From an uncultured Actinomycetes bacterium (GTDB lineage Bacteria > Actinomycetota > UBA4738 > HRBIN12): a stretch of 64,000 bases of DNA. The notes beneath the pieces are model-generated. The model did not search any database. It was not told the origin of the DNA and saw nothing but the letters and a program-made list of their open reading frames with translations. Where the stretch lies: positions 416,001-480,000 of the forward strand of contig CAVPIB010000004.1 in assembly GCA_963704885.1 (NCBI GenBank). The letters are read 5' to 3'. Positions 1 to 64,000 of the stretch are shown in pieces. The translations under genes were made by a program, and so were the position numbers. The stretch's first letter is position 1, and each line of letters opens with the position of its first letter.

Positions 1-256
1 GATCCTGCACGGGACCTCCGGCCATGGGTCTTCGGGGATGATAGTTGACCCGCGCTCGGTAGAGCCGCAAGTCACACCGGCCGTGGATCTACGCCCCCGA
101 GGCCCCGAGGAGGACGAACCGATCGTCGGGGTCATGAACGTAGCGACGGTCAGCGGCGCAGGACCTAGGACCAAGAAACGTCCTGCTATCGCCTTCCGTC
201 CGCTGCACGCCGCCGCAACGGTGACTACTGTCCCCAGCGGGAGGGACACGGGGACG

Positions 257-652
257 ATGGATCGCGACGCTGAACGTACGAAGAACCAGGCTGAGAGCTC
301 GCCGTTGGGGTCGTTCTCCGAACGGGTCCAGACGCCCGACCTTCTCTCGGAGGGGCCCGTCCGGTTCCTGCTCGTCGCGGGGGATCAGGACGACGGCGCC
401 TGGGGACTGGTGGGGTCGTTCTGGCTCTCGATAGATGGCGAGCGGGGTGGATTCTTCGTCTCACCCCAGTCGCTTTGGCGCGGGAGCGAGATGGTGCGCA
501 GCTACAAGAGCGCCCGCTCCCGAGGGTGGAACGACAGCGACATCTACGCTTATTGGCAGGGTCAGGTTGGCATCTCGGGGTCGTTCATGATCGACCCGCA
601 GCAGCACGCCGACAACCTGTTCCAGGTCGCGCGGCGCGTGGGGGCACTCTAG
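257..652 (+). CDS. Hypothetical protein, paralogue 1 of a tandem pair
   Basis: ATG 257 after a purine-rich tract. Aligns over its whole length with ORF 758-1147 (VAGDQDDGAWGLVGSFWLS / VAGEQDDGSWGIVGAYWLS; both end VARRVGAL). Confidence 0.75.
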   Translation: MDRDAERTKNQAESSPLGSFSERVQTPDLLSEGPVRFLLVAGDQDDGAWGLVGSFWLSIDGERGGFFVSPQSLWRGSEMVRSYKSARSRGWNDSDIYAYWQGQVGISGSFMIDPQQHADNLFQVARRVGAL

Positions 653-757
653 CCAGGACCTGCGCCGATGCGTCACGGCCTAGGACCAATGGAGGGGCGA
701 TCTTTCGTTCCTCCGACGGCTGCTTTCCCTACCCGGTCGGCGTACCTTGATTGAGCC

Positions 758-1147
758 ATGACGCGCACGAAGGAACGCTCGAGCTGGAACCGGCTTTCGC
801 CGTTCGCGGCGACGCCGACCGCCGCCCACGCCCCCCAGCTGGTGAGCGACGAACCCGTGAACTTCCTGCAGGTCGCGGGCGAGCAGGACGACGGCTCATG
901 GGGGATCGTAGGAGCCTACTGGCTGTCTCTGAGCGGTCGAGACGGAGGTTTCTTCATCTCACCAACGGCGCTGTGGCAAGGGACCGAGATGGCGCGGAGC
1001 TATCGGGGGGCTCTCTCTCGCGGATGGACCGAAGAGCAGATCTTCTCCTATTGGAAGGATCTGGCGGGCGACGTGGGCACCTACAAGATCGCGTCGGAAG
1101 ACGCCGGCAGCCTGTTCGAGGTGGCCCGCCGGGTCGGTGCGCTCTAG
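758..1147 (+). CDS. Hypothetical protein, paralogue 2 of a tandem pair
   Basis: 129-aa ORF homologous to 257-652. Protein-level conservation between the copies supports coding status. Confidence 0.8.
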   Translation: MTRTKERSSWNRLSPFAATPTAAHAPQLVSDEPVNFLQVAGEQDDGSWGIVGAYWLSLSGRDGGFFISPTALWQGTEMARSYRGALSRGWTEEQIFSYWKDLAGDVGTYKIASEDAGSLFEVARRVGAL

Positions 1148-1166
1148 AGAGGTCCCGCCGCGGTGC

Positions 1167-3450
1167 TCAGGCGCTCCGGCGTTCCTCCCACTCTTCCCAC
1201 GTGATAAGCACGTCACGCGCCTTGGAGCCCTGACTCGCGCCGACGACCCCCTGATCCTCCAGAAGATCCATCAACCGTCCCGCTCGCGCGAAGCCGACCT
1301 TCAGCTTTCGCTGAAGCATCGACGTGGACCCTAGCTGCGAGCGGATCACCAGCTCGGCAGCCTGCTGCAAGAGATCGTCGTCGTCGCCCTGACCCGAGCC
1401 GCTCGCGCCCGAGGAGCTCTCGGTGGGCGGCCGGCCCAGGCCTTCGACGCTCTGCTCATAGATGGTCTCGCGCTGCCCCCGGATGAACGAAGACACGTCG
1501 TGGATCTCCTGCTCGGTCACCCAGGCGCCCTGCAGGCGCGTGGGCTTCGAGGCGTTCGCGGGGGCGTAGAGCATGTCGCCGTGTCCGACGAGTTTCTCTG
1601 CGCCGTTCATGTCCAGGACCACCCGAGAGTCGGCCTGGCTGGAGGTCATGAGGGCCACGCGTGAGGGGATGTTCGCCTTGATGAGTCCGGTCACCACGTC
1701 GACGCTCGGTCGCTGCGTGGCTAGCACGAGGTGGATGCCGACGGCGCGCGCCATCTGCGCGATGCGACAGATCGCATCCTCCACGTCGCGAGGCGCGACC
1801 ATCATCAGATCGGCAAGCTCATCGACGACGACGACGATGAACGGCATGTGCTCGTACTTGTCCTCCATGCCGAGCGGGATCCTGAGCGTCCCCTCGCGGA
1901 ACCCGGCCTCGTAGCTATCGATGTCACGAACGCCGACCGTGGCGAGGATCTCGTAGCGCATCTCCATCTCGCGGACGATCCACTGCAAGCGCTTCGGCGG
2001 CGCGCTTGGGATGCACGATCACGGGTGAGAGGAGATGCGGGACCTCGGCGAAGTGGCTGAGTTCCACGCGCTTCGGGTCCACCAGCACCATACGCACGTC
2101 ATCGGGGGTCGTCCGCATGAGGAGCGATGTGATGAAGGAGTTGACGAGAGAGGACTTGCCTGCTCCGGTCGCGCCCGCGATGAGCAGATGGGGCATCGCG
2201 GCGAGATTCACCATCTGCGTACGGCCGTGTACATCCTTGCCAAGCGCCACGGTGAGCGGATGTGTGGCCTCTTTCGCGGCCTTCGAGCGCAAGATATCTC
2301 CGAGCATCACGAAGTCGCGATGCTTGTTGGGGACCTCGACGCCGATCGCCGACTTGCCAGGGATCGGTGCGATGATCCGCACGTCCGGAGTGGCGAGCGC
2401 ATAGGCGATGTCGCTGGAGAGCTGCAAGACCTTGTTCACCTTGGTGCCGGCGGCGATGTCCACCTCGTACATCGACACCGTCGGCCCCCTGTGGGCGCCG
2501 GTCACCCGCGCATCCACGCCGAACGTGTGGAGCGTGCGCTCGAGGGCCGCCATGGTCTCCTCTTGGTGACGCCCGTCGGCTGTGGACGGCGGAGCCGTGC
2601 GCAGCAGGTCGAGCGGAGGGAGCTGATACGGGCCGCTAGGGGTGGCAACGGTCCTCGCCCTGGCGGCCCTAGCGGGCGCGGGATCGGACCGGTCCTCGCT
2701 CTCGTCTTCCAGCACCGGCGCCTCCGGCAGGACCACCAGGTCGTCCTGCGGCTCATCAAGCCCCAGCGCCTCGCGGACGCTCAGTCGCCGGCTAGGTCGT
2801 GGCGACCGCAGCTCCGAGTCGAGTCTCGCGCCGACCGGATCGCGTTCCGGCCTTGAGTCACGGAAGGTACGGACACGCTCGATCATCCGGGCAACCGGAG
2901 TGCCGGTGAAGATCAGTAGGCCAAGGGTGGTCAGGCCGGTGCAGACGATCGCCGAACCGATCGAGGAGAGCACCCGTGACATCGGGTGAGCGGCGGATGC
3001 GCCGATCACACCGGCGTCGTTCGAGAGCACGGCGTACCCGTCGAACGGGCTCGGGTTGCCACGGGCGAGGGAGAGCAGCCCCAGCGCTCCGAAGACGAGC
3101 ACCGTGAAGCCGATGAACATCCGCAGTCGATCCTCGACGGCCGTATCGCGAAGGAGCACGACGCCCCAGTACACACCGACGATCGGGAAGGCGTACGCGC
3201 CCACCCCGAAGGCACCTTGGAGGAACCACGAGATGCCGTGCCCGGCAGGCCCGGCCGCATCGAACCAAACCGAGAGGACCGCGAGCAGAGCGAACACCAC
3301 GAGTCCGATGCCCACGGCATCGCGGGTCCACGGAGACAGGATCTGCCTCGTTGGGGTCCGCGTCTTCGTCGGCTTCTTCTTCGCTCTCGGCTTCCGCGAC
3401 GACGGGGAAGACCGCCGGGCCGGAGCCCGGCGGGCCGTCTTCTGCGCCAC
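1167..3450 (-). CDS. ftsK: DNA translocase FtsK, split by a one-base frameshift near 1986-1992
   Basis: N-terminal 4TM region and Walker A GATGAGKS in 1924-3450; VVVDELADLM, LATQRP and gamma domain STSMLQRKLKVGFARAGRLMD in 1167-1988. Confidence 0.93.
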
Positions 3451-5121
3451 CTACACCTCCATGATCACGGGCAGGATGACCGGCTTGCGCTGGGTGACCT
3501 CGTAGAAGTACTTACCCAGCACACGCCGAACGTTCTGTTGGAGGGCCGACGGATCCGTGACGTGGGCCTCCGCGCTCCCTTCGAGGGAAAGCATGACGCG
3601 TTTGCGGGCCTCTTCAAGGATGTCCCCGGAAGTCTCGTCATAGACGAACCCCCGGTTCACGATGTCGGGGCCGGCCACGATCTCGCCTGTTTGGGCCTCC
3701 ACCGTGAGTACCACCACGACCACCCCGTCCCCGGCCAGCTTGCGACGGTCACGCAGGACCGATCCCCCGACGTCGCCGATGCCGAGTCCGTCCACGAAGG
3801 TCATCCCCGCCTGAACGCGATCCACCACCTGAACGCGCTCGCCCACCTCCACGACGTCGCCGTCCTCGCACACGATCACGTGATCGCTGGGGATGCCGAC
3901 CTCGATGGCCAAGCGGGCGTGATGCTGCAGATGTCTTCGCTCGCCGTGGATCGGGATGAACCACCGCGGCCGGACCAGCGAGAGCATCAGACGGAGCTCT
4001 TCCTGGGCCGCGTGGCCGCTGGCATGCACGGCGTCCGACGGAACGTGATACACGTCGCCGCCGGTCCGATAAAGCGCATCGACCACGCGGTGGATCGCCG
4101 GCTCGTTCCCCGGGATCAACGAGGATGAGAGCACGACCGTATCGTCGGGGCCGAGCTTCACCCATTTGTGCTCGCGGGCGGCCATCAGCGACAGGGCCGA
4201 ATACGGTTCCCCCTGGCTGCCGGTGCAGATCACGACCACGCGGCTGGGATCGAGGCGATCGACCTCCTCGATGGCGACGATGTCTTCGTCGGGAACGTGG
4301 AGCATCTCGAGCCGCCGCGCGGCCTCAACGCTCTTCAACATCGACCGACCCAGGAACGCGACCACTCGCTCGTTGGCTCTCGCCGCGTTCACGACCTGCT
4401 GGATGCGGTGGATGTGGCTCGAGAAGCAGGCCACGACGACGATGTGCGGGGCCTTCTCGATGATCCGGTGAAGGACCGGACCAACGCTCCGCTCGCTCGA
4501 CGTGTATCCGACCTCTTCGGCGTTGGTCGAGTCCGAAAGCAACAGGTGGACTCCGAGCCCGCTCGCCTCCTCGGCGAGGCCGTGGAGGTCGGTGGGCCGG
4601 CCGTCCAGCGGCGTCTGATCGATCTTGAAGTCTCCCGTATGCAGGATCGCCCCCAGCGGGGTGTCCACCACGACAGCCATGCCGTCGGGGATCGAGTGCG
4701 TCACACGCAAGAAGCGCATCGAGAACGGGCCGACGGTCGTCGTGCCTTCCCCCGGCGTGACCACGTTGAGTTGGCACCGATCGGCCACGCCGTGCTCCTC
4801 GAGCTTGCCTTCGAGCAGAGCCAGCGTGAACGCGGTGCCGTAGACGGGGATGCCGGAGAGCTCACGGAGGAGGTACGGGAGCGCCCCGATGTGGTCCTCG
4901 TGCCCGTGGGTGAGGACCACGGCCTCGATCTGGTCGGCTCGTTCGCGCACGTAGTCGAAGTCGGGCAGCACCAGGTCGATCCCGAACATGTCGGCCGAAG
5001 GGAACGACAGGCCGACGTCGATCAGCAGGATCCGGTCGTCCAGCTCCAGGCAGGCCATGTTCCGGCCGACCTCGCCAACCCCACCGAGGAAGACGACGCG
5101 AACGGCGGTGTCAGAGGAGAC
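3451..5121 (-). CDS. rnj: Ribonuclease J
   Basis: THGHEDHIG, HSIPD, HTGDFK, HASGHA motifs. The conserved N-terminus VRVVFLGGVGEVGRNM lies upstream of ATG 5058, so the start is uncertain. Confidence 0.92.
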   Translation of the reverse strand, partial: VSSDTAVRVVFLGGVGEVGRNMACLELDDRILLIDVGLSFPSADMFGIDLVLPDFDYVRERADQIEAVVLTHGHEDHIGALPYLLRELSGIPVYGTAFTLALLEGKLEEHGVADRCQLNVVTPGEGTTTVGPFSMRFLRVTHSIPDGMAVVVDTPLGAILHTGDFKIDQTPLDGRPTDLHGLAEEASGLGVHLLLSDSTNAEEVGYTSSERSVGPVLHRIIEKAPHIVVVACFSSHIHRIQQVVNAARANERVVAFLGRSMLKSVEAARRLEMLHVPDEDIVAIEEVDRLDPSRVVVICTGSQGEPYSALSLMAAREHKWVKLGPDDTVVLSSSLIPGNEPAIHRVVDALYRTGGDVYHVPSDAVHASGHAAQEELRLMLSLVRPRWFIPIHGERRHLQHHARLAIEVGIPSDHVIVCEDGDVVEVGERVQVVDRVQAGMTFVDGLGIGDVGGSVLRDRRKLAGDGVVVVVLTVEAQTGEIVAGPDIVNRGFVYDETSGDILEEARKRVMLSLEGSAEAHVTDPSALQQNVRRVLGKYFYEVTQRKPVILPVIMEV

Positions 5122-5995
5122 CGGCGTCCTCCAGGGCTCGGCGGACCCGGTCGCGCTCCTCAGATGTCGCTGGAACGAGCGGCAGACGCGGTACGCCCGC
5201 AGGGAGGCCGAGCATCTCGAGCGCCGCCTTCACTGGGATCGGGTTCGAGGTGATGAACAGGGCGTTGAACAGCGGCGACAGGGCCTCGTGGATCTTCCGG
5301 GCCGCGGGAACGTCGCCCGTTTCGATGAGCTCGATCATCTGGCGGATCTGTGGCCCCACCAGGTGGCTGGCCACGGACACGATCCCGACCGCGCCCAGGC
5401 ACACATAGCCGAACGTCGCCCAGTCGTCGCCGCTGTATACCTCGAAGTCGGGCGGCGCCTCGGCCATCAGGCGCGACACGCCCTGGAAGTCCCCGGTCGA
5501 GTCCTTGACGGCGACGATGTTCGGGCGCTCAGCCAGACGCAGGAGCGTGTCGTGCTCGATCCGCGTCGCGGTCCGGCCTGGGATGTTGTAGACGATGATC
5601 GGTAGGTCAGTGGCGTCGGCCACGCGCTCGAAGTGCGCGATCAGTCCGCGCTGCGGCGGCTTGTTGTAGTAGGGCGTCACGACCAGCAGCCCATCGGCAC
5701 CGGCGTCCTCCGCCGCTTGGGTCAGCTCCAGGGTCTCGGCCGTCGAGTACGTGCCCGTCCCGCAGATCAACTGACCCCGGCCTCGGATCACGCCGCCCAC
5801 GGCCCGGAACAGCTCGGCCTTCTCCTTGTGTGTGAGGGTGGGCGATTCTCCGGTGGAGCCGGCCACCACGATGGCGTCCGATCCGGAATCGAGCAGGTGC
5901 GCCGCCAGGCGTTCCGCGCCATCGATGTCGATCGCATGGTCGTCGCGGAACGGCGTGACCATCGCGGTGATGAGCGAACCGAACCTGCCGGACAT
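5111..5995 (-). CDS. dapA: 4-hydroxy-tetrahydrodipicolinate synthase
   Basis: AMVTPF, GSTGES, YNIPGRT, VKDSTG; start taken at MSGRFG. Confidence 0.95.
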   Translation of the reverse strand: MSGRFGSLITAMVTPFRDDHAIDIDGAERLAAHLLDSGSDAIVVAGSTGESPTLTHKEKAELFRAVGGVIRGRGQLICGTGTYSTAETLELTQAAEDAGADGLLVVTPYYNKPPQRGLIAHFERVADATDLPIIVYNIPGRTATRIEHDTLLRLAERPNIVAVKDSTGDFQGVSRLMAEAPPDFEVYSGDDWATFGYVCLGAVGIVSVASHLVGPQIRQMIELIETGDVPAARKIHEALSPLFNALFITSNPIPVKAALEMLGLPAGVPRLPLVPATSEERDRVRRALEDAGLL

Positions 5996-6051
5996 CCGTC
6001 CTCCTTCGCCACCGGGGCGGTGGACGTAGACGCGCCCTATGCTAGCTCCCG

Positions 6052-6597
6052 ATGCCGCGCATCTACACCAAGACGGGGGACGACGGCACCACCGGGCTCC
6101 TGTATGGAGGTCGGATCTCCAAGGCCGACCTGGCGACCGAGGCATACGGCACCACGGACGAGGCCGTCGCCGCGCTGGGCCTGGCCCGATCCCTATGCGA
6201 AGGGCCGGCGCTACAGGAGGACATCCTGGCGCTGCAGCGCGACCTATTCGTGGTGGGTGCGGACCTCGCTACCAACCCACGTGAGCGTGCGAAGCTCAGT
6301 CCCGAGGTCTCGCTCGTGACCGATGCGATGGTTCAGCGGCTTGAGGCTCGGATCGACGACCTGGTCGCTGAGCGGCCACTGCCCGACGCGTTCATCGTCC
6401 CTGGCGTGAACCCTGGAAGCGCGGCCCTCGACCTGGCCAGGAGCGTCGTTCGCCGAGCCGAGCGGCGGGTGGTGGAGATGGAGAGGGCGGACCGCTCCGT
6501 GAACCCAGAGACCCGCAGGTACCTGAACCGGCTGTCGGATCTTCTGTTCGTGCTAGCTCGGCGGCAGGCGGGCGAGATAGAACCCCCCAGCCGATGA
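6052..6597 (+). CDS. PduO-type ATP:cob(I)alamin adenosyltransferase
   Basis: IYTKTGDDGTT, RRAER, YLNRLSDLLF. Confidence 0.93.
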   Translation: MPRIYTKTGDDGTTGLLYGGRISKADLATEAYGTTDEAVAALGLARSLCEGPALQEDILALQRDLFVVGADLATNPRERAKLSPEVSLVTDAMVQRLEARIDDLVAERPLPDAFIVPGVNPGSAALDLARSVVRRAERRVVEMERADRSVNPETRRYLNRLSDLLFVLARRQAGEIEPPSR

Positions 6598-6598
6598 G

Positions 6599-7048
6599 TC
6601 ACTCGACGGGCACCGGGGCGAACGCGCCGTAGTTCGAGTCGCCGAAGAGCAAGATCACCAGGCCGATCGTTCTGGGCTTTACCTCGTCGGAGAACGTCAC
6701 CTGGAAGGTGGCCGAGCCGCTGTCGGGTATCTTCGCCGCGGCGTCCACCGTGCCGTCGTGGCGCGCGCCCGTCGCATCGATCACGTAGAGCGAAGGCGGG
6801 GCGAGCTCCGCCCCTGAGGCGTTCGTGACCTCAAGCGTGGCGGTGCTGGCATCGAAGCTGAGATCCGCCGCTATGCCGCCGAACCGGTAGCTGTACTCCC
6901 CAGGCTGGAACCTTACCGGCCCGGTTGGAGGCAACGACGTGGGCGATTCGGGTGTCGGTGTTCCCTCTCCGTCGCCGCCGCTCGTACAACCGGCCGCGAA
7001 GATCGCGACCAGGAGAAGGGGTGCGACGAAGCGGCGTGGGGTGCTCAC
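6599..7048 (-). CDS. Hypothetical lipoprotein
   Basis: Basic N-terminus, hydrophobic stretch, lipobox FAAGC, Pro/Thr linker; GTG start after TATCAT. Confidence 0.7.
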   Translation of the reverse strand: MSTPRRFVAPLLLVAIFAAGCTSGGDGEGTPTPESPTSLPPTGPVRFQPGEYSYRFGGIAADLSFDASTATLEVTNASGAELAPPSLYVIDATGARHDGTVDAAAKIPDSGSATFQVTFSDEVKPRTIGLVILLFGDSNYGAFAPVPVE

Positions 7049-7091
7049 GGATGCGGCATGATACGCGAACCCTGGAAGGAGACCGTGGAGC

Positions 7092-7565
7092 ATGAAGTTC
7101 CTAGAGCTGCGACGGCACGCGATCCGGGACCCCGATGTAGATCGTCTGTCGGCAACCGGCCGCGCCCAGGCGGAGGACGTGGGTCGGTCCGCCGTGGTGA
7201 CCTACGACGCCGTGTTCGTCTCCCCATCGCAGCGGACCGCGGAGACCGCCGCATGGTTCCTGCGAGGCGCTGGCCAGCAGCTGCCCGAGCACGCGGTGAT
7301 CCCAGGGCTCGCGGGTAAGGACGCGTCCGGCGGCTCCCCGGAGGGCATGGCCGCCGGTGTGCGGGCGCTGCTGGATCGCCTTTCCGATGACGAGCGCGGC
7401 CTGGCCATCAGCCACACGCCGCTCGTCGAGCGCGCGGCGTACGGGCTGACGGGTCGGGAGATCCTGCCACTCAGCGAGTGCGAAGGGATCCTGGTCACAC
7501 TGTTGGATGACGGAACCATCGACGTCATCGAGCTCCGTGCGGAAGCGGGCCTTCCGTCCACGTGA
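7092..7565 (+). CDS. Histidine phosphatase (phosphoglycerate mutase/SixA-like) family protein
   Basis: RRHA, LSxxGRAQA, VSPxxR, ISH motifs. Confidence 0.75.
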   Translation: MKFLELRRHAIRDPDVDRLSATGRAQAEDVGRSAVVTYDAVFVSPSQRTAETAAWFLRGAGQQLPEHAVIPGLAGKDASGGSPEGMAAGVRALLDRLSDDERGLAISHTPLVERAAYGLTGREILPLSECEGILVTLLDDGTIDVIELRAEAGLPST

Positions 7566-8200
7566 GCTGGGGTGAGCACATCGGCGCGGCGTTCGCCCTT
7601 GGGTTCGCGCTGGGCGCAGCACCCGGCCCCGTTCAGCTGCTCCTGCTCACCGAGACCGCGAAGCGTGGGCTATCGGGCGGCATAAGGGTGATGATCGGTG
7701 CGAACGGCACGCTGCTCGTGGTGATGTTGGCACTAGCGTTCGGATTCTCATCGATAGCGCCTAGCGAGGGCGTGCTACGGGGTCTCCGGCTGGTCGGAGG
7801 AGCGTTCCTGATCTACTTGGCGGCGGATGAGCTGCTGCACCTGCGTCGGGAATCCTCCGACGGCCGGACGCGTCCGCACGACGATGCTCTCGGGACGGGG
7901 CCGACCATGCGCGGCATCGTCGCCGTGGTCCTCAACCCAGGCGCGTGGATCTTCTTCGCCACGACCGCGTCCGCGGTGATCGCGGAGTCGACTGCGGACG
8001 GGGGTCGGGATGCGGCGGTGGCGGCCGCCGTCGCCATGACCGTAGGGGTGTCCCTGTCGGACTTCATGTTCACCCTTCTCGGGAGCGGGGGCAGGACCCT
8101 GTTCGGCGAACGCGGTCTCCGGTGGATCCGGGGCGGGCTCTCGCTCGGCCTGGCGGCGATCGGACTGGCCTTCGTCTGGCAGGGCGTCCGAGGTTACTAG
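7562..8200 (+). CDS. LysE family translocator
   Basis: APGP, GGAFLIYLA, LNP motifs; hydrophobic; GTGA overlap with the previous gene. Confidence 0.85.
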   Translation: MSWGEHIGAAFALGFALGAAPGPVQLLLLTETAKRGLSGGIRVMIGANGTLLVVMLALAFGFSSIAPSEGVLRGLRLVGGAFLIYLAADELLHLRRESSDGRTRPHDDALGTGPTMRGIVAVVLNPGAWIFFATTASAVIAESTADGGRDAAVAAAVAMTVGVSLSDFMFTLLGSGGRTLFGERGLRWIRGGLSLGLAAIGLAFVWQGVRGY

Positions 8201-8214
8201 TCTGGGTCAGACTA

Positions 8215-9432
8215 CTAGAAGAGGAACGAACACCAAGGCGCGGGATCGGTCGTGAACAGCGCGTCGGCCAGCGCCAGCGCCCCCGGCGTTTGCTCCTGGA
8301 CGCGGCCCGCTCGATGCAGGCGCCGGAACCCAGTACCGCCCAGGTAGACGGCACCCAGATCGGTCGCGGTGCAGGCGATCTGGGTGCCCGCCCTAGTTCG
8401 CTCACACGAGGCTCCCTCGCGAGCGCTCGTGATCGCGTACCGGCCCTCGTTCCACGGACAGAACGGATCGGTGACCTCGATCACGACCGTACCGTCTCCG
8501 TTGTACCCACGTGCCGCTAAGGCCGTCGGCACGTCGACCAACCGCACGTACAGGCCGTCCTTCAGGCTGAACCGCAACCGTCGCGGCTCTTGCATCAGGT
8601 CGAGCAGCGGCTCGTCGACCGGACGGTTCCAGGCGTTCAACGAGTGCACCAGGTCGATGTCGAAGAGGTAGCGCCACATGTCCGCCCACCCCTGGGGGGT
8701 CGACCCGATCAGCTGACGTACCGTGACCTCGAGCTTGGCGATCGACTCTGGCCACTCGTGCTTCACCTTGTAGGTGGCGAAAGCGTCGACCGTTCCATCC
8801 TGCTCGTGGATCACGTACTTGACGGGATCGTCCTTGTCCTTGCCCGATTCGAAGAACAGCCACTCCCACCAGCGATCGTCCAATGCGATCATCCCGGGCC
8901 GGCGAGCCTGCTCCGCGTCGTAGACGCCGCGCATGAGCGGGAGCGCCTCGGTACGATCCAGCAGGCGCATGTTTCCCGTGCTCCGGTGGCCACGGACGAA
9001 CGCCGATCGCTCGACCTCCAGATTGACCTCGCCCATGAAGGCCGCCATCCCGTAGCCGTACCTCCCGTAGATGCCACCCTCGGATGCGAAGAGCGCGGCC
9101 AGCGGCTCGCCACGCTCGCGCACGTCGTCGAGTTGCCTCCGCATCAAGGCCGTGTTGATGCCGCGGCGTCTGTGCGTGGGCTGGACACCGACGGCGGTGA
9201 TACCGGCCGTCGCCACCTGTGCCCCTCCGGGGACCGTCATCCGGTACGAGGCAGCCGCGGCTCCACCAACGATCCTGCCGTCCTCCAACGCAGCCAACCA
9301 GCGGTCGGTCTCGGCGACGAGCCGCTCTTGTCGCAGGTCGTCGTCGGTGAGCCCTCCGCTGAACGCAGCCTCGAGGGAACGCAGAGCGGGCTCGAACTCC
9401 GCTTCGGCGATAGGCCTGATCTCGATGTCCAT
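8215..9432 (-). CDS. Eis-like GNAT acetyltransferase with SCP2-like C-terminal domain
   Basis: ITAVGVQPTHRRRG, ALFASEGGIYGRYGYG, RLVDV, C-terminal PWCSFLF. Confidence 0.9.
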   Translation of the reverse strand: MDIEIRPIAEAEFEPALRSLEAAFSGGLTDDDLRQERLVAETDRWLAALEDGRIVGGAAAASYRMTVPGGAQVATAGITAVGVQPTHRRRGINTALMRRQLDDVRERGEPLAALFASEGGIYGRYGYGMAAFMGEVNLEVERSAFVRGHRSTGNMRLLDRTEALPLMRGVYDAEQARRPGMIALDDRWWEWLFFESGKDKDDPVKYVIHEQDGTVDAFATYKVKHEWPESIAKLEVTVRQLIGSTPQGWADMWRYLFDIDLVHSLNAWNRPVDEPLLDLMQEPRRLRFSLKDGLYVRLVDVPTALAARGYNGDGTVVIEVTDPFCPWNEGRYAITSAREGASCERTRAGTQIACTATDLGAVYLGGTGFRRLHRAGRVQEQTPGALALADALFTTDPAPWCSFLF

Positions 9433-9461
9433 CAGCGGAGCCTACCGTGCGCGCGGAGCGG

Positions 9462-10160
9462 TCAGTCCAGTCCGTCGAAGACGTCGCGTAGGACGGGCTC
9501 ACCCGGCCGGGGCGGCGGCCGATCGATCACGCCGTGCTCACGCGAGAACATCAGCAGCTGCTCTTCCTCGGTCATGTCTTGGACCTCATCTGCCTGGGTC
9601 TTGTGCTCCTTGAGGGCCGCCACGACGCGGGCTGCCACTGCGCTTGTATCCACGACGAGGCCGATCGTCTCGTTGGGAACGCCGCGCGGGTGGTACCGCT
9701 GCGTTAGGTCGAACGGCTCCCTCCCCGACGACACGAGTTGCTCGTTCCAGGTGTCGAGCAGCGTCTGTGGGATCGCGACGCGGATCAACCGACGGAACCC
9801 GGAGGTGCCTTCATCGCGGAGCCGATGGAACGCCACGGCGGTGGCTTCCCCCACGGTGACGTGGTCGGGATGACCCGTGATGCCTCGCTCAGGCCGTGGT
9901 TGGGATACCGGAGCCATTCGTGCCGGTCGGGTTCACGTCCCAAGGTGATCCACGATCGCCGATCCTCCTCCTCGCGAACCTGTCCTAACGTCTCCCGGGT
10001 GGCGAGAGGCGGGATCGGCGATCGGACCGGCCTCCCCGCTGGTCGCATGGATGAGCGTGAAGTGGAATCTCGGGTCTTCGGCGTGCAGCGCGATCGTGCC
10101 TGCGACGCCGAACGTGTCGTCGTCTGGGTGAGCGACGACCGCCGCGAACCTCCGGCTCAC
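9462..10160 (-). pseudogene. PIG-L/MshB family deacetylase, disrupted by two frame changes and an apparent internal deletion
   Basis: AHPDDD and ATSGEAG (9933-10160 frame), LGQVREEE (9785-10048 frame), GHPDH and HKTQ (9462-9917 frame). Confidence 0.75.
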
Positions 10161-10909
10161 TCCTGACCCAACAAGGGGTCGAGGCCCAAAGTGAGGCCCG
10201 GCCGCGACGCGACAGCCTTCACCGCCATAAGCACGCCCGGCATGAACGAGGTCCAGTCGCTGGAGTCGTGGCGGATCCGAAGCGTCTGTCCCTGTCCTCC
10301 AAGGATGACCTCCTGGTGTGCGACCAATCCCGGGAGCCGAACGGAGTGCACATGGATGCCGTCCACGTCCGCACCCCGCGCGCCAGACACCCTCTCTTCT
10401 CCTCTCTCGGCCCGCCCCGCTCCACGCGCCGCAGCCATCCGCCGCGCGGTCGCCATGGCCGTCCCCGACGGAGCATCGGGTTTGTCTTCGTGGTGGAGCT
10501 CGATCACCTCGGCGTCCGGCATGTACCGAACGGCCTCAGCGGCGAAGCGCTGCATCAGAACCGCTCCGATCGCGAAGTTGGGGGCGATGAAGACGCCGAC
10601 GTCGCGCTGTGCCTCCCACGCTGGGTCGGGCTCGAACCCGGTCGTGCCGCTGACCACGTGGATCTCCTGTCCGATGCACCAGGCGATGTTCTGGGGGGCG
10701 ACCGACCCGCGGGTGAACTCGACCGCGACCTCGACGTCTGCAGCAACTAGCGCCTCCATGTCCGCCGACAGCTCGATCCCCTCGACCACCGACCCCGCGT
10801 GCGAGGGATCGACAGCTGCGGCCAGCTGTAGGTCGGGATCGGCCGCTATCGCCCGGCAAGTCTGCCGACCCATGCGCCCGGCGGCGCCGACGACGCCGAC
10901 CCGGATCAC
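10157..10909 (-). CDS. dapB: 4-hydroxy-tetrahydrodipicolinate reductase
   Basis: GAAGRMG, GTTG, APNFAIG, ELHHEDKPDAPSGTA. Confidence 0.95.
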   Translation of the reverse strand: MIRVGVVGAAGRMGRQTCRAIAADPDLQLAAAVDPSHAGSVVEGIELSADMEALVAADVEVAVEFTRGSVAPQNIAWCIGQEIHVVSGTTGFEPDPAWEAQRDVGVFIAPNFAIGAVLMQRFAAEAVRYMPDAEVIELHHEDKPDAPSGTAMATARRMAAARGAGRAERGEERVSGARGADVDGIHVHSVRLPGLVAHQEVILGGQGQTLRIRHDSSDWTSFMPGVLMAVKAVASRPGLTLGLDPLLGQE

Positions 10910-12180
10910 GCCATGGCCTCCTTGAAGGCCCCGCCCGGGAACGGCCCCAGCACCGTGAGGGTCATCGGTTGCGACAGTACCCTCTCGGCCACTCGCCGCG
11001 CATCCTGCAGCGTCACATGCTCGATCCGCGAGAGTGTCTGACCCACCGTCAAGATCTCGCCGTGCGCTATCTCGGACTTGCCCAGCCGAGACATCCGCCC
11101 CCCCGGATCTTCGAGCGACAGCACCAGCGATCCTTTCACGTGACCCTTCGCCCGCTCGAACTCCTCCTCGGTGAGTCCACCCCCGGCGACGTCCGCGAGC
11201 TCGCGACGAAGGAGCCCGATCACTTCCTCCGCACGAGCGGGTGTGGTCCCCGCGTAGGTGGAGAAGATCCCGGCCTCCGTGTATTGCGAGTGATAGCTGT
11301 AGACCGAATAGGCCAGGCCCCGACGTTCGCGCACCTCCTGGAAGAGGCGGGATGACATCCCTCCGCCGAGCGCCGTGTTGACCACCAGGAATGCGAACCG
11401 GTCGGGATCGGAGCGTGCCAGCCCGTCGGTGCCGAGACAGATGTGCGCCTGCTCCGTCTTACGACGCCGGACGAGGCGCGTCCCGGAAGCGCGCGGCGGG
11501 TGCCCGGCCGCGCGCAGGTTCCAGGTGGAGATGGCGCCGTCCGGCAGAGGCCGCCCCGCATCCATGCGATCGACGAGCATGGCGAGCAGCTCCTCGTGCC
11601 GCAGGTTCCCCGCCGCTGCCACCACGAAGTTCCCTGGGACGTAGTGACGCTTGTAGAACCGGTGGACGGATCCACGCGTGGCGGCACCGATCGTCGCGGT
11701 CGTCCCCAGCACCGGACGCCCCAGCGGATGATCCGGCCACAGCGCCTCCGTGAAGACGTCATGGACCAGATCCTCCGGGGAATCCTCGTGCATGTTGATC
11801 TCTTCCAAGATCACCTGCCGCTCTCCATCCAGGTCGGCCGCGCGGATCAGCGAGTCCTGCAGCATGTCCGCCAGGTGATCGACCGCAAGCTCGAGGTCCC
11901 GGTCGCGCACGCGGGCGTAGTAGCAGGTGTATTCCTTCGAGGTGAACGCGTTGACGTCGCCACCCACCGCGTCGAACGCCTCGGCTATGTCCTGGGCCGA
12001 TCGCGTGGGCGTTCCCTTGAACAGGAGATGCTCCAGGAAATGACTAGAGCCGCTGATCCGAGGCGCCTCATCACGTGAGCCGGCCAGGACCCAGATGCCC
12101 AGCGACGCCGAACGCACGCCGGACATCCGCTCCGTGACGACGCGAAGGCCCGACGTGTATTCGGTTCGGCGGATGGTCAT
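10906..12180 (-). CDS. M16 (pitrilysin) family zinc peptidase
   Basis: HFLEHLLFKGT, NAFTSKE, SSRLFQEVRERRGLAYSV. Confidence 0.93.
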   Translation of the reverse strand: MTIRRTEYTSGLRVVTERMSGVRSASLGIWVLAGSRDEAPRISGSSHFLEHLLFKGTPTRSAQDIAEAFDAVGGDVNAFTSKEYTCYYARVRDRDLELAVDHLADMLQDSLIRAADLDGERQVILEEINMHEDSPEDLVHDVFTEALWPDHPLGRPVLGTTATIGAATRGSVHRFYKRHYVPGNFVVAAAGNLRHEELLAMLVDRMDAGRPLPDGAISTWNLRAAGHPPRASGTRLVRRRKTEQAHICLGTDGLARSDPDRFAFLVVNTALGGGMSSRLFQEVRERRGLAYSVYSYHSQYTEAGIFSTYAGTTPARAEEVIGLLRRELADVAGGGLTEEEFERAKGHVKGSLVLSLEDPGGRMSRLGKSEIAHGEILTVGQTLSRIEHVTLQDARRVAERVLSQPMTLTVLGPFPGGAFKEAMA

Positions 12181-12189
12181 CCGTGTGTG

Positions 12190-14511
12190 CTACTCCGCCG
12201 GGGGCGTGTTGCTGCTCTCGCCACCCTGGTCGCGGAAGCGCTTCCCGCGCGGCCGGTCGCCGCGGTTCCCGCCGCTGCGGTCACCACCGCCGCCTCGGTC
12301 ACCGCGGTCCTCACGGGGACGGCGCTCGCCGCCGCCACCGGTGTTCTCCGCGCCTTCCGGCACTTCCCACTCGGGACCGATCGGCTTGAGGCTGATCTTG
12401 CCCTGGGGGTCGATATCCTCGACCAGCACCGTCAGCTTGTCGCCCTCCTTGACGGCCTCCTCGACGCTGGACAGGCGCTTGCCGCGCCCCAGTTTCGAGA
12501 TGTGGACCAGTCCATCACGGCCGGGGACCAGGTTGACGAACGCGCCGAAGGTCGTGGTCTTCACCACGATCCCTTCGTAGGTCTCGCCGACCAGGACCGG
12601 ACGGGGGTTCGCGATCTCGTCGATCATGCGCGCTGCCTCATCGGCACCCTCGCCACCCGTGACGGAGCCGATGAACACGGTGCCGTCATCCTGGATGTCG
12701 ATGTCGGCGCCGGTGAGCGCGATGATCTCGTTGATCCTCTTGCCCTTCGGCCCGATCACCTCACCGATCTTCTCCACCGGGATCTGGATGGAGATGATTC
12801 GCGGCGCCTTCGAGTTGACCTCATCTCGCGGAGCCGGGATCGCTTCCTCGATAACGTCGAGGATCTTCAGCCGGGCCTCGCGTGCCTGCTTCAGGGCACC
12901 GGCCAGTACCTCGCCTGGGAGGCCGGTGACCTTCATGTCCAGCTGGATGGCCGTGACGAACTCACGCGTCCCGGCGACCTTGAAGTCCATGTCCCCCAAG
13001 GCATCCTCGGCACCCAGGATATCCGTGAGGGTAACGAAGGTCCCCTCGTCGGCGATCATGCCCATGGCGATGCCGGCCACCGGCGCCTTGATCGGAACGC
13101 CAGCATCCATCAGCGAGAGCGTCGATCCGCAGACCGACGCCATCGAGGTTGACCCGTTGGACGAAAGGACATCGCTCACCAGCCGCAGCGCGTAGGGGAA
13201 CTCCTCCTCCGTAGGGATCACCGGGACGAGGGCCCGCTCGGCGAGCGCCCCGTGGCCGATCTCGCGGCGGCGCGGTGAGCCGACGCGGCCCGTCTCGCCC
13301 GTGGAGTACGGCGGGAAGTTGTAGTGGTGCATGTACCGCTTCCCGTCCTCGAGGTCGAGCGTGTCGATCATCTGCGTCATCCGCAACATCCCGAGCGTCG
13401 AGATGTTGAGAACCTGGGTGTCGCCGCGGCTGAAGAGCGCCGATCCGTGCGCGCGTTTGAGCACGCCGACCTCGGCCGAGAGCGGCCGGATATCGGTGGG
13501 CGTGCGGCCGTCCAGCCGGATCCCCTCGTCGATCACGCGCCTGCGCATGACCTTCTTCTGGACCTGCTTCCAGGCGGCGCCGAACTCGCCCGCGCGCGCG
13601 GCAGCATCGTCGCCGAGCACGGATGCAAGGTGCTGCTTGGTCTCGAACTTCAACGCGTCGAGCTTCTCCTCGCGCTCGGCCTTGTCGGGAACGATCGCCT
13701 CGGCGAGCCGATCCTTGGCGAACGCGCTGACCGCCTCGTAGACGTCATCGCCGTAGAGCGGGCGAGGCTCCCACGACTGCTCCGTGACGCCGACCGCATC
13801 GACAAGTTCCTGTTGGAAGTCGATCAGCTCAGCGATCACGACCTTGGCGGCCTCGAGCCCCTCGGCGACCGTCTCTTCCGTTGGCGCCGTAGCACCCGTG
13901 GCAAGCAAAGCCCACGTGTTGTCGGGAGCCTCGCCTTCGATCATGAGGATGTCGATCACGCCGGAGTCGTTCCGGCGCCCGGCCACGACGACGTCGAACG
14001 TCGCCTCCTCGATCTCCTGGAACGTAGGGTTGATCACCCACTGACCGTCGATCAGCCCCATGCGGACGGAGCCGACCGGACCATCGAACGGAAGTCCGGC
14101 CAGGCAGGTTGCCACCGATGCCGCGTTCATCGCCGGGATGTCGTACGGGTTCTCGCCGTCCATCCCCAGCACGGTGATGACGACCTGGACCTCATCGCGA
14201 TAGCCCTCGCGGAACGTGGGGCGCAGCGGACGGTCGATCAGCCGGCAGGTGAGGACCGCCGTCTCGGACGGCCTTCCTTCGCGCCGGAAGAAACTGCCGG
14301 GGATCTTCCCCACTGCGTACATCCGCTCTTCGACGTCGATCGTGAGCGGGAAGAAATCGATCCCCTCGCGGGGGTTAGAGCTGACGCAGGTGCCGAGCAC
14401 CTGGGTCTCGCCGTACGTGACCATGACTGCTCCGTCGGCGAGCCGGGCCATCTTGCCCGACTCGAACGTCAAGGTCTGGTTCCCGATCTTTCGGGAAAGG
14501 GTGGTGGCCAT
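12190..14511 (-). CDS. pnp: Polyribonucleotide nucleotidyltransferase
   Basis: FFPLTID, RREIGHG, SNGSTSMASVCG, GDMDFKVAG, KH and S1 domains; GAGGAGG before ATG 14511. Confidence 0.97.
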   Translation of the reverse strand: MATTLSRKIGNQTLTFESGKMARLADGAVMVTYGETQVLGTCVSSNPREGIDFFPLTIDVEERMYAVGKIPGSFFRREGRPSETAVLTCRLIDRPLRPTFREGYRDEVQVVITVLGMDGENPYDIPAMNAASVATCLAGLPFDGPVGSVRMGLIDGQWVINPTFQEIEEATFDVVVAGRRNDSGVIDILMIEGEAPDNTWALLATGATAPTEETVAEGLEAAKVVIAELIDFQQELVDAVGVTEQSWEPRPLYGDDVYEAVSAFAKDRLAEAIVPDKAEREEKLDALKFETKQHLASVLGDDAAARAGEFGAAWKQVQKKVMRRRVIDEGIRLDGRTPTDIRPLSAEVGVLKRAHGSALFSRGDTQVLNISTLGMLRMTQMIDTLDLEDGKRYMHHYNFPPYSTGETGRVGSPRRREIGHGALAERALVPVIPTEEEFPYALRLVSDVLSSNGSTSMASVCGSTLSLMDAGVPIKAPVAGIAMGMIADEGTFVTLTDILGAEDALGDMDFKVAGTREFVTAIQLDMKVTGLPGEVLAGALKQAREARLKILDVIEEAIPAPRDEVNSKAPRIISIQIPVEKIGEVIGPKGKRINEIIALTGADIDIQDDGTVFIGSVTGGEGADEAARMIDEIANPRPVLVGETYEGIVVKTTTFGAFVNLVPGRDGLVHISKLGRGKRLSSVEEAVKEGDKLTVLVEDIDPQGKISLKPIGPEWEVPEGAENTGGGGERRPREDRGDRGGGGDRSGGNRGDRPRGKRFRDQGGESSNTPPAE

Positions 14512-14584
14512 GGGCCGTTTCCTCCTCATCTTTCGGCGGACCACGATGGTCCGCGGAACGGTTCGGTTCGGGAGGCGGCGGGCT

Positions 14585-14663
14585 GGCCAGTTGTCAGTGG
14601 TGGGCCTCCGCGCGCACGGCTCTTCTTCCGCGTGGCTCGGGGGCTCGCTACTGATAACCGACC
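14585..14663 (-). promoter_or_regulatory. Long imperfect stem in the pnp 5' leader, probable RNase III processing site
   Basis: GGCCAGTTGTCAGTGGTGGG is imperfectly complementary to CTCGCTACTGATAACCGACC; the position matches known rpsO-pnp leader stems. Confidence 0.5.
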
Positions 14664-14719
14664 GCAGGTTCCATCGCCTCCGGTGGATCAGTGGGTCGTT
14701 CGCATCACTCCCTCATGCT

Positions 14720-14744
14720 GAAGGCGCCCCCGAAGGGCGCCTTC
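14720..14744 (-). terminator. Hairpin immediately downstream of rpsO
   Basis: GAAGGCGCCC-ccgaa-GGGCGCCTTC, perfect 10-bp stem. Confidence 0.65.
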
Positions 14745-14747
14745 GGT

Positions 14748-15017
14748 CTATCGGCGGAGGCCGAGCTTGGCGATGATCTCGCGGTACCGCTCGATGTCTT
14801 CGCGCTTCAGGTAGTCCAAGAGCCGGCGTCGCTGGCCCACCATCTGCAGGAGGCCCCTCCGCGAGGCATGGTCCTGCTTGTGGGTCTTGAGGTGATCGGT
14901 AAGATCCGCGATCCGTCTGGTGAGGACCGCTATCTGCACCTCCGCGGAACCGGTGTCGCCCTGGGACCTGGCGTGCTCCCCGATGATCTGGGTCTTGTCG
15001 TCCTTGGTAAGTGACAT
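14748..15017 (-). CDS. rpsO: 30S ribosomal protein S15
   Basis: [25 protein letters not shown]. Confidence 0.98.
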
Positions 15018-15055
15018 AGCTGGTCAAGGCTACCAAACGCCGCGTGGTGGGCGCG

Positions 15056-16126
15056 TCAGCGTAGCTCCGGGTGACCGGGCGCGGTGATGAAGGCCGGCAG
15101 AAGCCTGCCGATCACCCGGCCCTTGGGGGTCACCGTGACCTCGGCCACGGCCGTAGTCGACCCTTCTACCGAGAAGTTCGGCCACACGAAGTTGCCCAGG
15201 CTCCAGAAGATCGGACGCCCCTTGTAGACCGACATCGGCTGGAGCCGGTGCGAGTGGGCACCGAAGATCACGTCCGCTCCTGCGTCGACCAGCCGATGCC
15301 CTTCGGACACCTGGTAGTCGCGCGGCTGAGTGTCCAACTCCACGCCCCAATGGATGATGACGACGACGAGGTCTGCCACACGCTCAGCGGCCTTCACCGC
15401 CTTGATCATGAGCGAGAAATCGTGCCCGGCAGCGGTTCCCGGCTTGTTGGGGCCGGCGACCGCGTCGAGGGGATCGAGGACCTCGTCGAAGCCCAAGACG
15501 GCTATCGTCCAACCGCCCTCTTCGAACATGGCCGGCCTCAGAGCCTCCTCCTGGTCCTTGCCCGCTCCCACCGGGGAGATGCCGGCCCGCTCGAGGTTGC
15601 GACGACTGTCGACCACTCCCTGTGGCCCTCTGTCGTAGGCGTGATTGTTCGCCAGGCTCCCCACCTCTACGCCTGCGTTCCACATCGCTGGCAGCGCCGC
15701 GGGCGTCCCGTGGAAGCTGAACTCCTTGTCGAGCTGCTCGCCGTCATCCGTCACCGGGCACTCGATGTTCACGACCGTGAGATCGTCTCTGCGGAAAAGC
15801 CCGCCCAGGCCGGACCAGGCGTAGGCATATCCCTCGGAGGCATACGTGGCGATGTAGCCGGGATCCAAGCTCACATCTCCCGCGCCGTGGATGACGATCC
15901 TCTCCCGTTCGGCCGCCACGGCAGACGGCGTGGGAGCAACCGATGCCTCCGCGTCGAGCGTCGAGCTCGTCGAGGGCTGGAGGGTCGATCGATCGACCTC
16001 ATCGGACCCGGCGCCCGGCCAGGCCACGGCCACCGTGCCGACCACCGCGATAGCCAAGATCAGGGCCCAGAAGAACGGGAACCGGGCCTTGCCTGCGTGC
16101 CGGCCGCGCGACATCCGACGGGTCAT
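15056..16126 (-). CDS. CapA (PGA_cap) family metallophosphoesterase, membrane anchored
   Basis: GDV, NIECP, LANNHAYD, IHWGVE, GAHSH, SLGNFV. Confidence 0.9.
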   Translation of the reverse strand: MTRRMSRGRHAGKARFPFFWALILAIAVVGTVAVAWPGAGSDEVDRSTLQPSTSSTLDAEASVAPTPSAVAAERERIVIHGAGDVSLDPGYIATYASEGYAYAWSGLGGLFRRDDLTVVNIECPVTDDGEQLDKEFSFHGTPAALPAMWNAGVEVGSLANNHAYDRGPQGVVDSRRNLERAGISPVGAGKDQEEALRPAMFEEGGWTIAVLGFDEVLDPLDAVAGPNKPGTAAGHDFSLMIKAVKAAERVADLVVVIIHWGVELDTQPRDYQVSEGHRLVDAGADVIFGAHSHRLQPMSVYKGRPIFWSLGNFVWPNFSVEGSTTAVAEVTVTPKGRVIGRLLPAFITAPGHPELR

Positions 16127-17064
16127 CCTCTCTCGGTCGGTGGCACCAGGGTCCGCGTGCGCTCGACGTCGTCGGCGATGGCGGCAACGAGCGCGTCGAC
16201 GGAGTCGTACTTAACCTCATCTCGCAGGCGCGCCCAGAACTCGACGGCCAGGTCGGCGCCATGGAGCGAATCCTCCTCGAAGTCCAGCAGGAAGGCCTCG
16301 ACGTGGAGCGGCTCGGTACCGAACGTGGGGTTGGTACCGACGTCTATCGCCGCGAGGTACCGATCGGCGCGATGCTCCGCGACGCCCGCGTATATCCCCT
16401 GACCGGGCAGGAGGAGGCGGGGCCACGTCCGAAGGTTCGCGGTTGGGTAACCGAGGCCTTTGCCGCGGCCGTGGCCAGGGATCACCTCGCCGTCGAGCAC
16501 GAAGCGCCTACCGAGGGCCTGGAGCGGCCAGTCGAGGTCGCCCGCAGCAAGCGCCTCCCGAACCGACGAGGACGAGACGGTGCGGCCGGCGAGATCGATC
16601 AGCGCCACGCCTTCCGCCGACAACCCGTAGGGCTCGCCCAGGGCCGGCAGGTTCTCGACCGTGCCGAGCGCCCGATGCCCGAAGGTGAAGTTGGCCCCCA
16701 TCACGGCGTGGACGGCATGTAGACCGCCGACCAGCACATCTCGGACGAACATCTCGGCGGTCACGTGCGAGAACTGGGATGTGAAGGGCAACACGACCAG
16801 GATGTCCAACCCTGTCGCTTCCACCAGAGACGCCTTGCGAGCGACGGTCGTCAGCAGCCGTGGCTCGCTCCCAGGTCTCAGAACCTCACGCGGATGCCGA
16901 TCGAACGTGACGGCGACCGATCGGACGCCGCGCTCGCGGGCTGCCTCCACCGTCCGGGCGAGCACGGCCCGATGTCCCAGGTGGACACCGTCGAAGAATC
17001 CAACGGTCACCACGCACGGGTCATCGTCGAGCGGCAGAGCCTGGAGCCCATCCTCGATCCGCAT
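16123..17064 (-). CDS. ribF: Bifunctional riboflavin kinase/FAD synthetase
   Basis: GFFDGVHLGH, SSSVR, GYPTAN, GTNPTF. Confidence 0.96.
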   Translation of the reverse strand: MRIEDGLQALPLDDDPCVVTVGFFDGVHLGHRAVLARTVEAARERGVRSVAVTFDRHPREVLRPGSEPRLLTTVARKASLVEATGLDILVVLPFTSQFSHVTAEMFVRDVLVGGLHAVHAVMGANFTFGHRALGTVENLPALGEPYGLSAEGVALIDLAGRTVSSSSVREALAAGDLDWPLQALGRRFVLDGEVIPGHGRGKGLGYPTANLRTWPRLLLPGQGIYAGVAEHRADRYLAAIDVGTNPTFGTEPLHVEAFLLDFEEDSLHGADLAVEFWARLRDEVKYDSVDALVAAIADDVERTRTLVPPTERG

Positions 17065-17123
17065 CCCCGGAGGGTATCGAAGCTCTGCTCCCTTCAGGCC
17101 CCGACCCGCTACGGTGCACCCCT

Positions 17124-18056
17124 GTGGGTCGACGACACCTGCTCCCCAAGACCGTGATGGCGCTGGCCCTGGCGTATTCGCTCTTGGTCGCCTGCGGTCA
17201 CGAAGCTGTGCCGGGACAGACGACCGCGCTCGGGGATGACTCCATAACGGTCGCCTCGTTCGACTTCCCCGAGAGCCGTGTGTTGGCCGAGATCTACGCG
17301 CAGGTGCTGGAGGGACGCGGTTTCCGGGTGGAGCGTGCCCTTGGCATCGGACCGCGCGAGCTGGTCGCGCCCGCGCTTCAGCGGGGGCTGGTCGAGCTGG
17401 TCCCCGAGTACGCGGGAAGCGCTCTCACGTTCCTCGGCGGCTCCGCGACGAGCGACCAGACCGTCACCCACCAACGGTTGGTCGTCGCTCTCGGCTCCCG
17501 CGACCTGACCGCGCTGAGCCCGGCACCCGCCCAGGATCGCAATACCTTCGCGCTGCTGGCATCGACGGCCGAGGAGCTGGGCGTCCACACGCTCAGCGAC
17601 CTCGTTCCCCACGCCGGCGAGATCGCTTTCGGAGGTCCGACCGAATGCGAGCAGCGTGATCTTTGTCTCAAGGGACTCGAGAGGGTCTACGGCCTGCGCT
17701 TCAAGGAGTTCGTCCCCCTGGATGCGGGCGGCCCGCTGACGATCCAGGCGCTCCTGGGAGGCACGATCGGCGTGGGGCTGCTGTTCACGAGCGATCCGGC
17801 GATAGAAGGCGGCGATCTGGTCGAACTGGCGGACGACCTCGGCCTGCAGCCGGCCGAGAACGTCACGCCCGTGGTGTCGCGGCCAACGCTCGAGCGGTTC
17901 GGCTCCTCGTTCGCCGATGCCGTCAACGCGGTGTCGGCGCTGCTACGCACGTCGGATCTTCGCCGGATGAACGCGGCGCTCGCGTCCGGTCGATCTCCGT
18001 TCGCCGTGGCTCGGGCCTGGCTGCTGTCACGGGGTTTCGAGGTCACCTCCGGGTAG
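17124..18056 (+). CDS. Glycine betaine/osmoprotectant (OpuAC/OsmF-like) substrate-binding lipoprotein
   Basis: Lipobox LVAC, FPESRVLAEIYAQ, PEYAG, GLERVYG, PAENVTPV. Confidence 0.85.
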   Translation: MGRRHLLPKTVMALALAYSLLVACGHEAVPGQTTALGDDSITVASFDFPESRVLAEIYAQVLEGRGFRVERALGIGPRELVAPALQRGLVELVPEYAGSALTFLGGSATSDQTVTHQRLVVALGSRDLTALSPAPAQDRNTFALLASTAEELGVHTLSDLVPHAGEIAFGGPTECEQRDLCLKGLERVYGLRFKEFVPLDAGGPLTIQALLGGTIGVGLLFTSDPAIEGGDLVELADDLGLQPAENVTPVVSRPTLERFGSSFADAVNAVSALLRTSDLRRMNAALASGRSPFAVARAWLLSRGFEVTSG

Positions 18057-18086
18057 AGTCGGGCGGCTCACGGGAGTGGGGACACC

Positions 18087-19751
18087 ATGGACACCACCAG
18101 CTCGACCCAGGATCAACCGCAAGGGGCCCCGCGACGACGACCGAGCGGAGAACCTCCCCCGCTCCCACACCAACTGGGTCGCACGGGCAAGTTCTGGCTG
18201 TTCATGACGCTGTACTTCACGGCGACCGTGATCGGGGTGCTCCTATTCCCCTCCGTCGGCGATTTCTGGGATCGGTGGGATGCCGAGCAACAGCGACGGA
18301 TCGCGACACTGCGCACTGGTTGGCTCACCGATGCGATGCTGGTCGTGAACTGGTTGACGTCCCAATGGACGATCCGGATCCTCCGCTGGTCGACGATCCT
18401 CGTGCTGATCGCTTTCCGGAGGTGGCGACACCTATTCGTCTTCTTGGGGGCGATCATCTTTCTGGAGATCGCGGCCTACCAGATGACTTTGCTCATCGGG
18501 CGCCCCAGGCCGCTAGGCGTGACCATCCTCGCTCCCTGGACCGGCTTCGCGCTCCCATCTCGTCCGGTCGCCGGACTGGGAGTCACCTTGCTCGGGATCG
18601 CCTACGCGCTGATCCTTCCCGGCCGTCATCGCTACCGCGTGAAATGGATGATCGGCGTGATCCTGGCAGTCGTTGCCTTCGCTCGCATGTATCTGGGTGT
18701 GGATCAGCCCACGAGCGCCGCATTCGCAGCCGTCTTGGGGGTGGCGATCGGGCTGACAGCGTTCCGGTGGTTCACGCCGAACGACATCTTCCCGGTTAGC
18801 TACTCGCGCCGGAAGGCGGCGCACCTGGACGTCGGCGGCCGGCGGGGCGAGGCGATCGTGAGCGCGATCAAGGACCAGCTCGGTCTGGACGTCATCGCGG
18901 CCAAGCCGGTCGGTCTGGAAGCATCCGGCGGCTCCACTCCCCTCCGCCTGACGGTTGCGGCCACGGAGGATGATCCGCAGCGCTACGTCTTCGCCAAGCT
19001 CTACGCGCAGAGCCACGTGCGCGCGGACCGTTGGTACAAGCTCGGAAGAACGATCCTGTACGGAGCGCTCGAGGACGAGACTCCCTTCAAGACGGTCCGC
19101 CGCTTCGTGGAGTACGAGGACTACACGCTCCGGCTGATGTACGACGAGGGTCTGCCGGCGCCGAGGCCTTACGGCGTGGTCGAGATCACTCCCGAACGGG
19201 AGTACATGATCGTCATGGAGTTCTTCGAGGACTCCGTCGAGATCGGAGAGGCCGACGTGACTGATCACGTCGTGGACGAAGGGCTGCAGCTCATCCGAAG
19301 GATGTGGGACATCGGCTTGGCCCATCGCGACATCAAACCCGCGAACCTGATGGTCCAACGTGGTGAGTTGCGACTCATCGACGTGTTCTTCGTGCAGGTC
19401 CGGCCCTCTCCCTGGCGACAAGCGGTGGATCTGGCGAACATGATGATGGTGCTCGCCCTGCGGACCGACTCGGCTCGGGTTTACGCCCATGCGCTGGCTT
19501 ACTTCTCGCCCGAGGAGATCTCCGAGGCGTTCGCGGCGACCCGAGGCGTCGCCAGCCCGACCCAGCTCCGGACCTTGATGAAGCTGCAGGGCCGCGATCT
19601 GCTCGCGGAGTTCAGGGCTCTCGCCCCCCACAGAGCGCCGATCCGCATACAGAGGTGGAGCGTCCGCAGGATCGCGCTCACGCTCGGCGTCGGTCTCGCG
19701 GCTCTCTTCTCCCTGGCACTGGTCATGGGGAATTGGGCGGTCTTCACATGA
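18087..19751 (+). CDS. Membrane protein: N-terminal PAP2-like TM domain fused to a protein-kinase-like (RIO1/Kdo/APH-like) domain
   Basis: GRPRP, LPSRP, ARMYLGVD (degenerate PAP2); FAKLY, HRDIKPAN, LIDVF kinase-fold motifs. Confidence 0.75.
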   Translation: MDTTSSTQDQPQGAPRRRPSGEPPPLPHQLGRTGKFWLFMTLYFTATVIGVLLFPSVGDFWDRWDAEQQRRIATLRTGWLTDAMLVVNWLTSQWTIRILRWSTILVLIAFRRWRHLFVFLGAIIFLEIAAYQMTLLIGRPRPLGVTILAPWTGFALPSRPVAGLGVTLLGIAYALILPGRHRYRVKWMIGVILAVVAFARMYLGVDQPTSAAFAAVLGVAIGLTAFRWFTPNDIFPVSYSRRKAAHLDVGGRRGEAIVSAIKDQLGLDVIAAKPVGLEASGGSTPLRLTVAATEDDPQRYVFAKLYAQSHVRADRWYKLGRTILYGALEDETPFKTVRRFVEYEDYTLRLMYDEGLPAPRPYGVVEITPEREYMIVMEFFEDSVEIGEADVTDHVVDEGLQLIRRMWDIGLAHRDIKPANLMVQRGELRLIDVFFVQVRPSPWRQAVDLANMMMVLALRTDSARVYAHALAYFSPEEISEAFAATRGVASPTQLRTLMKLQGRDLLAEFRALAPHRAPIRIQRWSVRRIALTLGVGLAALFSLALVMGNWAVFT

Positions 19752-20326
19752 GCCGGACGGCCGCTGCCCGGCTCCTCGCTATGTCCCTGGCCGCATCGCT
19801 CCTCGCCGGATGCAGCAGCGCTGAGTACTCTTCCACCCTGTTCTGCACGAGCCGGAACAGCGTGTTCATACTGATCGCCCAGAGCGTTCCCTCGGCCACA
19901 CTGCTTCCGTGCATCGCAGAGCTCCCATCGGGTTGGAGCTACGGGGGATCACAGATCGCGAGCGACCTATCTCGCTTCTGGCTCGACTCCGACCGCGCCG
20001 GGATCCATGCGGTCGAGATCTCGCTACGAGCCTCCTGCGACACGACCGATGCCGTCGAGCAACAACCCGCATCGGATGAGCTGGGCACGACCGTCTATGT
20101 ACGGCCGGACACGCTTCGACCGGCCTACAACGGCGAGCGCATGCTCCTGTTCCCGGGAGGCTGCATCCTGTTCTCCTTCCGATTCTCGGAAGGCGCTTCC
20201 CCCGCGCTGACGATAGAGGCGATCGAAGCCGTGTCCCTGGTGCCCCGCGACGCCGTCGTGGAAGCCGTTAGCGAGGCGGCCGGGCTGACCCTCTGCGGCG
20301 CCGGCGCTCCGCCCTGTGCCGGATAG
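19748..20326 (+). CDS. Hypothetical lipoprotein
   Basis: ATGA overlap with the upstream stop; lipobox LAGC; several Cys; AQSVPSATLLPC. Confidence 0.7.
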   Translation: MSRTAAARLLAMSLAASLLAGCSSAEYSSTLFCTSRNSVFILIAQSVPSATLLPCIAELPSGWSYGGSQIASDLSRFWLDSDRAGIHAVEISLRASCDTTDAVEQQPASDELGTTVYVRPDTLRPAYNGERMLLFPGGCILFSFRFSEGASPALTIEAIEAVSLVPRDAVVEAVSEAAGLTLCGAGAPPCAG

Positions 20327-21023
20327 GCTCCCTTGGATGCTGACCAACCATCGACGGGCGTTCTGGTACTCGCTCCTGCTGCTGACGTCCCTCGTGTTCG
20401 TGCTCGTCGCCGTGGGGCGCCACCCCCCCGTGGCGGCTCCGCAGACCACGCTGCCGGCGGTCGGCAACCTCGACCAGTCCATCTACAACTTGATGGACGA
20501 CGTCCGCGTGACCCCCCTCACGTGGTTGTTCCGGTTCCTGAACGTGGTTGGCGGCGGCCTGGTCACGATCCCCGTTCGGGCCGCGGCATCGCTCGTCCTG
20601 CTCTTCCGAAAGCGCTGGCGGCGCGCGGCCGCGTTCATCCTGACGTGGGCCTCAACCGAGCTGATCCTGGTCTTCCTGAAGGACTGGTTCCATCGGGGGC
20701 GGCCACCGGCGGGACTGGTGGACGTGGTGGGGTTCTCGTTCCCTTCGGGGCACGCGACGGCAGGGGCAGCCACCGCCGTGGCGCTGGTGCTGGCGTTCTT
20801 CCCCCAGGGTCCTCGCCGACGCAAGTGGGAGTGGATCGCGGTCGTGTTCGCGTTCGTCATGGCGCTCTCACGTGTGTACCTGCGAGCCCACTGGTTCTCA
20901 GACGTCGTGGCAGGCGTCCTTCTCGGCGCCGGAATAGCCCTGGGATCGGCGGCCCTCGTGACGGAGATCGCGTCTCTCGCTCTCGGACGTCGTACCGATC
21001 AGCCGGAGACCATCGACATCTGA
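20316..21023 (+). CDS. PAP2 family phosphatase
   Basis: KDWFHRGRP, SFPSGH, SRVYLRAHWFSDV. Confidence 0.92.
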   Translation: MPDRLPWMLTNHRRAFWYSLLLLTSLVFVLVAVGRHPPVAAPQTTLPAVGNLDQSIYNLMDDVRVTPLTWLFRFLNVVGGGLVTIPVRAAASLVLLFRKRWRRAAAFILTWASTELILVFLKDWFHRGRPPAGLVDVVGFSFPSGHATAGAATAVALVLAFFPQGPRRRKWEWIAVVFAFVMALSRVYLRAHWFSDVVAGVLLGAGIALGSAALVTEIASLALGRRTDQPETIDI

Positions 21024-22081
21024 GCCTCGTCGCCGACCGGCCGGCGCCAGCTCTTGTTGCTCTTCCAGATCAGGTAGGTGAAGCCTCCTAGCGGGATCTG
21101 GATCCCGAACGTCAGGGAGCGGAACATCAAGACGGCAGCGACGATCGCGGGATCGTTCCCCGCTGCGGCGACCAGCCCACCGATGTAACCGAGCTCGATC
21201 ACGCCGAGGCCTCCCGGGGTGATCGGAAGTGCAGAGATCAGTCGTCCGAACGAGAACACCGCGAAGGCTTCGGCGGTCCTGATCTCCGCCTCAGAGACCC
21301 CCATGTGACGGAGACACAATAGAAGTACGAAGAACAGCGCCACCTGACTGAGGATCGTGGTCAGCGTCAAACGGATCCATCGAAGCGCGACCAGTGAGAT
21401 CGTGTCGGCGCGGAAGCGCACCGCGCGATCGCCGCCGTCGGTCATCGGCAGCTTGCGGAACCGGCGCCGGATCCAGGTGATCACCCGTCCGACCCCATCG
21501 CCCACCCGTCGCGCCAGACGCTCGCTTCGGAAGACCGCCGCGAGGAGCGTAACCGCCATCGCCAATACCGCCAGGCCCACGAGAGCAGCCGACACGAACG
21601 CGGCGCTCCGGCTCTCCTGCAGCACCAGGAACACGACCGAGAGCAACGGCAGGGCAAGCTTGATGAAGATGTTCCAGATGCCGGTCACCCCAACGTAGAG
21701 CGCTACGTTCGTCCCGGTGGATCCCCAGGAGCGAAGGATGCTGTAGGTGAGCCCCACGGCGATGGCGCCGCCCCCCGGGAGCGTGTTCGCGACCGACGTC
21801 GTCGTCTGCGTCAAGACGGCCGCGGGCCACAGGCGGAGCCCGGGCAGCGCCGCCATGTTCGCTAACCAATACGTGAACAGGTTGAAGACCGTGGCGGCGA
21901 TCAGCGAGCCGACCTCGAGCGGCGTGAGCGTCCTGATCGCAGCCCAGACGTCCTTGTAGTCCGCGAACCGTGGGATCGCGAACGCGAATATCCCGACGAC
22001 TATCGCCAGCGAGATGCCGAAGGAGACGTAGCGCCAGGCGGACCTCTTCTTGGTCGCGGTCGAGATCCCGGGCTCGCTCAC
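20999..22081 (-). CDS. Lysylphosphatidylglycerol synthase TM / YbhN (UPF0104) flippase-like protein
   Basis: ANTLPGGG, PITPGGLGVIE, VLMFR; multi-TM. Confidence 0.85.
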   Translation of the reverse strand: MSEPGISTATKKRSAWRYVSFGISLAIVVGIFAFAIPRFADYKDVWAAIRTLTPLEVGSLIAATVFNLFTYWLANMAALPGLRLWPAAVLTQTTTSVANTLPGGGAIAVGLTYSILRSWGSTGTNVALYVGVTGIWNIFIKLALPLLSVVFLVLQESRSAAFVSAALVGLAVLAMAVTLLAAVFRSERLARRVGDGVGRVITWIRRRFRKLPMTDGGDRAVRFRADTISLVALRWIRLTLTTILSQVALFFVLLLCLRHMGVSEAEIRTAEAFAVFSFGRLISALPITPGGLGVIELGYIGGLVAAAGNDPAIVAAVLMFRSLTFGIQIPLGGFTYLIWKSNKSWRRPVGDEAQMSMVSG

Positions 22082-22111
22082 GCGCGGAGCCTATCCCACC
22101 GACCCCCGTGC

Positions 22112-22963
22112 TCAGACCTGACCGGACAAGATCATCTCCGGGCGGGCCTTGGGCCCGTCGTCCGCATAGATGCCGATCAATCGCCCGTCGGGCGCGAACA
22201 CGGCGTAAGGGCCCCTTATCCCCGCCGGTCCCAGGACCCTCCCGTGCCCCGCGGCAACAGCCTCCTCGTGCCCGAGTTCCAGACGTGGGAGGTGGGCCAC
22301 CGCCCGATCGAGCGGCAGGGGATCACCCGGCTCCTCTGGATCGGCCCCGTCTTCGGCCGAGAACGGCCCGATCACGGTCCGCCGGAGCGCCGTGAGGTGA
22401 GCGCCGCACCCGAGGGCGGATCCTACGTCGGCGAGGAGCACCCGCACGTAGGTCCCGCCGGAACAGGCCACCCGGAAGTCGAGGTCGGGACCCCGCATGG
22501 CCAGCAACTCGAACGTCTCGACCCGGATCTTCCGGGGAGGTGCTTCCAGACGTTCTCCCTTCCGCGCAGCCTCGTAGAGCTTCCTGCCCGCCACCTTGAC
22601 GGCCGAATACGCGGGAGGGCTCTGCATCGAATCACCGACCCGGGATGTCATGGCCACCCGGACATCGTCCGCGGTAGCCGCGACGGGACGCTCCGAGGTG
22701 ATCACGCCGTCCGCGTCGAGCGTGGTCGTCTGGACGCCCAGGCGCGCCGTCCCCTCGTAGGTCTTGAGCAGGTCTCCCAGGAAGCGCAGCAGCCTGGTGG
22801 CGCGACCGACGCCGAGGATGAGCAGACCGCTTGCCATCGGATCGAGCGTTCCAGCGTGCCCCACCTTGCGTGTCCCGAGGGCGCGTCGCACCATGTCGAC
22901 CACGTCGTGAGAGGTCACCCCGATCGGTTTGTCGACCAGGAGCAAGCCTTCTGGATCGCTCAC
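22112..22963 (-). CDS. truB: tRNA pseudouridine(55) synthase
   Basis: DKPIGVTSHD, KVGHAGTLDP, PPAYSAVK, CSGGTYVR; GTG start overlapping the nrnA stop. Confidence 0.95.
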   Translation of the reverse strand: MSDPEGLLLVDKPIGVTSHDVVDMVRRALGTRKVGHAGTLDPMASGLLILGVGRATRLLRFLGDLLKTYEGTARLGVQTTTLDADGVITSERPVAATADDVRVAMTSRVGDSMQSPPAYSAVKVAGRKLYEAARKGERLEAPPRKIRVETFELLAMRGPDLDFRVACSGGTYVRVLLADVGSALGCGAHLTALRRTVIGPFSAEDGADPEEPGDPLPLDRAVAHLPRLELGHEEAVAAGHGRVLGPAGIRGPYAVFAPDGRLIGIYADDGPKARPEMILSGQV

Positions 22964-23937
22964 CGATCGACGGGGTCGTCCTGCAGCGCTTCGACCAGCC
23001 TGGCGATCGTGCCCGCCGGGCCGTGACCCGAGGTGTAGCCTGCCGCCAACCTGTGACCGCCGCCGCCGAAGGCGGCGGCGACTGTCGCCAGATCGTGTTG
23101 GCCTCTTGAACGCACGCTCACCTTGAACCGACCGTCTCGCTGTTGCTTGAGCACCGCGGCCACGTCCACGTCGCGCGCCGTGCGGATCAGGTCGATGAGA
23201 TCGTCGGTCTCCCCGGGATGCACACCTGCGTCCGCCATGTCCGCCTGAGTCAGATAGGTCCACACCAGATCCGCCTCGGGTACGAATGTCGATCGAGAGA
23301 GGGCCGTGCCGGCCAAGCCCAGATACTCGCGCCGGTTGTCCTCGTACAGCGCCTGCACCAGCGCGGAGTGATCGAACGCATGCTCACGCAGGGTGGCGGC
23401 CACGCGGAGCGTCTCCGGAGTCGTGGCCTCGTATTGGAATCGCCCGGTGTCGGTGACCAGCCCCGCGTATAGACAGGCTGCCGTCCCGTCTGGGATCGCA
23501 CCTCCCATCGCAGTGATCAGTCGGAAGACGACTTCACATGTGGATGACGCCTCAGGGTCGATCAATGCGATGGTCCCCAACCCGTCGTTCGAGCGATGGT
23601 GATCTATCCAGATCACCTCGCCAGCGCTCGACGCGTTCTGGCTCAGTCCGCCGAGGCGATCGAGCGATGCGCAGTCACAGGTGACCATCACTTCGGGAGC
23701 TTCCGGGAAGGAGCCCATCGGTACCAGCTCCTCGGCCCCGGGGAGGAAGGCCGTCCATCGGGGCGGATCGAGCGGTTCGTTGGGGTACGAACACACGGTT
23801 CGCGTGCCCCGAGACCGGAGGAACCCCGCCAGGCCCAGCATGGAGCCGAGGGCGTCGGCGTCGGGGTTCAGGTGGCAGACGAGCGCCACCTCGTCGGCAG
23901 CGGCCAGCACCTCCGCGGCGCGGTTCAGTTCATCCAT
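22960..23937 (-). CDS. nrnA: DHH family nanoRNase/pAp phosphatase
   Basis: HLNPDADALGS, IDHH, TDTG, GGGGH; position after rbfA. Confidence 0.9.
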   Translation of the reverse strand: MDELNRAAEVLAAADEVALVCHLNPDADALGSMLGLAGFLRSRGTRTVCSYPNEPLDPPRWTAFLPGAEELVPMGSFPEAPEVMVTCDCASLDRLGGLSQNASSAGEVIWIDHHRSNDGLGTIALIDPEASSTCEVVFRLITAMGGAIPDGTAACLYAGLVTDTGRFQYEATTPETLRVAATLREHAFDHSALVQALYEDNRREYLGLAGTALSRSTFVPEADLVWTYLTQADMADAGVHPGETDDLIDLIRTARDVDVAAVLKQQRDGRFKVSVRSRGQHDLATVAAAFGGGGHRLAAGYTSGHGPAGTIARLVEALQDDPVDR

Positions 23938-24289
23938 CGCCGTGCTCCTCGGAGTGGAGCTCCTCTATCAACAGATCGATCCGTGCTCCCTGTTCGATCG
24001 TGATGTCCTCCTCGAACTCGAGCTCGGGCAGGTACTTCAGCCGTATCTGCATTCCGAGAACGGCGCGGAGATGCGGGCCCGCGGACCGTAGACCTGCTCG
24101 CGTGCCGGACTTCGCCTGCTCATCGCCATAAGTGGTGTAGAACACCCACGCGCGACGCAGGTCGGGCGTAACCTTCACGCCCGTCACCGTCACGAATCCC
24201 ACGCGAGGATCCTTGAGCTTCAGGATCGCCTCGGCGAGCACTTCGCGGAACTCCTCGCCGACGCGTGCGGCCCGTTGTCCTTGCGGCAT
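23930..24289 (-). CDS. rbfA: Ribosome-binding factor A
   Basis: KDPRVGFVTVT, VTPDL, YLPELEF. Confidence 0.95.
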   Translation of the reverse strand: MPQGQRAARVGEEFREVLAEAILKLKDPRVGFVTVTGVKVTPDLRRAWVFYTTYGDEQAKSGTRAGLRSAGPHLRAVLGMQIRLKYLPELEFEEDITIEQGARIDLLIEELHSEEHGDG

Positions 24290-24325
24290 GCATCAAGCCT
24301 ACCCGCGGCAGGGACCGACACGGTG

Positions 24326-24619
24326 TCAGTCCTCCGGGTCGTGGAGCGTGAGATCGGTTCCTATCACCTCGACCTCCCCCCAGGCCTCCACGAACCGCTC
24401 CACCCGTTGCATGACCGCGCGAACGTGGTACCCCTCGGCACCGGTCGCGGCCACGGCCAGGGTCGTCCGCTGCCAGAGATCCTGATGATCTACCTCGGCG
24501 ACCGACACGTTGAACTTCGAGCGGACGGCACCGCTGAGCGACTTCACCACGTGCCTCTTCTGCTTCAGCGAGTGAGCGTCTGGGATGCGAAGGTCGAACC
24601 GCATGAGCGCGACCAGCAT
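24326..24619 (-). CDS. DUF503 (YlxP) family protein
   Basis: SLKQKR, FNVSVAEV, QDLWQR; between infB and rbfA. Confidence 0.9.
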   Translation of the reverse strand: MLVALMRFDLRIPDAHSLKQKRHVVKSLSGAVRSKFNVSVAEVDHQDLWQRTTLAVAATGAEGYHVRAVMQRVERFVEAWGEVEVIGTDLTLHDPED

Positions 24620-24623
24620 GGGC

Positions 24624-26771
24624 TCAGATGGAGCGAGCCACCTCGCGGACCTCGAAGGCCTCGATGAGGTCGCCCTCCTTGATGTCCTGGAAGTTCTCGA
24701 TGCTGATGCCGCACTCGTAACCCTGAGCGACCTCGCGAACATCGTCCTTGAAGCGCCGGAGCGAGCCGACCTTGCCTTCGTAAACGACGACACTGTCGCG
24801 AACCAGCCGCACGCGTCCGTCGCGCGGGATGGTGCCCTGCGTGACGTAACAGCCCGCGATCACCCCTAGCTTCGGCACGCGGAACATGGCCCGGACCTCT
24901 GCGGTGCCGAGATCCTTCTCGAGCTTCTCAGGCGCCAGCATGCCGGACAGCGCCAACTTGATGTCGTCGATCGCGTCGTAGATGACGCGGTACAGGCGGA
25001 TATCGACGCCTTCCTTCTCGGACAACTCGCGGGCCTGCTTGTCCGGACGTACGTTGAAGCCGATCACGATGGCATTGGATGCCATGGCGAGCGAGACGTC
25101 GTCGGCGGTGATCCCTCCGGCAGCGCTTCGCACGAGGTTCACGCGAACCTCTTCCTGGGGAAGCTTCAAGAGCGCATCCGAGAGGGCTCCGAGTGACCCC
25201 TGCACGTCGGCCTTCACGACGAGGTTCAGATCCGGGACTTCGGCACGCTCTTGGCGGCGCATCAGGTCCGACAGCGTCGGCGGACGCGAGACGACCAGCT
25301 CGGCCGCACGCGTCTTGGCCTCGCGCTCCGACGCGATGTGTCGAGCCTCCCGCTCGTCGTCCACCTGGCGGAAGTCGTCGCCGGCGCTCGGCACGTGGCT
25401 CCATCCGAGGATCTGCACGGGCTTGGACGGTCCGGCGTACACCAACGAGACACCGTTCTCGTCCATCATGGCGCGGATCTTGCAGAAGGCGGTCCCGCAC
25501 ACCAGGGCATCGCCGACGGACAACGTCCCCTGCTGCACGAGGACCGTGGCCACCGGCCCCCGACCCTTGTCAAGGTGCGCCTCGATAACCGCTCCCCGCG
25601 AGCGACCGCCCGGGTCGGCCTTCAGCTCCTCCAGGTCGGCCACGAGGAGGATCGTCTCGAGCAGCGAGGCAAGATTCGTCTTCGCCTTCGCGGACACATC
25701 CACGAACTCGTACGTGCCACCCCATTCAGCCGGGACGACCCCTCGCTCAACCATCTGCTGCCGGACCTTCGTGGGATCGGCATCTTCCTTGTCCACCTTG
25801 TTGACCGCGACGATGATCGGCACAGCCGCCGCCTTCGCGTGGTCGAGGGCCTCAACGGTCTGGGGCATCACTCCGTCGTCGGCCGCGACCACCAGGATGA
25901 CGATGTCGGTGATCTTGGCGCCGCGCGCGCGCATGGCGGTGAACGCCTCGTGGCCCGGTGTATCGATGAACGTGATCTCTCGCTCGCCCACGTGCACCTG
26001 GTAGGCGCCGATGTGCTGGGTGATGCCACCGAACTCACCCGCCACCACGTCTGTCTCGCGGATCGCGTCCAAGAGCTTGGTCTTGCCGTGATCCACGTGG
26101 CCCATCACCGTCACCACCGGGGGTCTTGCAAGCAGCTTGGACTCGTCTATCTCCTCCTCTGGCTGGTCCTCCAACTCTTCCTCGACGCCGATGATCTCCG
26201 CCTGGAATCCCAGGTCGTCGGCGATCAACCCGATCCCCTCATCGGACAGGGAGGTGGTTGCCGTGCCCATCTCGCCAGCCATGAAGAGCACCTTCACGAT
26301 GTCGGCAGGGGACTTCCCGAGCTTCTCGGCGATCGTTTGCGGCGTAGAACCCCGGACGAACTGCATGATGGGCAACACAGACTGCGCCGGAGCGGGCGTG
26401 GTGCCTTGAGCTGGGGCCGCCTCCGGCCTCGGCGTTAGCGCGGCCGGAGGCACCTTCCCCACCGCTTCGGCGAGGGTGGCATCGGTCGTAGGGGCCGACT
26501 CAGCCGTCTCGACGGCCGGCTCGACTATCGCGACAGCCGGCTTCGGCTTCGGTTTCGGCTTCGGTTTGCGGGGCGCCGGCGGTGGTTCCAGCACCTCGCG
26601 GCGCTTCGCGGTCACCGTGGTGCCCTTGCCGCCGCTCGCCCGGAGTCGAGGGATCAGGTCCTCGGGCACGCTGGAAGACGCCGTCCGCCCGGTCGCCCCC
26701 ATCTGCTCGAGGGCGGCCACGAGCTCTTTGCTCGTGACGCCCAGCTCCTTCGCAAGCTCGTGAACCCTCAC
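24624..26771 (-). CDS. infB: Translation initiation factor IF-2
   Basis: [28 protein letters not shown]. Confidence 0.98.
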
Positions 26772-27049
26772 ACCGCTCCCATCAGTCGACCCAGGTCGGC
26801 CCTTAGCCTAGCGGCTCCCTCGGGGGCCAGGCCCACTCGGAACCCCCGGGCGAGCCCTCCCCGATCAAGGGCCGCATCGATACACGTCTCGTCGAGATGC
26901 ACGTAGGCGCCCCGCCCCGGAGACGTCCCCGAAGGATCGACCTCCATCTCTCCCGCCGGCGATCGCACCACCCGAACCAGGTCGCCCTTGGCCCCGCGTG
27001 CTCGGCAACCAACGCACGTCCGCTCGGGGACCGCGAGGGTCCTCATCAC
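26768..27049 (-). CDS. ylxR: YlxR/DUF448 family protein
   Basis: [13 protein letters not shown]; between nusA and infB. Confidence 0.9.
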
Positions 27050-28197
27050 TCGGGCGAGCTCGGGGCCTCCGCCACCTCGCCCTCCGCCACCTCGGCCTCC
27101 GAGGCCGGCTCATCTGCCGGAACAGAGGGGGCGGGGACGCGCGACTCGTCAACCACCTGGGTCTCGGACTTGATGTCGATCCGCCAGCCGGTCAGGCGCG
27201 CGGCCAAGCGAGCGTTCTGTCCCTCCTTGCCTATCGCGAGCGAGAGTTGGTAGTCGGGCACGATCACCAGGGCGGTACTGGTCGCCTCGTCGATCCTCAC
27301 TTCCTTGACCTTCGCGGGCTGCAGTGCGTTCGCGACCAGCTCACCGGGGTTCGCGCTCCACGGGATCACGTCGATCTTCTCGCCTCGAAGCTCGTTCACC
27401 ACCATGCGGACACGAGAGCCCTTGGGGCCGACGCAGGCCCCCACGGGATCCACGCCCGGCTCGTTCGACGAGACGGCCATCTTCGAACGATGTCCCGGCT
27501 CGCGCGCCACTCCCCTGATCTCCACGATGCCCTCCTCGATCTCGGGCACCTCGAGCGCGAACAGCGCCTTGAGCAGACCCGGATGCGAGCGTGAGACGAC
27601 GATCTGGGGACCCTTGGTGCCCTTGCGGACCTCCGTGATGTAGGCCTTCAGGCGTTCGCCATGCCTGTACGGCTCGGACGGCACCTGTTCTGCTTGTGGG
27701 AGCAGCGCCTCGACCTTGCCTAGATCCAGGAGCGTGTACCGGCGCTCCTGCTGTTGCACGATGCCCGTCACGACGTCGCCTTCGCGACCCGCGAACTCCT
27801 CGTAGGTCATCTCGCGCTCCGCATCGCGCAGCTTCTGGAAGATCACTTGTTTCGCGGTCTGGGCTCCGATGCGGCCCTTGAATTCGTCCGTGACCTCGAC
27901 CTGTTCCTCGGAGATCACCTTCATCTCCAGCGCAGGCTGCTCGCCCTCTGCGACCTCACCCTCGCGCTCGACCTCGACCTCCTCCAGTTGCTGGAGCCAG
28001 ACGCTCAGGTCGCCCGTCTCGGGGTCGATGTGGGCCCGGACACCGACGAAGTCGTCGTCGGCGTCGGGATGCTCCTGCTTCCACCAGGTCTTGTAGGCGG
28101 AGGCCATGGCCTCCTCGAGGCCGGCGAGGATCGTCTCGAACGCGATGCCCTTCTCGCGTTCGAGCTCGCGCAAGGCGGCGATCATCTCGGCATTCAT
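27046..28197 (-). CDS. nusA: Transcription factor NusA
   Basis: [43 protein letters not shown]. Confidence 0.97.
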
Positions 28198-28661
28198 CGT
28201 GTGCTCCCCTTCAGCTCCGCGTCCCAGTCGACGACGGTCCGCGCCGATGCGATGCCGCTGTACCGAACATGCAGCTCCTCGTCGCCGGCGGCGATCGTGA
28301 CGCCGGCGTCATCGGCGGCCACCAGCCTGCCCGATAGGGACGCCCTGCCCTCGATCGGGGTAGTGGTCTTCAACCGAACCGTGTCACCCACGCGGCGCCG
28401 GTATTCCGCCGGGGTCCGCAGGGTCCGCTCGATCCCCGGCGAAGAAACTTCGAGCGCGTACGGACCGGGGGCGAAGCCCTGCAGATCGAGGCGCCGCGAC
28501 ACCTTCTCGGACAGGTCGGCGATGGTGTCGAGGTCGACGCCGCCGTCGCGGTCGACCACAACCCGCAGGACCCGGCGACCGGACTCGCGTCGGAACGCCA
28601 CCTCCACGAGCTCCAGACCGGCCCCTTCGATCACAGGCCTGACCAGTGTCTCCGCTTCCAT
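28194..28661 (-). CDS. rimP: Ribosome maturation factor RimP
   Basis: YALEVSSPGIER; start taken at MEAETL. Confidence 0.93.
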   Translation of the reverse strand: MEAETLVRPVIEGAGLELVEVAFRRESGRRVLRVVVDRDGGVDLDTIADLSEKVSRRLDLQGFAPGPYALEVSSPGIERTLRTPAEYRRRVGDTVRLKTTTPIEGRASLSGRLVAADDAGVTIAAGDEELHVRYSGIASARTVVDWDAELKGSTR

Positions 28662-28688
28662 CGCGCCGACCGTCCCCTTCGACAAAGA

Positions 28689-28708
28689 AAGTGGGCGCAG
28701 GCCCACTT
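28689..28708 (-). promoter_or_regulatory. rimP leader hairpin
   Basis: AAGTGGGC-gcag-GCCCACTT; the GTGGG/CCCAC stem typical of rimP leaders. Confidence 0.65.
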
Positions 28709-28769
28709 CCGCACACAACTCTGCTGACAGTTCGACGTTGAGTATAGCCGCTGTCCGCGACGCTGCTGC

Positions 28770-29054
28770 TCAGAGCGCCCTTCGCTGCCCGTCGGTGGAG
28801 TTCCACTGGTCACGGGCATTCAGCCGGCGAGCCAGGCGTGGATCGCTCCAGCCCTCGTGGCCTGGGACTCCAAGGCTCAGGCAGGCGGCCCTCGCCGCCT
28901 CTTCCGTTGGGAACTCGTCGCGATCCCAGAGGCCCGACGCGTCGATAAGGAGCAGATCCCACGTTGCGAGCCCCACGTGCTGGATCACTCCCTCGACCTG
29001 GCGGTGCAGCTTCACGAACTCCGTCAGGTGGTACGGGACCTTGGAGCCGCTCAT
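28770..29054 (-). CDS. Hypothetical 94-aa protein
   Basis: Fills the proS-rimP gap; TAGGCT 6 nt before ATG; globular-looking composition. Confidence 0.65.
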   Translation of the reverse strand: MSGSKVPYHLTEFVKLHRQVEGVIQHVGLATWDLLLIDASGLWDRDEFPTEEAARAACLSLGVPGHEGWSDPRLARRLNARDQWNSTDGQRRAL

Positions 29055-29063
29055 GCAGGAAGC

Positions 29064-30770
29064 CTACGGCGCCGAGGCGAGCAGGTCGACCGCGGCTAGG
29101 GCGGCGTCGGCTAGCGGAGCCTGCGACTTCTCACCCGTAGCTCGAAGCTTCAGATCCACCGTCCCCGCCTCGACCCCGCGCTTGCCCACGACGACCTGTA
29201 CGGGGTAGCCGATCAGGTCCGCATCCGCGAACTTCACCCCAGCCCTCTGCTCGCGGTCGTCGATCGCGACATCGACCCCACGATCGCGAAGCTCCGCGTA
29301 GATCCTCTCGGCCTCCGCCACCGCACGTTCATGGTCGTGCGTCGCGACGACGATCACTACCTCGAACGGCGCCAGTACCTTCGGCCAGATCATGCCGCTC
29401 TCGTCGTGCCGCTGCTCCACTGCGGCTGCCGTGATCCGCGTGATACCGATCCCGTAGCTGCCCATCACGTAGGGCCGCTCCACATCGTCCAGATCGGCGA
29501 AGCGAGCTCCCAGGGGCTCCGAGTACTGCGTCCCCAGCTGGTAGATGTGACCGACCACGATGGAGCGGCTGATGTGCAGCTCCCCGCCGTCCAAGGGGCA
29601 ACGATCGCCCTCGCGGAACTGGACGACGTCCTCCCATCGGTCGACACGGAAGTCGCGACCGGCGTTCGCGCCCGTAACGTGGCGATCCGCCTTGTTCGAC
29701 CCGGTGACCCAATCACGACCGCCGCGAACGGTGATGTCAGCGAACACCTCGACGGATCCGTCGAACCCCTGTGGCCCCACGTAGCCCTTCACGAGTCCAC
29801 GGGCCACGAAGTCGTCGTCGTCGAGCGCTCTGACCTTCTCGGGGAAGACGATCTTCCCCAGCTTGTCCACGTTGACCTCGCGATCCCCGGGGACCAAGAC
29901 GGCTACCGTCCGACCCCCGACATCGAACATCAGGCACTTGAGCGTGCGCGAGGCTTCAACGCCCAGGAGCGCCGCGAGCGAATCGATCGTGGGCGTGTTC
30001 GGCGTATCGACTTCGGTGAGCGGCTCGATGCCCTCGCCCGCCGGCTCGGGTTCGATCGGTCGCGCCGCCTCAGTGTCCGCCAGGTAGTCGCCGTTCTCGC
30101 ATTCGACGAACAGGTCCTCGCCGACCGTCGCCCGGGCCATGAACTCGTGGTTCACCCCGCCACCGATCTGCCCCGGGTCGGCCTCGACGATCACGCAGTC
30201 CAGGCCGACGCGTTCGAAGATGCGCTCATAGGCCTCGTACATGATCCGGTAGGACTCGCGCATCCCTTCTTCGTCCCGGTCGATCGAGTAGGCATCCTTC
30301 ATCAGGAATTCGCGACCCCGAAGGAGCCCGAACCTGGGCCGGAACTCGTCGCGGTACTTCCACTCCACCTGATACACGTTCACCGGCAGGTCGCGGTACG
30401 AAGGCAGGTCGCCTCCCGCGAGCAAGGCCACTACCTCCTCCTGGGTCGGCCCCAGGATCATCTGTCGCTCGTGACGGTCGTTCAATCTGAACAGGGTGTC
30501 CCCGTAGAGGTCGTAGCGCCCGGTCGCTTGCCACGGCGCGGCCGGGAGCACGATCGGCATGCGGATCTCCGACGCACCGGTCGCATCCATCTCCTCCCGG
30601 ACGATGGCTTCGACCTTCCGCATCACGCGGAGGCCCATCGGCAGCGTTGTGTAGACGCCCGCCATGACCTGACGGATGAATCCGCCGCGGAGCAGCAGGC
30701 GATGGCTCACGATCTCAGCCTCGGCCGGATCGTCGCGGAGGGTCGGCACGAACATCTGTGACAGCCTCAT
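29064..30770 (-). CDS. proS: Proline--tRNA ligase
   Basis: LGPTQEE, RPRFGLLRGREFLMKDAY, editing insertion, MGSYGIG, GVKFADADLIG. Confidence 0.97.
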   Translation of the reverse strand: MRLSQMFVPTLRDDPAEAEIVSHRLLLRGGFIRQVMAGVYTTLPMGLRVMRKVEAIVREEMDATGASEIRMPIVLPAAPWQATGRYDLYGDTLFRLNDRHERQMILGPTQEEVVALLAGGDLPSYRDLPVNVYQVEWKYRDEFRPRFGLLRGREFLMKDAYSIDRDEEGMRESYRIMYEAYERIFERVGLDCVIVEADPGQIGGGVNHEFMARATVGEDLFVECENGDYLADTEAARPIEPEPAGEGIEPLTEVDTPNTPTIDSLAALLGVEASRTLKCLMFDVGGRTVAVLVPGDREVNVDKLGKIVFPEKVRALDDDDFVARGLVKGYVGPQGFDGSVEVFADITVRGGRDWVTGSNKADRHVTGANAGRDFRVDRWEDVVQFREGDRCPLDGGELHISRSIVVGHIYQLGTQYSEPLGARFADLDDVERPYVMGSYGIGITRITAAAVEQRHDESGMIWPKVLAPFEVVIVVATHDHERAVAEAERIYAELRDRGVDVAIDDREQRAGVKFADADLIGYPVQVVVGKRGVEAGTVDLKLRATGEKSQAPLADAALAAVDLLASAP

Positions 30771-30807
30771 GAGGTTCCACAGGATAGCGGTCGCTCCGGG
30801 CGCCCCG

Positions 30808-30836
30808 TTGACGACGCGGCTGCCCAGCGGGAGAAT
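30808..30836 (+). promoter_or_regulatory. Sigma70-like promoter of trpL-trpE
   Basis: TTGACG (30808-30813) - 17 nt - GAGAAT (30831-30836). Confidence 0.55.
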
Positions 30837-30845
30837 CGGTGCCTG

Positions 30846-30914
30846 ATGCGGACGCAAGGGACGACCTGGGTCTGGCACCGGGGCTCGCGGAGCCCGATGC
30901 CGACGCTCGTCTGA
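30846..30914 (+). CDS. trpL: trp attenuator leader peptide MRTQGTTWVWHRGSRSPMPTLV
   Basis: 22-aa ORF with Trp codons at 30867 and 30873, directly upstream of trpE. Confidence 0.75.
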   Translation: MRTQGTTWVWHRGSRSPMPTLV

Positions 30915-30976
30915 CTCAAGCGTTCGCGTCGAGGAGCACTAGCGAGCCCCGGACCACCGGTCCGGGGTTCTCCTGT
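30878..30976 (+). promoter_or_regulatory. trp attenuator: alternative antiterminator and terminator
   Basis: Terminator GAGCCCCGGACC-acc-GGTCCGGGGTTC (30944-30970); CCGGGGCTCGC (30878-30888) pairs perfectly with GCGAGCCCCGG (30942-30952). Confidence 0.75.
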
Positions 30977-31001
30977 ATCCGGCCACCTAAGGAGCGGTCA
31001 C

Positions 31002-32519
31002 GTGGAGCCATCGCTGCAGATCCGTCCAGACCCTGAGACCTTCGACTCACTCGGAGACGAGTGGCCCATGGTGCCGGTCTGGACCGAACTGCTGGCCGAC
31101 GTCTCGACGCCGGTGGGACTGTTCAAGGCGCTCGCGGGTGACGGTCCGGGCCTGGTGCTCGAGTCGGTCGAACGCTCCGAGCGGTGGGGGCGGTACTCGT
31201 TCGTGGCCGGCGACCCCGCCGCCACGATCCTCGTGGATGAGGGCGGCGTTCGGATCGAGGACGTGGTCCGCGAGCTCCCGATCGCCTCTCGCCTGGAAGG
31301 GATGGATACCCGATCCGCGCTGATCGCGATCGCACGCTCGCTGGGCGGACCGCGACCAACCGACCTCCCGCCGCTCACCGGCGGGCTGATGGGCTACTTA
31401 GCGTATGAGGCGGCCGCGTTGCTCGATGGCCACCCCGCCCCCGAGCCTGCCTCCGCGCCCTGTCCCCCGATCGGATTGCTGGTGATCGATCGAGCGGTGG
31501 TGTTCGACCACTGGCGGCAACGGCTCCTCCTGGTGGCGCACGTTCCAGCGGGCCACTACGAGGAGGGTGTGGCGGCCGTCGAGGATCTGGTCGCGCGCGT
31601 GTCGAGCGCCGAGCTCCCCTCGCTCGCTCCGGTCGTCGAGCACTACACGTCGGTCGACGGCCGGGCCAACATGGAGGACGAGGCATACCGATGGACCGTC
31701 TCGGCCTTCAGGGAGCACATCCTGGCCGGAGATATCTTCCAAGGTGTTCCCTCGCGCCAGGTCTCGTTCCCGGCTCCCGAAGGCGGCTTCCCGATCTACC
31801 GGCGACTACGGGTGACGAACCCCGCGCCATACATGTTCTTCGTCCGGACACGAGGCATGGAACTGGCTGGCTCGTCCCCAGAACCGCTGGTGCGAGTGGA
31901 AGGGCGGCGGGTCTTCAGCCGGCCGATCGCCGGCACCCGTCCCCGCGGACGAACCGAGATGCGTGACCGATTGCTGGAGCACGAGTTGCTCGCCGACCCG
32001 AAGGAGCAGGCCGAGCACGCGATGCTGGTCGACCTGGCCCGCAACGACATCGGACGCGTGTGTGTGGCCGGATCGGTTCGCCCTACAGAGTTGATGGAGG
32101 TCGAACGCTTCACGAAGGTGATGCACATCGTGTCGACGGTGGAGGGCGAGCTTCGGGAGGATCTCCACCCGCTGGACGCGCTCGCGGTCACGTTCCCCGC
32201 GGGCACCGTGACGGGCGCGCCGAAGCGTCGCGCCATGGAGCTGATCGCCGAGCACGAACCGACGGCCCGCGGGCCATACGCGGGCGCGGTGGGCTATCTC
32301 ACGTTCGCGGGCGACCTGGACTTCTGCATCACCATCCGGACCGCGGTGGTCGTCGATGGCCGCGTGTCCGTGCAGACCGGTGCGGGCGTGGTGGCCGACT
32401 CCGACCCCCAGCGTGAGTTGGACGAGACGAAGGCCAAGGCGGCGGCGCTCTTGCCGGCGGTCGCGCCGGGCGAGGGTACGCTCGTCGTCGGACCAAAGGA
32501 TGCGAAGGAGCCCCGATGA
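31002..32519 (+). CDS. trpE: Anthranilate synthase component I
   Basis: LES, NPAPYM, GSSPE, PIAGTRPRG, EHAMLVDLARND, PAGTVTGAPK; Trp leader upstream. Confidence 0.93.
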   Translation: MEPSLQIRPDPETFDSLGDEWPMVPVWTELLADVSTPVGLFKALAGDGPGLVLESVERSERWGRYSFVAGDPAATILVDEGGVRIEDVVRELPIASRLEGMDTRSALIAIARSLGGPRPTDLPPLTGGLMGYLAYEAAALLDGHPAPEPASAPCPPIGLLVIDRAVVFDHWRQRLLLVAHVPAGHYEEGVAAVEDLVARVSSAELPSLAPVVEHYTSVDGRANMEDEAYRWTVSAFREHILAGDIFQGVPSRQVSFPAPEGGFPIYRRLRVTNPAPYMFFVRTRGMELAGSSPEPLVRVEGRRVFSRPIAGTRPRGRTEMRDRLLEHELLADPKEQAEHAMLVDLARNDIGRVCVAGSVRPTELMEVERFTKVMHIVSTVEGELREDLHPLDALAVTFPAGTVTGAPKRRAMELIAEHEPTARGPYAGAVGYLTFAGDLDFCITIRTAVVVDGRVSVQTGAGVVADSDPQRELDETKAKAAALLPAVAPGEGTLVVGPKDAKEPR

Positions 32520-33085
32520 TCTTGGTCGTCGACCACTACGACTCGTTCACGTACAACCTGGTCCAGCTGATCGAGAGCCTGGGACGACCCACCGAGGTAG
32601 TGAAGTCCGACGCGGAGCCGGCAGAGGCCCTGGCTGCGCGCGGACCCGACGCCGTCATCCTCTCCCCCGGGCCCGGCCGGCCCGAGGATGCGGGGGTGTT
32701 CACGACCCTGCTCGGAACGCTGCCGCCCGAGACGCCCGTGCTCGGCGTGTGTCTGGGGCATCAGGCGCTGGGTATCTCGTGCGGGGGCGCCGTGGATCGC
32801 GCGACCCCGGTTCACGGGAAGGCGTCGCTCGTCTTCCACGAAGGCAAGGGCATCCTCGAGGGTGTGAGCGACCCGTTCGAGGCCGGCAGGTATCACTCCC
32901 TGGTGGTCCTCCGCGACCAGCTCCCCGAAGAACTCGAGCTCACGGCCTGGACCGAGGACGGACTCGTGATGGCCGCGCAGCACCGGACGCTCCCACGGTT
33001 CGGGGTGCAGTTCCACCCGGAATCGATCCTCACCCCCGAGGGTCCGCGGATCGTGGAGAACTTCCTGCGCCTGTCCACCCCATGA
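32516..33085 (+). CDS. trpG: Anthranilate synthase component II (glutamine amidotransferase)
   Basis: DSFTYNL, SPGPG, GVCLGHQ, RYHSL, GVQFHPES. Confidence 0.93.
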   Translation: MILVVDHYDSFTYNLVQLIESLGRPTEVVKSDAEPAEALAARGPDAVILSPGPGRPEDAGVFTTLLGTLPPETPVLGVCLGHQALGISCGGAVDRATPVHGKASLVFHEGKGILEGVSDPFEAGRYHSLVVLRDQLPEELELTAWTEDGLVMAAQHRTLPRFGVQFHPESILTPEGPRIVENFLRLSTP

Positions 33086-33560
33086 GAACCGTCATCCGTC
33101 CCGCGACGGGTGCCGACCACGCGCGTGTGGATGCGGTTCATCGACGAGTGGTGGAGCGGTCGCGCGATGCGCCGGATGCTCCCTCGCCTCTTCTTCGAGC
33201 ACTTCGGGGACTCCAGCCTGATCGTGGACAACGTGGACGCCGAGCTCGTGGGCTTCCTCATCGGATCGTGTCGACGGCGCGTCCTGGCGAGGCGTATGTC
33301 CACTTCGTCGGCGTGCATCCCGCGCATCGTGGCTCCGGGATCGCCCGCGATCTCTACCTTCGCTACTTGGGGCTGGCGGCAACGCGCGGTTGCCGAAGGT
33401 CGGCTGCGTCACAGCACCGGTGAACGCGGGATCGATCGCGTTCCATCGCGCGATGGGCTTCGAGCTGGTGGATGGCGATGTCGTGGTGGATGGCGTACCG
33501 ATCCACGTGGCTTACGACGGCCTTGGCGAGGACCGGGTCGTCTTCCGGCGAGCCATCCCA
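33082..33560 (+). pseudogene. GNAT acetyltransferase with three frameshifts
   Basis: Segments in alternating frames: MRTVIRPA / IDEWWSGRAMRRMLPRLFFEHF / EAYVHFVGVHPAHRGSG / VTAPVNAGSIAFHRAMGF...YDGLGEDRVVF; no stop at the expected end. Confidence 0.75.
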
Positions 33561-33584
33561 ACTTCCTCCGTCGATCAGCGTCGA

Positions 33585-34562
33585 TCAAGGCGCGGGGCAG
33601 CGTGGACCGTAGGCGAACTCCGCCGAGTTGGGCGACACACGGCACCCGGCCTCGTTCACCGCGACGAAAGCTCCTGCGGGGATGGACTTCAACTCGTCCA
33701 TCAGGTCGTTCGTCCAATGGGGGTTGACCTCGCCCTGGAAGTACCAGTCGCTGCCGTTGTCGGCGACGATCATCCCGTAGCGCTTCATGGCTGTGAGGAT
33801 CACCTTGGCATCGCCGCTGAACCCCGACAGCTCGAACCCGGCCTTCAGTCGGAACCGCGCACCCATCGGGGGACACCTATCGTCGTCGCTCCCCGCCTGG
33901 TGCCGTGCCGGCCACAGGTACAGCTGGCTGGTGCAGCCGACCGTGAAACGGATCGCGTGTCTGATGACGCCGATCTCCACCTCGTCCCAGCGCACGAGGC
34001 CCGGGAAGATCGGCAGACCAGCCGCGTCGGCGGAGGTCCACGTGGCCGGTCGAAGGTCGTTGGCCGCAGAACCCTCAAGGCTGAAGATCGCGCCGCTTCC
34101 CGCCGTCGGGTCTCCGCCGTTCCACTCCGCCGCATACAGCTCGTAGAGCGTGCACGTGTCTCCGTCGATGATCAGTGCGTGTCGGTCGGATCCGCTCTCG
34201 ATATGGATGTCGGGTCCGAACGGGTACGGACCGGGATCACTTTCGTCCGCGTACCCGAAGTCGATATGCACCATCTGGTGCGTCCGGTCGACCACGTCGA
34301 ACGGCAGTCCGTACTCGGGGGGTCCGAAGTCCGGATGCAGCAGCGAGGAACCCGCGTGCATCGATCTCTTCCAGACCTTGTTCTTCTTAGCGACGGGCAA
34401 CTTCGAGACGTCCATGTTCCAAACGTTGTTCGCAGGGAAGACGCGACACTGGGTCCCGGGGACCGGAGCGCGGTCCGGGACCTGCGCGGACGCTGGCAGG
34501 ATCAACCCAAGAGCGACCACGAACGCGAGCGCCGGAGCTTTCCCCTTCATGGTCAGCTTCAT
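33585..34562 (-). CDS. Conserved secreted protein of unknown function
   Basis: Signal peptide ending ASA-Q; motifs FPANNVWN, GSDRH, SADAAGLPIFPGL, IRHAIRFT, YGMIVADNG. Exact start uncertain. Confidence 0.75.
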   Translation of the reverse strand: MKLTMKGKAPALAFVVALGLILPASAQVPDRAPVPGTQCRVFPANNVWNMDVSKLPVAKKNKVWKRSMHAGSSLLHPDFGPPEYGLPFDVVDRTHQMVHIDFGYADESDPGPYPFGPDIHIESGSDRHALIIDGDTCTLYELYAAEWNGGDPTAGSGAIFSLEGSAANDLRPATWTSADAAGLPIFPGLVRWDEVEIGVIRHAIRFTVGCTSQLYLWPARHQAGSDDDRCPPMGARFRLKAGFELSGFSGDAKVILTAMKRYGMIVADNGSDWYFQGEVNPHWTNDLMDELKSIPAGAFVAVNEAGCRVSPNSAEFAYGPRCPAP

Positions 34563-34617
34563 CGGCATCTGCCCGGCCGCGGGTTGAGCGACGATCTTGG
34601 CACTAGTCTGAGCGAGA

Positions 34618-35715
34618 CTAGGTATCGGTCGCGGGATGGAGCGCGCGCTCCGCGGCGATCTTCTCCGCTTCTGCGACCAACCGCGCAACGAACTCGCCCT
34701 CGGGGATCTTGTCCTTGACCTCGCCATTCACGATCAAGAAGCCCTGGCCTTTGCCGGCCGCGATCCCCAGATCCGCCTCACGCGCCTCGCCGGGACCGTT
34801 GACGACGCACCCCATCACGGCCACGCGGAGGGGCACTTTGATGCCCTTGCGCTCGAGCTCCTCGTTCACCTGCTTGGTGAGCCCAAGGACGTCCACCTCG
34901 GCGCGACCACACGAGGGACACGCGACCAGATCCAGGCCACGCTTGCGAAGCCCCAGAGACTGCAGGATCCACGTGCCGGCCTTCACCTCCTCGACCGGAT
35001 CGTCGGTAAGCGACACGCGGATGGTGTCCCCGATCCCCTCAGCGAGCAGAGCACCGATCCCGACCGCACTCTTGATCCCGCCCGTCGGCATCGGCCCGGC
35101 CTCGGTCACCCCCAGGTGAAGCGGATAGTCGCACCTTTCTGCCAGTTGCCGGTACGCCTCGATCATCACTCGCGGGTCGGAGTGCTTCACAGAGATCTTG
35201 ATGTCGAAGAAGTCCTCGTCCTCCAGGATGCGCGCCTCGTTCAGAGCGGACTCCACCAGAGCCTCGGGTGTGGGCGCGCCGTACTTCTCGAGCAGGTCCT
35301 TCTCGAGAGAACCGGCGTTCACGCCGATGCGGATGGGCACGTCACGCGCCTTGGCCTCACGGGCGATCAGCCGAACCTTGTCCTGATACTTGATGTTCCC
35401 GGGGTTGATACGCAGTCCCTGGATGCCAGCCTCCAGCGCCACCATGGCGTACTTCCACTGGAAATGGATGTCGGCCACGACGGGCACCGTCGACTTCGCA
35501 GCGATCGCCGTGAGAGCTTCGGCGTCCTCCCGATGAGGGACCGCCACGCGGACGATGTCGACGCCGGTGGCCACGAGCGATGCGATCTGCTGGAGCGTGG
35601 CGTTGACGTCGGCCGTCTTCGTGGTGGTCATGGACTGGACGCTGATCGGTGCGTCGCCCCCGATAAGGACGTCACCGACACGTATCTGTCGGGTCTTGCG
35701 GCGCGGACGGCTCAC
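34618..35715 (-). CDS. ispG: (E)-4-hydroxy-3-methylbut-2-enyl-diphosphate synthase
   Basis: [35 protein letters not shown]. Confidence 0.97.
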
Positions 35716-35728
35716 GTCGCCCAGTCTC

Positions 35729-36178
35729 TCAGAGGCCGAACACGTGGAAGGTCACACGCCGTGGCTTCGGCTCGTCGAGCTCCAGGAAGATCAACCGCTG
35801 CCACCGCCCGACGCCGGCTCGCCGGCCACCACCGGGATCGCGTGGGACGTTGAGGACAGCAGCATGGCCTTCACATGCGCATGTCCGTTCTTGCGTTCGT
35901 CCTCGTGCACGTTCTGTGTTCGAACGTCGAAGTCGTCGTGTTCGTAGTAGATGTCGTCTTGCGGAACCGACGCCGTGAGGTGCCGCCGGCAGTCGGCCAG
36001 CGCTCCGGCCTCCCACTCGTTGATCAGCAACGCGACGGTCGTCTGCTCGCAGAACGCGATCGCGGCGCCGTCGGTCACCCCCGCGTCCTTGATCGCACGC
36101 GCCAGATCCTCGGGTCAGGTCCAGGTACGTGTACTGCTCCGAAGTCACCACCTCAACGGTGGTCGTGCTCGACCTCAT
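35729..36178 (-). pseudogene. YjbQ/UPF0047 family protein with two compensating frameshifts
   Basis: Middle segment TTVALLINE...NGHAH is in a different frame from the N-terminus and from the GRWQRLIFLELD C-terminus. Confidence 0.75.
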
Positions 36179-37545
36179 CCATCCCCCTTGCTCTCGGCGG
36201 TACTCGCGACCGGGAGATCGAAAGTGAAGACGCTGCCTTTCCCCAGCTCGCTCTGGGCTCGGATGTGGCCTCCATGGGCCTCGACGACCGAGCGAGCGAT
36301 CGCCAGGCCGATGCCGGTACCGCCGTCCTCGCGTGAACGCGCGGGGTCGGCTCTGTAGAAGCGTTCGAACAGGCGGGGCAGGTGCTCGGCAGGGATACCC
36401 ACGCCCGTGTCGGCCACGTGAACCTCGACCGAACCATTGTGCCTGTGGGCCGAGACCGTGACGGCGCCGCCCGACGGCGTGAATCGCACCGCGTTCTCAA
36501 GCAGATTGAACAGCACTTGGTGTACGCGCTCACGGTCGGCATCGACCGGCGGAAGGTCCTCCGGTAGCTCGCTCTCGACCGCAACCCCGCTGTCTGAGCG
36601 CGCAACGTCTATCTCGGAGAGGACCTGCGCCACGAGCGGACCAAGTGGCAGGTCTTCCCGCTGGAGCGGCAGCTCTCCCGATTCAAGTCTCGACAGCTCC
36701 AGCAACTGCTCGATCAGGCGGCTCAGCCGTTCGGTCTGGGAAAGCATCACCTGCAACGTCTGGGGATCAGGGTGCTCCACGCCGTCCAATAGGTTCTCCA
36801 GGTGCGCCCGGATCGCGGTGATCGGCGTCTTCAGCTCGTGAGACACGTTGGCGACCAGATCACGACGGGATTGCTCGAGGCCCTGCAGTTCCGCGCTCAT
36901 CCGGTTGAACGCCGCGGCGAGCTGCCCCACCTCGTCGCGGGAGCGTGTGTGGACCCGCTTCGTGTAGTCACCGGTCTCCATCCGGCGAGCTGCGGCGGCC
37001 ATGTCGCGCAGTGGCTGGGTCATACCTCGCGCGAGCCATCGCGCCACCACCAGCGAGAGCCCCGCGGCGAGCGCCCCTGCCAACAGGAACTGCCACCAGA
37101 AGTCGGTCAGGAACCTGAACGTCGCGCCGATGCGAGCGAAGATCCCCCTCCCCGCAGCCGGGTGCGTCGCATACACCAGCTCGACGACCTGCCCGGACGC
37201 GACCACCGGCACGACCGCGTACTCGACACCCTGCGCGATACCCACATGAACCATGCCATCGGTGAAACTGGGCAGTCCGGCTGGCGGATCATCCGGGGAG
37301 AGCACCGTCCCGTTCGGATCCGTCCTGACGACGACGATCCCCGCCGGTGCCGTGGCAGTGGCTCCAGCAGCTGTCCGGCGGGCCACCCGCAGGAGCGTCA
37401 GCCGGTCCGTGTCTTGAGACGACTCCCGCAACGCGTAGCCCAGGATCAGGAAGATCAGGAGGACCGTCATGCCAACCGCGAAGATGATCGTGGAGCCCAA
37501 CTTCGCCCGGATGGTAGGGAACCGCTCGAACTGTCGGGAACTCAC
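36175..37545 (-). CDS. HAMP-domain sensor histidine kinase
   Basis: Two TM segments, HAMP, SHELKTP, NLLENA, DTGVGI, GTGIGL. Confidence 0.93.
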
Positions 37546-38237
37546 GACCGATCCTGGAACGCGTAGCCCACGCCGTGGACCGTGCGGACGAACCGTGGCT
37601 CGTTCCCATCCTCGCCCAGCTTCCGGCGGATGCGAGCGACGTGTGAGTCCACCACACGGCCGCCCGCGTAGTCGCGATAACCCCAGACGCGATCCATCAG
37701 TTGCTCACGGGAGAACACGACCCCGGGGTCGCGGGCGAGGGTGGCCAAGATCTCGAACTCGAGAGGCGTGAGCTGGATCTCGGTGCCGTCGACGGTCACC
37801 CGTCTTCGGCTGCCATCCACCTCCAAACCGTCGCGCAGGATCGGCCCCTCGGACTCCATCGCGCGCATCCGCTCTATCCGGCGCAGGATCGCCTTCACCC
37901 TCGATGCCAGCTCACGGAGGCTGAAAGGCTTGGTCAGATAGTCGTCCGCGCCGACGGCGAATCCCGCCACCTTGTCGGCTTCCTCGGTCTTGGCCGTGAG
38001 CATGAGCACCGGTGTCCACGAAGTGCGTTGGATCTCCTTGCATACCTCAAGACCGTCCATGCCGGGGAGCATCAGATCTAGCACGACCAGGTCCGGGTGC
38101 TCCTGGCGGTGCAGCTCGATCGCTTGGGGGCCGTCACCGGCCACGAGGACGCGGAACCCCTCGCTCTCGAGTCGGGCACGGACGGCCTCCGCGATCGCTT
38201 CCTCGTCGTCGACGACGAGCACGGTCTGATCACTCAC
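37542..38237 (-). CDS. OmpR family response regulator
   Basis: [28 protein letters not shown]. Confidence 0.94.
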
Positions 38238-38319
38238 CCGTTCATCGTATCCGCAGCGTGTCACTGGCCTTCGAGCGTCGTTGTGGAGAACTTGTGGCAG
38301 GGGCGGTCGGCCGGAGCGG

Positions 38320-39435
38320 CTACGGCGAGAAGCTGAGTGGTTTGGTTATGTCCAAGAGGATCGTAGCCAGAACGAACACCACGAAGAACGCCATCACGGC
38401 CGCCGACACGGGGATCAGCTTGCGCATGTCGATCTGCTTGCCACGGACCTTCTCGACGGCCAGGACGGCTAGGTGTCCACCATCGAACGGCGGCAGCGGC
38501 ACGAGGTTCACCAAACCGATGAATACGGTGATGAAGCCGAGGAAGTACAGGATGGTCCCCCAGTCGCCGGCCGACCCCGTGGCGCCTACGGCCTGGCCGA
38601 TGCCCACCACGCTCGCGGGATCCTGTGCCGATCGTTCGGCATCGGTGAACAGCAACGTGAAGACCCGGCCGACCCCCTGTGGTCCGAAGAGCTGCGTGAT
38701 CTGGTGAAGGGACTCCTTCACCGCCATCCCGACTTCCTTCACACCACCGACGAGCGCCGCGACCGGTCCGGACTTCGCGGGGCCTAGGAGGATGCCTATC
38801 CGACCGATCGTTCGGCCTTGCACCGTGTCCCAACTCGGCGTGATGGTTCGAGTCAGGGTCTCGCCGTCGCGCTCGATCGTGAAGACGATCGGATCGCCGA
38901 CGTGGTCGGTGGTGTAGTCGAGCATCTCGACCGGTGTTGGCTCGGAGAGATCGTCCAGGCCGACGATCCGGTCACCGGGCTGCATCCCAGCGGCGGCGGC
39001 GGGACCCTCGGCCCCGTTCATGGTGGTCTCAACGCTGCTGACGACCGGCGTCGGCGTCCGCGGATCTCCGAAGAACGACAACCAGATCGCGAAGATGACC
39101 GCGGCAACTACGAAATGAGAGCCTGGGCCCGCGAAGATGACCAACGCGCGCTGCCGGATCGGCTTCGAGCCGTAGCTCCGCGGCAGGTCCTCGGTGGCTA
39201 CCGGCTCGTACGGATTCATCCCCGCGATCTTCACGTAGCCTCCGAGTGGCAGCGCCTTCACGCCGTACTCGATGTCGTTCCTCGTGAAGGACCAGATCCT
39301 CGGCCCGAATCCCACGAAGTACTGCTCCACCTTGAACCCGTACGCCCTGGCCACCAGGTAGTGCCCCAGCTCGTGGATCAGGATGATGAAGAGGAGTCCG
39401 GTGAAGAAGACGACGATCGCAAGGGTTCCCGACAT
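38320..39435 (-). CDS. RseP/Rip1-like M50 metalloprotease with PDZ domain
   Basis: HELGH, PLGGYVKI, NLVPLPPFDGG; follows dxr. Confidence 0.92.
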   Translation of the reverse strand: MSGTLAIVVFFTGLLFIILIHELGHYLVARAYGFKVEQYFVGFGPRIWSFTRNDIEYGVKALPLGGYVKIAGMNPYEPVATEDLPRSYGSKPIRQRALVIFAGPGSHFVVAAVIFAIWLSFFGDPRTPTPVVSSVETTMNGAEGPAAAAGMQPGDRIVGLDDLSEPTPVEMLDYTTDHVGDPIVFTIERDGETLTRTITPSWDTVQGRTIGRIGILLGPAKSGPVAALVGGVKEVGMAVKESLHQITQLFGPQGVGRVFTLLFTDAERSAQDPASVVGIGQAVGATGSAGDWGTILYFLGFITVFIGLVNLVPLPPFDGGHLAVLAVEKVRGKQIDMRKLIPVSAAVMAFFVVFVLATILLDITKPLSFSP

Positions 39436-39443
39436 GGTTGGAA

Positions 39444-40601
39444 CTACCGCTCTTCGACGATCTCGGCCGCGCGCTGCCTTCCCCAACGATCAGCGCGCTC
39501 GATGTTCACGATCGAGACGACCGACGCCGGCTCATGCTCGTCGACCACGGTCTGCACGATCTCGACGATCCGGGTGAGCGCGATCTTGCCCTCCAGGAAC
39601 GCCATCACGGCTACCTCGTTGGCTGCGTTCATGACGGCTGGGAACGTGAGGCCCAGGCCGCCCACCCGGTACGCCAGATCGACGGCCGGGAACGCCTCGC
39701 GGTCGACGGGCTCGAACGTGAGTGAACGGTCGGTGAGCGGCACTGGCTCGACACCGGTGGGGAGCCGGTCCGGCCAGGCGAGAGCTTGCTGGATAGGAAG
39801 ACGCATGTCTGCTACTGCCATCTCGGCACGTAGGCTGCCATCCCTGAACTCCGCCATCGCATGAACCACGCCCTCCGGGTGGATCAGCACGTGGATCTGG
39901 GAGTACTCCAACGCGAAGAGGTAGTGAGCCTCGATCACCTCTAGACCCTTGTTCATGAGGGTCGCGGAGTCGATCGTGATCTTCGGACCCATGGTCCAGA
40001 CGGGGTGCTGGAGCGCCTCCTTGACCGAAGCCCTTGACAGCTCGCTCCGGGTCCATCCACGGAACGGCCCGCCCGATCCGGTCAGGACCACGCGCTTCAG
40101 GTCCTCGCGCCGCTCACCGCGGAGCGCCATGGCCAGTGCAGCGTGTTCAGAGTCCACGGGCAGCAGCCGTTCCGGTTCGCCCTTGATCAGGTCCATCACC
40201 AACTCGCCCCCGACGACCAGGCTCTCCTTGTTCGCGAGCGCCAACGTCTTCCCGCTCTGAAGCGCCGCGAGCGTGGGAGCCAAGCCGGCTGATCCGACCA
40301 ATCCGTTCAGCACCACGTCTGCGTCGGTGTCGCGCGCGATGGCCTCGGTCGCGTCGGGGCCGACGATGAGCTCCACCCCCCGGATCCCTCCGAGCTTCTG
40401 CTTGACGTCGGCCGCGGCGTCCGTGTCCGCGATGGCCACGAGCGGCGGCAGGAACTCGCGCACCTGGCCGATCAACAGGTCCTGGTTGGCGCCTCCGGCC
40501 GACAGGCCGACGACCTTGAACCGGTCCGGGTTGCGCCGCACGACGTCGAGGGCCTGCGTGCCGATCGAACCCGTCGATCCCAAGATGGCGAGCGATCTCA
40601 T
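39444..40601 (-). CDS. dxr: 1-deoxy-D-xylulose-5-phosphate reductoisomerase
   Basis: LGSTGSIG, LANKESL, PVDSEH, KITIDSATLMNKGLE. Confidence 0.97.
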   Translation of the reverse strand: MRSLAILGSTGSIGTQALDVVRRNPDRFKVVGLSAGGANQDLLIGQVREFLPPLVAIADTDAAADVKQKLGGIRGVELIVGPDATEAIARDTDADVVLNGLVGSAGLAPTLAALQSGKTLALANKESLVVGGELVMDLIKGEPERLLPVDSEHAALAMALRGERREDLKRVVLTGSGGPFRGWTRSELSRASVKEALQHPVWTMGPKITIDSATLMNKGLEVIEAHYLFALEYSQIHVLIHPEGVVHAMAEFRDGSLRAEMAVADMRLPIQQALAWPDRLPTGVEPVPLTDRSLTFEPVDREAFPAVDLAYRVGGLGLTFPAVMNAANEVAVMAFLEGKIALTRIVEIVQTVVDEHEPASVVSIVNIERADRWGRQRAAEIVEER

Positions 40602-40648
40602 GAGCTCAAGCGTACCCCGAGTCCACGCGGAACCCCGCTAGCGAACGC

Positions 40649-42201
40649 CTAAGCGAAGATGACGCGGAGGAGCAGGAAGGCTGCGGGGGCCACGAACAAC
40701 AGGGAGTCGATGCGATCGAGCACACCACCGTGGCCCGGCAGGATGCTTCCCATGTCCTTGATCCCGAGGTCTCGCTTGATCAGCGACTCCGCCAGGTCTC
40801 CGAGCGTCGCGGCCGCGGCGATCACGATCGCCAGCAGCAACGCCTCGGTTTGCTTGTGCTCGAAGGGGGCGACGAACGACGGCACCAGCGCCATCGCCAC
40901 GATGATCGTGATCAAGGTGGCCCCGATCAACCCCTCCAGCGACTTCTTGGGGCTCACGCTCGGCGCGAGCGGACGCTGGAAGAAGGACCCACCCCAGACG
41001 GAACCGACCAGGAACGCGCACGTGTCGAATATGAACGTCAGCCCTATCACGGCTACCACCAGGGCCTTGCCGTCGCTCCCACCGATCGCCAGCGTGATGA
41101 TCAGATAGCTAGCCAAGAGCGGGATGTAAGCGATGTTCAGGATCGTGGCGCCGATGTGTCCCACGACGCCCTTTCGGTGCGCGGCCGGACCGGCCATGAA
41201 CCACAGGAACGTCGCCATGATCCCCAGCGCGAGCATCGCGAGCACGCCGGGCTCCCCATGGTAGTAGGCCCCCGCCATCATCAGGCCGCCGGTGACCAAC
41301 CCGACGAACGTGGCCGGCTGCTGGTGGTGCTTCACGCTGACCCCGAAGAGCTCGCCCTGCGCGATCAGCACGATGAGCCCGGCGACGATGGCGAATGCGC
41401 CCTTTCCGATCAGCAGGCTCGCCAGCGCGATCCCGGCCAGCACCACGCCAGTCAGCACGGCCGCCGGAACGTCACGCTCCCCCTCGTTGGGGCCTCGGCG
41501 ATCCAGATCTGCCCCCACCTCCACCGAAGTTGGTTCCTGCCAGCTCGGCCCGCCCAAGCCCTCGGCTCCCACCACGACGGTCCGCGGCACGCGGTCTTCC
41601 TCGTCGAGGTCGGACAGGATGTCCTCCTCGACCTGGTCCGCGGGTTCATCGCCGAACAGATCGTCCATGGTCGTCGCCGGTTCAGACGCGATGACCGTAA
41701 CGACCTCGTCGACGGGGTCCTCATCCCGGTCTACGGAGCCGGCGAAGTGCTCCGCCGCGGCCTCTAAGGCGGATTCGGAAGGCTCTTCGTCCGGCATCGA
41801 TCCCTCGTCACCCGCCCCAGGCGCGTCGAAGAGCCCGGTCTGATCGGCGTCGTCACCCGCCTCGGGGATGGCCGCGACGATCTCCTGGTCGATCTCAACC
41901 TCCTCGGCATCGTCCTCGTCGGTCGTCGATCCCAAGAGCTCGTCGATGGGCTCGAGGACGCTGGTGTCGTACCAGGACTCGTCATCGTCATCGTCTTCGA
42001 TGGACGGGGTGGCTGCCGACTCCTCGGCGTGTTCCCCCTGTCCGGACGGCGCGACCGGAGCATGAACGGCCACGTGTTCTTCCTGGGGCGTCTCTGAGGA
42101 CTGGGGCGTCTCTTCTGACTCCCAGTCCACGTCACGGATAGGTGCGAAGAACTTGTCGAGGTCCTCGAACAGATCGTCGCCGCCAGGCTTGTCGTCGGTC
42201 A

Positions 42202-42202
<1 letters not shown>
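40649..42202 (-). CDS. cdsA: Phosphatidate cytidylyltransferase with a long acidic N-terminal extension
   Basis: SPKKSLEG, GDLAESLIKRDLGIKD, PGHGGVLDRIDS. Confidence 0.92.
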
Positions 42203-44123
<1,921 letters not shown>

Positions 44124-44127
<4 letters not shown>

Positions 44128-45050
44128 GTGGGCTCCCCAGCGGTCGAGCCGTCGGCCGCCTGGTCGACGGCGGGAGTGGATGCCTCCGCCGGCTCTGCGA
44201 CCACCTCCGGCTCCTCGGGAGCGGCGATCTCGACCGGAGCGGGTGACGGAGCATCCGGCTCGAACACCGTGGTTGCGGCGATCTCGGCGGCGACCTCCGG
44301 GGTCTCGACCTCGGGCATGTCGGCTGCGACGGCCTCGGCGGTCATCTTCTCCACCAGGTCGTCCTTCGCGAGCCCTCGACCCTCACCCAGGCCGTCGGCG
44401 ATCACGCGCGCCACCAACGTGACCGCTCGGATCGCGTCGTCGTTGCCAGGGATAACGTAGTCGACCTCGTCGGGGTCGCAGTTCGTGTCGACGATGGCGA
44501 TCACCGGCACCTTCAGCTTGCGCGCCTCGGTCACCGCGATGTGCTCCTTCTTCGTGTCCACGATGAAGACGGCGTCGGGCACTCGGTCCAGATCCTGGAT
44601 CCCCGATAGATTGCGCTCGAGCTTCTCGCGCTCGCGCCGCAACCTGATCGCTTCCTTCTTCGGCAGGTAGTCCAAGGCCCCGGTGCGCTCCATCTCGCGC
44701 AGCTCGCGCATGCGCCCCAGGCGCTTGGAGATGGTGGTGAAGTTCGTGAGCATCCCGCCCAGCCAACGGTTGTTCACGTAGGGCATCCCGACGCGGGTGG
44801 CGTGGTCCGCCACGACCTCCTGGGCCTGCTTCTTCGTCCCAACGAACAGGACGATGCCTCCACGGCGGCCGAGGTCACGGACGAAGGCGTACGCCTCCTC
44901 GAGGCCCTCCAAGGATTTCTCGAGGTCGATGATGTAGATCCCGGAACGCTCCCCGTATAAGAAGCGAGACATCTTCGGGTTCCACCGGCGTGTCTGGTGG
45001 CCGAAGTGAACGCCCGCTTCGAGGAGCTCCCGCCTGGTCACAACAGGCAC
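44124..45050 (-). CDS. rpsB: 30S ribosomal protein S2
   Basis: [26 protein letters not shown]; GGAGG before GTG 45050. Confidence 0.98.
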
Positions 45051-45223
45051 GGGTGCCTCCTTCGCTCGGTTTTTCATCCTCCGCCCGGATCTTCCCGGCC
45101 CGGCCCTGTCCACTTGGGAAGGGACCCCGGGGCTCGGTCCTCGGGCGTGTGTGCTCGGCGTTCACGCGCCGGCGCGCGCAGTCTACCAGCGGGTTCCCGC
45201 TCCTCGATCCGAGCTCTCGAGTC

Positions 45224-46195
45224 TCAGCGGCGGCCGCGTTTGGGCGGTGGAGGACGCCGCGCGGGGGGATCGGGCACCTCGGCGGCGATCGAGAGGTAGC
45301 GGAACGCGATCGCGGCCAGAACCGCCACGTGGAGGATGTTCACCGCCATAACGAACAGCCAGGCACCGATGGTGGGATTCACGCCTATCACGTTGCCCGG
45401 CTTGCCGGGGGAGACGATCACCGCGATCGAGGGCACCACGTAGAGGGCGGCGAGCGTGAGGTTTCCCGCGCCAGGGATCCGTGCGGCGCGGACGGAGCGG
45501 GTCAGGCTGTCGGGCATGGACCGCCCCTCGTCGACGGCGATGACGGGCGCGAACACGAAGAAGTACGCCCCTATCACCAAGGCGCCGACCTGAAGCAGGA
45601 TGCCGAACCCCGGCCCCAGCAGCTGTCCAGCGAAGCTCGAGAGCGTGAGGATCCCCACCCCGATGACACAGACGGCGAACGCCACCGGCAGGGCGTGGAT
45701 CGCTCGTCGCGGACCCCACCCGCCGAGCCCGCCGCTGTCCAAGATGGTGACAACCGCCGAGCTCAGGAGCGCGAGTACCACGGCTCGGATCGCCAGGAAC
45801 GCCAGGATGCCGAGCAGACCCCCCTGCAGCCCGAAGACGCTGGTTGCGAGCGTCGCGTCCAGGCTGGTGCCGATCGGGGGCAGAGCGAGGAGGTTCGCGA
45901 GTGGAGCGAAAGGACCTTGGTACCCGGCCGCGATCAGCATGGCCCACACCAATAGCGGGAACGCGATCACGCAGATCAGCAGAGCCGGCGCCCCGATGAC
46001 GGTCACCACGCCTCGAGCCAGCGCGGTACGGATGCGAGGCATCGAACCCGGAGCCGAGCCACGCGGGCGGGTGACGAAGAAGGTGTCCAGCAGACGACTA
46101 CGTCGCGCCGGAGTGGGAGCCGTCGCGGATCTGGGATCTCGGTAGCCGCTCGAGCGCTGCGGCGGTCGTTTCGTCTTCTTCTTGCGGTTCGTCAT
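45224..46195 (-). CDS. Multi-pass membrane protein of unknown function
   Basis: About six hydrophobic segments, basic termini; ATGA overlap with the upstream gene. Confidence 0.7.
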   Translation of the reverse strand: MTNRKKKTKRPPQRSSGYRDPRSATAPTPARRSRLLDTFFVTRPRGSAPGSMPRIRTALARGVVTVIGAPALLICVIAFPLLVWAMLIAAGYQGPFAPLANLLALPPIGTSLDATLATSVFGLQGGLLGILAFLAIRAVVLALLSSAVVTILDSGGLGGWGPRRAIHALPVAFAVCVIGVGILTLSSFAGQLLGPGFGILLQVGALVIGAYFFVFAPVIAVDEGRSMPDSLTRSVRAARIPGAGNLTLAALYVVPSIAVIVSPGKPGNVIGVNPTIGAWLFVMAVNILHVAVLAAIAFRYLSIAAEVPDPPARRPPPPKRGRR

Positions 46196-47715
46196 AGGTC
46201 GGTCTCCCCGCCGGGCGGAACGGGATCGCGTTCGTCTTCCTTGCCGTCGTCCAGGAAGGCGGGACCCATACGGGAGGCGAGCGCTCGACCCCCGAGCGCG
46301 AGCAGTAGCGTCAACCCGACGGCGGCCGCCGCGAACGCGCCGAGTAGGGCCGGAAGATCGAGCTCCGTCGGTGAAGCCTCGGATAGGAGCTTGCCGTCCT
46401 CGTCATGGGAGTAAGCGACCAACCCCCCATCTGTCCCGCCCCTCACCCCAACCACTACGTCGGAGGCGATGGTGAGGCTCCGCAGCAGGGCCTGGCCGGG
46501 AGGGCTCTTCCACGCCAACCGGCCCGACCCCAGGTCGATGGCCACGAGTTGCCCCGTGGACGTGGCGACCAGCACGTGTTCCCCGGCGACCACGACCGGG
46601 GTCCGTGGGGTCGACACGTTGAGAGCGAAGTCCCAAACCCGCTCACCGCTCGAAGGGTCCAGTCGGTAGACCTGTCCGAACGAATCAAGCACGACGACCG
46701 CGTCGGGCGTCAGGGCCGGGCTCCCCGTGAAGAACAATGGACTGTTCAGCCGGGCGCTCCAGCGCTCCGAGCCATCGCCGAGGTCGAACGCCCGGACGCT
46801 CTGATCGGACATCCCCACGATCACCTGACCGTCGCCGATCGCCGGCGAAGTCGCGAACAGGGCGGCCCCAGGGATCTCGACGTTCCACGTCTGGGAGCCG
46901 TCGGCTTCGGCGAACGCCACGAGTCGAGCCAGGGTGGTTCGGCCTCCTTGGACGGCCGCTACGACCGACCCGTCGGCGGAGGCCAGCGGGTTGGCAAGGA
47001 ATCCCCCGGTCTTTGCCGACCACCGGAGCGAGCCGCTCGCCACGTCGACCGCGTAGACGTTCCCCCGGTTGTCTCCGACGTACGCGGTGTCGCCATCCAC
47101 CGTCACGCCGGTCCGGCTCACTTCCTTGAGCTGCAGGGGCTCATCCCAGATCGGTTCCTGCGTCTTCATGTCGATCGCCGTCAGGTTCGAGGCGAAGGGC
47201 TCTGAGGACGAGGAGACCGGAGAAGCGGATGGGGAGCCGGACACCTCCGCCGAGGGGGTAGGACTCGATCCCGGGGGCGAGTCGCCGAAGCCCTGCGTAT
47301 AGAGGAGCGCCTGCCCGTCGGGCGTGGAAGCGATGGCCGGCGAGACCGGCGGGCCGTATGTGCGATCCACGCTCCAGAGCGGCGCCCCGGAGTACAGGTC
47401 GGCCGCCACGACGACGAGCGGACCCACCGCGACCACGGTCGAGCCCGCGATCACGGGCGCAGAAAGACCGAACGTCCCGTCGGGGCCGCCGGGTGAGGCG
47501 CCGAAGCGCCAGGCCTCTTGGTACGGGGGCACCGGTGCCTCCGCGACGTAGCCGGTATGAGCCGGGTCGCCTTGCGCCTGACCCCATGCCTCCGACGCTT
47601 GGGCCGCGGCCGTTGCGGCTATCCAGATCGATCCCAGGATGGCTGCGAACGCGACGACAGCCGCGCTCGGAAAGAGGCGGCGACGAACAGCGGGATGGCA
47701 GCGGGACGAATGCAA
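46192..47715 (-). CDS. PQQ-like (BamB/AfsK-type) beta-propeller protein, secreted with a C-terminal TM anchor
   Basis: Repeated AxDxxxGxxxW blades, N-terminal signal sequence, C-terminal hydrophobic helix. Start uncertain. Confidence 0.82.
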   Translation of the reverse strand: MHSSRCHPAVRRRLFPSAAVVAFAAILGSIWIAATAAAQASEAWGQAQGDPAHTGYVAEAPVPPYQEAWRFGASPGGPDGTFGLSAPVIAGSTVVAVGPLVVVAADLYSGAPLWSVDRTYGPPVSPAIASTPDGQALLYTQGFGDSPPGSSPTPSAEVSGSPSASPVSSSSEPFASNLTAIDMKTQEPIWDEPLQLKEVSRTGVTVDGDTAYVGDNRGNVYAVDVASGSLRWSAKTGGFLANPLASADGSVVAAVQGGRTTLARLVAFAEADGSQTWNVEIPGAALFATSPAIGDGQVIVGMSDQSVRAFDLGDGSERWSARLNSPLFFTGSPALTPDAVVVLDSFGQVYRLDPSSGERVWDFALNVSTPRTPVVVAGEHVLVATSTGQLVAIDLGSGRLAWKSPPGQALLRSLTIASDVVVGVRGGTDGGLVAYSHDEDGKLLSEASPTELDLPALLGAFAAAAVGLTLLLALGGRALASRMGPAFLDDGKEDERDPVPPGGETDL

Positions 47716-47771
47716 AGCCGCGCCATTCTAGGGGAGCGGGTCCGACACGAGGAGATCGTCGGAAGCGACGC

Positions 47772-48260
47772 TCAGATCGGCGCGAGCCGGATCAGATCCA
47801 CCACGCTGGCCGGCGTGAGGAAGTCGAGCGGATCGACGTACGTTCCGCCGAGCCGAACCCCGAAGTGAAGGTTGGCCTGCAGGTCTGCGGGGTGTCCGGT
47901 CCCGCTGCGCCCGATCGGCTGGCCTTGGATCACGGCGTCCCCTTTGCGGACCAGCCGCTCGGACAGGTACGACGCCGTGGACAACAGCCCGCCCCCGTGG
48001 TCGACCGTCACGAAGAGGCTTCCCCCAACGCTTCCCGAGAAGCTCACCACCCCCGGGCCTGGAGACAGGACCATGGTCCCGACGGTCGCTGCGATGTCGA
48101 TGCCCCTGTGCCCTGATCCGTAGGGCGAGGCGGGCGGATCGAAGCCATGGATGATGGGGCCGGCTACCGGCCACGTCCAAGTGCCGAACGCGGACGCCGG
48201 CATCGCCGTCAGCCAGAGGGCGAGGACGGTCGCGATGAAGATCCCCAGGGTTCGTCGCAT
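47772..48260 (-). CDS. M23 family peptidase
   Basis: Signal peptide, GHRGID, LHFG, YVDPL; usual position before rpsB. Confidence 0.88.
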   Translation of the reverse strand: MRRTLGIFIATVLALWLTAMPASAFGTWTWPVAGPIIHGFDPPASPYGSGHRGIDIAATVGTMVLSPGPGVVSFSGSVGGSLFVTVDHGGGLLSTASYLSERLVRKGDAVIQGQPIGRSGTGHPADLQANLHFGVRLGGTYVDPLDFLTPASVVDLIRLAPI

Positions 48261-48294
48261 GCGGGCAACGGTACGCGGGCGCGTCGGCGACTTC

Positions 48295-48310
48295 CGTGAG
48301 ATCCGTCACT
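48295..48310. promoter_or_regulatory. CRP-like box upstream of the M23 gene
   Basis: CGTGA-gatccg-TCACT, centred -41.5 relative to the TACCGT -10 (48268-48273, minus strand). Confidence 0.6.
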
Positions 48311-48341
48311 CCAGCGACCGGTTCGGTGCTGGCGAGGTCGG

Positions 48342-49196
48342 TCAGTCGACCTCGGAGAGCTGGCCGCGGAGGCCACCCACCGCCTTGGTGTGGATCTGGC
48401 ACACCCGAGACTCCGTGACACCCAAGATCTCGCCGATCTCAGCGAGGGTCAGCCCCTCGAAGTAGTAGAGGGTGACCACGATCTTCTCTCGTTCAGAGAG
48501 CGAGTTGATGGCGGCGGCGAGCAGGCCACGGGTTTCCTGGCTCTCGACACCGGAAGTCGGATCGAGGTGCTTATCCGCAAGGGTGTCGATCAGCGAGACC
48601 TGCTCGCCGCGATCGGCGCCGACAGACACCAGCTCGTCGAGAGCCAGCACCGACACGAAAGAGATCTGACTGACCACGGCGTGGAGCTCCGAGCGGCTGA
48701 TGCCAAGGCGCTCGGCCATCTCGGCCTCGCTCGGCTGGCGCTTGAGCATCGCCTCCAGGTCGCTGTGGGCCTTCTCGATCTCGCGGGCCTTGAAGCGGAT
48801 CGAGCGGGGCACCCAGTCCATGGCGCGGAGCTCGTCGATGATCGCGCCCTTGATCCGCGGGATGGCGTATGTCTCGAACTTGTTTCCGCGCCCCGGCTCG
48901 AACTTGTGGAGCGCGTCGATCAGCCCGAACATGCCGTAGGACACCAGGTCCGCCTGCTCCACGCTCGACGGCAGACCGGTCGCTACACGGCTGGCCACGT
49001 ACTTCACGAGCGGCGCGTAGTGAAGGATCAGGCGCTCGCGCGCTTCCTCGGACTCCTCGCCCTTGAACCCCTGCCAGAGCTGACCGAGCTCGTCGTCGAC
49101 GGCCGGCGGGATCGTAACGGCGGGAGCCGAGGGTTTGGCCTTCGTTGCGGTGGCGGTCTTGCGGGCGGGGGTCTTAGTGCTCTTCGCCACGGTCAC
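48342..49196 (-). CDS. whiG: FliA/WhiG family sigma factor
   Basis: LVKYVA, DLVSYG, KFETYA, DELRAMDWVPRS, TESRVCQIH. Confidence 0.88.
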   Translation of the reverse strand: MTVAKSTKTPARKTATATKAKPSAPAVTIPPAVDDELGQLWQGFKGEESEEARERLILHYAPLVKYVASRVATGLPSSVEQADLVSYGMFGLIDALHKFEPGRGNKFETYAIPRIKGAIIDELRAMDWVPRSIRFKAREIEKAHSDLEAMLKRQPSEAEMAERLGISRSELHAVVSQISFVSVLALDELVSVGADRGEQVSLIDTLADKHLDPTSGVESQETRGLLAAAINSLSEREKIVVTLYYFEGLTLAEIGEILGVTESRVCQIHTKAVGGLRGQLSEVD

Positions 49197-50134
49197 GCCC
49201 TGGGGTGAGCTTGCTCGTGAGCCTGGAAGAGCCGTCGGCGGGAGACGTGCGTGTACCGCTGCGTGGTGGCAACGCTCGCGTGACCCAAGAGTTCCTGAAC
49301 GGCTCGGATGTCGGCTCCTCCTTCCAATAGGTGCGTGGCGAACGAATGCCTCAAGGAGTGCGGGGTGATCCGCCGCCCCGGAAGCACACGCACCGCATAT
49401 TGTTCCACCATCGCACGGATGTCGCGTCCGGTGAAGGACCTCCCCTTGCGGTTGAAGAACATGGTCGAACGGTCCTCCCCCGCCATGGTCGGCCGTCCGG
49501 CCGACAGGTAGGCGTCGATCGCGTCCACGGCGTGGTCGGACATGGGCACCTCGCGCTCCTTGTCACCCTTGCCGCGGACCAGGACACGGCCCCGATCCAG
49601 ATCGATGCGATCGATGGTGAGCCCCGCGACCTCCCCGACCCGCAGGCCGGAGCCGTAGAGCAGCTCCAGGACCGCACGATCGCGCAGCAGGACGGCTCGT
49701 TCGAACGGTTCGATCTCAGCCCTGGAGTCGACCGCCGCTGGAGCCTCGGCCAGTTCGGCGGCCTCAGCCGGCCGCAGCACCGTGGGCAGGCGATTGACCA
49801 CCTTGGGACTGCCCAGGAGCGCTGAAGGATCCCGATCGACCTGCCCCGTTGCCAGGGCCCATCGGTAGAACGTGTGGATCGCTCCGACCCGGCGGGCGAT
49901 CGACGAGCGCGCGTACCCCAGCGTGTGCTGCTGCGCCAGGAACCGCCGCAGCAGCGGGTACTCGACGGCGGCGAGCGATGAGCCGTTCCGCGTGAGGAAC
50001 GTGGACAGCTGGTTCAGGTCGCGGCCGTAGGCCGCGACCGTGTGTTCGGAGAGCCGTCGTTCATGCCGCAGGTGAGCGGCGAACGCGTCGATGAGCCGTG
50101 CCTCGGAGGCAGGGAGGTCCTCCCGGGGTGCCAA
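49193..50134 (-). CDS. xerC: Tyrosine recombinase XerC
   Basis: LYGSGLR, GKGDKER, HSLRHSFATH, LGHAS, TQRYT; dprA-xerC synteny. Confidence 0.9.
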   Translation of the reverse strand: MAPREDLPASEARLIDAFAAHLRHERRLSEHTVAAYGRDLNQLSTFLTRNGSSLAAVEYPLLRRFLAQQHTLGYARSSIARRVGAIHTFYRWALATGQVDRDPSALLGSPKVVNRLPTVLRPAEAAELAEAPAAVDSRAEIEPFERAVLLRDRAVLELLYGSGLRVGEVAGLTIDRIDLDRGRVLVRGKGDKEREVPMSDHAVDAIDAYLSAGRPTMAGEDRSTMFFNRKGRSFTGRDIRAMVEQYAVRVLPGRRITPHSLRHSFATHLLEGGADIRAVQELLGHASVATTQRYTHVSRRRLFQAHEQAHPRA

Positions 50135-50200
50135 ATGGTCCTCTCGGTCGGGAGCGGGGTGGTTGGGGCCCGTTCCTTGTACCAGCGGCTGCCCGAAGGT

Positions 50201-51331
50201 TCAAACACCCGACCCCTCCCGGCGCGCGCCGGCCAGCGTCCTCTCGTACCGACCGCCGACGCTACGAACCAACCCCCTGAGCTCCAGGCGGATCAGCGCC
50301 GCGATCGCGTCAGGGATGGAAAGTCGCGCGCTCCTAGCCACCACGTCGGGGAGTGACGGCACGATCAGCGCGACCCACGCCCGTCGCTCGGTGTCGGGCA
50401 GTTCGATAGGTGGATCGGCGGTCTCCACCGCGTCGTCCACACCTAGGTCGGCTAGCAGATCGTCCGCGCCGCGGATCAGCGTCGCACCGTCGCGGATCAT
50501 GGCGAGCGGGACCTCAGCCAGCGGGCTCGTGACAGGACCGGGCACGGCGAAGATCTCCCGCCCTAGGTCCAGGGCGTGATCGACGGAGATCCGCGAGCCG
50601 CTCTTGCCCCCTCCCTCCACCACGACCAGGGCCGATGCGAGCGCCACGATCAGCCGGTTCCGAGCCGGGAACCGATGGGCTTCGGCCGGAACCCCTGGCG
50701 CGTATTCGCTCACGACCGAGCCCACGGCGGCGATCTTGGCGATCAGTTCGGCGCTCGAACGCGGATACGGCTGATCGATGCCGGATCCGAGCACGGCGAT
50801 CGTCCGACCTCCAGCGTCGAGGGCTCCGCGGTGAGAGGCCGCGTCGATCCCGTACGCGGCGCCGCTCACGACGCAGGCGCCCGACGCCGCCACTCGTCTT
50901 CCAAGGTCGCGAGCCACTTCGCGCCCCAGGACCGAGCATCGACGCGAGCCCACGATCGCGACACGGAGCTCAGGGACCTCGAGCCTTGTCCCCTGGACGA
51001 ACACAGCGATCGGGGGGTCGTCCAGCTGCAAGAACACCAGCGGATACTCGCGGTTGTTAGGGGCGACGAACCGGGCGCCCGCCGCGGCCGCGGCGGCGAG
51101 GATGCCATCGGGCTCCGCCGAAAGGGCGTGTTCCCGATCGCCGTCGCTGCCGGCTCTGCCAGCCGTGATCGATGCGAGCGCGGCCGACGCACTCCCCTCT
51201 CGCCAACAGAGCCGGTGCAGGTTGCGGGGGGTGATCCCGCGGAGCGACGAGAGGACCACCAGAGCACGGCCGTCCTCGGCCGAAGCGCCGAACGCCTCCG
51301 GCCAACCTGTGGGTGCTGGGTCATCCGGCAC
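50201..51331 (-). CDS. dprA: DNA-processing protein DprA
   Basis: AIVGSR, VSGAAYGID, FPARNR, FAVPG. Confidence 0.93.
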   Translation of the reverse strand: MPDDPAPTGWPEAFGASAEDGRALVVLSSLRGITPRNLHRLCWREGSASAALASITAGRAGSDGDREHALSAEPDGILAAAAAAGARFVAPNNREYPLVFLQLDDPPIAVFVQGTRLEVPELRVAIVGSRRCSVLGREVARDLGRRVAASGACVVSGAAYGIDAASHRGALDAGGRTIAVLGSGIDQPYPRSSAELIAKIAAVGSVVSEYAPGVPAEAHRFPARNRLIVALASALVVVEGGGKSGSRISVDHALDLGREIFAVPGPVTSPLAEVPLAMIRDGATLIRGADDLLADLGVDDAVETADPPIELPDTERRAWVALIVPSLPDVVARSARLSIPDAIAALIRLELRGLVRSVGGRYERTLAGARREGSGV

Positions 51332-52856
51332 GAGCGAGTCCCTCCTCTCCGAACCCCTCCCGGTACGACAGCGCCTCCGCCAGATGCTCCGGCTCCACAC
51401 GGTCGGTCCCCGCCAGATCCGCGATGGTCCGGGCGACCTTCAGGGCGCGATCGAACCCGCGGCCCGTGAGCGCCAGGCTTTCGACGGCTCCGGCGAGCAG
51501 CTCCTCGGCGCCGCGCGCAAGCCGGGTCTCACGGCGGGCGAGCGGACCCGAAAGATGTGCGTTGCAGGCTACGGCGAGGGGCGCGTATCGGCGGCGTTGC
51601 CGGTCGCGGGCATCCTGGACCCGCGCCCGAACGACGTCGCTCGGCTCGCCTGTGCCGCTACCCATCAGCTCCTGGCGGCTCAGCCGCGGTACGCGTAGTC
51701 GCAGGTCGATCCGATCCAGGAGCGGACCCGAGAGCTTCTGTTGATAGAGCTGGACCCGATCCGAACGACACCGGCAATGTCGCACCGTATCGCCGTCGAA
51801 GCCGCACGGGCAGGGGTTGGCCGCGGCGACGAGAGTGAACCGGGCGGGGAACTCCACGGAGCCGGCTGCGCGGGTCACCACGACGCGACCGTCTTCGAGC
51901 GGTTGGCGCAGGCCCTCGAGAGCGTCCCGACGGAACTCGGTGAGCTCATCCAGGAACAGCACGCCATGGTGCGCCAAGGAGACCTCGCCCGGTCGCAGGA
52001 AGGTGGTTCCTCCACCCAGAAGCCCCGCTATCGACACGGAATGGTGGGGCGCACGGAAGGGCCGGGTAGTGAGCAGGCCACGCGCCCGCAGGAGTCCCGC
52101 GACGGAATGCAGCTGTGTCGCCTCGAGTGCCTCTTCGCGCGAGAGTTCCGGGAGGATGGTCGCGAGTCGACGTGCGAGCATGGTCTTTCCCGCGCCGGGC
52201 GGCCCGACCATCAAGAGGTTGTGTCCACCCGCCGCCGCCACCTCCAGCGCCCTGCGTGCCTGGGCCTGTCCGCGGATCTCCGAGAGATCGACCTTCGATC
52301 CCTCGACGACCTCGACGACCTCGGCTTCCACAGGCGAGGGTGTCCACGTCCCTCGGAGGAATCCCGCCACCTGTGCGAGCGTGGCCACGCCCACCACGCG
52401 CAGCGAGTCGATCTGGGCCGCCTCGACGGCGTTGGCCGCCGGGACCACCACACCGGTCAGACCCGCGCGAGCCGCCGCGATGGCCACCGAGATGATGCCT
52501 GGCGTCGGGAGCAACTCCCCTTTGAGCGAGAGCTCCCCCGCGAAGGCGTAGCCGATCACGGAGGCAGCTGGAACCTGCGCGGTCGCGGTCAGCACACCCA
52601 TGGCCATCGGCAGGTCGAGGCCGGGACCCTCCTTCCGCAGATTGGCTGGAGCCAGGTTCACGACCACCCGCCGCAGCGGCCACTCGAGACCGGCGCTCTC
52701 CACGGCCGGCCGCACCCTGTCGCGCGCGTCGTTCACGGCAGCACCCGGGAGACCGGTGAAGATGAGCGAGGGGAGGCCGCGTCCGACGTACGCCTCGACC
52801 GTGACGAGATGCCCGCCGACGCCGAGCACCGTGACCCCGATAACGCGCCCGTACAC
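51321..52856 (-). CDS. comM: YifB/ComM Mg-chelatase-like AAA ATPase
   Basis: NLAPA, GPPGAGKT, FLDEL, LRQPLE, NPCPCG, SGPLLDRID. Confidence 0.93.
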   Translation of the reverse strand: MYGRVIGVTVLGVGGHLVTVEAYVGRGLPSLIFTGLPGAAVNDARDRVRPAVESAGLEWPLRRVVVNLAPANLRKEGPGLDLPMAMGVLTATAQVPAASVIGYAFAGELSLKGELLPTPGIISVAIAAARAGLTGVVVPAANAVEAAQIDSLRVVGVATLAQVAGFLRGTWTPSPVEAEVVEVVEGSKVDLSEIRGQAQARRALEVAAAGGHNLLMVGPPGAGKTMLARRLATILPELSREEALEATQLHSVAGLLRARGLLTTRPFRAPHHSVSIAGLLGGGTTFLRPGEVSLAHHGVLFLDELTEFRRDALEGLRQPLEDGRVVVTRAAGSVEFPARFTLVAAANPCPCGFDGDTVRHCRCRSDRVQLYQQKLSGPLLDRIDLRLRVPRLSRQELMGSGTGEPSDVVRARVQDARDRQRRRYAPLAVACNAHLSGPLARRETRLARGAEELLAGAVESLALTGRGFDRALKVARTIADLAGTDRVEPEHLAEALSYREGFGEEGLARAG

Positions 52857-52951
52857 GAACGCGGACGCTACCCCGAGGTACTGACACGGTCCGACATATC
52901 ATCGCCGTGACGAGGCGACCGTCAGCGGTCGCGCGATCGGAGGGCGCCGGC

Positions 52952-53959
52952 GTGACTGGGTTCCGTTTGGCCGTCGCTATGGCGTTCGCGTTCGCGGTGA
53001 CGAACGGGCTGCACGACGCCGCGAACGCGATCGCGACGCTCATCGCAACGCGGGCCGGTCGCCCGCTTCCGGCCGTGCTCCTGGCCGCCGCGTGCAACAT
53101 GATCGGTCCGCTCGTCCTGGGCGCCGCGGTGGCGAACACGATCGCGACGATCGTGGAGGTCCCTCGGTCGGAGCAGATCGCGGTGATCGGCGCCGGGCTC
53201 ACCGGGGCCGTCGCCTGGAACGTGGTGACGTGGCTCCGAGGGCTCCCGGCGAGCTCCAGCCACGCCCTGGTCGGCGGGTTGGTCGGCGCGGCACTGGTGG
53301 CGGCCGGCGCGAGCGCGGTCAACTGGGGAGGCATCGAGGGCTGGCGCCCCGTCGGCGTGTGGGGTGTGCTGATCGCGCTCGCGGTCTCCCCGTTCCTCGG
53401 GTTCTGGGGAGCGGCCGGACTCACCCGCCTGTCGCTGCGCCCGCTCGGCCGCGCGACCACCCGCGTGCTCGGCCCGATCCGCAAGGGCCAGTGGGCGACG
53501 TCCGCGTGGCTCGCGTTCAGCCACGGATCGAACGACGCGCAGAAGGCCGTGGGCGTGGTCGCCGCCCTCCTGGTGGCGCACGGATCGATCGACTCGCTCG
53601 CGGCGCCGGTCTGGGTGACGCTCGTCTGCGGTACGGCGCTCACGCTGGGGACCGCGCTGGGTGGCTGGAGCATCGTCCGGACGATCGGGAGTCGCATCAC
53701 CCGCCTGCGCCCACTCGACGGGCTGACCAGCAGCACCGGCTCGGCGGGGGTGATCCTGGTCTCCTCTCTGATCGGGGCCCCCGCCAGCACGACCCAGGTC
53801 GTCTCATCGGCCGTGGTCGGCACCGGGTTCGGCCGGCATCGGGCAGGGCATGTTCACTGGGACATCGTCGGCAAGATCGTCATCGCGTGGATCACCACGC
53901 TCCCCGCCGCAGCGCTGATCGCAGCGGCGAGCTATCCCATCTGGAGGTGGTTGGCATGA
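52952..53959 (+). CDS. pit: PiT family inorganic phosphate transporter
   Basis: NGLHDAAN, PASSSHA, HGSNDAQK, PASTTQ; GGAGG before GTG 52952. Confidence 0.9.
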   Translation: MTGFRLAVAMAFAFAVTNGLHDAANAIATLIATRAGRPLPAVLLAAACNMIGPLVLGAAVANTIATIVEVPRSEQIAVIGAGLTGAVAWNVVTWLRGLPASSSHALVGGLVGAALVAAGASAVNWGGIEGWRPVGVWGVLIALAVSPFLGFWGAAGLTRLSLRPLGRATTRVLGPIRKGQWATSAWLAFSHGSNDAQKAVGVVAALLVAHGSIDSLAAPVWVTLVCGTALTLGTALGGWSIVRTIGSRITRLRPLDGLTSSTGSAGVILVSSLIGAPASTTQVVSSAVVGTGFGRHRAGHVHWDIVGKIVIAWITTLPAAALIAAASYPIWRWLA

Positions 53960-54573
53960 GGCGCACATGGTTCCTCCCGCAGACACTCGACGTGATCGGC
54001 ATGCTTCGGGAGCAGGCGACCGTCACGATCGAAGGGATCGAGGCACTGGTGGAGTGGGCGGGAGGTGATCCATCCGGTGCTGAACGCGTGCGGGAGCACG
54101 AACACATCGCCGACGACCGCAAGCGCGAGCTGTTCGCCGCCCTCACCGAGTCGTTCACCACGCCGGTCGACGCCGAGGACCTCTACATGATGTCCAAGCA
54201 CCTCGACGACGTGATGAACGGCGCGAAGGATGCGGTCCGCGAATGCGAGGTCATGGCGCTCGGCCCCGACGAGCACATCGAGAAGATGGCCGGTCTCTTA
54301 CTGGAGGGCGTTCGACACCTCGACGACGCCTTCCGTCTGCTCCGTCCCGATGGAGAGGAGGACCGCTCGAAGACCGAGGCGGCCGACGCGGCGATCAAGG
54401 CCCAGCGGCATCTCGAACGCGCCTACCGACACGCGATGTCGGCGCTGCTCGAGGTCGACGACCTCCGGGAGGTGATGGGCCGCCGGGAGCTATACCGGAG
54501 GTTCTCGCGTATCGGCGACAGCGTCATCGAAGCGGCCGAGCGCGTCTGGTACTCGACCCTCAAGGAGGGTTGA
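53956..54573 (+). CDS. DUF47 (PhoU-like) phosphate transport regulator
   Basis: EHIADD, FTTPVDAED; ATGA overlap with pit. Confidence 0.88.
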   Translation: MRRTWFLPQTLDVIGMLREQATVTIEGIEALVEWAGGDPSGAERVREHEHIADDRKRELFAALTESFTTPVDAEDLYMMSKHLDDVMNGAKDAVRECEVMALGPDEHIEKMAGLLLEGVRHLDDAFRLLRPDGEEDRSKTEAADAAIKAQRHLERAYRHAMSALLEVDDLREVMGRRELYRRFSRIGDSVIEAAERVWYSTLKEG

Positions 54574-54601
54574 GCCACGGCGCGCTGTTAGCATCCGCCG
54601 C

Positions 54602-56140
54602 GTGTCCGACCGGTTCGACTGGCATCCCGAACCCGAGCTGATCGACGTGCGCGATCCCGAACGTTCTCGGGCGGCGCTCGAAGACCTGGGCGAGCGGATG
54701 TGGCGCGAGGCGCTCGACTGGCTCTACGACGTCGCGATGCAACGTCCGACCGACTCGAGCCTCTATCCGGAGACGCGCGCGAGCTTCTATGGTCCATCGG
54801 GCGGCCCCGCCCCGGCACCACAGCGGGGACGGACGTCGAGCGAGATCCTGCACGAGTTCCGCGAGAGACTGGCGCCCTTCACGTTCGCGTCGCAGAACCC
54901 CGGTTCGTTCAGCTACTTCACACCCCCACCCCTGCCCATGGCGGTCGTCGGCGACACGCTCGCCGCGTGGACGAACCAGGGCAGCGACGTCTGGCTCGCC
55001 GGTATGGCGGCACCCTTCGTAGAAGAGGAAGTCATCCGCTGGATGCGCGACCTGGTGGGCTACGGTGAGACGAGCTGGGGGGTCCTCACCTCGGGCGGCG
55101 TGATGGCGAACATCATGGGCCTAACGGTCGCTCGCGACATCCACTTGACGAAGCTCCTTCGCCTGGGTGCGCCGCCGCGCGGAGCACAGCTGGAGAACGC
55201 GCGCGTCTACGTCTCTGATCAGGCTCACTTCTCGGTCGCCAGGGGCATCGACATGTTGGGGTTCCCGCCCCAGACGCTGCACGTGGTGCCATCGGACGAT
55301 CGGTTCCGGTTGCCCACGGCCTCAGTGGCCGCCGCGATCGTCGAGGACCGAGCCGCAGGTCTCATACCGTTCTGCATCGCGCCGGTCGCCGGCTCGACGA
55401 ACACCGGGTCCGTCGATCCGATCGGCGAGCTGGCCGACCTGGCCGATGAGGAAGGTCTCTGGCTCCACGTCGACGCGGCCTACGGCGGCGCAGTGAGGCT
55501 CTCCCCGCGAGACGCGGGACGCGTAACGGATCTCGAACGCGCCGACTCGCTCACGATCGATCCGCACAAGTGGTTCTTCCAGCCGTACGACATCGGCGCC
55601 TTGCTCGTGAAGCGACGCGAAGACCTGCTGCACACGTTCCACTGGGAGCCGGAGTACTACCGGGTCTGGGAGTCCGAGGACGAGCCTTTGCATTGGTACC
55701 AGTACTCGTTCGAGGGAACGCGTCGGTTCCGCGCGTTGAAGCTGTGGTTGTCGTGGAAGCACCTCGGAACCAAGGGCTTCGCCCGGTTGGTGGAGCACAA
55801 CGACGACCTGGCGGTGCATCTGGCCGAGCGCCTACGCAGCGAGGGCTTCGAGGTGGTGGAGCCCGAGTTGTCGGTGGTGTGCTTCCGCCACGTGCCGACG
55901 GCAGTCGCCGGAGCGGCGCCCACCGTGGTAGACGCGTATCAGAAGGGCCTTCAGCGCGCCCTGGAGGTGAGCGGCGCCGGGTGGGTGTCCACTACCACGT
56001 TGCGCGACCGGACGTTCTTGCGAGCGGGCATCGTGAACTACCTGTCGGACGATGATGACGCCGACCGAGTGGTCGACGTCCTGCTCGACGCCTCAGAAGG
56101 CGTCCTCGAACAGCTCGACCTCGGTGCCGGCCGCTCGTAG
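54602..56140 (+). CDS. Group II PLP-dependent amino acid decarboxylase
   Basis: TSGGVMAN, AHFS, GSTNTGSVD, HVDAAYGG, DPHKW. Confidence 0.9.
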   Translation: MSDRFDWHPEPELIDVRDPERSRAALEDLGERMWREALDWLYDVAMQRPTDSSLYPETRASFYGPSGGPAPAPQRGRTSSEILHEFRERLAPFTFASQNPGSFSYFTPPPLPMAVVGDTLAAWTNQGSDVWLAGMAAPFVEEEVIRWMRDLVGYGETSWGVLTSGGVMANIMGLTVARDIHLTKLLRLGAPPRGAQLENARVYVSDQAHFSVARGIDMLGFPPQTLHVVPSDDRFRLPTASVAAAIVEDRAAGLIPFCIAPVAGSTNTGSVDPIGELADLADEEGLWLHVDAAYGGAVRLSPRDAGRVTDLERADSLTIDPHKWFFQPYDIGALLVKRREDLLHTFHWEPEYYRVWESEDEPLHWYQYSFEGTRRFRALKLWLSWKHLGTKGFARLVEHNDDLAVHLAERLRSEGFEVVEPELSVVCFRHVPTAVAGAAPTVVDAYQKGLQRALEVSGAGWVSTTTLRDRTFLRAGIVNYLSDDDDADRVVDVLLDASEGVLEQLDLGAGRS

Positions 56141-56449
56141 GGCCACGCTTGCGACGTCGAACCGGATCGCTCGCGGCCGCGCCCCGCTCGACTGCAGGAA
56201 TGCCTCGGCCAACGCACGCACCTTCGCACGCTTCCGGCCCGTCACGGCCTCGAAGCCCGCGCCGAAGCGAGCGCCCCGACGCGTCTTCACCTCGCAGAAG
56301 ACCAACGTGTCTGCTCGGGCTAGGACGAGGTCGAGCTCGCCGATCCGGCACCGCCAGTTGCGCGCGATCAGGCGGTAGCCGCGCCGCGTGTACGCCGCCA
56401 GAGCGGCATCCTCTCCGGCCCGGCCGGCGACCGCTCTGGCATCCGCCAC
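56093..56449 (-). CDS. YraN family protein
   Basis: RNWRC, GELDL, FCEVKTR, RFDV. Confidence 0.92.
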   Translation of the reverse strand: MADARAVAGRAGEDAALAAYTRRGYRLIARNWRCRIGELDLVLARADTLVFCEVKTRRGARFGAGFEAVTGRKRAKVRALAEAFLQSSGARPRAIRFDVASVALRAAGTEVELFEDAF

Positions 56450-56491
56450 GGACCGACCCTACGCGGAGGTACCGACAGGGTTCTGAAGGCG

Positions 56492-56800
56492 TCAGGAAGG
56501 CTCGGGGATCGTGGTGGGCTCGTCCCGGCGCGCGAGCTCCTCAACGTTCACGTCTCGCCGCGTCATCACCCGGACGGTCGAAACGAACCGCGCCGGACGG
56601 AACATGTCCCAGACCCAGGCGTCGGCCAGGTCAACCTGCACCCAGCCTCCGTCCTGCCGAGTGACTTCGACCTTGTTCGCCAGGTAGAAACGGCGCTCGG
56701 TCTCGATCACGTATGTGAACATCGGCAGGACGTCGCGGTACTCGCGGTAGAGCTCCAGCTCGCGCTCTTCTTCGAACCGTTCGATGTCCTCTGGCTCCAC
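56492..56800 (-). CDS. DUF2469 family protein
   Basis: LELYREYRD, ETERRFYLAN, DAWVWDMFRP. Confidence 0.92.
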   Translation of the reverse strand: MEPEDIERFEEERELELYREYRDVLPMFTYVIETERRFYLANKVEVTRQDGGWVQVDLADAWVWDMFRPARFVSTVRVMTRRDVNVEELARRDEPTTIPEPS

Positions 56801-56812
56801 CAGGGCATCCTC

Positions 56813-57472
56813 TCACGCGGTCGCGACATCCCCGCGGCCCATGCCAGGCAGCGAGGACTGCCCGACCCCGGCGAACGACAACCGGTGGATCGGCGTTGGG
56901 CCGACACGGTCGAGGACCTCCCAGTGCTCGGGAGTGCCGTAGCCCTTGTTGTGGTCGAAGCCGAACTCCGCGTACCTGTGATGGATGCTCCGCATCAGCC
57001 CGTCCCGGGTGACCTTGGCGACGATCCCGGCCGCCGCGACACTCGCCGCTACCGCGTCGCCCTTCTTGATCCCCAGGGAGGGGCACGGCATGCGAGGGAC
57101 CGGGAACCCGTCCGTGAGCACATAGTCGGGCTCCACGTCGAGCGCCTTCACGCACCGCCGAAGCAACGCGATGTTCGATCGATGGAGACCGCGGGCATCG
57201 ATCACGGGCGGTTCGATCCTCCGGACCGCGAACGCCACTGCACCGGCGACGATCCGTTCGTAGGCGGCCTCGCGCTGCAACCGTGTCAACAGCTTCGAGT
57301 CGTCGATGCCCTCGCGGTCGAAGTCGTGGGGCAGGATCACGGCCGCCGCGACCAGAGGGCCGGCGAGAGCGCCCCGCCCGGCCTCGTCCACCCCTGCGAT
57401 GCGTGCGAACCCTTGATCCCTGAGCGCCCGCTCGTAGCGGTCCAGGTCCAGACCGTACCTCAGTGCAGCCAC
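56813..57472 (-). CDS. rnhB: Ribonuclease HII
   Basis: GVDEAGRG, DSK, KGD, AKVTRD, KGYGT. Confidence 0.96.
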   Translation of the reverse strand: MAALRYGLDLDRYERALRDQGFARIAGVDEAGRGALAGPLVAAAVILPHDFDREGIDDSKLLTRLQREAAYERIVAGAVAFAVRRIEPPVIDARGLHRSNIALLRRCVKALDVEPDYVLTDGFPVPRMPCPSLGIKKGDAVAASVAAAGIVAKVTRDGLMRSIHHRYAEFGFDHNKGYGTPEHWEVLDRVGPTPIHRLSFAGVGQSSLPGMGRGDVATA

Positions 57473-58200
57473 CCCATCCGCGACGGCGGCCAGATGATCA
57501 CGAACGCCTGGCCGATCACGTTGTCGATCGGGATGTACCCGAGGCCGCCCGGCGGCGCGAAGCGCGAGTCCCCCGAATGGTTCCGGTTGTCCCCCATCAC
57601 GAACAGCATGCCATCAGGCACCGTCTGAGGGCCGAAGGACCGTGTATCCGGATCGTCGGAGTTGACCCAAGGCTCGTCGACCTTGGTCCCATCCACGTAG
57701 GTGACGCCCCTGCGGATCTCCCAGGTCTCTCCGGGCAGCGCGATCACGCGCTTGATGAAGTCGTCGTCGTCGTGTCGTACCACGCCTATCCCCTCGCCCA
57801 GCCAATGCAGCACGCCGTCCAGGACCCCACGATCGTGCGGGGTGGGCGTCGGGTCGGCGAAGACGACGATGTCCCCGCGTTCGATATCGCCGAAGCGGTA
57901 CGCCAGCCGGTTCACCAGGATCCGATCGTCCTTCGTGAGGGTGGGGATCATGGATCCCGAGGGGATATAGAAGGCCTGGATCAGGAACGTCTTGATGATG
58001 ATGGCGATGACGAGCGCGGAGATAGTGAGGATCCCCATCTCGCGGAGGAACCGCCAGCCGGCGTTGGGGTGTTCGTGGGGGGAATCGCTGGGTGCCGATC
58101 TTGGCTCGTAGCTCGGTTCGGAAATCAGTTCGAGATCTGGCAGCTCGGGTGAAGGTGTTGCGGCTAGCGGCTCGGACGATCCCGGCGGGCGGTCACCCAC
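57460..58200 (-). CDS. lepB: Signal peptidase I
   Basis: IPSGSMIPT, FIKRVIA, MGDNR, DSR. Confidence 0.94.
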   Translation of the reverse strand: MGDRPPGSSEPLAATPSPELPDLELISEPSYEPRSAPSDSPHEHPNAGWRFLREMGILTISALVIAIIIKTFLIQAFYIPSGSMIPTLTKDDRILVNRLAYRFGDIERGDIVVFADPTPTPHDRGVLDGVLHWLGEGIGVVRHDDDDFIKRVIALPGETWEIRRGVTYVDGTKVDEPWVNSDDPDTRSFGPQTVPDGMLFVMGDNRNHSGDSRFAPPGGLGYIPIDNVIGQAFVIIWPPSRMGWLH

Positions 58201-58204
58201 CCGG

Positions 58205-58810
58205 TCAGCCCTCGGCCTTCTCCTCCGCCTCGCCGGCGGACACGTCGGCGGCCTCGTCCGCGGACGGCTCGTCTACGGGAGCGTCCACCGCGTCATCGGC
58301 TCGATCGATCTCGGCGACCTCGTCGGTCCGAGGAGCGGCCTGGGACTCGTCAGCAGCTTCGGGCCCGGCCGCGGCTTCGATCGCGGCCTCTTCATCCCCG
58401 GCTTCCGCGGCTTCGGCCTCGGCGGCAGCCATGGCCGCCGCCTCCATCGCAGCGAGCTTAGCGTCGTCGATCCGGCGCTCCTTGATGCGGGCTTTCTTCC
58501 CGCGCAACTCGCGCAGGTAGTAGAGCTTGGCCCGGCGGACCCGTCCTCGCGAGACGATCTCGAACTGGGCGATAGACGGTGAATGAAGCGGGAATGTTCG
58601 CTCCACGCCAACGCCGAACGAGATCTTGCGAACCGTGAACGTCTCGCGAAGACCGCCGTTCTGTCGTCGGATCACCACGCCCTGGAACACCTGAACCCGC
58701 TCGCGACTCCCCTCAACCACCCGCACGTGCACCTTCAAGGTGTCGCCTGGGCGGAAGTCCGGGATGTCCGAGCGCAGATAGGGCTGCTCGACGAGATCGG
58801 TCTTGTTCAT
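58205..58810 (-). CDS. rplS: 50S ribosomal protein L19 with an acidic C-terminal tail
   Basis: [28 protein letters not shown]. Confidence 0.97.
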
Positions 58811-58857
58811 GACAACGGTGCGCGATTGTACCAGTCGCCCCTCTCAGCCCAGACGGG

Positions 58858-59538
58858 CTAGTCGTGTTCTTCAAGCAGGTCGGGTCGGTTTCGTCGCGTC
58901 TTCTCACGGGCGGCTTCGCTCCGCCACCGCTCGATCTCGGCGTGGTCGCCGGAGAGCAAGACCGCAGGGACCTCGAGTTCGCGGAAGCTGCGAGGGCGGG
59001 TGTAGTGGGGATGATCGAGGAGCCCCTGGACCCCGAACGAATCCTGCTCGAGCGAGGCCTCCTTCCCGATGACACCTGGAACGAGTCTGGTGACGGCTTC
59101 GAGCACTACGAGGGCCGCTACCTCGCCCCCGGACAGTACGTAGTCTCCAACAGACACCTCCTCGGCCGACAGGCCCTCCACCACCCGTTCATCCACGCCC
59201 TCGTATCGCCCACAGACGAGGACCAGCGATGGCTCGGCGGCGAGGTCTCGGACCGATACTTGGTCGAGTCGCCGCCCCGCGGGCGAGAGCAGGATCGTGC
59301 GTCCCCGATCGGCTCCGAGGGACTCCACGGCCGCGAAGATCGGCTCCGGCTTCATCACCATCCCCGGCCCTCCCCCGAACGGCTCGTCGTCCACCTGGCG
59401 GTGCCGATCGTCCGTGAAGTCGCGGATGTCATGGATCCGGACGTCCAAGATCCCCGCGTCGATCGCCCGCCCCAGGAGGCTCTCCCGGAGCGGGCTCTCG
59501 AAGATGCCGGGGAAGATGGTGAAGATGTCGACCCGCAC
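58858..59538 (-). CDS. trmD: tRNA (guanine37-N1)-methyltransferase
   Basis: GGGPGM, CGRYEGVDER, GDYVLSGGE, YTRP, SGDH. Confidence 0.97.
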   Translation of the reverse strand: MRVDIFTIFPGIFESPLRESLLGRAIDAGILDVRIHDIRDFTDDRHRQVDDEPFGGGPGMVMKPEPIFAAVESLGADRGRTILLSPAGRRLDQVSVRDLAAEPSLVLVCGRYEGVDERVVEGLSAEEVSVGDYVLSGGEVAALVVLEAVTRLVPGVIGKEASLEQDSFGVQGLLDHPHYTRPRSFRELEVPAVLLSGDHAEIERWRSEAAREKTRRNRPDLLEEHD

Positions 59539-59564
59539 GCCGCGAGGCTAGCAGCGTCGCGAGC

Positions 59565-59771
59565 TCAGGCCGTCGTGGACCGCGCCCGCGGGGTGGTCGG
59601 GACCATCCGCGTTAGTGACACGATCGCCGCGAGCACACCGCTACCGACGGACCGAACAGCGATCCGTGGTTCCCGCACCCGCCGGCTACTCACCATCCGC
59701 GCGGTTCGAGCCATATCGGCCGCACGCACCCGATCCTCGATCTGTGCCCTCGCGATCTCTCCCGTCAGCAT
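59565..59771 (-). CDS. Small basic hypothetical protein (68 aa, MLTGEIARAQIEDRVRAA...)
   Basis: GGAGGTGG SD before ATG 59771; TACTGT -10 (59802-59807) with a CRP-like box at -41.5. Confidence 0.65.
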   Translation of the reverse strand: MLTGEIARAQIEDRVRAADMARTARMVSSRRVREPRIAVRSVGSGVLAAIVSLTRMVPTTPRARSTTA

Positions 59772-59828
59772 CGCCGCCACCTCCGATGATCCGATGAGCG
59801 AACAGTACGGCGAGGGATCGGCGCCGCC

Positions 59829-59844
59829 GGTGACGACCGACACG
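59829..59844. promoter_or_regulatory. CRP-like box
   Basis: GGTGA-cgaccg-ACACG. Confidence 0.55.
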
Positions 59845-59873
59845 CGGTGGGCACGGCTCCATCACGCTCTAGC

Positions 59874-59889
59874 CGTGATCCCCGTCACC
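59874..59889. promoter_or_regulatory. CRP-like box
   Basis: CGTGA-tccccg-TCACC; TACCGT -10 at 59913-59918. Confidence 0.6.
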
Positions 59890-59930
59890 GGGCGCGCCCG
59901 ACGCGGTTGCGCTACCGTCCGCCCTCGGAG

Positions 59931-62213
59931 GTGGTCGCGATCGGAGCCGAGTTGAGCCTGCTGTTGGTCCTCGCCGTCGCTGCGGTCGGGATGGGGGCGG
60001 TGTGGTCCCGCACCCGCCGGCGGGTGCGGATCGACGCGGTCCTGAGTGATCGCCTGTCCACAGCGCCTCCGCGGGACATCGACGTGTGGGAGGCGGTTCG
60101 TGTGGCGATCCGGGTCCCGCCCAAGGAGGGCGAGCTCTGGAGCATCCTCGATGAACGGACGGATCCCGCGCGTTTCCGACCCAAGCTCGCCGACGATGTG
60201 GAGATCAAGCGGTTCCCGCTCCGGTGGGGCAACGACTACGCCATGGCCGCGAACCCTCGAGCGATGCTGTTCTTCCGACTCGAACCGTGGGAGGTCGATC
60301 TCCTCGAGCTGATGGACGGGAGCCGGACGGTCGCGGAGATCGTCGTCGACCGGATGGAGGAAGAGGGCGATCTGGACGCGGGTGCCGCCACTGGGCTCGT
60401 CATGGCGCTTCAGAGCGGCGGATTCTTGGATCCCCATCCCCCCGACGTCGAGGGATCGCTCAAGGATCATCTCGATCCCGCCTCTACCGCACGGCGCAAG
60501 CTCAGGACGTTCGCCAAGACCCTCTCGATCGACTGGAGCGGGGCCGATCATCTGGTCAAGTGGTGGTATCGGAACCTGCTCCGCTGGTGCTTCACGCGCG
60601 TCGGTGCGAGCGTCGCAGGGCTCGCCGCGATCGGCGGTTTCGTGGCCTTCATCGCCGTCGAGCGAAGTGGTCGGTTCGGTTTAGGAGACAGCTCAGCACC
60701 TGCCGAGTCCCTGATCCTCCTCGGCCTTTCCTTCGTGCTCACCTTCGCACACGAGCTGGGGCACGCCGTGGTGCTCACGCACTACGACCGACGGGTCAAG
60801 AGCGCTGGGTTCATGATCTACTTCGGGTCCCCGGCATTCTTCGTCGAGGCCTCGGACGGATTGATGCTCGACCGTGGCAAGCGCATCGTCCAGTCCTTCG
60901 CCGGGCCCTTCGCGGAGCTAGTGCTCGCAGGGCTCGCCTCCGTCTACCTCCTCGTGTTCCCCGAGTCCTCGGTCTCGGGTGTCCTCTTCAAGTTCGCTCT
61001 CCTCAACTACTTCGTGATCTTCCTGAACCTGATCCCGCTTCTCGAACTGGACGGCTACTGGATCCTCTCCGACCTCATCCAGGTCCCGGATCTGCGTCCA
61101 CGGTCCCTCGCGTTCATCCAGCGCGACCTCTGGCACAAGCTCCGAACGCGCGAACGACTCACTCCGCAAGAGCTCGGGCTGGGCCTCTACGGTGTGATCG
61201 GGATCGCGTTCACGATCGTCTCGCTGTATTGGGCGTACTTCTTCTGGCAGGAGATCTTCGGCGGACTGATCTCCGCGCTGTGGAACGGCGGGACGGTGTC
61301 GCGGCTCCTGCTGGTCTTGCTCGGGTTGTTCCTCGCCGGCCCGGCACTCAGGGGAGCGATCTCGCTCGGCCGTGTGATCGGTCGTCGCATCCGAGCGGTC
61401 TGGCGCCGGATCCGGTTCCGGACCGAGTCGAGATGGAGGGTGGAAGCCGGAGGACTGATAGACGAGCTCCCGGCGTTCGACGACCTTCCGGTCGAGGTCC
61501 TGAACGATCTCGCGGGGCGGGTCTCGTTGCGCAGCGTGCGCTCGCTACAGCCGGTGTTCCGCCAAGGCGAACGACCGACCGGGTTCTACGTAGTGAGGTC
61601 GGGTCGCGTCGGGATCGAGGAGGAGGATCCTGAGACGGGCGATACCCAGGTGCTGCGCGTCATGTCGCGGGGTGACTCGTTCGGCGAGCTGGGTCTCCTG
61701 GAGGCCGCGCCCCGATCGGCGACCGCGCGAGCGATCGACGAGTCCGAACTCTTCGAGATCGACAAAGGGACGTTCGACCGGCTCCTCGCCGACTCGATCC
61801 ACGCGCCGAAGTTCGCGCCGACGATGCAGACGTTGATGGAGCTACGGGAGCTGCCGGTGTTCTCGGGACTCGGGTCGGCACCGCTCTCCGAACTCTTGGC
61901 TCACGGCGGATGGATCACGGCACCCCCGGGGCAGGAGTTGATAACCCAAGGGGAGGAAGCCGACGCTTTCTATGCGATCCGCTCAGGCCAGGTCGACGTC
62001 TCTCGCGACGGTGACCACGTCGCGACCCTCGGGCCGGGTTCATACTTCGGTGAGATAGCTCTCCTCAGGTCCTCTCCGCGCACCGCGACGATCGTCGCCC
62101 GCACCCCCCTCCGCGCCTTCAGGCTCGACCGGGAGGGGTTCGACCGCGTGATAGCAGACGCGTTCCGTCGCGGAACCCTGAAGACGGCCGCCGGCAGAAC
62201 GTGGCAGCATTAG
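59931..62213 (+). CDS. PqqD/RRE-like domain + M50 intramembrane zinc metalloprotease + two cNMP-binding domains
   Basis: N-terminal TM anchor; FFRL...LLELMDGSRTVAEIV...LQSGGFL; HELGH, FAGP, NLIPLLELDGY; FGELGLLEAAPRSATA and YFGEIALLRSSPRTAT. Start GTG 59931 is inferred (frame open from 59847). Confidence 0.85.
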   Translation: MVAIGAELSLLLVLAVAAVGMGAVWSRTRRRVRIDAVLSDRLSTAPPRDIDVWEAVRVAIRVPPKEGELWSILDERTDPARFRPKLADDVEIKRFPLRWGNDYAMAANPRAMLFFRLEPWEVDLLELMDGSRTVAEIVVDRMEEEGDLDAGAATGLVMALQSGGFLDPHPPDVEGSLKDHLDPASTARRKLRTFAKTLSIDWSGADHLVKWWYRNLLRWCFTRVGASVAGLAAIGGFVAFIAVERSGRFGLGDSSAPAESLILLGLSFVLTFAHELGHAVVLTHYDRRVKSAGFMIYFGSPAFFVEASDGLMLDRGKRIVQSFAGPFAELVLAGLASVYLLVFPESSVSGVLFKFALLNYFVIFLNLIPLLELDGYWILSDLIQVPDLRPRSLAFIQRDLWHKLRTRERLTPQELGLGLYGVIGIAFTIVSLYWAYFFWQEIFGGLISALWNGGTVSRLLLVLLGLFLAGPALRGAISLGRVIGRRIRAVWRRIRFRTESRWRVEAGGLIDELPAFDDLPVEVLNDLAGRVSLRSVRSLQPVFRQGERPTGFYVVRSGRVGIEEEDPETGDTQVLRVMSRGDSFGELGLLEAAPRSATARAIDESELFEIDKGTFDRLLADSIHAPKFAPTMQTLMELRELPVFSGLGSAPLSELLAHGGWITAPPGQELITQGEEADAFYAIRSGQVDVSRDGDHVATLGPGSYFGEIALLRSSPRTATIVARTPLRAFRLDREGFDRVIADAFRRGTLKTAAGRTWQH

Positions 62214-62242
62214 CATGGCCAGACGACGAGAGGATCTGCGAG

Positions 62243-62455
62243 ATGGACTGTTGGCACTGCCGCCGAACCTCCGTCGGCGTCTGTCGGTTCTGCGGACGAG
62301 GGGTATGCGAAGACCACGCGCAGACGCAGCCCTACATCCTGGAGCTGTTCAAGACCACGGAGATCTCACGCGCGATCGTCGTGGAGGACGCGTTGTACTG
62401 CGGTGCGTGCTCCCCCCGCCCCGACCCCGTGGACCTGCCCGAACTCGACGTGTGA
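62243..62455 (+). CDS. 70-aa Cys-rich putative two-zinc protein (DUF2180/B-box-like spacing)
   Basis: CWHC, CRFC, CEDH, CGAC; GAGG upstream of ATG 62243. Confidence 0.75.
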   Translation: MDCWHCRRTSVGVCRFCGRGVCEDHAQTQPYILELFKTTEISRAIVVEDALYCGACSPRPDPVDLPELDV

Positions 62456-62536
62456 CGCACGTCACATCTCGGTGTGCTGCACGTCACAACATCCCTTGTG
62501 TTGGAGGACACCCAAGCATCGGTGACGCACGACACC
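62451..62536. promoter_or_regulatory. Array of four CRP-like boxes
   Basis: TGTGA-cgcacg-TCACA (62451, perfect), TGTGC-tgcacg-TCACA (62473), TGTGT-tggagg-ACACC (62497), GGTGA-cgcacg-ACACC (62521). Confidence 0.78.
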
Positions 62537-62627
62537 CTCGATCCGCCTCGTGAAGCGCAAGATACGCGCATCGAAAGACGGCCCTGGACCCGAGAAGGGT
62601 CGGAGAGCGACGGAGGAGGTGAACCTG

Positions 62628-62780
62628 ATGGCAGAGAAGAAGATCTCGCCGGTCGCCCCGGATGGCGCCCGCGCCGCTGAGGAGCCCGCCGCTCGCGTGA
62701 CCAAGAAGCAGACCATGAAGAAGCTCAGCCACAAGAAGCTCAGCCACAAGAAGCTCAGCCACAAGAAGTTGTCCAACTAG
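62628..62780 (+). CDS. Lys-rich repeat peptide 1 (50 aa), candidate precursor: MAEKKISPVAPDGARAAEEPAARVTKKQTMKKLSHKKLSHKKLSHKKLSN
   Basis: SD GGAGGAGGTG 6 nt before ATG; paralogous with 62949-63074. Confidence 0.8.
   Translation: MAEKKISPVAPDGARAAEEPAARVTKKQTMKKLSHKKLSHKKLSHKKLSN
62718..62777 (+). repeat. 15-bp coding tandem repeat (KKLSH)
   Basis: AAGAAGCTCAGCCAC x3 plus the variant AAGAAGTTGTCCAAC. Confidence 0.95.
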
Positions 62781-62797
62781 GACACTTCCGCAAGTGC

Positions 62798-62850
62798 CAC
62801 ACCCCCAGATGGGCCCGGCACGCCGGGCCCATCTGCCATCAAGGGGTGTG
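62798..62850 (+). terminator. Strong hairpin between the two peptide genes
   Basis: CAGATGGGCCCGGC/GCCGGGCCCATCTG inverted repeat (62806-62835), extended by CACACCCC/GGGGTGTG; no U tract. Confidence 0.6.
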
Positions 62851-62862
62851 ACGCGAAACACA
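62847..62862. promoter_or_regulatory. CRP-like box upstream of peptide 2
   Basis: TGTGA-cgcgaa-ACACA. Confidence 0.65.
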
Positions 62863-62948
62863 ACGTTTCCGAGACGCCCATCACCGGCGGACCCGGGCTC
62901 CGCGAGGGACCATCGGCTGACGACGGACCGGGGGGAGGTGGAACCGAG

Positions 62949-63074
62949 ATGGCAGAGAAGCGGATCACACCTGAGAAGCCCAAGGCCGCGGGGTCGAAGG
63001 CGGTAGATCGAACCGCTGAGCGCAAGAGCTTGAAGAAGATCTCGCGCAAGAAGATCTCCAAGAAGAAGCATTAG
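62949..63074 (+). CDS. Lys-rich repeat peptide 2 (41 aa), candidate precursor: MAEKRITPEKPKAAGSKAVDRTAERKSLKKISRKKISKKKH
   Basis: Translated by hand (not in the ORF track); SD GGAGGTG; N-terminus and KK(I/L)S repeats shared with peptide 1. Confidence 0.8.
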   Translation: MAEKRITPEKPKAAGSKAVDRTAERKSLKKISRKKISKKKH

Positions 63075-63092
63075 CGAGCGTTCAAGCGAAGC

Positions 63093-63119
63093 ACGGGCCC
63101 GGTCTTCGACCGGGCCCGT
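63093..63119 (+). terminator. Terminator-like hairpin after peptide 2
   Basis: ACGGGCCCGGTC-ttc-GACCGGGCCCGT, perfect 12-bp stem. Confidence 0.7.
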
Positions 63120-63160
63120 TCCGTTGGTGACGATCCGTTCGCCCGACTAGGCTACGCCAG

Positions 63161-63868
63161 ATGGCGAAGGCTGCTGCCGCGACGACCGCTCTCGAGAACG
63201 CGCTCATCGGCTCCCCCTACCTGCGAGACGTACCAAGGCCGGCGGTCGCAGGACTGGCCGAGCGTTGCCTTGTCCGCCATTACCGTCGCAATACATACCT
63301 CTGCCATCAGGGCGACCCGGCGCCGGACGTCTTCTTCCTCCTTGAGGGCCGGGTCGAGATCAGCTCTGTTGCAGCCAACGGCAGCCGCGTGCTGCATGCC
63401 ACGCTCGACACTCCACAGTTCCTCGGGGAGCTCGGTGTCCTGGGCGATATCGCCCGGACGGCGAGCGCATTGGCGCTCGAGGACGTCACCATCGCGGTCG
63501 TGCACTCCGAGGACTTCCTGTCCTTCCTCACGCAGGAACCCTCAGCCGCGCGGAACGTACTCAGGGCGCTCGCCCGTCAGGTTCACGCTGACCAGTCGCT
63601 CGTGGACGACCTGCTCTTCCTCGACCTCAAGGGACGGGTAGCCAAGCGCCTGCTCCAGATGGTGACGCCCAGCCTCGACGATCTGCCCGATAACGGGGTC
63701 GTGGTCCCGACCGTCACGCACGCAGACCTCGCCAGCCTCTGCGGAGGCAGCCGCGAGAACGTCACCCGGGTCCTCAGCGAGTTCCAGCGTCGAGGCCTCG
63801 TCGACAAGGACGGGCGGCGCTACGTGCTGAAGAAGGTCGATGGCTTGGCGAAGATCGCCGGTCTCTGA
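63161..63868 (+). CDS. Crp/Fnr family transcriptional regulator (cAMP receptor type)
   Basis: GELGVL...ARTASA cNMP pocket; HTH recognition helix SRENVTR; TAGGCT 7 nt before ATG. Confidence 0.92.
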   Translation: MAKAAAATTALENALIGSPYLRDVPRPAVAGLAERCLVRHYRRNTYLCHQGDPAPDVFFLLEGRVEISSVAANGSRVLHATLDTPQFLGELGVLGDIARTASALALEDVTIAVVHSEDFLSFLTQEPSAARNVLRALARQVHADQSLVDDLLFLDLKGRVAKRLLQMVTPSLDDLPDNGVVVPTVTHADLASLCGGSRENVTRVLSEFQRRGLVDKDGRRYVLKKVDGLAKIAGL

Positions 63869-63886
63869 CGGGGGAACGAAGAACCG

Positions 63887-64000
63887 CTATCCCTCATCCT
63901 CCGGCATCGTCAAGCCCGGAAGATCGCGCACCGATACGCGCTTGGCCGCGACGTCGACGTCGACGACTACCTCTCGGATGGCGGGGATCAGCGTCTCGGT
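63887..64000 (-). CDS. rimM: Ribosome maturation factor RimM, 3' end (truncated by the window edge)
   Basis: Hand translation ...TETLIPAIREVVVDVDVAAKRVSVRDLPGLTMPEDEG*, PRC-barrel-like end; expected position upstream of trmD. Confidence 0.8.
   Translation of the reverse strand, partial: TETLIPAIREVVVDVDVAAKRVSVRDLPGLTMPEDEG

Follow-up and report, generated by a model that had tools for sequence, protein, structure and literature searches.

The window, by which we mean the whole stretch of 64,000 nucleotides that was analysed, carries two small genes, pep1 and pep2, that are conserved, look translated judging by their sequence, and belong to a previously undescribed peptide family, often missed or unnamed in annotation. 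They lie in a cassette that encodes, in order, a fusion of an RRE, a protease and cNMP-binding domains, a zinc-finger protein, the peptide or peptides and a Crp regulator, the protease being two genes upstream of the peptides. Putative Crp sites precede both peptide genes. Our preferred reading, to which we give a little less than an even chance, is that Crp–cAMP induces the peptides and that a cAMP-sensing RRE-protease binds their N-terminus and frees a polycationic tail that would act inside the cell. If true, this would be the first RRE-dependent leader peptidase wired directly to a second messenger, by way of its cNMP domains, the boxes and the adjacent Crp, and the first such machinery found as a conserved core module and not as an accessory antibiotic cluster. 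A literature search found nothing on this gene combination; supplements lay outside the search, so the RRE-family tables for daptides and RRE-Finder may list the protease.

Two small genes with repeat tails

A first-pass annotation had proposed pep1 (62628..62780, plus strand, 50 aa) and pep2 (62949..63074, plus strand, 41 aa; both coordinates include the stop), and the two ORFs were confirmed. A GGAGG ribosome site precedes each gene, 8 nt upstream of the start in the case of pep1, and the initiation regions quoted for them, GGAGGTGAACCTGATG and GGAGGTGGAACCGAGATG, are present. The pep1 product reads MAEKKISPVAP..AARV, a part with a net charge of 0, followed by the tail TKKQTM(KKLSH)x3 KKLSN with a charge of +10, while the pep2 product reads MAEKRITPEKP... 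RKSLKKISRKKISKKKH. Tandem Repeats Finder reported 3.4 copies of the 15-nt unit AAGAAGCTCAGCCAC with 100% matches in pep1 (62718-62768) and a weaker 15-nt array in pep2 (63032-63068). The fourth KKLSx unit of pep1 is indeed recoded, with TTG TCC in place of CTC AGC.

Aligned with each other alone, the two peptides are weakly similar (BLASTP, E 0.044, 14 of 38 residues identical), and both are strong against the family profile, with E values of 2.6e-19 and 2.5e-15 in one genome. This profile matched 164 of the 294 genomes in a sample of the class; pep1 as the sole query retrieved 2 related loci. Members of the family share an N-terminus of about 11 residues, MA(E/D)KK(I/V)xPKxP, which is followed by a spacer and by a junction motif, A(A/T)RV(T/S)K, that precedes a hypervariable polycationic tandem-repeat tail. 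The shorter pattern A[ATS]RV was found in 20 of 34 peptides, the exact junction motif being missing from 14 of 34. Across the family the tails have a net charge of +6 to +12 and drifting repeat units, with periods of 3, 4, 5, 8, 9 and 10 residues and, by eye, no common amphipathic register. They are Lys-rich in some lineages and contain Arg, Gln or Gly in others, examples being (QTK)n, (VRG)n, (RAT)n, (SKALG)n, the RRWSF repeats of locus L126 and the KKVAKKLAKKH type, and among homologues their length differs by whole repeat units. The peptides appear to be built like precursors, with a conserved N-terminal recognition part and a fast-evolving tail, and they add a small-protein family that evolves via repeat turnover. 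The arrangement with two peptide genes is kept in genomes G002, G012, G165 and G026.

Compared with its two closest full-length orthologues, pep1 showed 11 synonymous versus 3 non-synonymous changes and 12 versus 6, respectively; the three of six pairs that involved locus L023 gave no clear synonymous excess (4 versus 8 and, twice, 10 versus 7). The ungapped comparisons of pep2, which are meaningful only where lengths agree, were mostly non-synonymous (4 synonymous versus 26, 4 versus 28 and 5 versus 28). As the reading frame is kept across many genera, most codon differences between pep1 and its near orthologues are synonymous and the tails change by whole repeat units, we consider the ORFs to be beyond chance. 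RNA-library contigs of relatives covered the pep1 ORF in 4 of 4 runs and the pep2 ORF in 2 of 4, a weak hint only. Within 62200-63200 the zinc-finger gene, the spacers and the beginning of crp had no such cover, to which we attach no meaning, and a search of sequencing runs returned shares (0.05-0.12 of words) too small for us to name a habitat or strain. We found no signal peptide in either product, no Pfam or NCBIfam family for them at E values up to 1, noise aside, no usable match for pep1 in the ESM Atlas, and no Rfam family at E values up to 1 within 62000-63400. One match to TIGR01847 among the peptides (E 0.59) was discarded as noise.

Each ORF is directly followed by a strong hairpin. 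The one after pep1 (62806..62835, plus strand) is a 13-bp, GC-rich, terminator-like structure without a U tract, and folding of 62781-62850 gave an MFE of −44.7 kcal/mol (z −6.95, with 0 of 200 shuffles as good). The one after pep2 (63093..63119, plus strand) is a GC-rich hairpin of 12 bp, with an MFE of −32.2 kcal/mol (z −3.60; a single one of 200 shuffles did as well). A sigma-70 consensus scan returned no promoter and, as its sole "terminator", a weak minus-strand site, scans of this kind being poorly suited to a high-GC host. The hairpins, the crp gene downstream and tails that are runs of few codons could all be expected if pep1 and pep2 were attenuation-type uORFs, rich in Lys and Arg codons, that controlled hairpin read-through into crp and whose peptides had no function. 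We regard this as extremely improbable: the N-terminus and junction are conserved as protein, with synonymous change, the residues that dominate the tail shift with lineage, the gene that comes after pep1 is pep2 and not a regulated gene, and extra copies of the peptide gene precede unrelated genes.

The cassette and its fused protease

The order of protease, zinc finger, peptide and Crp was found in 19 of 22 genome loci. Metagenomes supplied at least 330 such cassettes; in the loci scored there, the protease preceded the peptide slot in 33 of 33 and Crp followed it in 35 of 36, and a peptide was recognized in 64 of 71 by pattern and in 5 more by eye. Genomes of the same order, sampled twice, contained the peptide in 21 of 22 cases with the protease and in 0 of 9 without it. 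In three loci, peptide copies are remote from any protease and have an unrelated Nramp or acyl-CoA-synthetase context, and at one divergent locus, L089, no peptide gene adjoins those of the protease and the zinc finger. The cassette sits within the rpsP-rimM / trmD-rplS translation gene cluster, with trmD, rplS, lepB and rnhB on one side and rimM, rpsP and ffh on the other, and is a core, syntenic module of the whole order and beyond, not a patchy biosynthetic cluster. The first-pass annotation had named homologous ORFs, a conserved frame and linkage to the protease gene as the observations to look for; all three were made, the linkage being nearly complete.

The protease gene (59847..62213, plus strand) encodes 788 aa, comprising an RRE of the PqqD fold, a 6-TM HExxH intramembrane metalloprotease of the site-2 type and two C-terminal cNMP-binding domains; its true start may lie further in, with orthologues aligning from about residue 40-90. 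Pfam recognized cNMP_binding (1.2e-43, 2 stretches) and Peptidase_M50 (9.1e-8, 32.1 bits versus a cut-off of 27.2). The zinc-binding motif HELGH, read from the translation, occupies residues 301-305 (60747..60761, plus strand) and the partner motif NLIPLLELDG residues 404-413, both inside hydrophobic segments, and 78 of 78 loci retain both HExxH and NxxPxxxxDG. By these motifs the protein is a site-2-type (M50-like) metalloprotease and is predicted to be catalytically intact. The two cNMP-binding domains (61530..62156, plus strand; PF00027, two stretches, the best at residues 562-649) have canonical phosphate-binding cassettes, FGELGLL..PRSATA and FGEIALL..PRTATI. A strict pattern for this cassette found at least two motifs in only 37 of the 75 loci whose match spans the second cNMP domain to its end, a figure that we ascribe to a limit of the pattern and do not build on.

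The RRE, or PqqD-like, domain (60174..60437, plus strand, approximately residues 110-197 of the protease) is predicted to bind a leader peptide. Its sequence matches were weak (Pfam PaaA-like_N 0.09, PqqD 0.19), and its AF2 model had a pLDDT of 84-90 and a beta-beta-beta-alpha-alpha-alpha order. Every one of the top 13 Foldseek matches was an RRE protein (best E 4.8e-3, TMt 0.69), and VIA gave Z scores of 11.2, 11.1 and 10.6 against lasso B1/TbiB1-leader complexes (6jx3_B, Z 11.2, with 82 of 85 residues superposed at an rmsd of 2.4; 5v1u_A, Z 11.1) and of 8.8 against PqqD. The modelled domain thus has the three-stranded sheet and three helices of the RRE fold and can be superposed on RRE-leader complexes. 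Complex prediction for the RRE domain (alignment residues 1-125) with the peptide alignment scored 0.00 versus a mark of 0.32 with no folded controls, a score that weighs neither for nor against binding.

The nearest curated relatives of the protease are RiPP leader peptidases, those of daptides and epipeptides. Its best NCBIfam match was daptide_HExxH (NF041824; 2.2e-48, 165.3 bits, under the cut-off of 300), and YydH/LiaK (NF058609) matched at 2.8e-12 (46.9 bits, under the cut-off of 225). By homology it is related to the daptide RRE-S2P leader peptidase and shares its architecture without being an equivalog. In the daptide system (MpaA, MpaP/DapP), an HExxH intramembrane protease of the site-2 type likewise carries an RRE at its N-terminus and removes the leader (10.1101/2023.03.08.531785), and that system, as described from Actinomycetota, likewise has small genes next to it, one to several in number, that resemble precursor genes and have a conserved N-terminal and a variable C-terminal part. 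However, daptides are defined by a C-terminal Thr that is converted to Dmp, whereas the last residue is Asn in pep1 and His in pep2; they have DapB/C/D/M-type enzymes, none of which is found next to the window cassette, where aminotransferase, methyltransferase and ADH genes are absent from both cassette and flanks; and their cores are hydrophobic helices, in contrast to the polycationic repeats of the window tails. The window module in turn adds the two cNMP domains, the Crp gene, the CRP boxes, the DUF2180 zinc finger and the core syntenic location. The epipeptide system (YydF/EpeX) of Bacillus has a homologous HExxH membrane metalloprotease, YydH/LiaK (EpeP), and, as here, a small precursor nearby, but also a radical-SAM epimerase and an ABC exporter that are absent from the window cassette, and it differs in regulation and in added domains. 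In two divergent cassettes (L087 and L088), the peptide slot is filled by an NHLP-clan RiPP leader (NF038399, 57.1 and 46.5 bits, above the cut-off of 40) that runs into a Lys-rich (AASKVAGSK)n tail, an A-S-R-V junction preceding the repeats. pep1 and pep2, with their approximately 11 conserved N-terminal residues only, do not match this NHLP-clan / Os1348 family (NF038399; Frankia_peptide PF14407).

The first-pass annotation likened the peptides to RiPP precursors and named an antimicrobial function, or the binding of nucleic acid or polyphosphate, as alternatives. The precursor-like part of this proposal is supported by the conserved N-terminal part, the variable repeat core, the RRE-bearing, leader-peptidase-like neighbour and the NHLP-clan leader in the divergent cassettes, but the term RiPP is only partly supported because a modifying enzyme and an exporter are absent. 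Apart from the protease, zinc-finger protein, peptide or peptides and Crp, the cassette encodes nothing, and no modifying enzyme, exporter or immunity gene was found in it or in its conserved flanks; the 70-aa zinc finger is, to our knowledge, not a known modifying enzyme. Given these absences and the core syntenic character of the module, the descriptions "post-translationally modified" and "antimicrobial" are unsupported. Even so, bacteriocins typically combine conserved leaders with hypervariable cores, the nearest relatives of the protease that have been characterised are described as maturing membrane-active antimicrobial RiPPs (daptides and epipeptides), the RRWSF and KKVAKKLAKKH tails resemble cationic antimicrobial peptides, and the cNMP domains match TIGR03896, "bacteriocin-type transport-associated protein" (7.2e-8, 32 bits, cut-off 161). 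Exported antimicrobial or bacteriocin-like precursors, RiPP or unmodified, that the RRE-protease matures and an exporter encoded elsewhere secretes would account for these likenesses. We nevertheless find this improbable, as neither exporter, immunity gene nor modifying enzyme accompanies the module across the cassette and flanks, the module keeps a core, syntenic place throughout an order and outside it and is not patchy, and many tails, such as (QTK)n, (VRG)n, (RAT)n and (SKALG)n, would make poor membrane-active sequences.

CRP boxes and the Crp gene

The CRP boxes, cNMP domains and Crp gene had no place in the first-pass annotation and define the system. With the palindromic consensus TGTGA-N6-TCACA and up to one mismatch, the window contains three boxes, all of them before the two peptide genes. 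The perfect box TGTGACGCACGTCACA (62451..62466) lies 177 nt ahead of the pep1 start and overlaps the last bases of the zinc-finger gene; a second box with 1 mismatch (62473..62488) lies 22 bp after it and is followed, in 24-bp steps, by two weaker box-like sites seen by eye at approximately 62497 and 62521. The third, TGTGACGCGAAACACA (62847..62862), has 1 mismatch and lies 102 nt before the start of pep2. Perfect boxes occur 3 times in the 3.0-Mb genome, where 0.75 would be expected from composition, and one of the three is that before pep1, which makes regulation by CRP our strongest inference. The position of the perfect box is conserved in orthologous loci and the tandem spacing of 22-24 bp recurs there. 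In genome loci, 26 of 28 peptide genes, including the 3 copies remote from a protease, have a box with up to one mismatch within 300 nt. Among metagenome loci, 62 of 71 have boxes; the divergent clade is without them. This conserved upstream palindrome places the peptide genes in a predicted CRP/GlxR-type regulon, with the boxes as putative Crp sites.

The Crp/Fnr-family regulator itself (63161..63868, plus strand) has a cNMP-binding domain and a Crp HTH (Pfam cNMP_binding 2.5e-20, HTH_Crp_2 2.3e-15, Crp 7.7e-8), and the genome has 24 cyclase-domain matches. A search for literature on Crp/cAMP and small proteins in Acidimicrobiia returned nothing relevant. If the preferred reading holds, a large lineage of uncultured Actinomycetota from soil and sediment would gain a concrete, top-ranked output gene for its cAMP-Crp system. 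As the peptide genes always lie between those of the sensor-protease and Crp, and the N-terminus of the peptides is conserved like a docking motif, the peptides could also be small-protein regulators of the module that bind the RRE, as activator, inhibitor or decoy, or Crp, in a cAMP feedback. A precedent is the 15-aa SpfP, reported to bind E. coli CRP (PMC8916003). Docking, however, needs no long polycationic tail, yet this composition is always kept, and we see only a slim chance for such a role.

Possible processing and action of the peptides

In the reading that we prefer, a rise in cAMP would bring Crp onto the tandem TGTGA-N6-TCACA boxes and switch on each monocistronic peptide gene, as the conservation of the motif suggests. 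The protease encoded two genes upstream would sense cAMP through its two cNMP domains, to judge from domain architecture and homology, and its cytoplasmic RRE would bind the conserved N-terminus of the peptide, as RRE-dependent leader peptidases do. Cleavage near the junction motif, again expected from architecture and from the leader peptidase homology, would leave a free polycationic tail. With no exporter, modifying enzyme or signal peptide, and with the module core and syntenic, this polycation is most likely intracellular, and, more speculatively, it may act on a polyanion, be it nucleic acid, the ribosome, polyphosphate or the inner face of the membrane, in a cAMP-signalled state. Two features of the peptides run against these steps. 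Their N-terminus is poor in hydrophobic residues for a ligand of an RRE, which speaks against RRE binding. Site-2 proteases usually cut hydrophobic segments, and the window peptides are fully hydrophilic, unlike the usual substrates, which speaks against cleavage. Also counting against the reading are the 14 of 34 peptides without the exact junction motif, the peptide copies remote from any protease, locus L089, the boxless divergent clade, and the codon comparisons of pep1 with L023 and of pep2.

Comparable small, very basic proteins exist elsewhere. The ribosome modulation factor RMF of E. coli is small, very basic and induced by cAMP-CRP in starvation, and the tails of the histone H1-like Hc2 and of HU consist of polycationic Lys/Ala repeats, which compact nucleic acid. 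pep1 and pep2 resemble them in being small and very basic, but match none of these families, and RMF, Hc2 and HU have neither the conserved leader-like N-terminus nor the dedicated RRE-protease of the window peptides. The peptides might likewise be stand-alone basic proteins of the CRP regulon that bind nucleic acid, ribosomes or polyphosphate at full length and unprocessed, the protease acting elsewhere, for example on the zinc-finger protein by way of its acidic C-terminal tail. The strong positive charge and drifting repeat units of the tails are as in polyanion binders; the tail of L087 is weakly like histone H1 (NF038053 6.5e-5, Pfam HC2 1.4e-5, below cut-off); the cassette lies inside a translation gene cluster and lacks an exporter and a modifying enzyme; the extra peptide copies retain a CRP box with no protease nearby; and the zinc-finger protein is far better conserved than the protease, with an identity of 63-67% where that of the protease is 35-40%. 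What such a role leaves unexplained is the contrast of 11 conserved N-terminal residues and junction with a freely changing tail, the near-perfect co-occurrence with an RRE-bearing homologue of leader peptidases and the NHLP RiPP-leader domain at the N-terminus in one clade, and no ribosomal or nucleoid family matched pep1 or pep2 at E values up to 1. We consider it somewhat unlikely, though a serious candidate.

Extending the preferred reading of cAMP-gated cleavage, we can picture a housekeeping, non-antibiotic form of RiPP machinery in which the protease turns Crp-induced precursors into intracellular polycations that condense or silence the nucleoid, ribosomes or polyphosphate as this widespread lineage of uncultured Actinomycetota goes into cAMP-signalled starvation or dormancy, with the highly conserved DUF2180 zinc finger as adaptor or co-substrate. 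In this specific form the proposal is speculative and, on balance, unlikely. RRE-based genome mining could in that event reveal signalling systems besides natural products.

The double zinc-finger protein (62243..62455, plus strand, 70 aa) is DUF2180-like (Pfam 7e-5, 23.3 bits versus a cut-off of 22.2), and we found no literature on DUF2180, a domain that gains a testable context here. Among 27 orthologues the mean column identity was 77%, with C3, C6, C14, C17, C22, H25, C53 and C56 invariant. The protein ends in a conserved acidic tail, PRPDPxDLPELD, here PRPDPVDLPELDV, which seems at least as leader-like as the N-terminus of the peptides and could therefore be the true ligand of the RRE. 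Its AF2 model had a pLDDT of 81.5, and Foldseek against the PDB gave scattered zinc-ribbon and ribosomal matches (best E 1.5) and no usable fold. In the ESM Atlas, the protein matched only DUF2180-like or unnamed clusters, from Actinomycetota and Chloroflexota.

Two genes of one peptide family

The window encodes two small peptides on the plus strand, which are real genes and members of one family: pep1 (62628-62780; 50 aa), with the sequence MAEKKISPVAPDGARAAEEPAARVTKKQTM(KKLSH)x3KKLSN, and pep2 (62949-63074; 41 aa), with the sequence MAEKRITPEKPKAAGSKAVDRTAERKSLKKISRKKISKKKH. Our reading of the window sequence and the ORF listing gave the same coordinates as the first-pass annotation, and we likewise found the recoding that it had described in the fourth repeat unit of pep1 (TTG TCC for CTC AGC). 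A GGAGG ribosome-binding site lies 8-9 nt 5' of each start and strong GC hairpins lie 3' of both ORFs (z -6.95 for pep1, -3.60 for pep2); within pep1, Tandem Repeats Finder identified 3.4 copies of a 15-nt unit with 100% matches (62718-62768). The pairwise likeness of the two peptides is weak (BLASTP E 0.044), and they are the sole family copies in their 3.0-Mb genome. Metatranscriptome contigs of relatives at 85-93% likeness (four libraries from four studies) covered the pep1 ORF in all four libraries and the pep2 ORF in two, with nothing else covered within 62200-63200, and give a weak hint of expression.

In a search of 5.8 billion proteins, we found 15 relatives, none of them functionally named. 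The 15-member profile matched 164 of the 294 genomes in the class sample (68/109 high-quality genomes and 51/78 genera), a count that takes in 15 unpublished genomes. Family members preserve the reading frame and have the N-terminus MA(E/D)KK(I/V)xPKxP in common, and a junction motif, A(A/T/S)RV, directly precedes the tail in 20 of the 34 peptides examined. The net charge of the tail is +6 to +12 in 32 of the 34, the exceptions (+3 and +1) being the two peptides of locus L080 (G383:C116), where the tails are non-repetitive and partly acidic and the zinc-finger gene of the cassette lies 5' of the protease gene.

Compared with close orthologues, pep1 showed more synonymous than non-synonymous codon differences (11 vs 3 and 12 vs 6), and three comparisons with locus L023 gave no clear synonymous excess (4 vs 8, and 10 vs 7 twice). 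Ungapped comparisons of pep2, meaningful only at equal lengths, were mostly non-synonymous (4, 4 and 5 synonymous differences vs 26, 28 and 28). The tails themselves change by repeat turnover: the units found were KKLSH, KKVSR, KKLGH, KRVHA, KKL, KKM, QTK, VRG and SKALG, with units of 8-10 residues also seen in metagenome loci, and at least three tandem units were present in 36/71 metagenome loci from the best 80 of 330 relatives. The pep2 orthologue of genome G002 (L004:865-1008, aligned with window 62949-63071) bears a pep1-type tail, (KKLSH)x3 KKLAK, which points to gene conversion between the paralogues or to an exchange of their repeats.

A syntenic cassette with an RRE-protease fusion

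Upstream of the peptides lies a fusion protein of 788 aa (59847-62213) that combines an RRE, the PqqD-fold leader-peptide-binding domain, with Pfam Peptidase_M50 and two cNMP-binding domains. Its HExxH and NxxPxxxxDG motifs are intact, both being kept in 78/78 loci, and the phosphate-binding cassettes of both cNMP domains are canonical. The closest curated relatives are RiPP leader peptidases, daptide_HExxH (2.2e-48; 165 bits, cut-off 300) and YydH/LiaK (2.8e-12). We modelled the N-terminal domain (about residues 110-197) from 19 orthologues with a domain pLDDT of 84-90. The top 13 Foldseek matches in the PDB were all RRE proteins (TbiB1-leader, PqqD, lasso B1, LynD/TruD and TigE), none with E <1e-3, and VIA-align gave Z scores of 11.2, 11.1 and 10.6 to lasso B1/TbiB1-leader complexes and 8.8 to PqqD. 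Six transmembrane segments are predicted to separate the RRE from the cNMP domains and would place both on the same side of the membrane.

The protease gene is followed by that of a 70-aa zinc-finger protein (62243-62455; DUF2180, 23.3 bits vs cut-off 22.2), and a Crp-family regulator (63161-63868) lies 3' of the peptides. The zinc-finger protein has eight invariant Cys/His residues and a mean column identity of 77% across 27 orthologues, and its conservation far exceeds that of the protease, which shows 35-40% identity where the zinc-finger protein shows 63-67%; its predicted model gave no fold match in the PDB.

The order protease, zinc finger, peptide(s), Crp is kept in 19/22 genome loci. 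Scanning metagenomes with the zinc-finger alignment gave 330 relatives, and among the best 80 the protease was upstream in 33/33 loci long enough to tell, Crp was downstream in 35/36, and a family peptide was found in 64/71 by pattern and in five more by eye, with none by either means in L102 and L139. The protease is present in 47/401 genomes sampled phylum-wide. Among same-order genomes sampled by both the peptide profile and the protease search, 21 of the 22 with the protease had a peptide, 17 by profile (including the unpublished G029 and G037) and 4 by ORF scan, leaving G035, and none of the nine without it had a peptide match; these counts are descriptive, as related genomes are not independent. 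At locus L078 (G424:C35), two peptide genes lie directly 3' of the protease, and neither a zinc-finger nor a Crp match was found nearby.

The cassette is flanked on the opposite strand by trmD-rplS-lepB-rnhB on one side and rimM-rpsP-ffh on the other, and interrupts the usually contiguous ffh-rpsP-rimM-trmD-rplS-lepB-rnhB cluster (window 57460-59538; L095:888-3665). In G006 and G004 (L031, L032) trmD lies beyond crp, so the insertion point differs among genera. The ribosomal protein L19 encoded there (58205-58810, minus strand) has an Ala/Glu/Asp-rich acidic C-terminal extension of ~85 residues, unusual for bL19.

CRP boxes upstream of the peptide genes

The 64-kb window contains three CRP boxes (TGTGA-N6-TCACA) with at most one mismatch, all at the peptide genes: a perfect box, TGTGACGCACGTCACA, at 62451 and a one-mismatch box 22 bp beyond it, both 5' of pep1, and a one-mismatch box at 62847, 102 nt 5' of pep2. 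In the whole genome, perfect boxes number only 3 and one-mismatch boxes 26; composition predicts 0.75 perfect boxes. Across 22 genome loci, 26 of 28 peptide genes have a box with at most one mismatch no more than 300 nt upstream, including three extra copies between Nramp transporter and acyl-CoA synthetase genes, and boxes were found in 62/71 metagenome loci (from the best 80 of 330 relatives). They are frequently tandem, in 22-24-bp steps, and each peptide gene is predicted to be its own unit under CRP boxes. We conclude that the peptides are top-ranked predicted Crp targets.

The remaining two perfect boxes (G000:C1:717584-717633; L176:2585-2634) form a tandem pair, 34 bp apart, just 5' of a 414-aa FAD-dependent reductase-like ORF with an N-terminal GxGxxG motif, at a guess of the geranylgeranyl reductase type. 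The same genome matches the class-III nucleotidyl cyclase domain 24 times, in several cases within ORFs of >1000 aa; for 3.0 Mb, this cAMP/cGMP signalling repertoire is unusually large.

A possible processing route and divergent cassettes

We infer a route in which Crp-cAMP would induce the peptides, the cAMP-loaded protease would hold their conserved N-terminus via its cytoplasmic RRE, and cleavage near the junction would free the polycationic tail. More speculatively, the tail might then act on an intracellular polyanion, since the module is core and syntenic and no exporter, signal peptide or modifying enzyme accompanies it. Against the peptides as protease substrates stand their hydrophilic character, unlike that of usual site-2 protease substrates, and the extra copies away from the protease; the true RRE ligand could instead be the conserved acidic tail of the zinc-finger protein, PRPDPxDLPELD.

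Daptide clusters, according to 10.1101/2023.03.08.531785, were found via the N-terminal fusion of an RRE to an intramembrane site-2 protease, a peptidase that removes the leader. Judged from sequence and models, our cassette would resemble such an RRE-dependent leader-peptidase/precursor pair in its working. It differs from the daptide class in that pep1 and pep2 have no C-terminal Thr, Dap enzymes are absent and the protease scores below the cut-off, and it falls outside the strict RiPP definition because it has no modifying enzyme. The literature searched, supplements excepted, contained no description of the cassette, of DUF2180 or of cNMP-fused RRE proteases.

More distant cassettes retain KKIxPKxP and ATRV with quite different tails, and the peptides of a divergent clade (L082-L086) begin MAAKKPAKRAPAKKA and finish in repeats. 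CRP boxes are absent from the divergent cassettes L082-L088. There, the first ~60 nt 3' of the zinc-finger gene contain a conserved GCAAG, a short GC hairpin and GTCT(G/A)G, followed by the peptide gene; this element may serve as another type of operator or as an RNA motif of the 5' UTR. The peptide slot of L087 and L088 is occupied by a longer protein with an N-terminal Os1348-family NHLP-clan RiPP leader (NF038399; 57.1 and 46.5 bits, cut-off 40) and an (AASKVAGSK)n tail, preceded in L087 by A-S-R-V. Beside this protease, a Lys-rich repeat tail can thus be preceded interchangeably by a curated RiPP-leader domain or by the short MAEKK motif.
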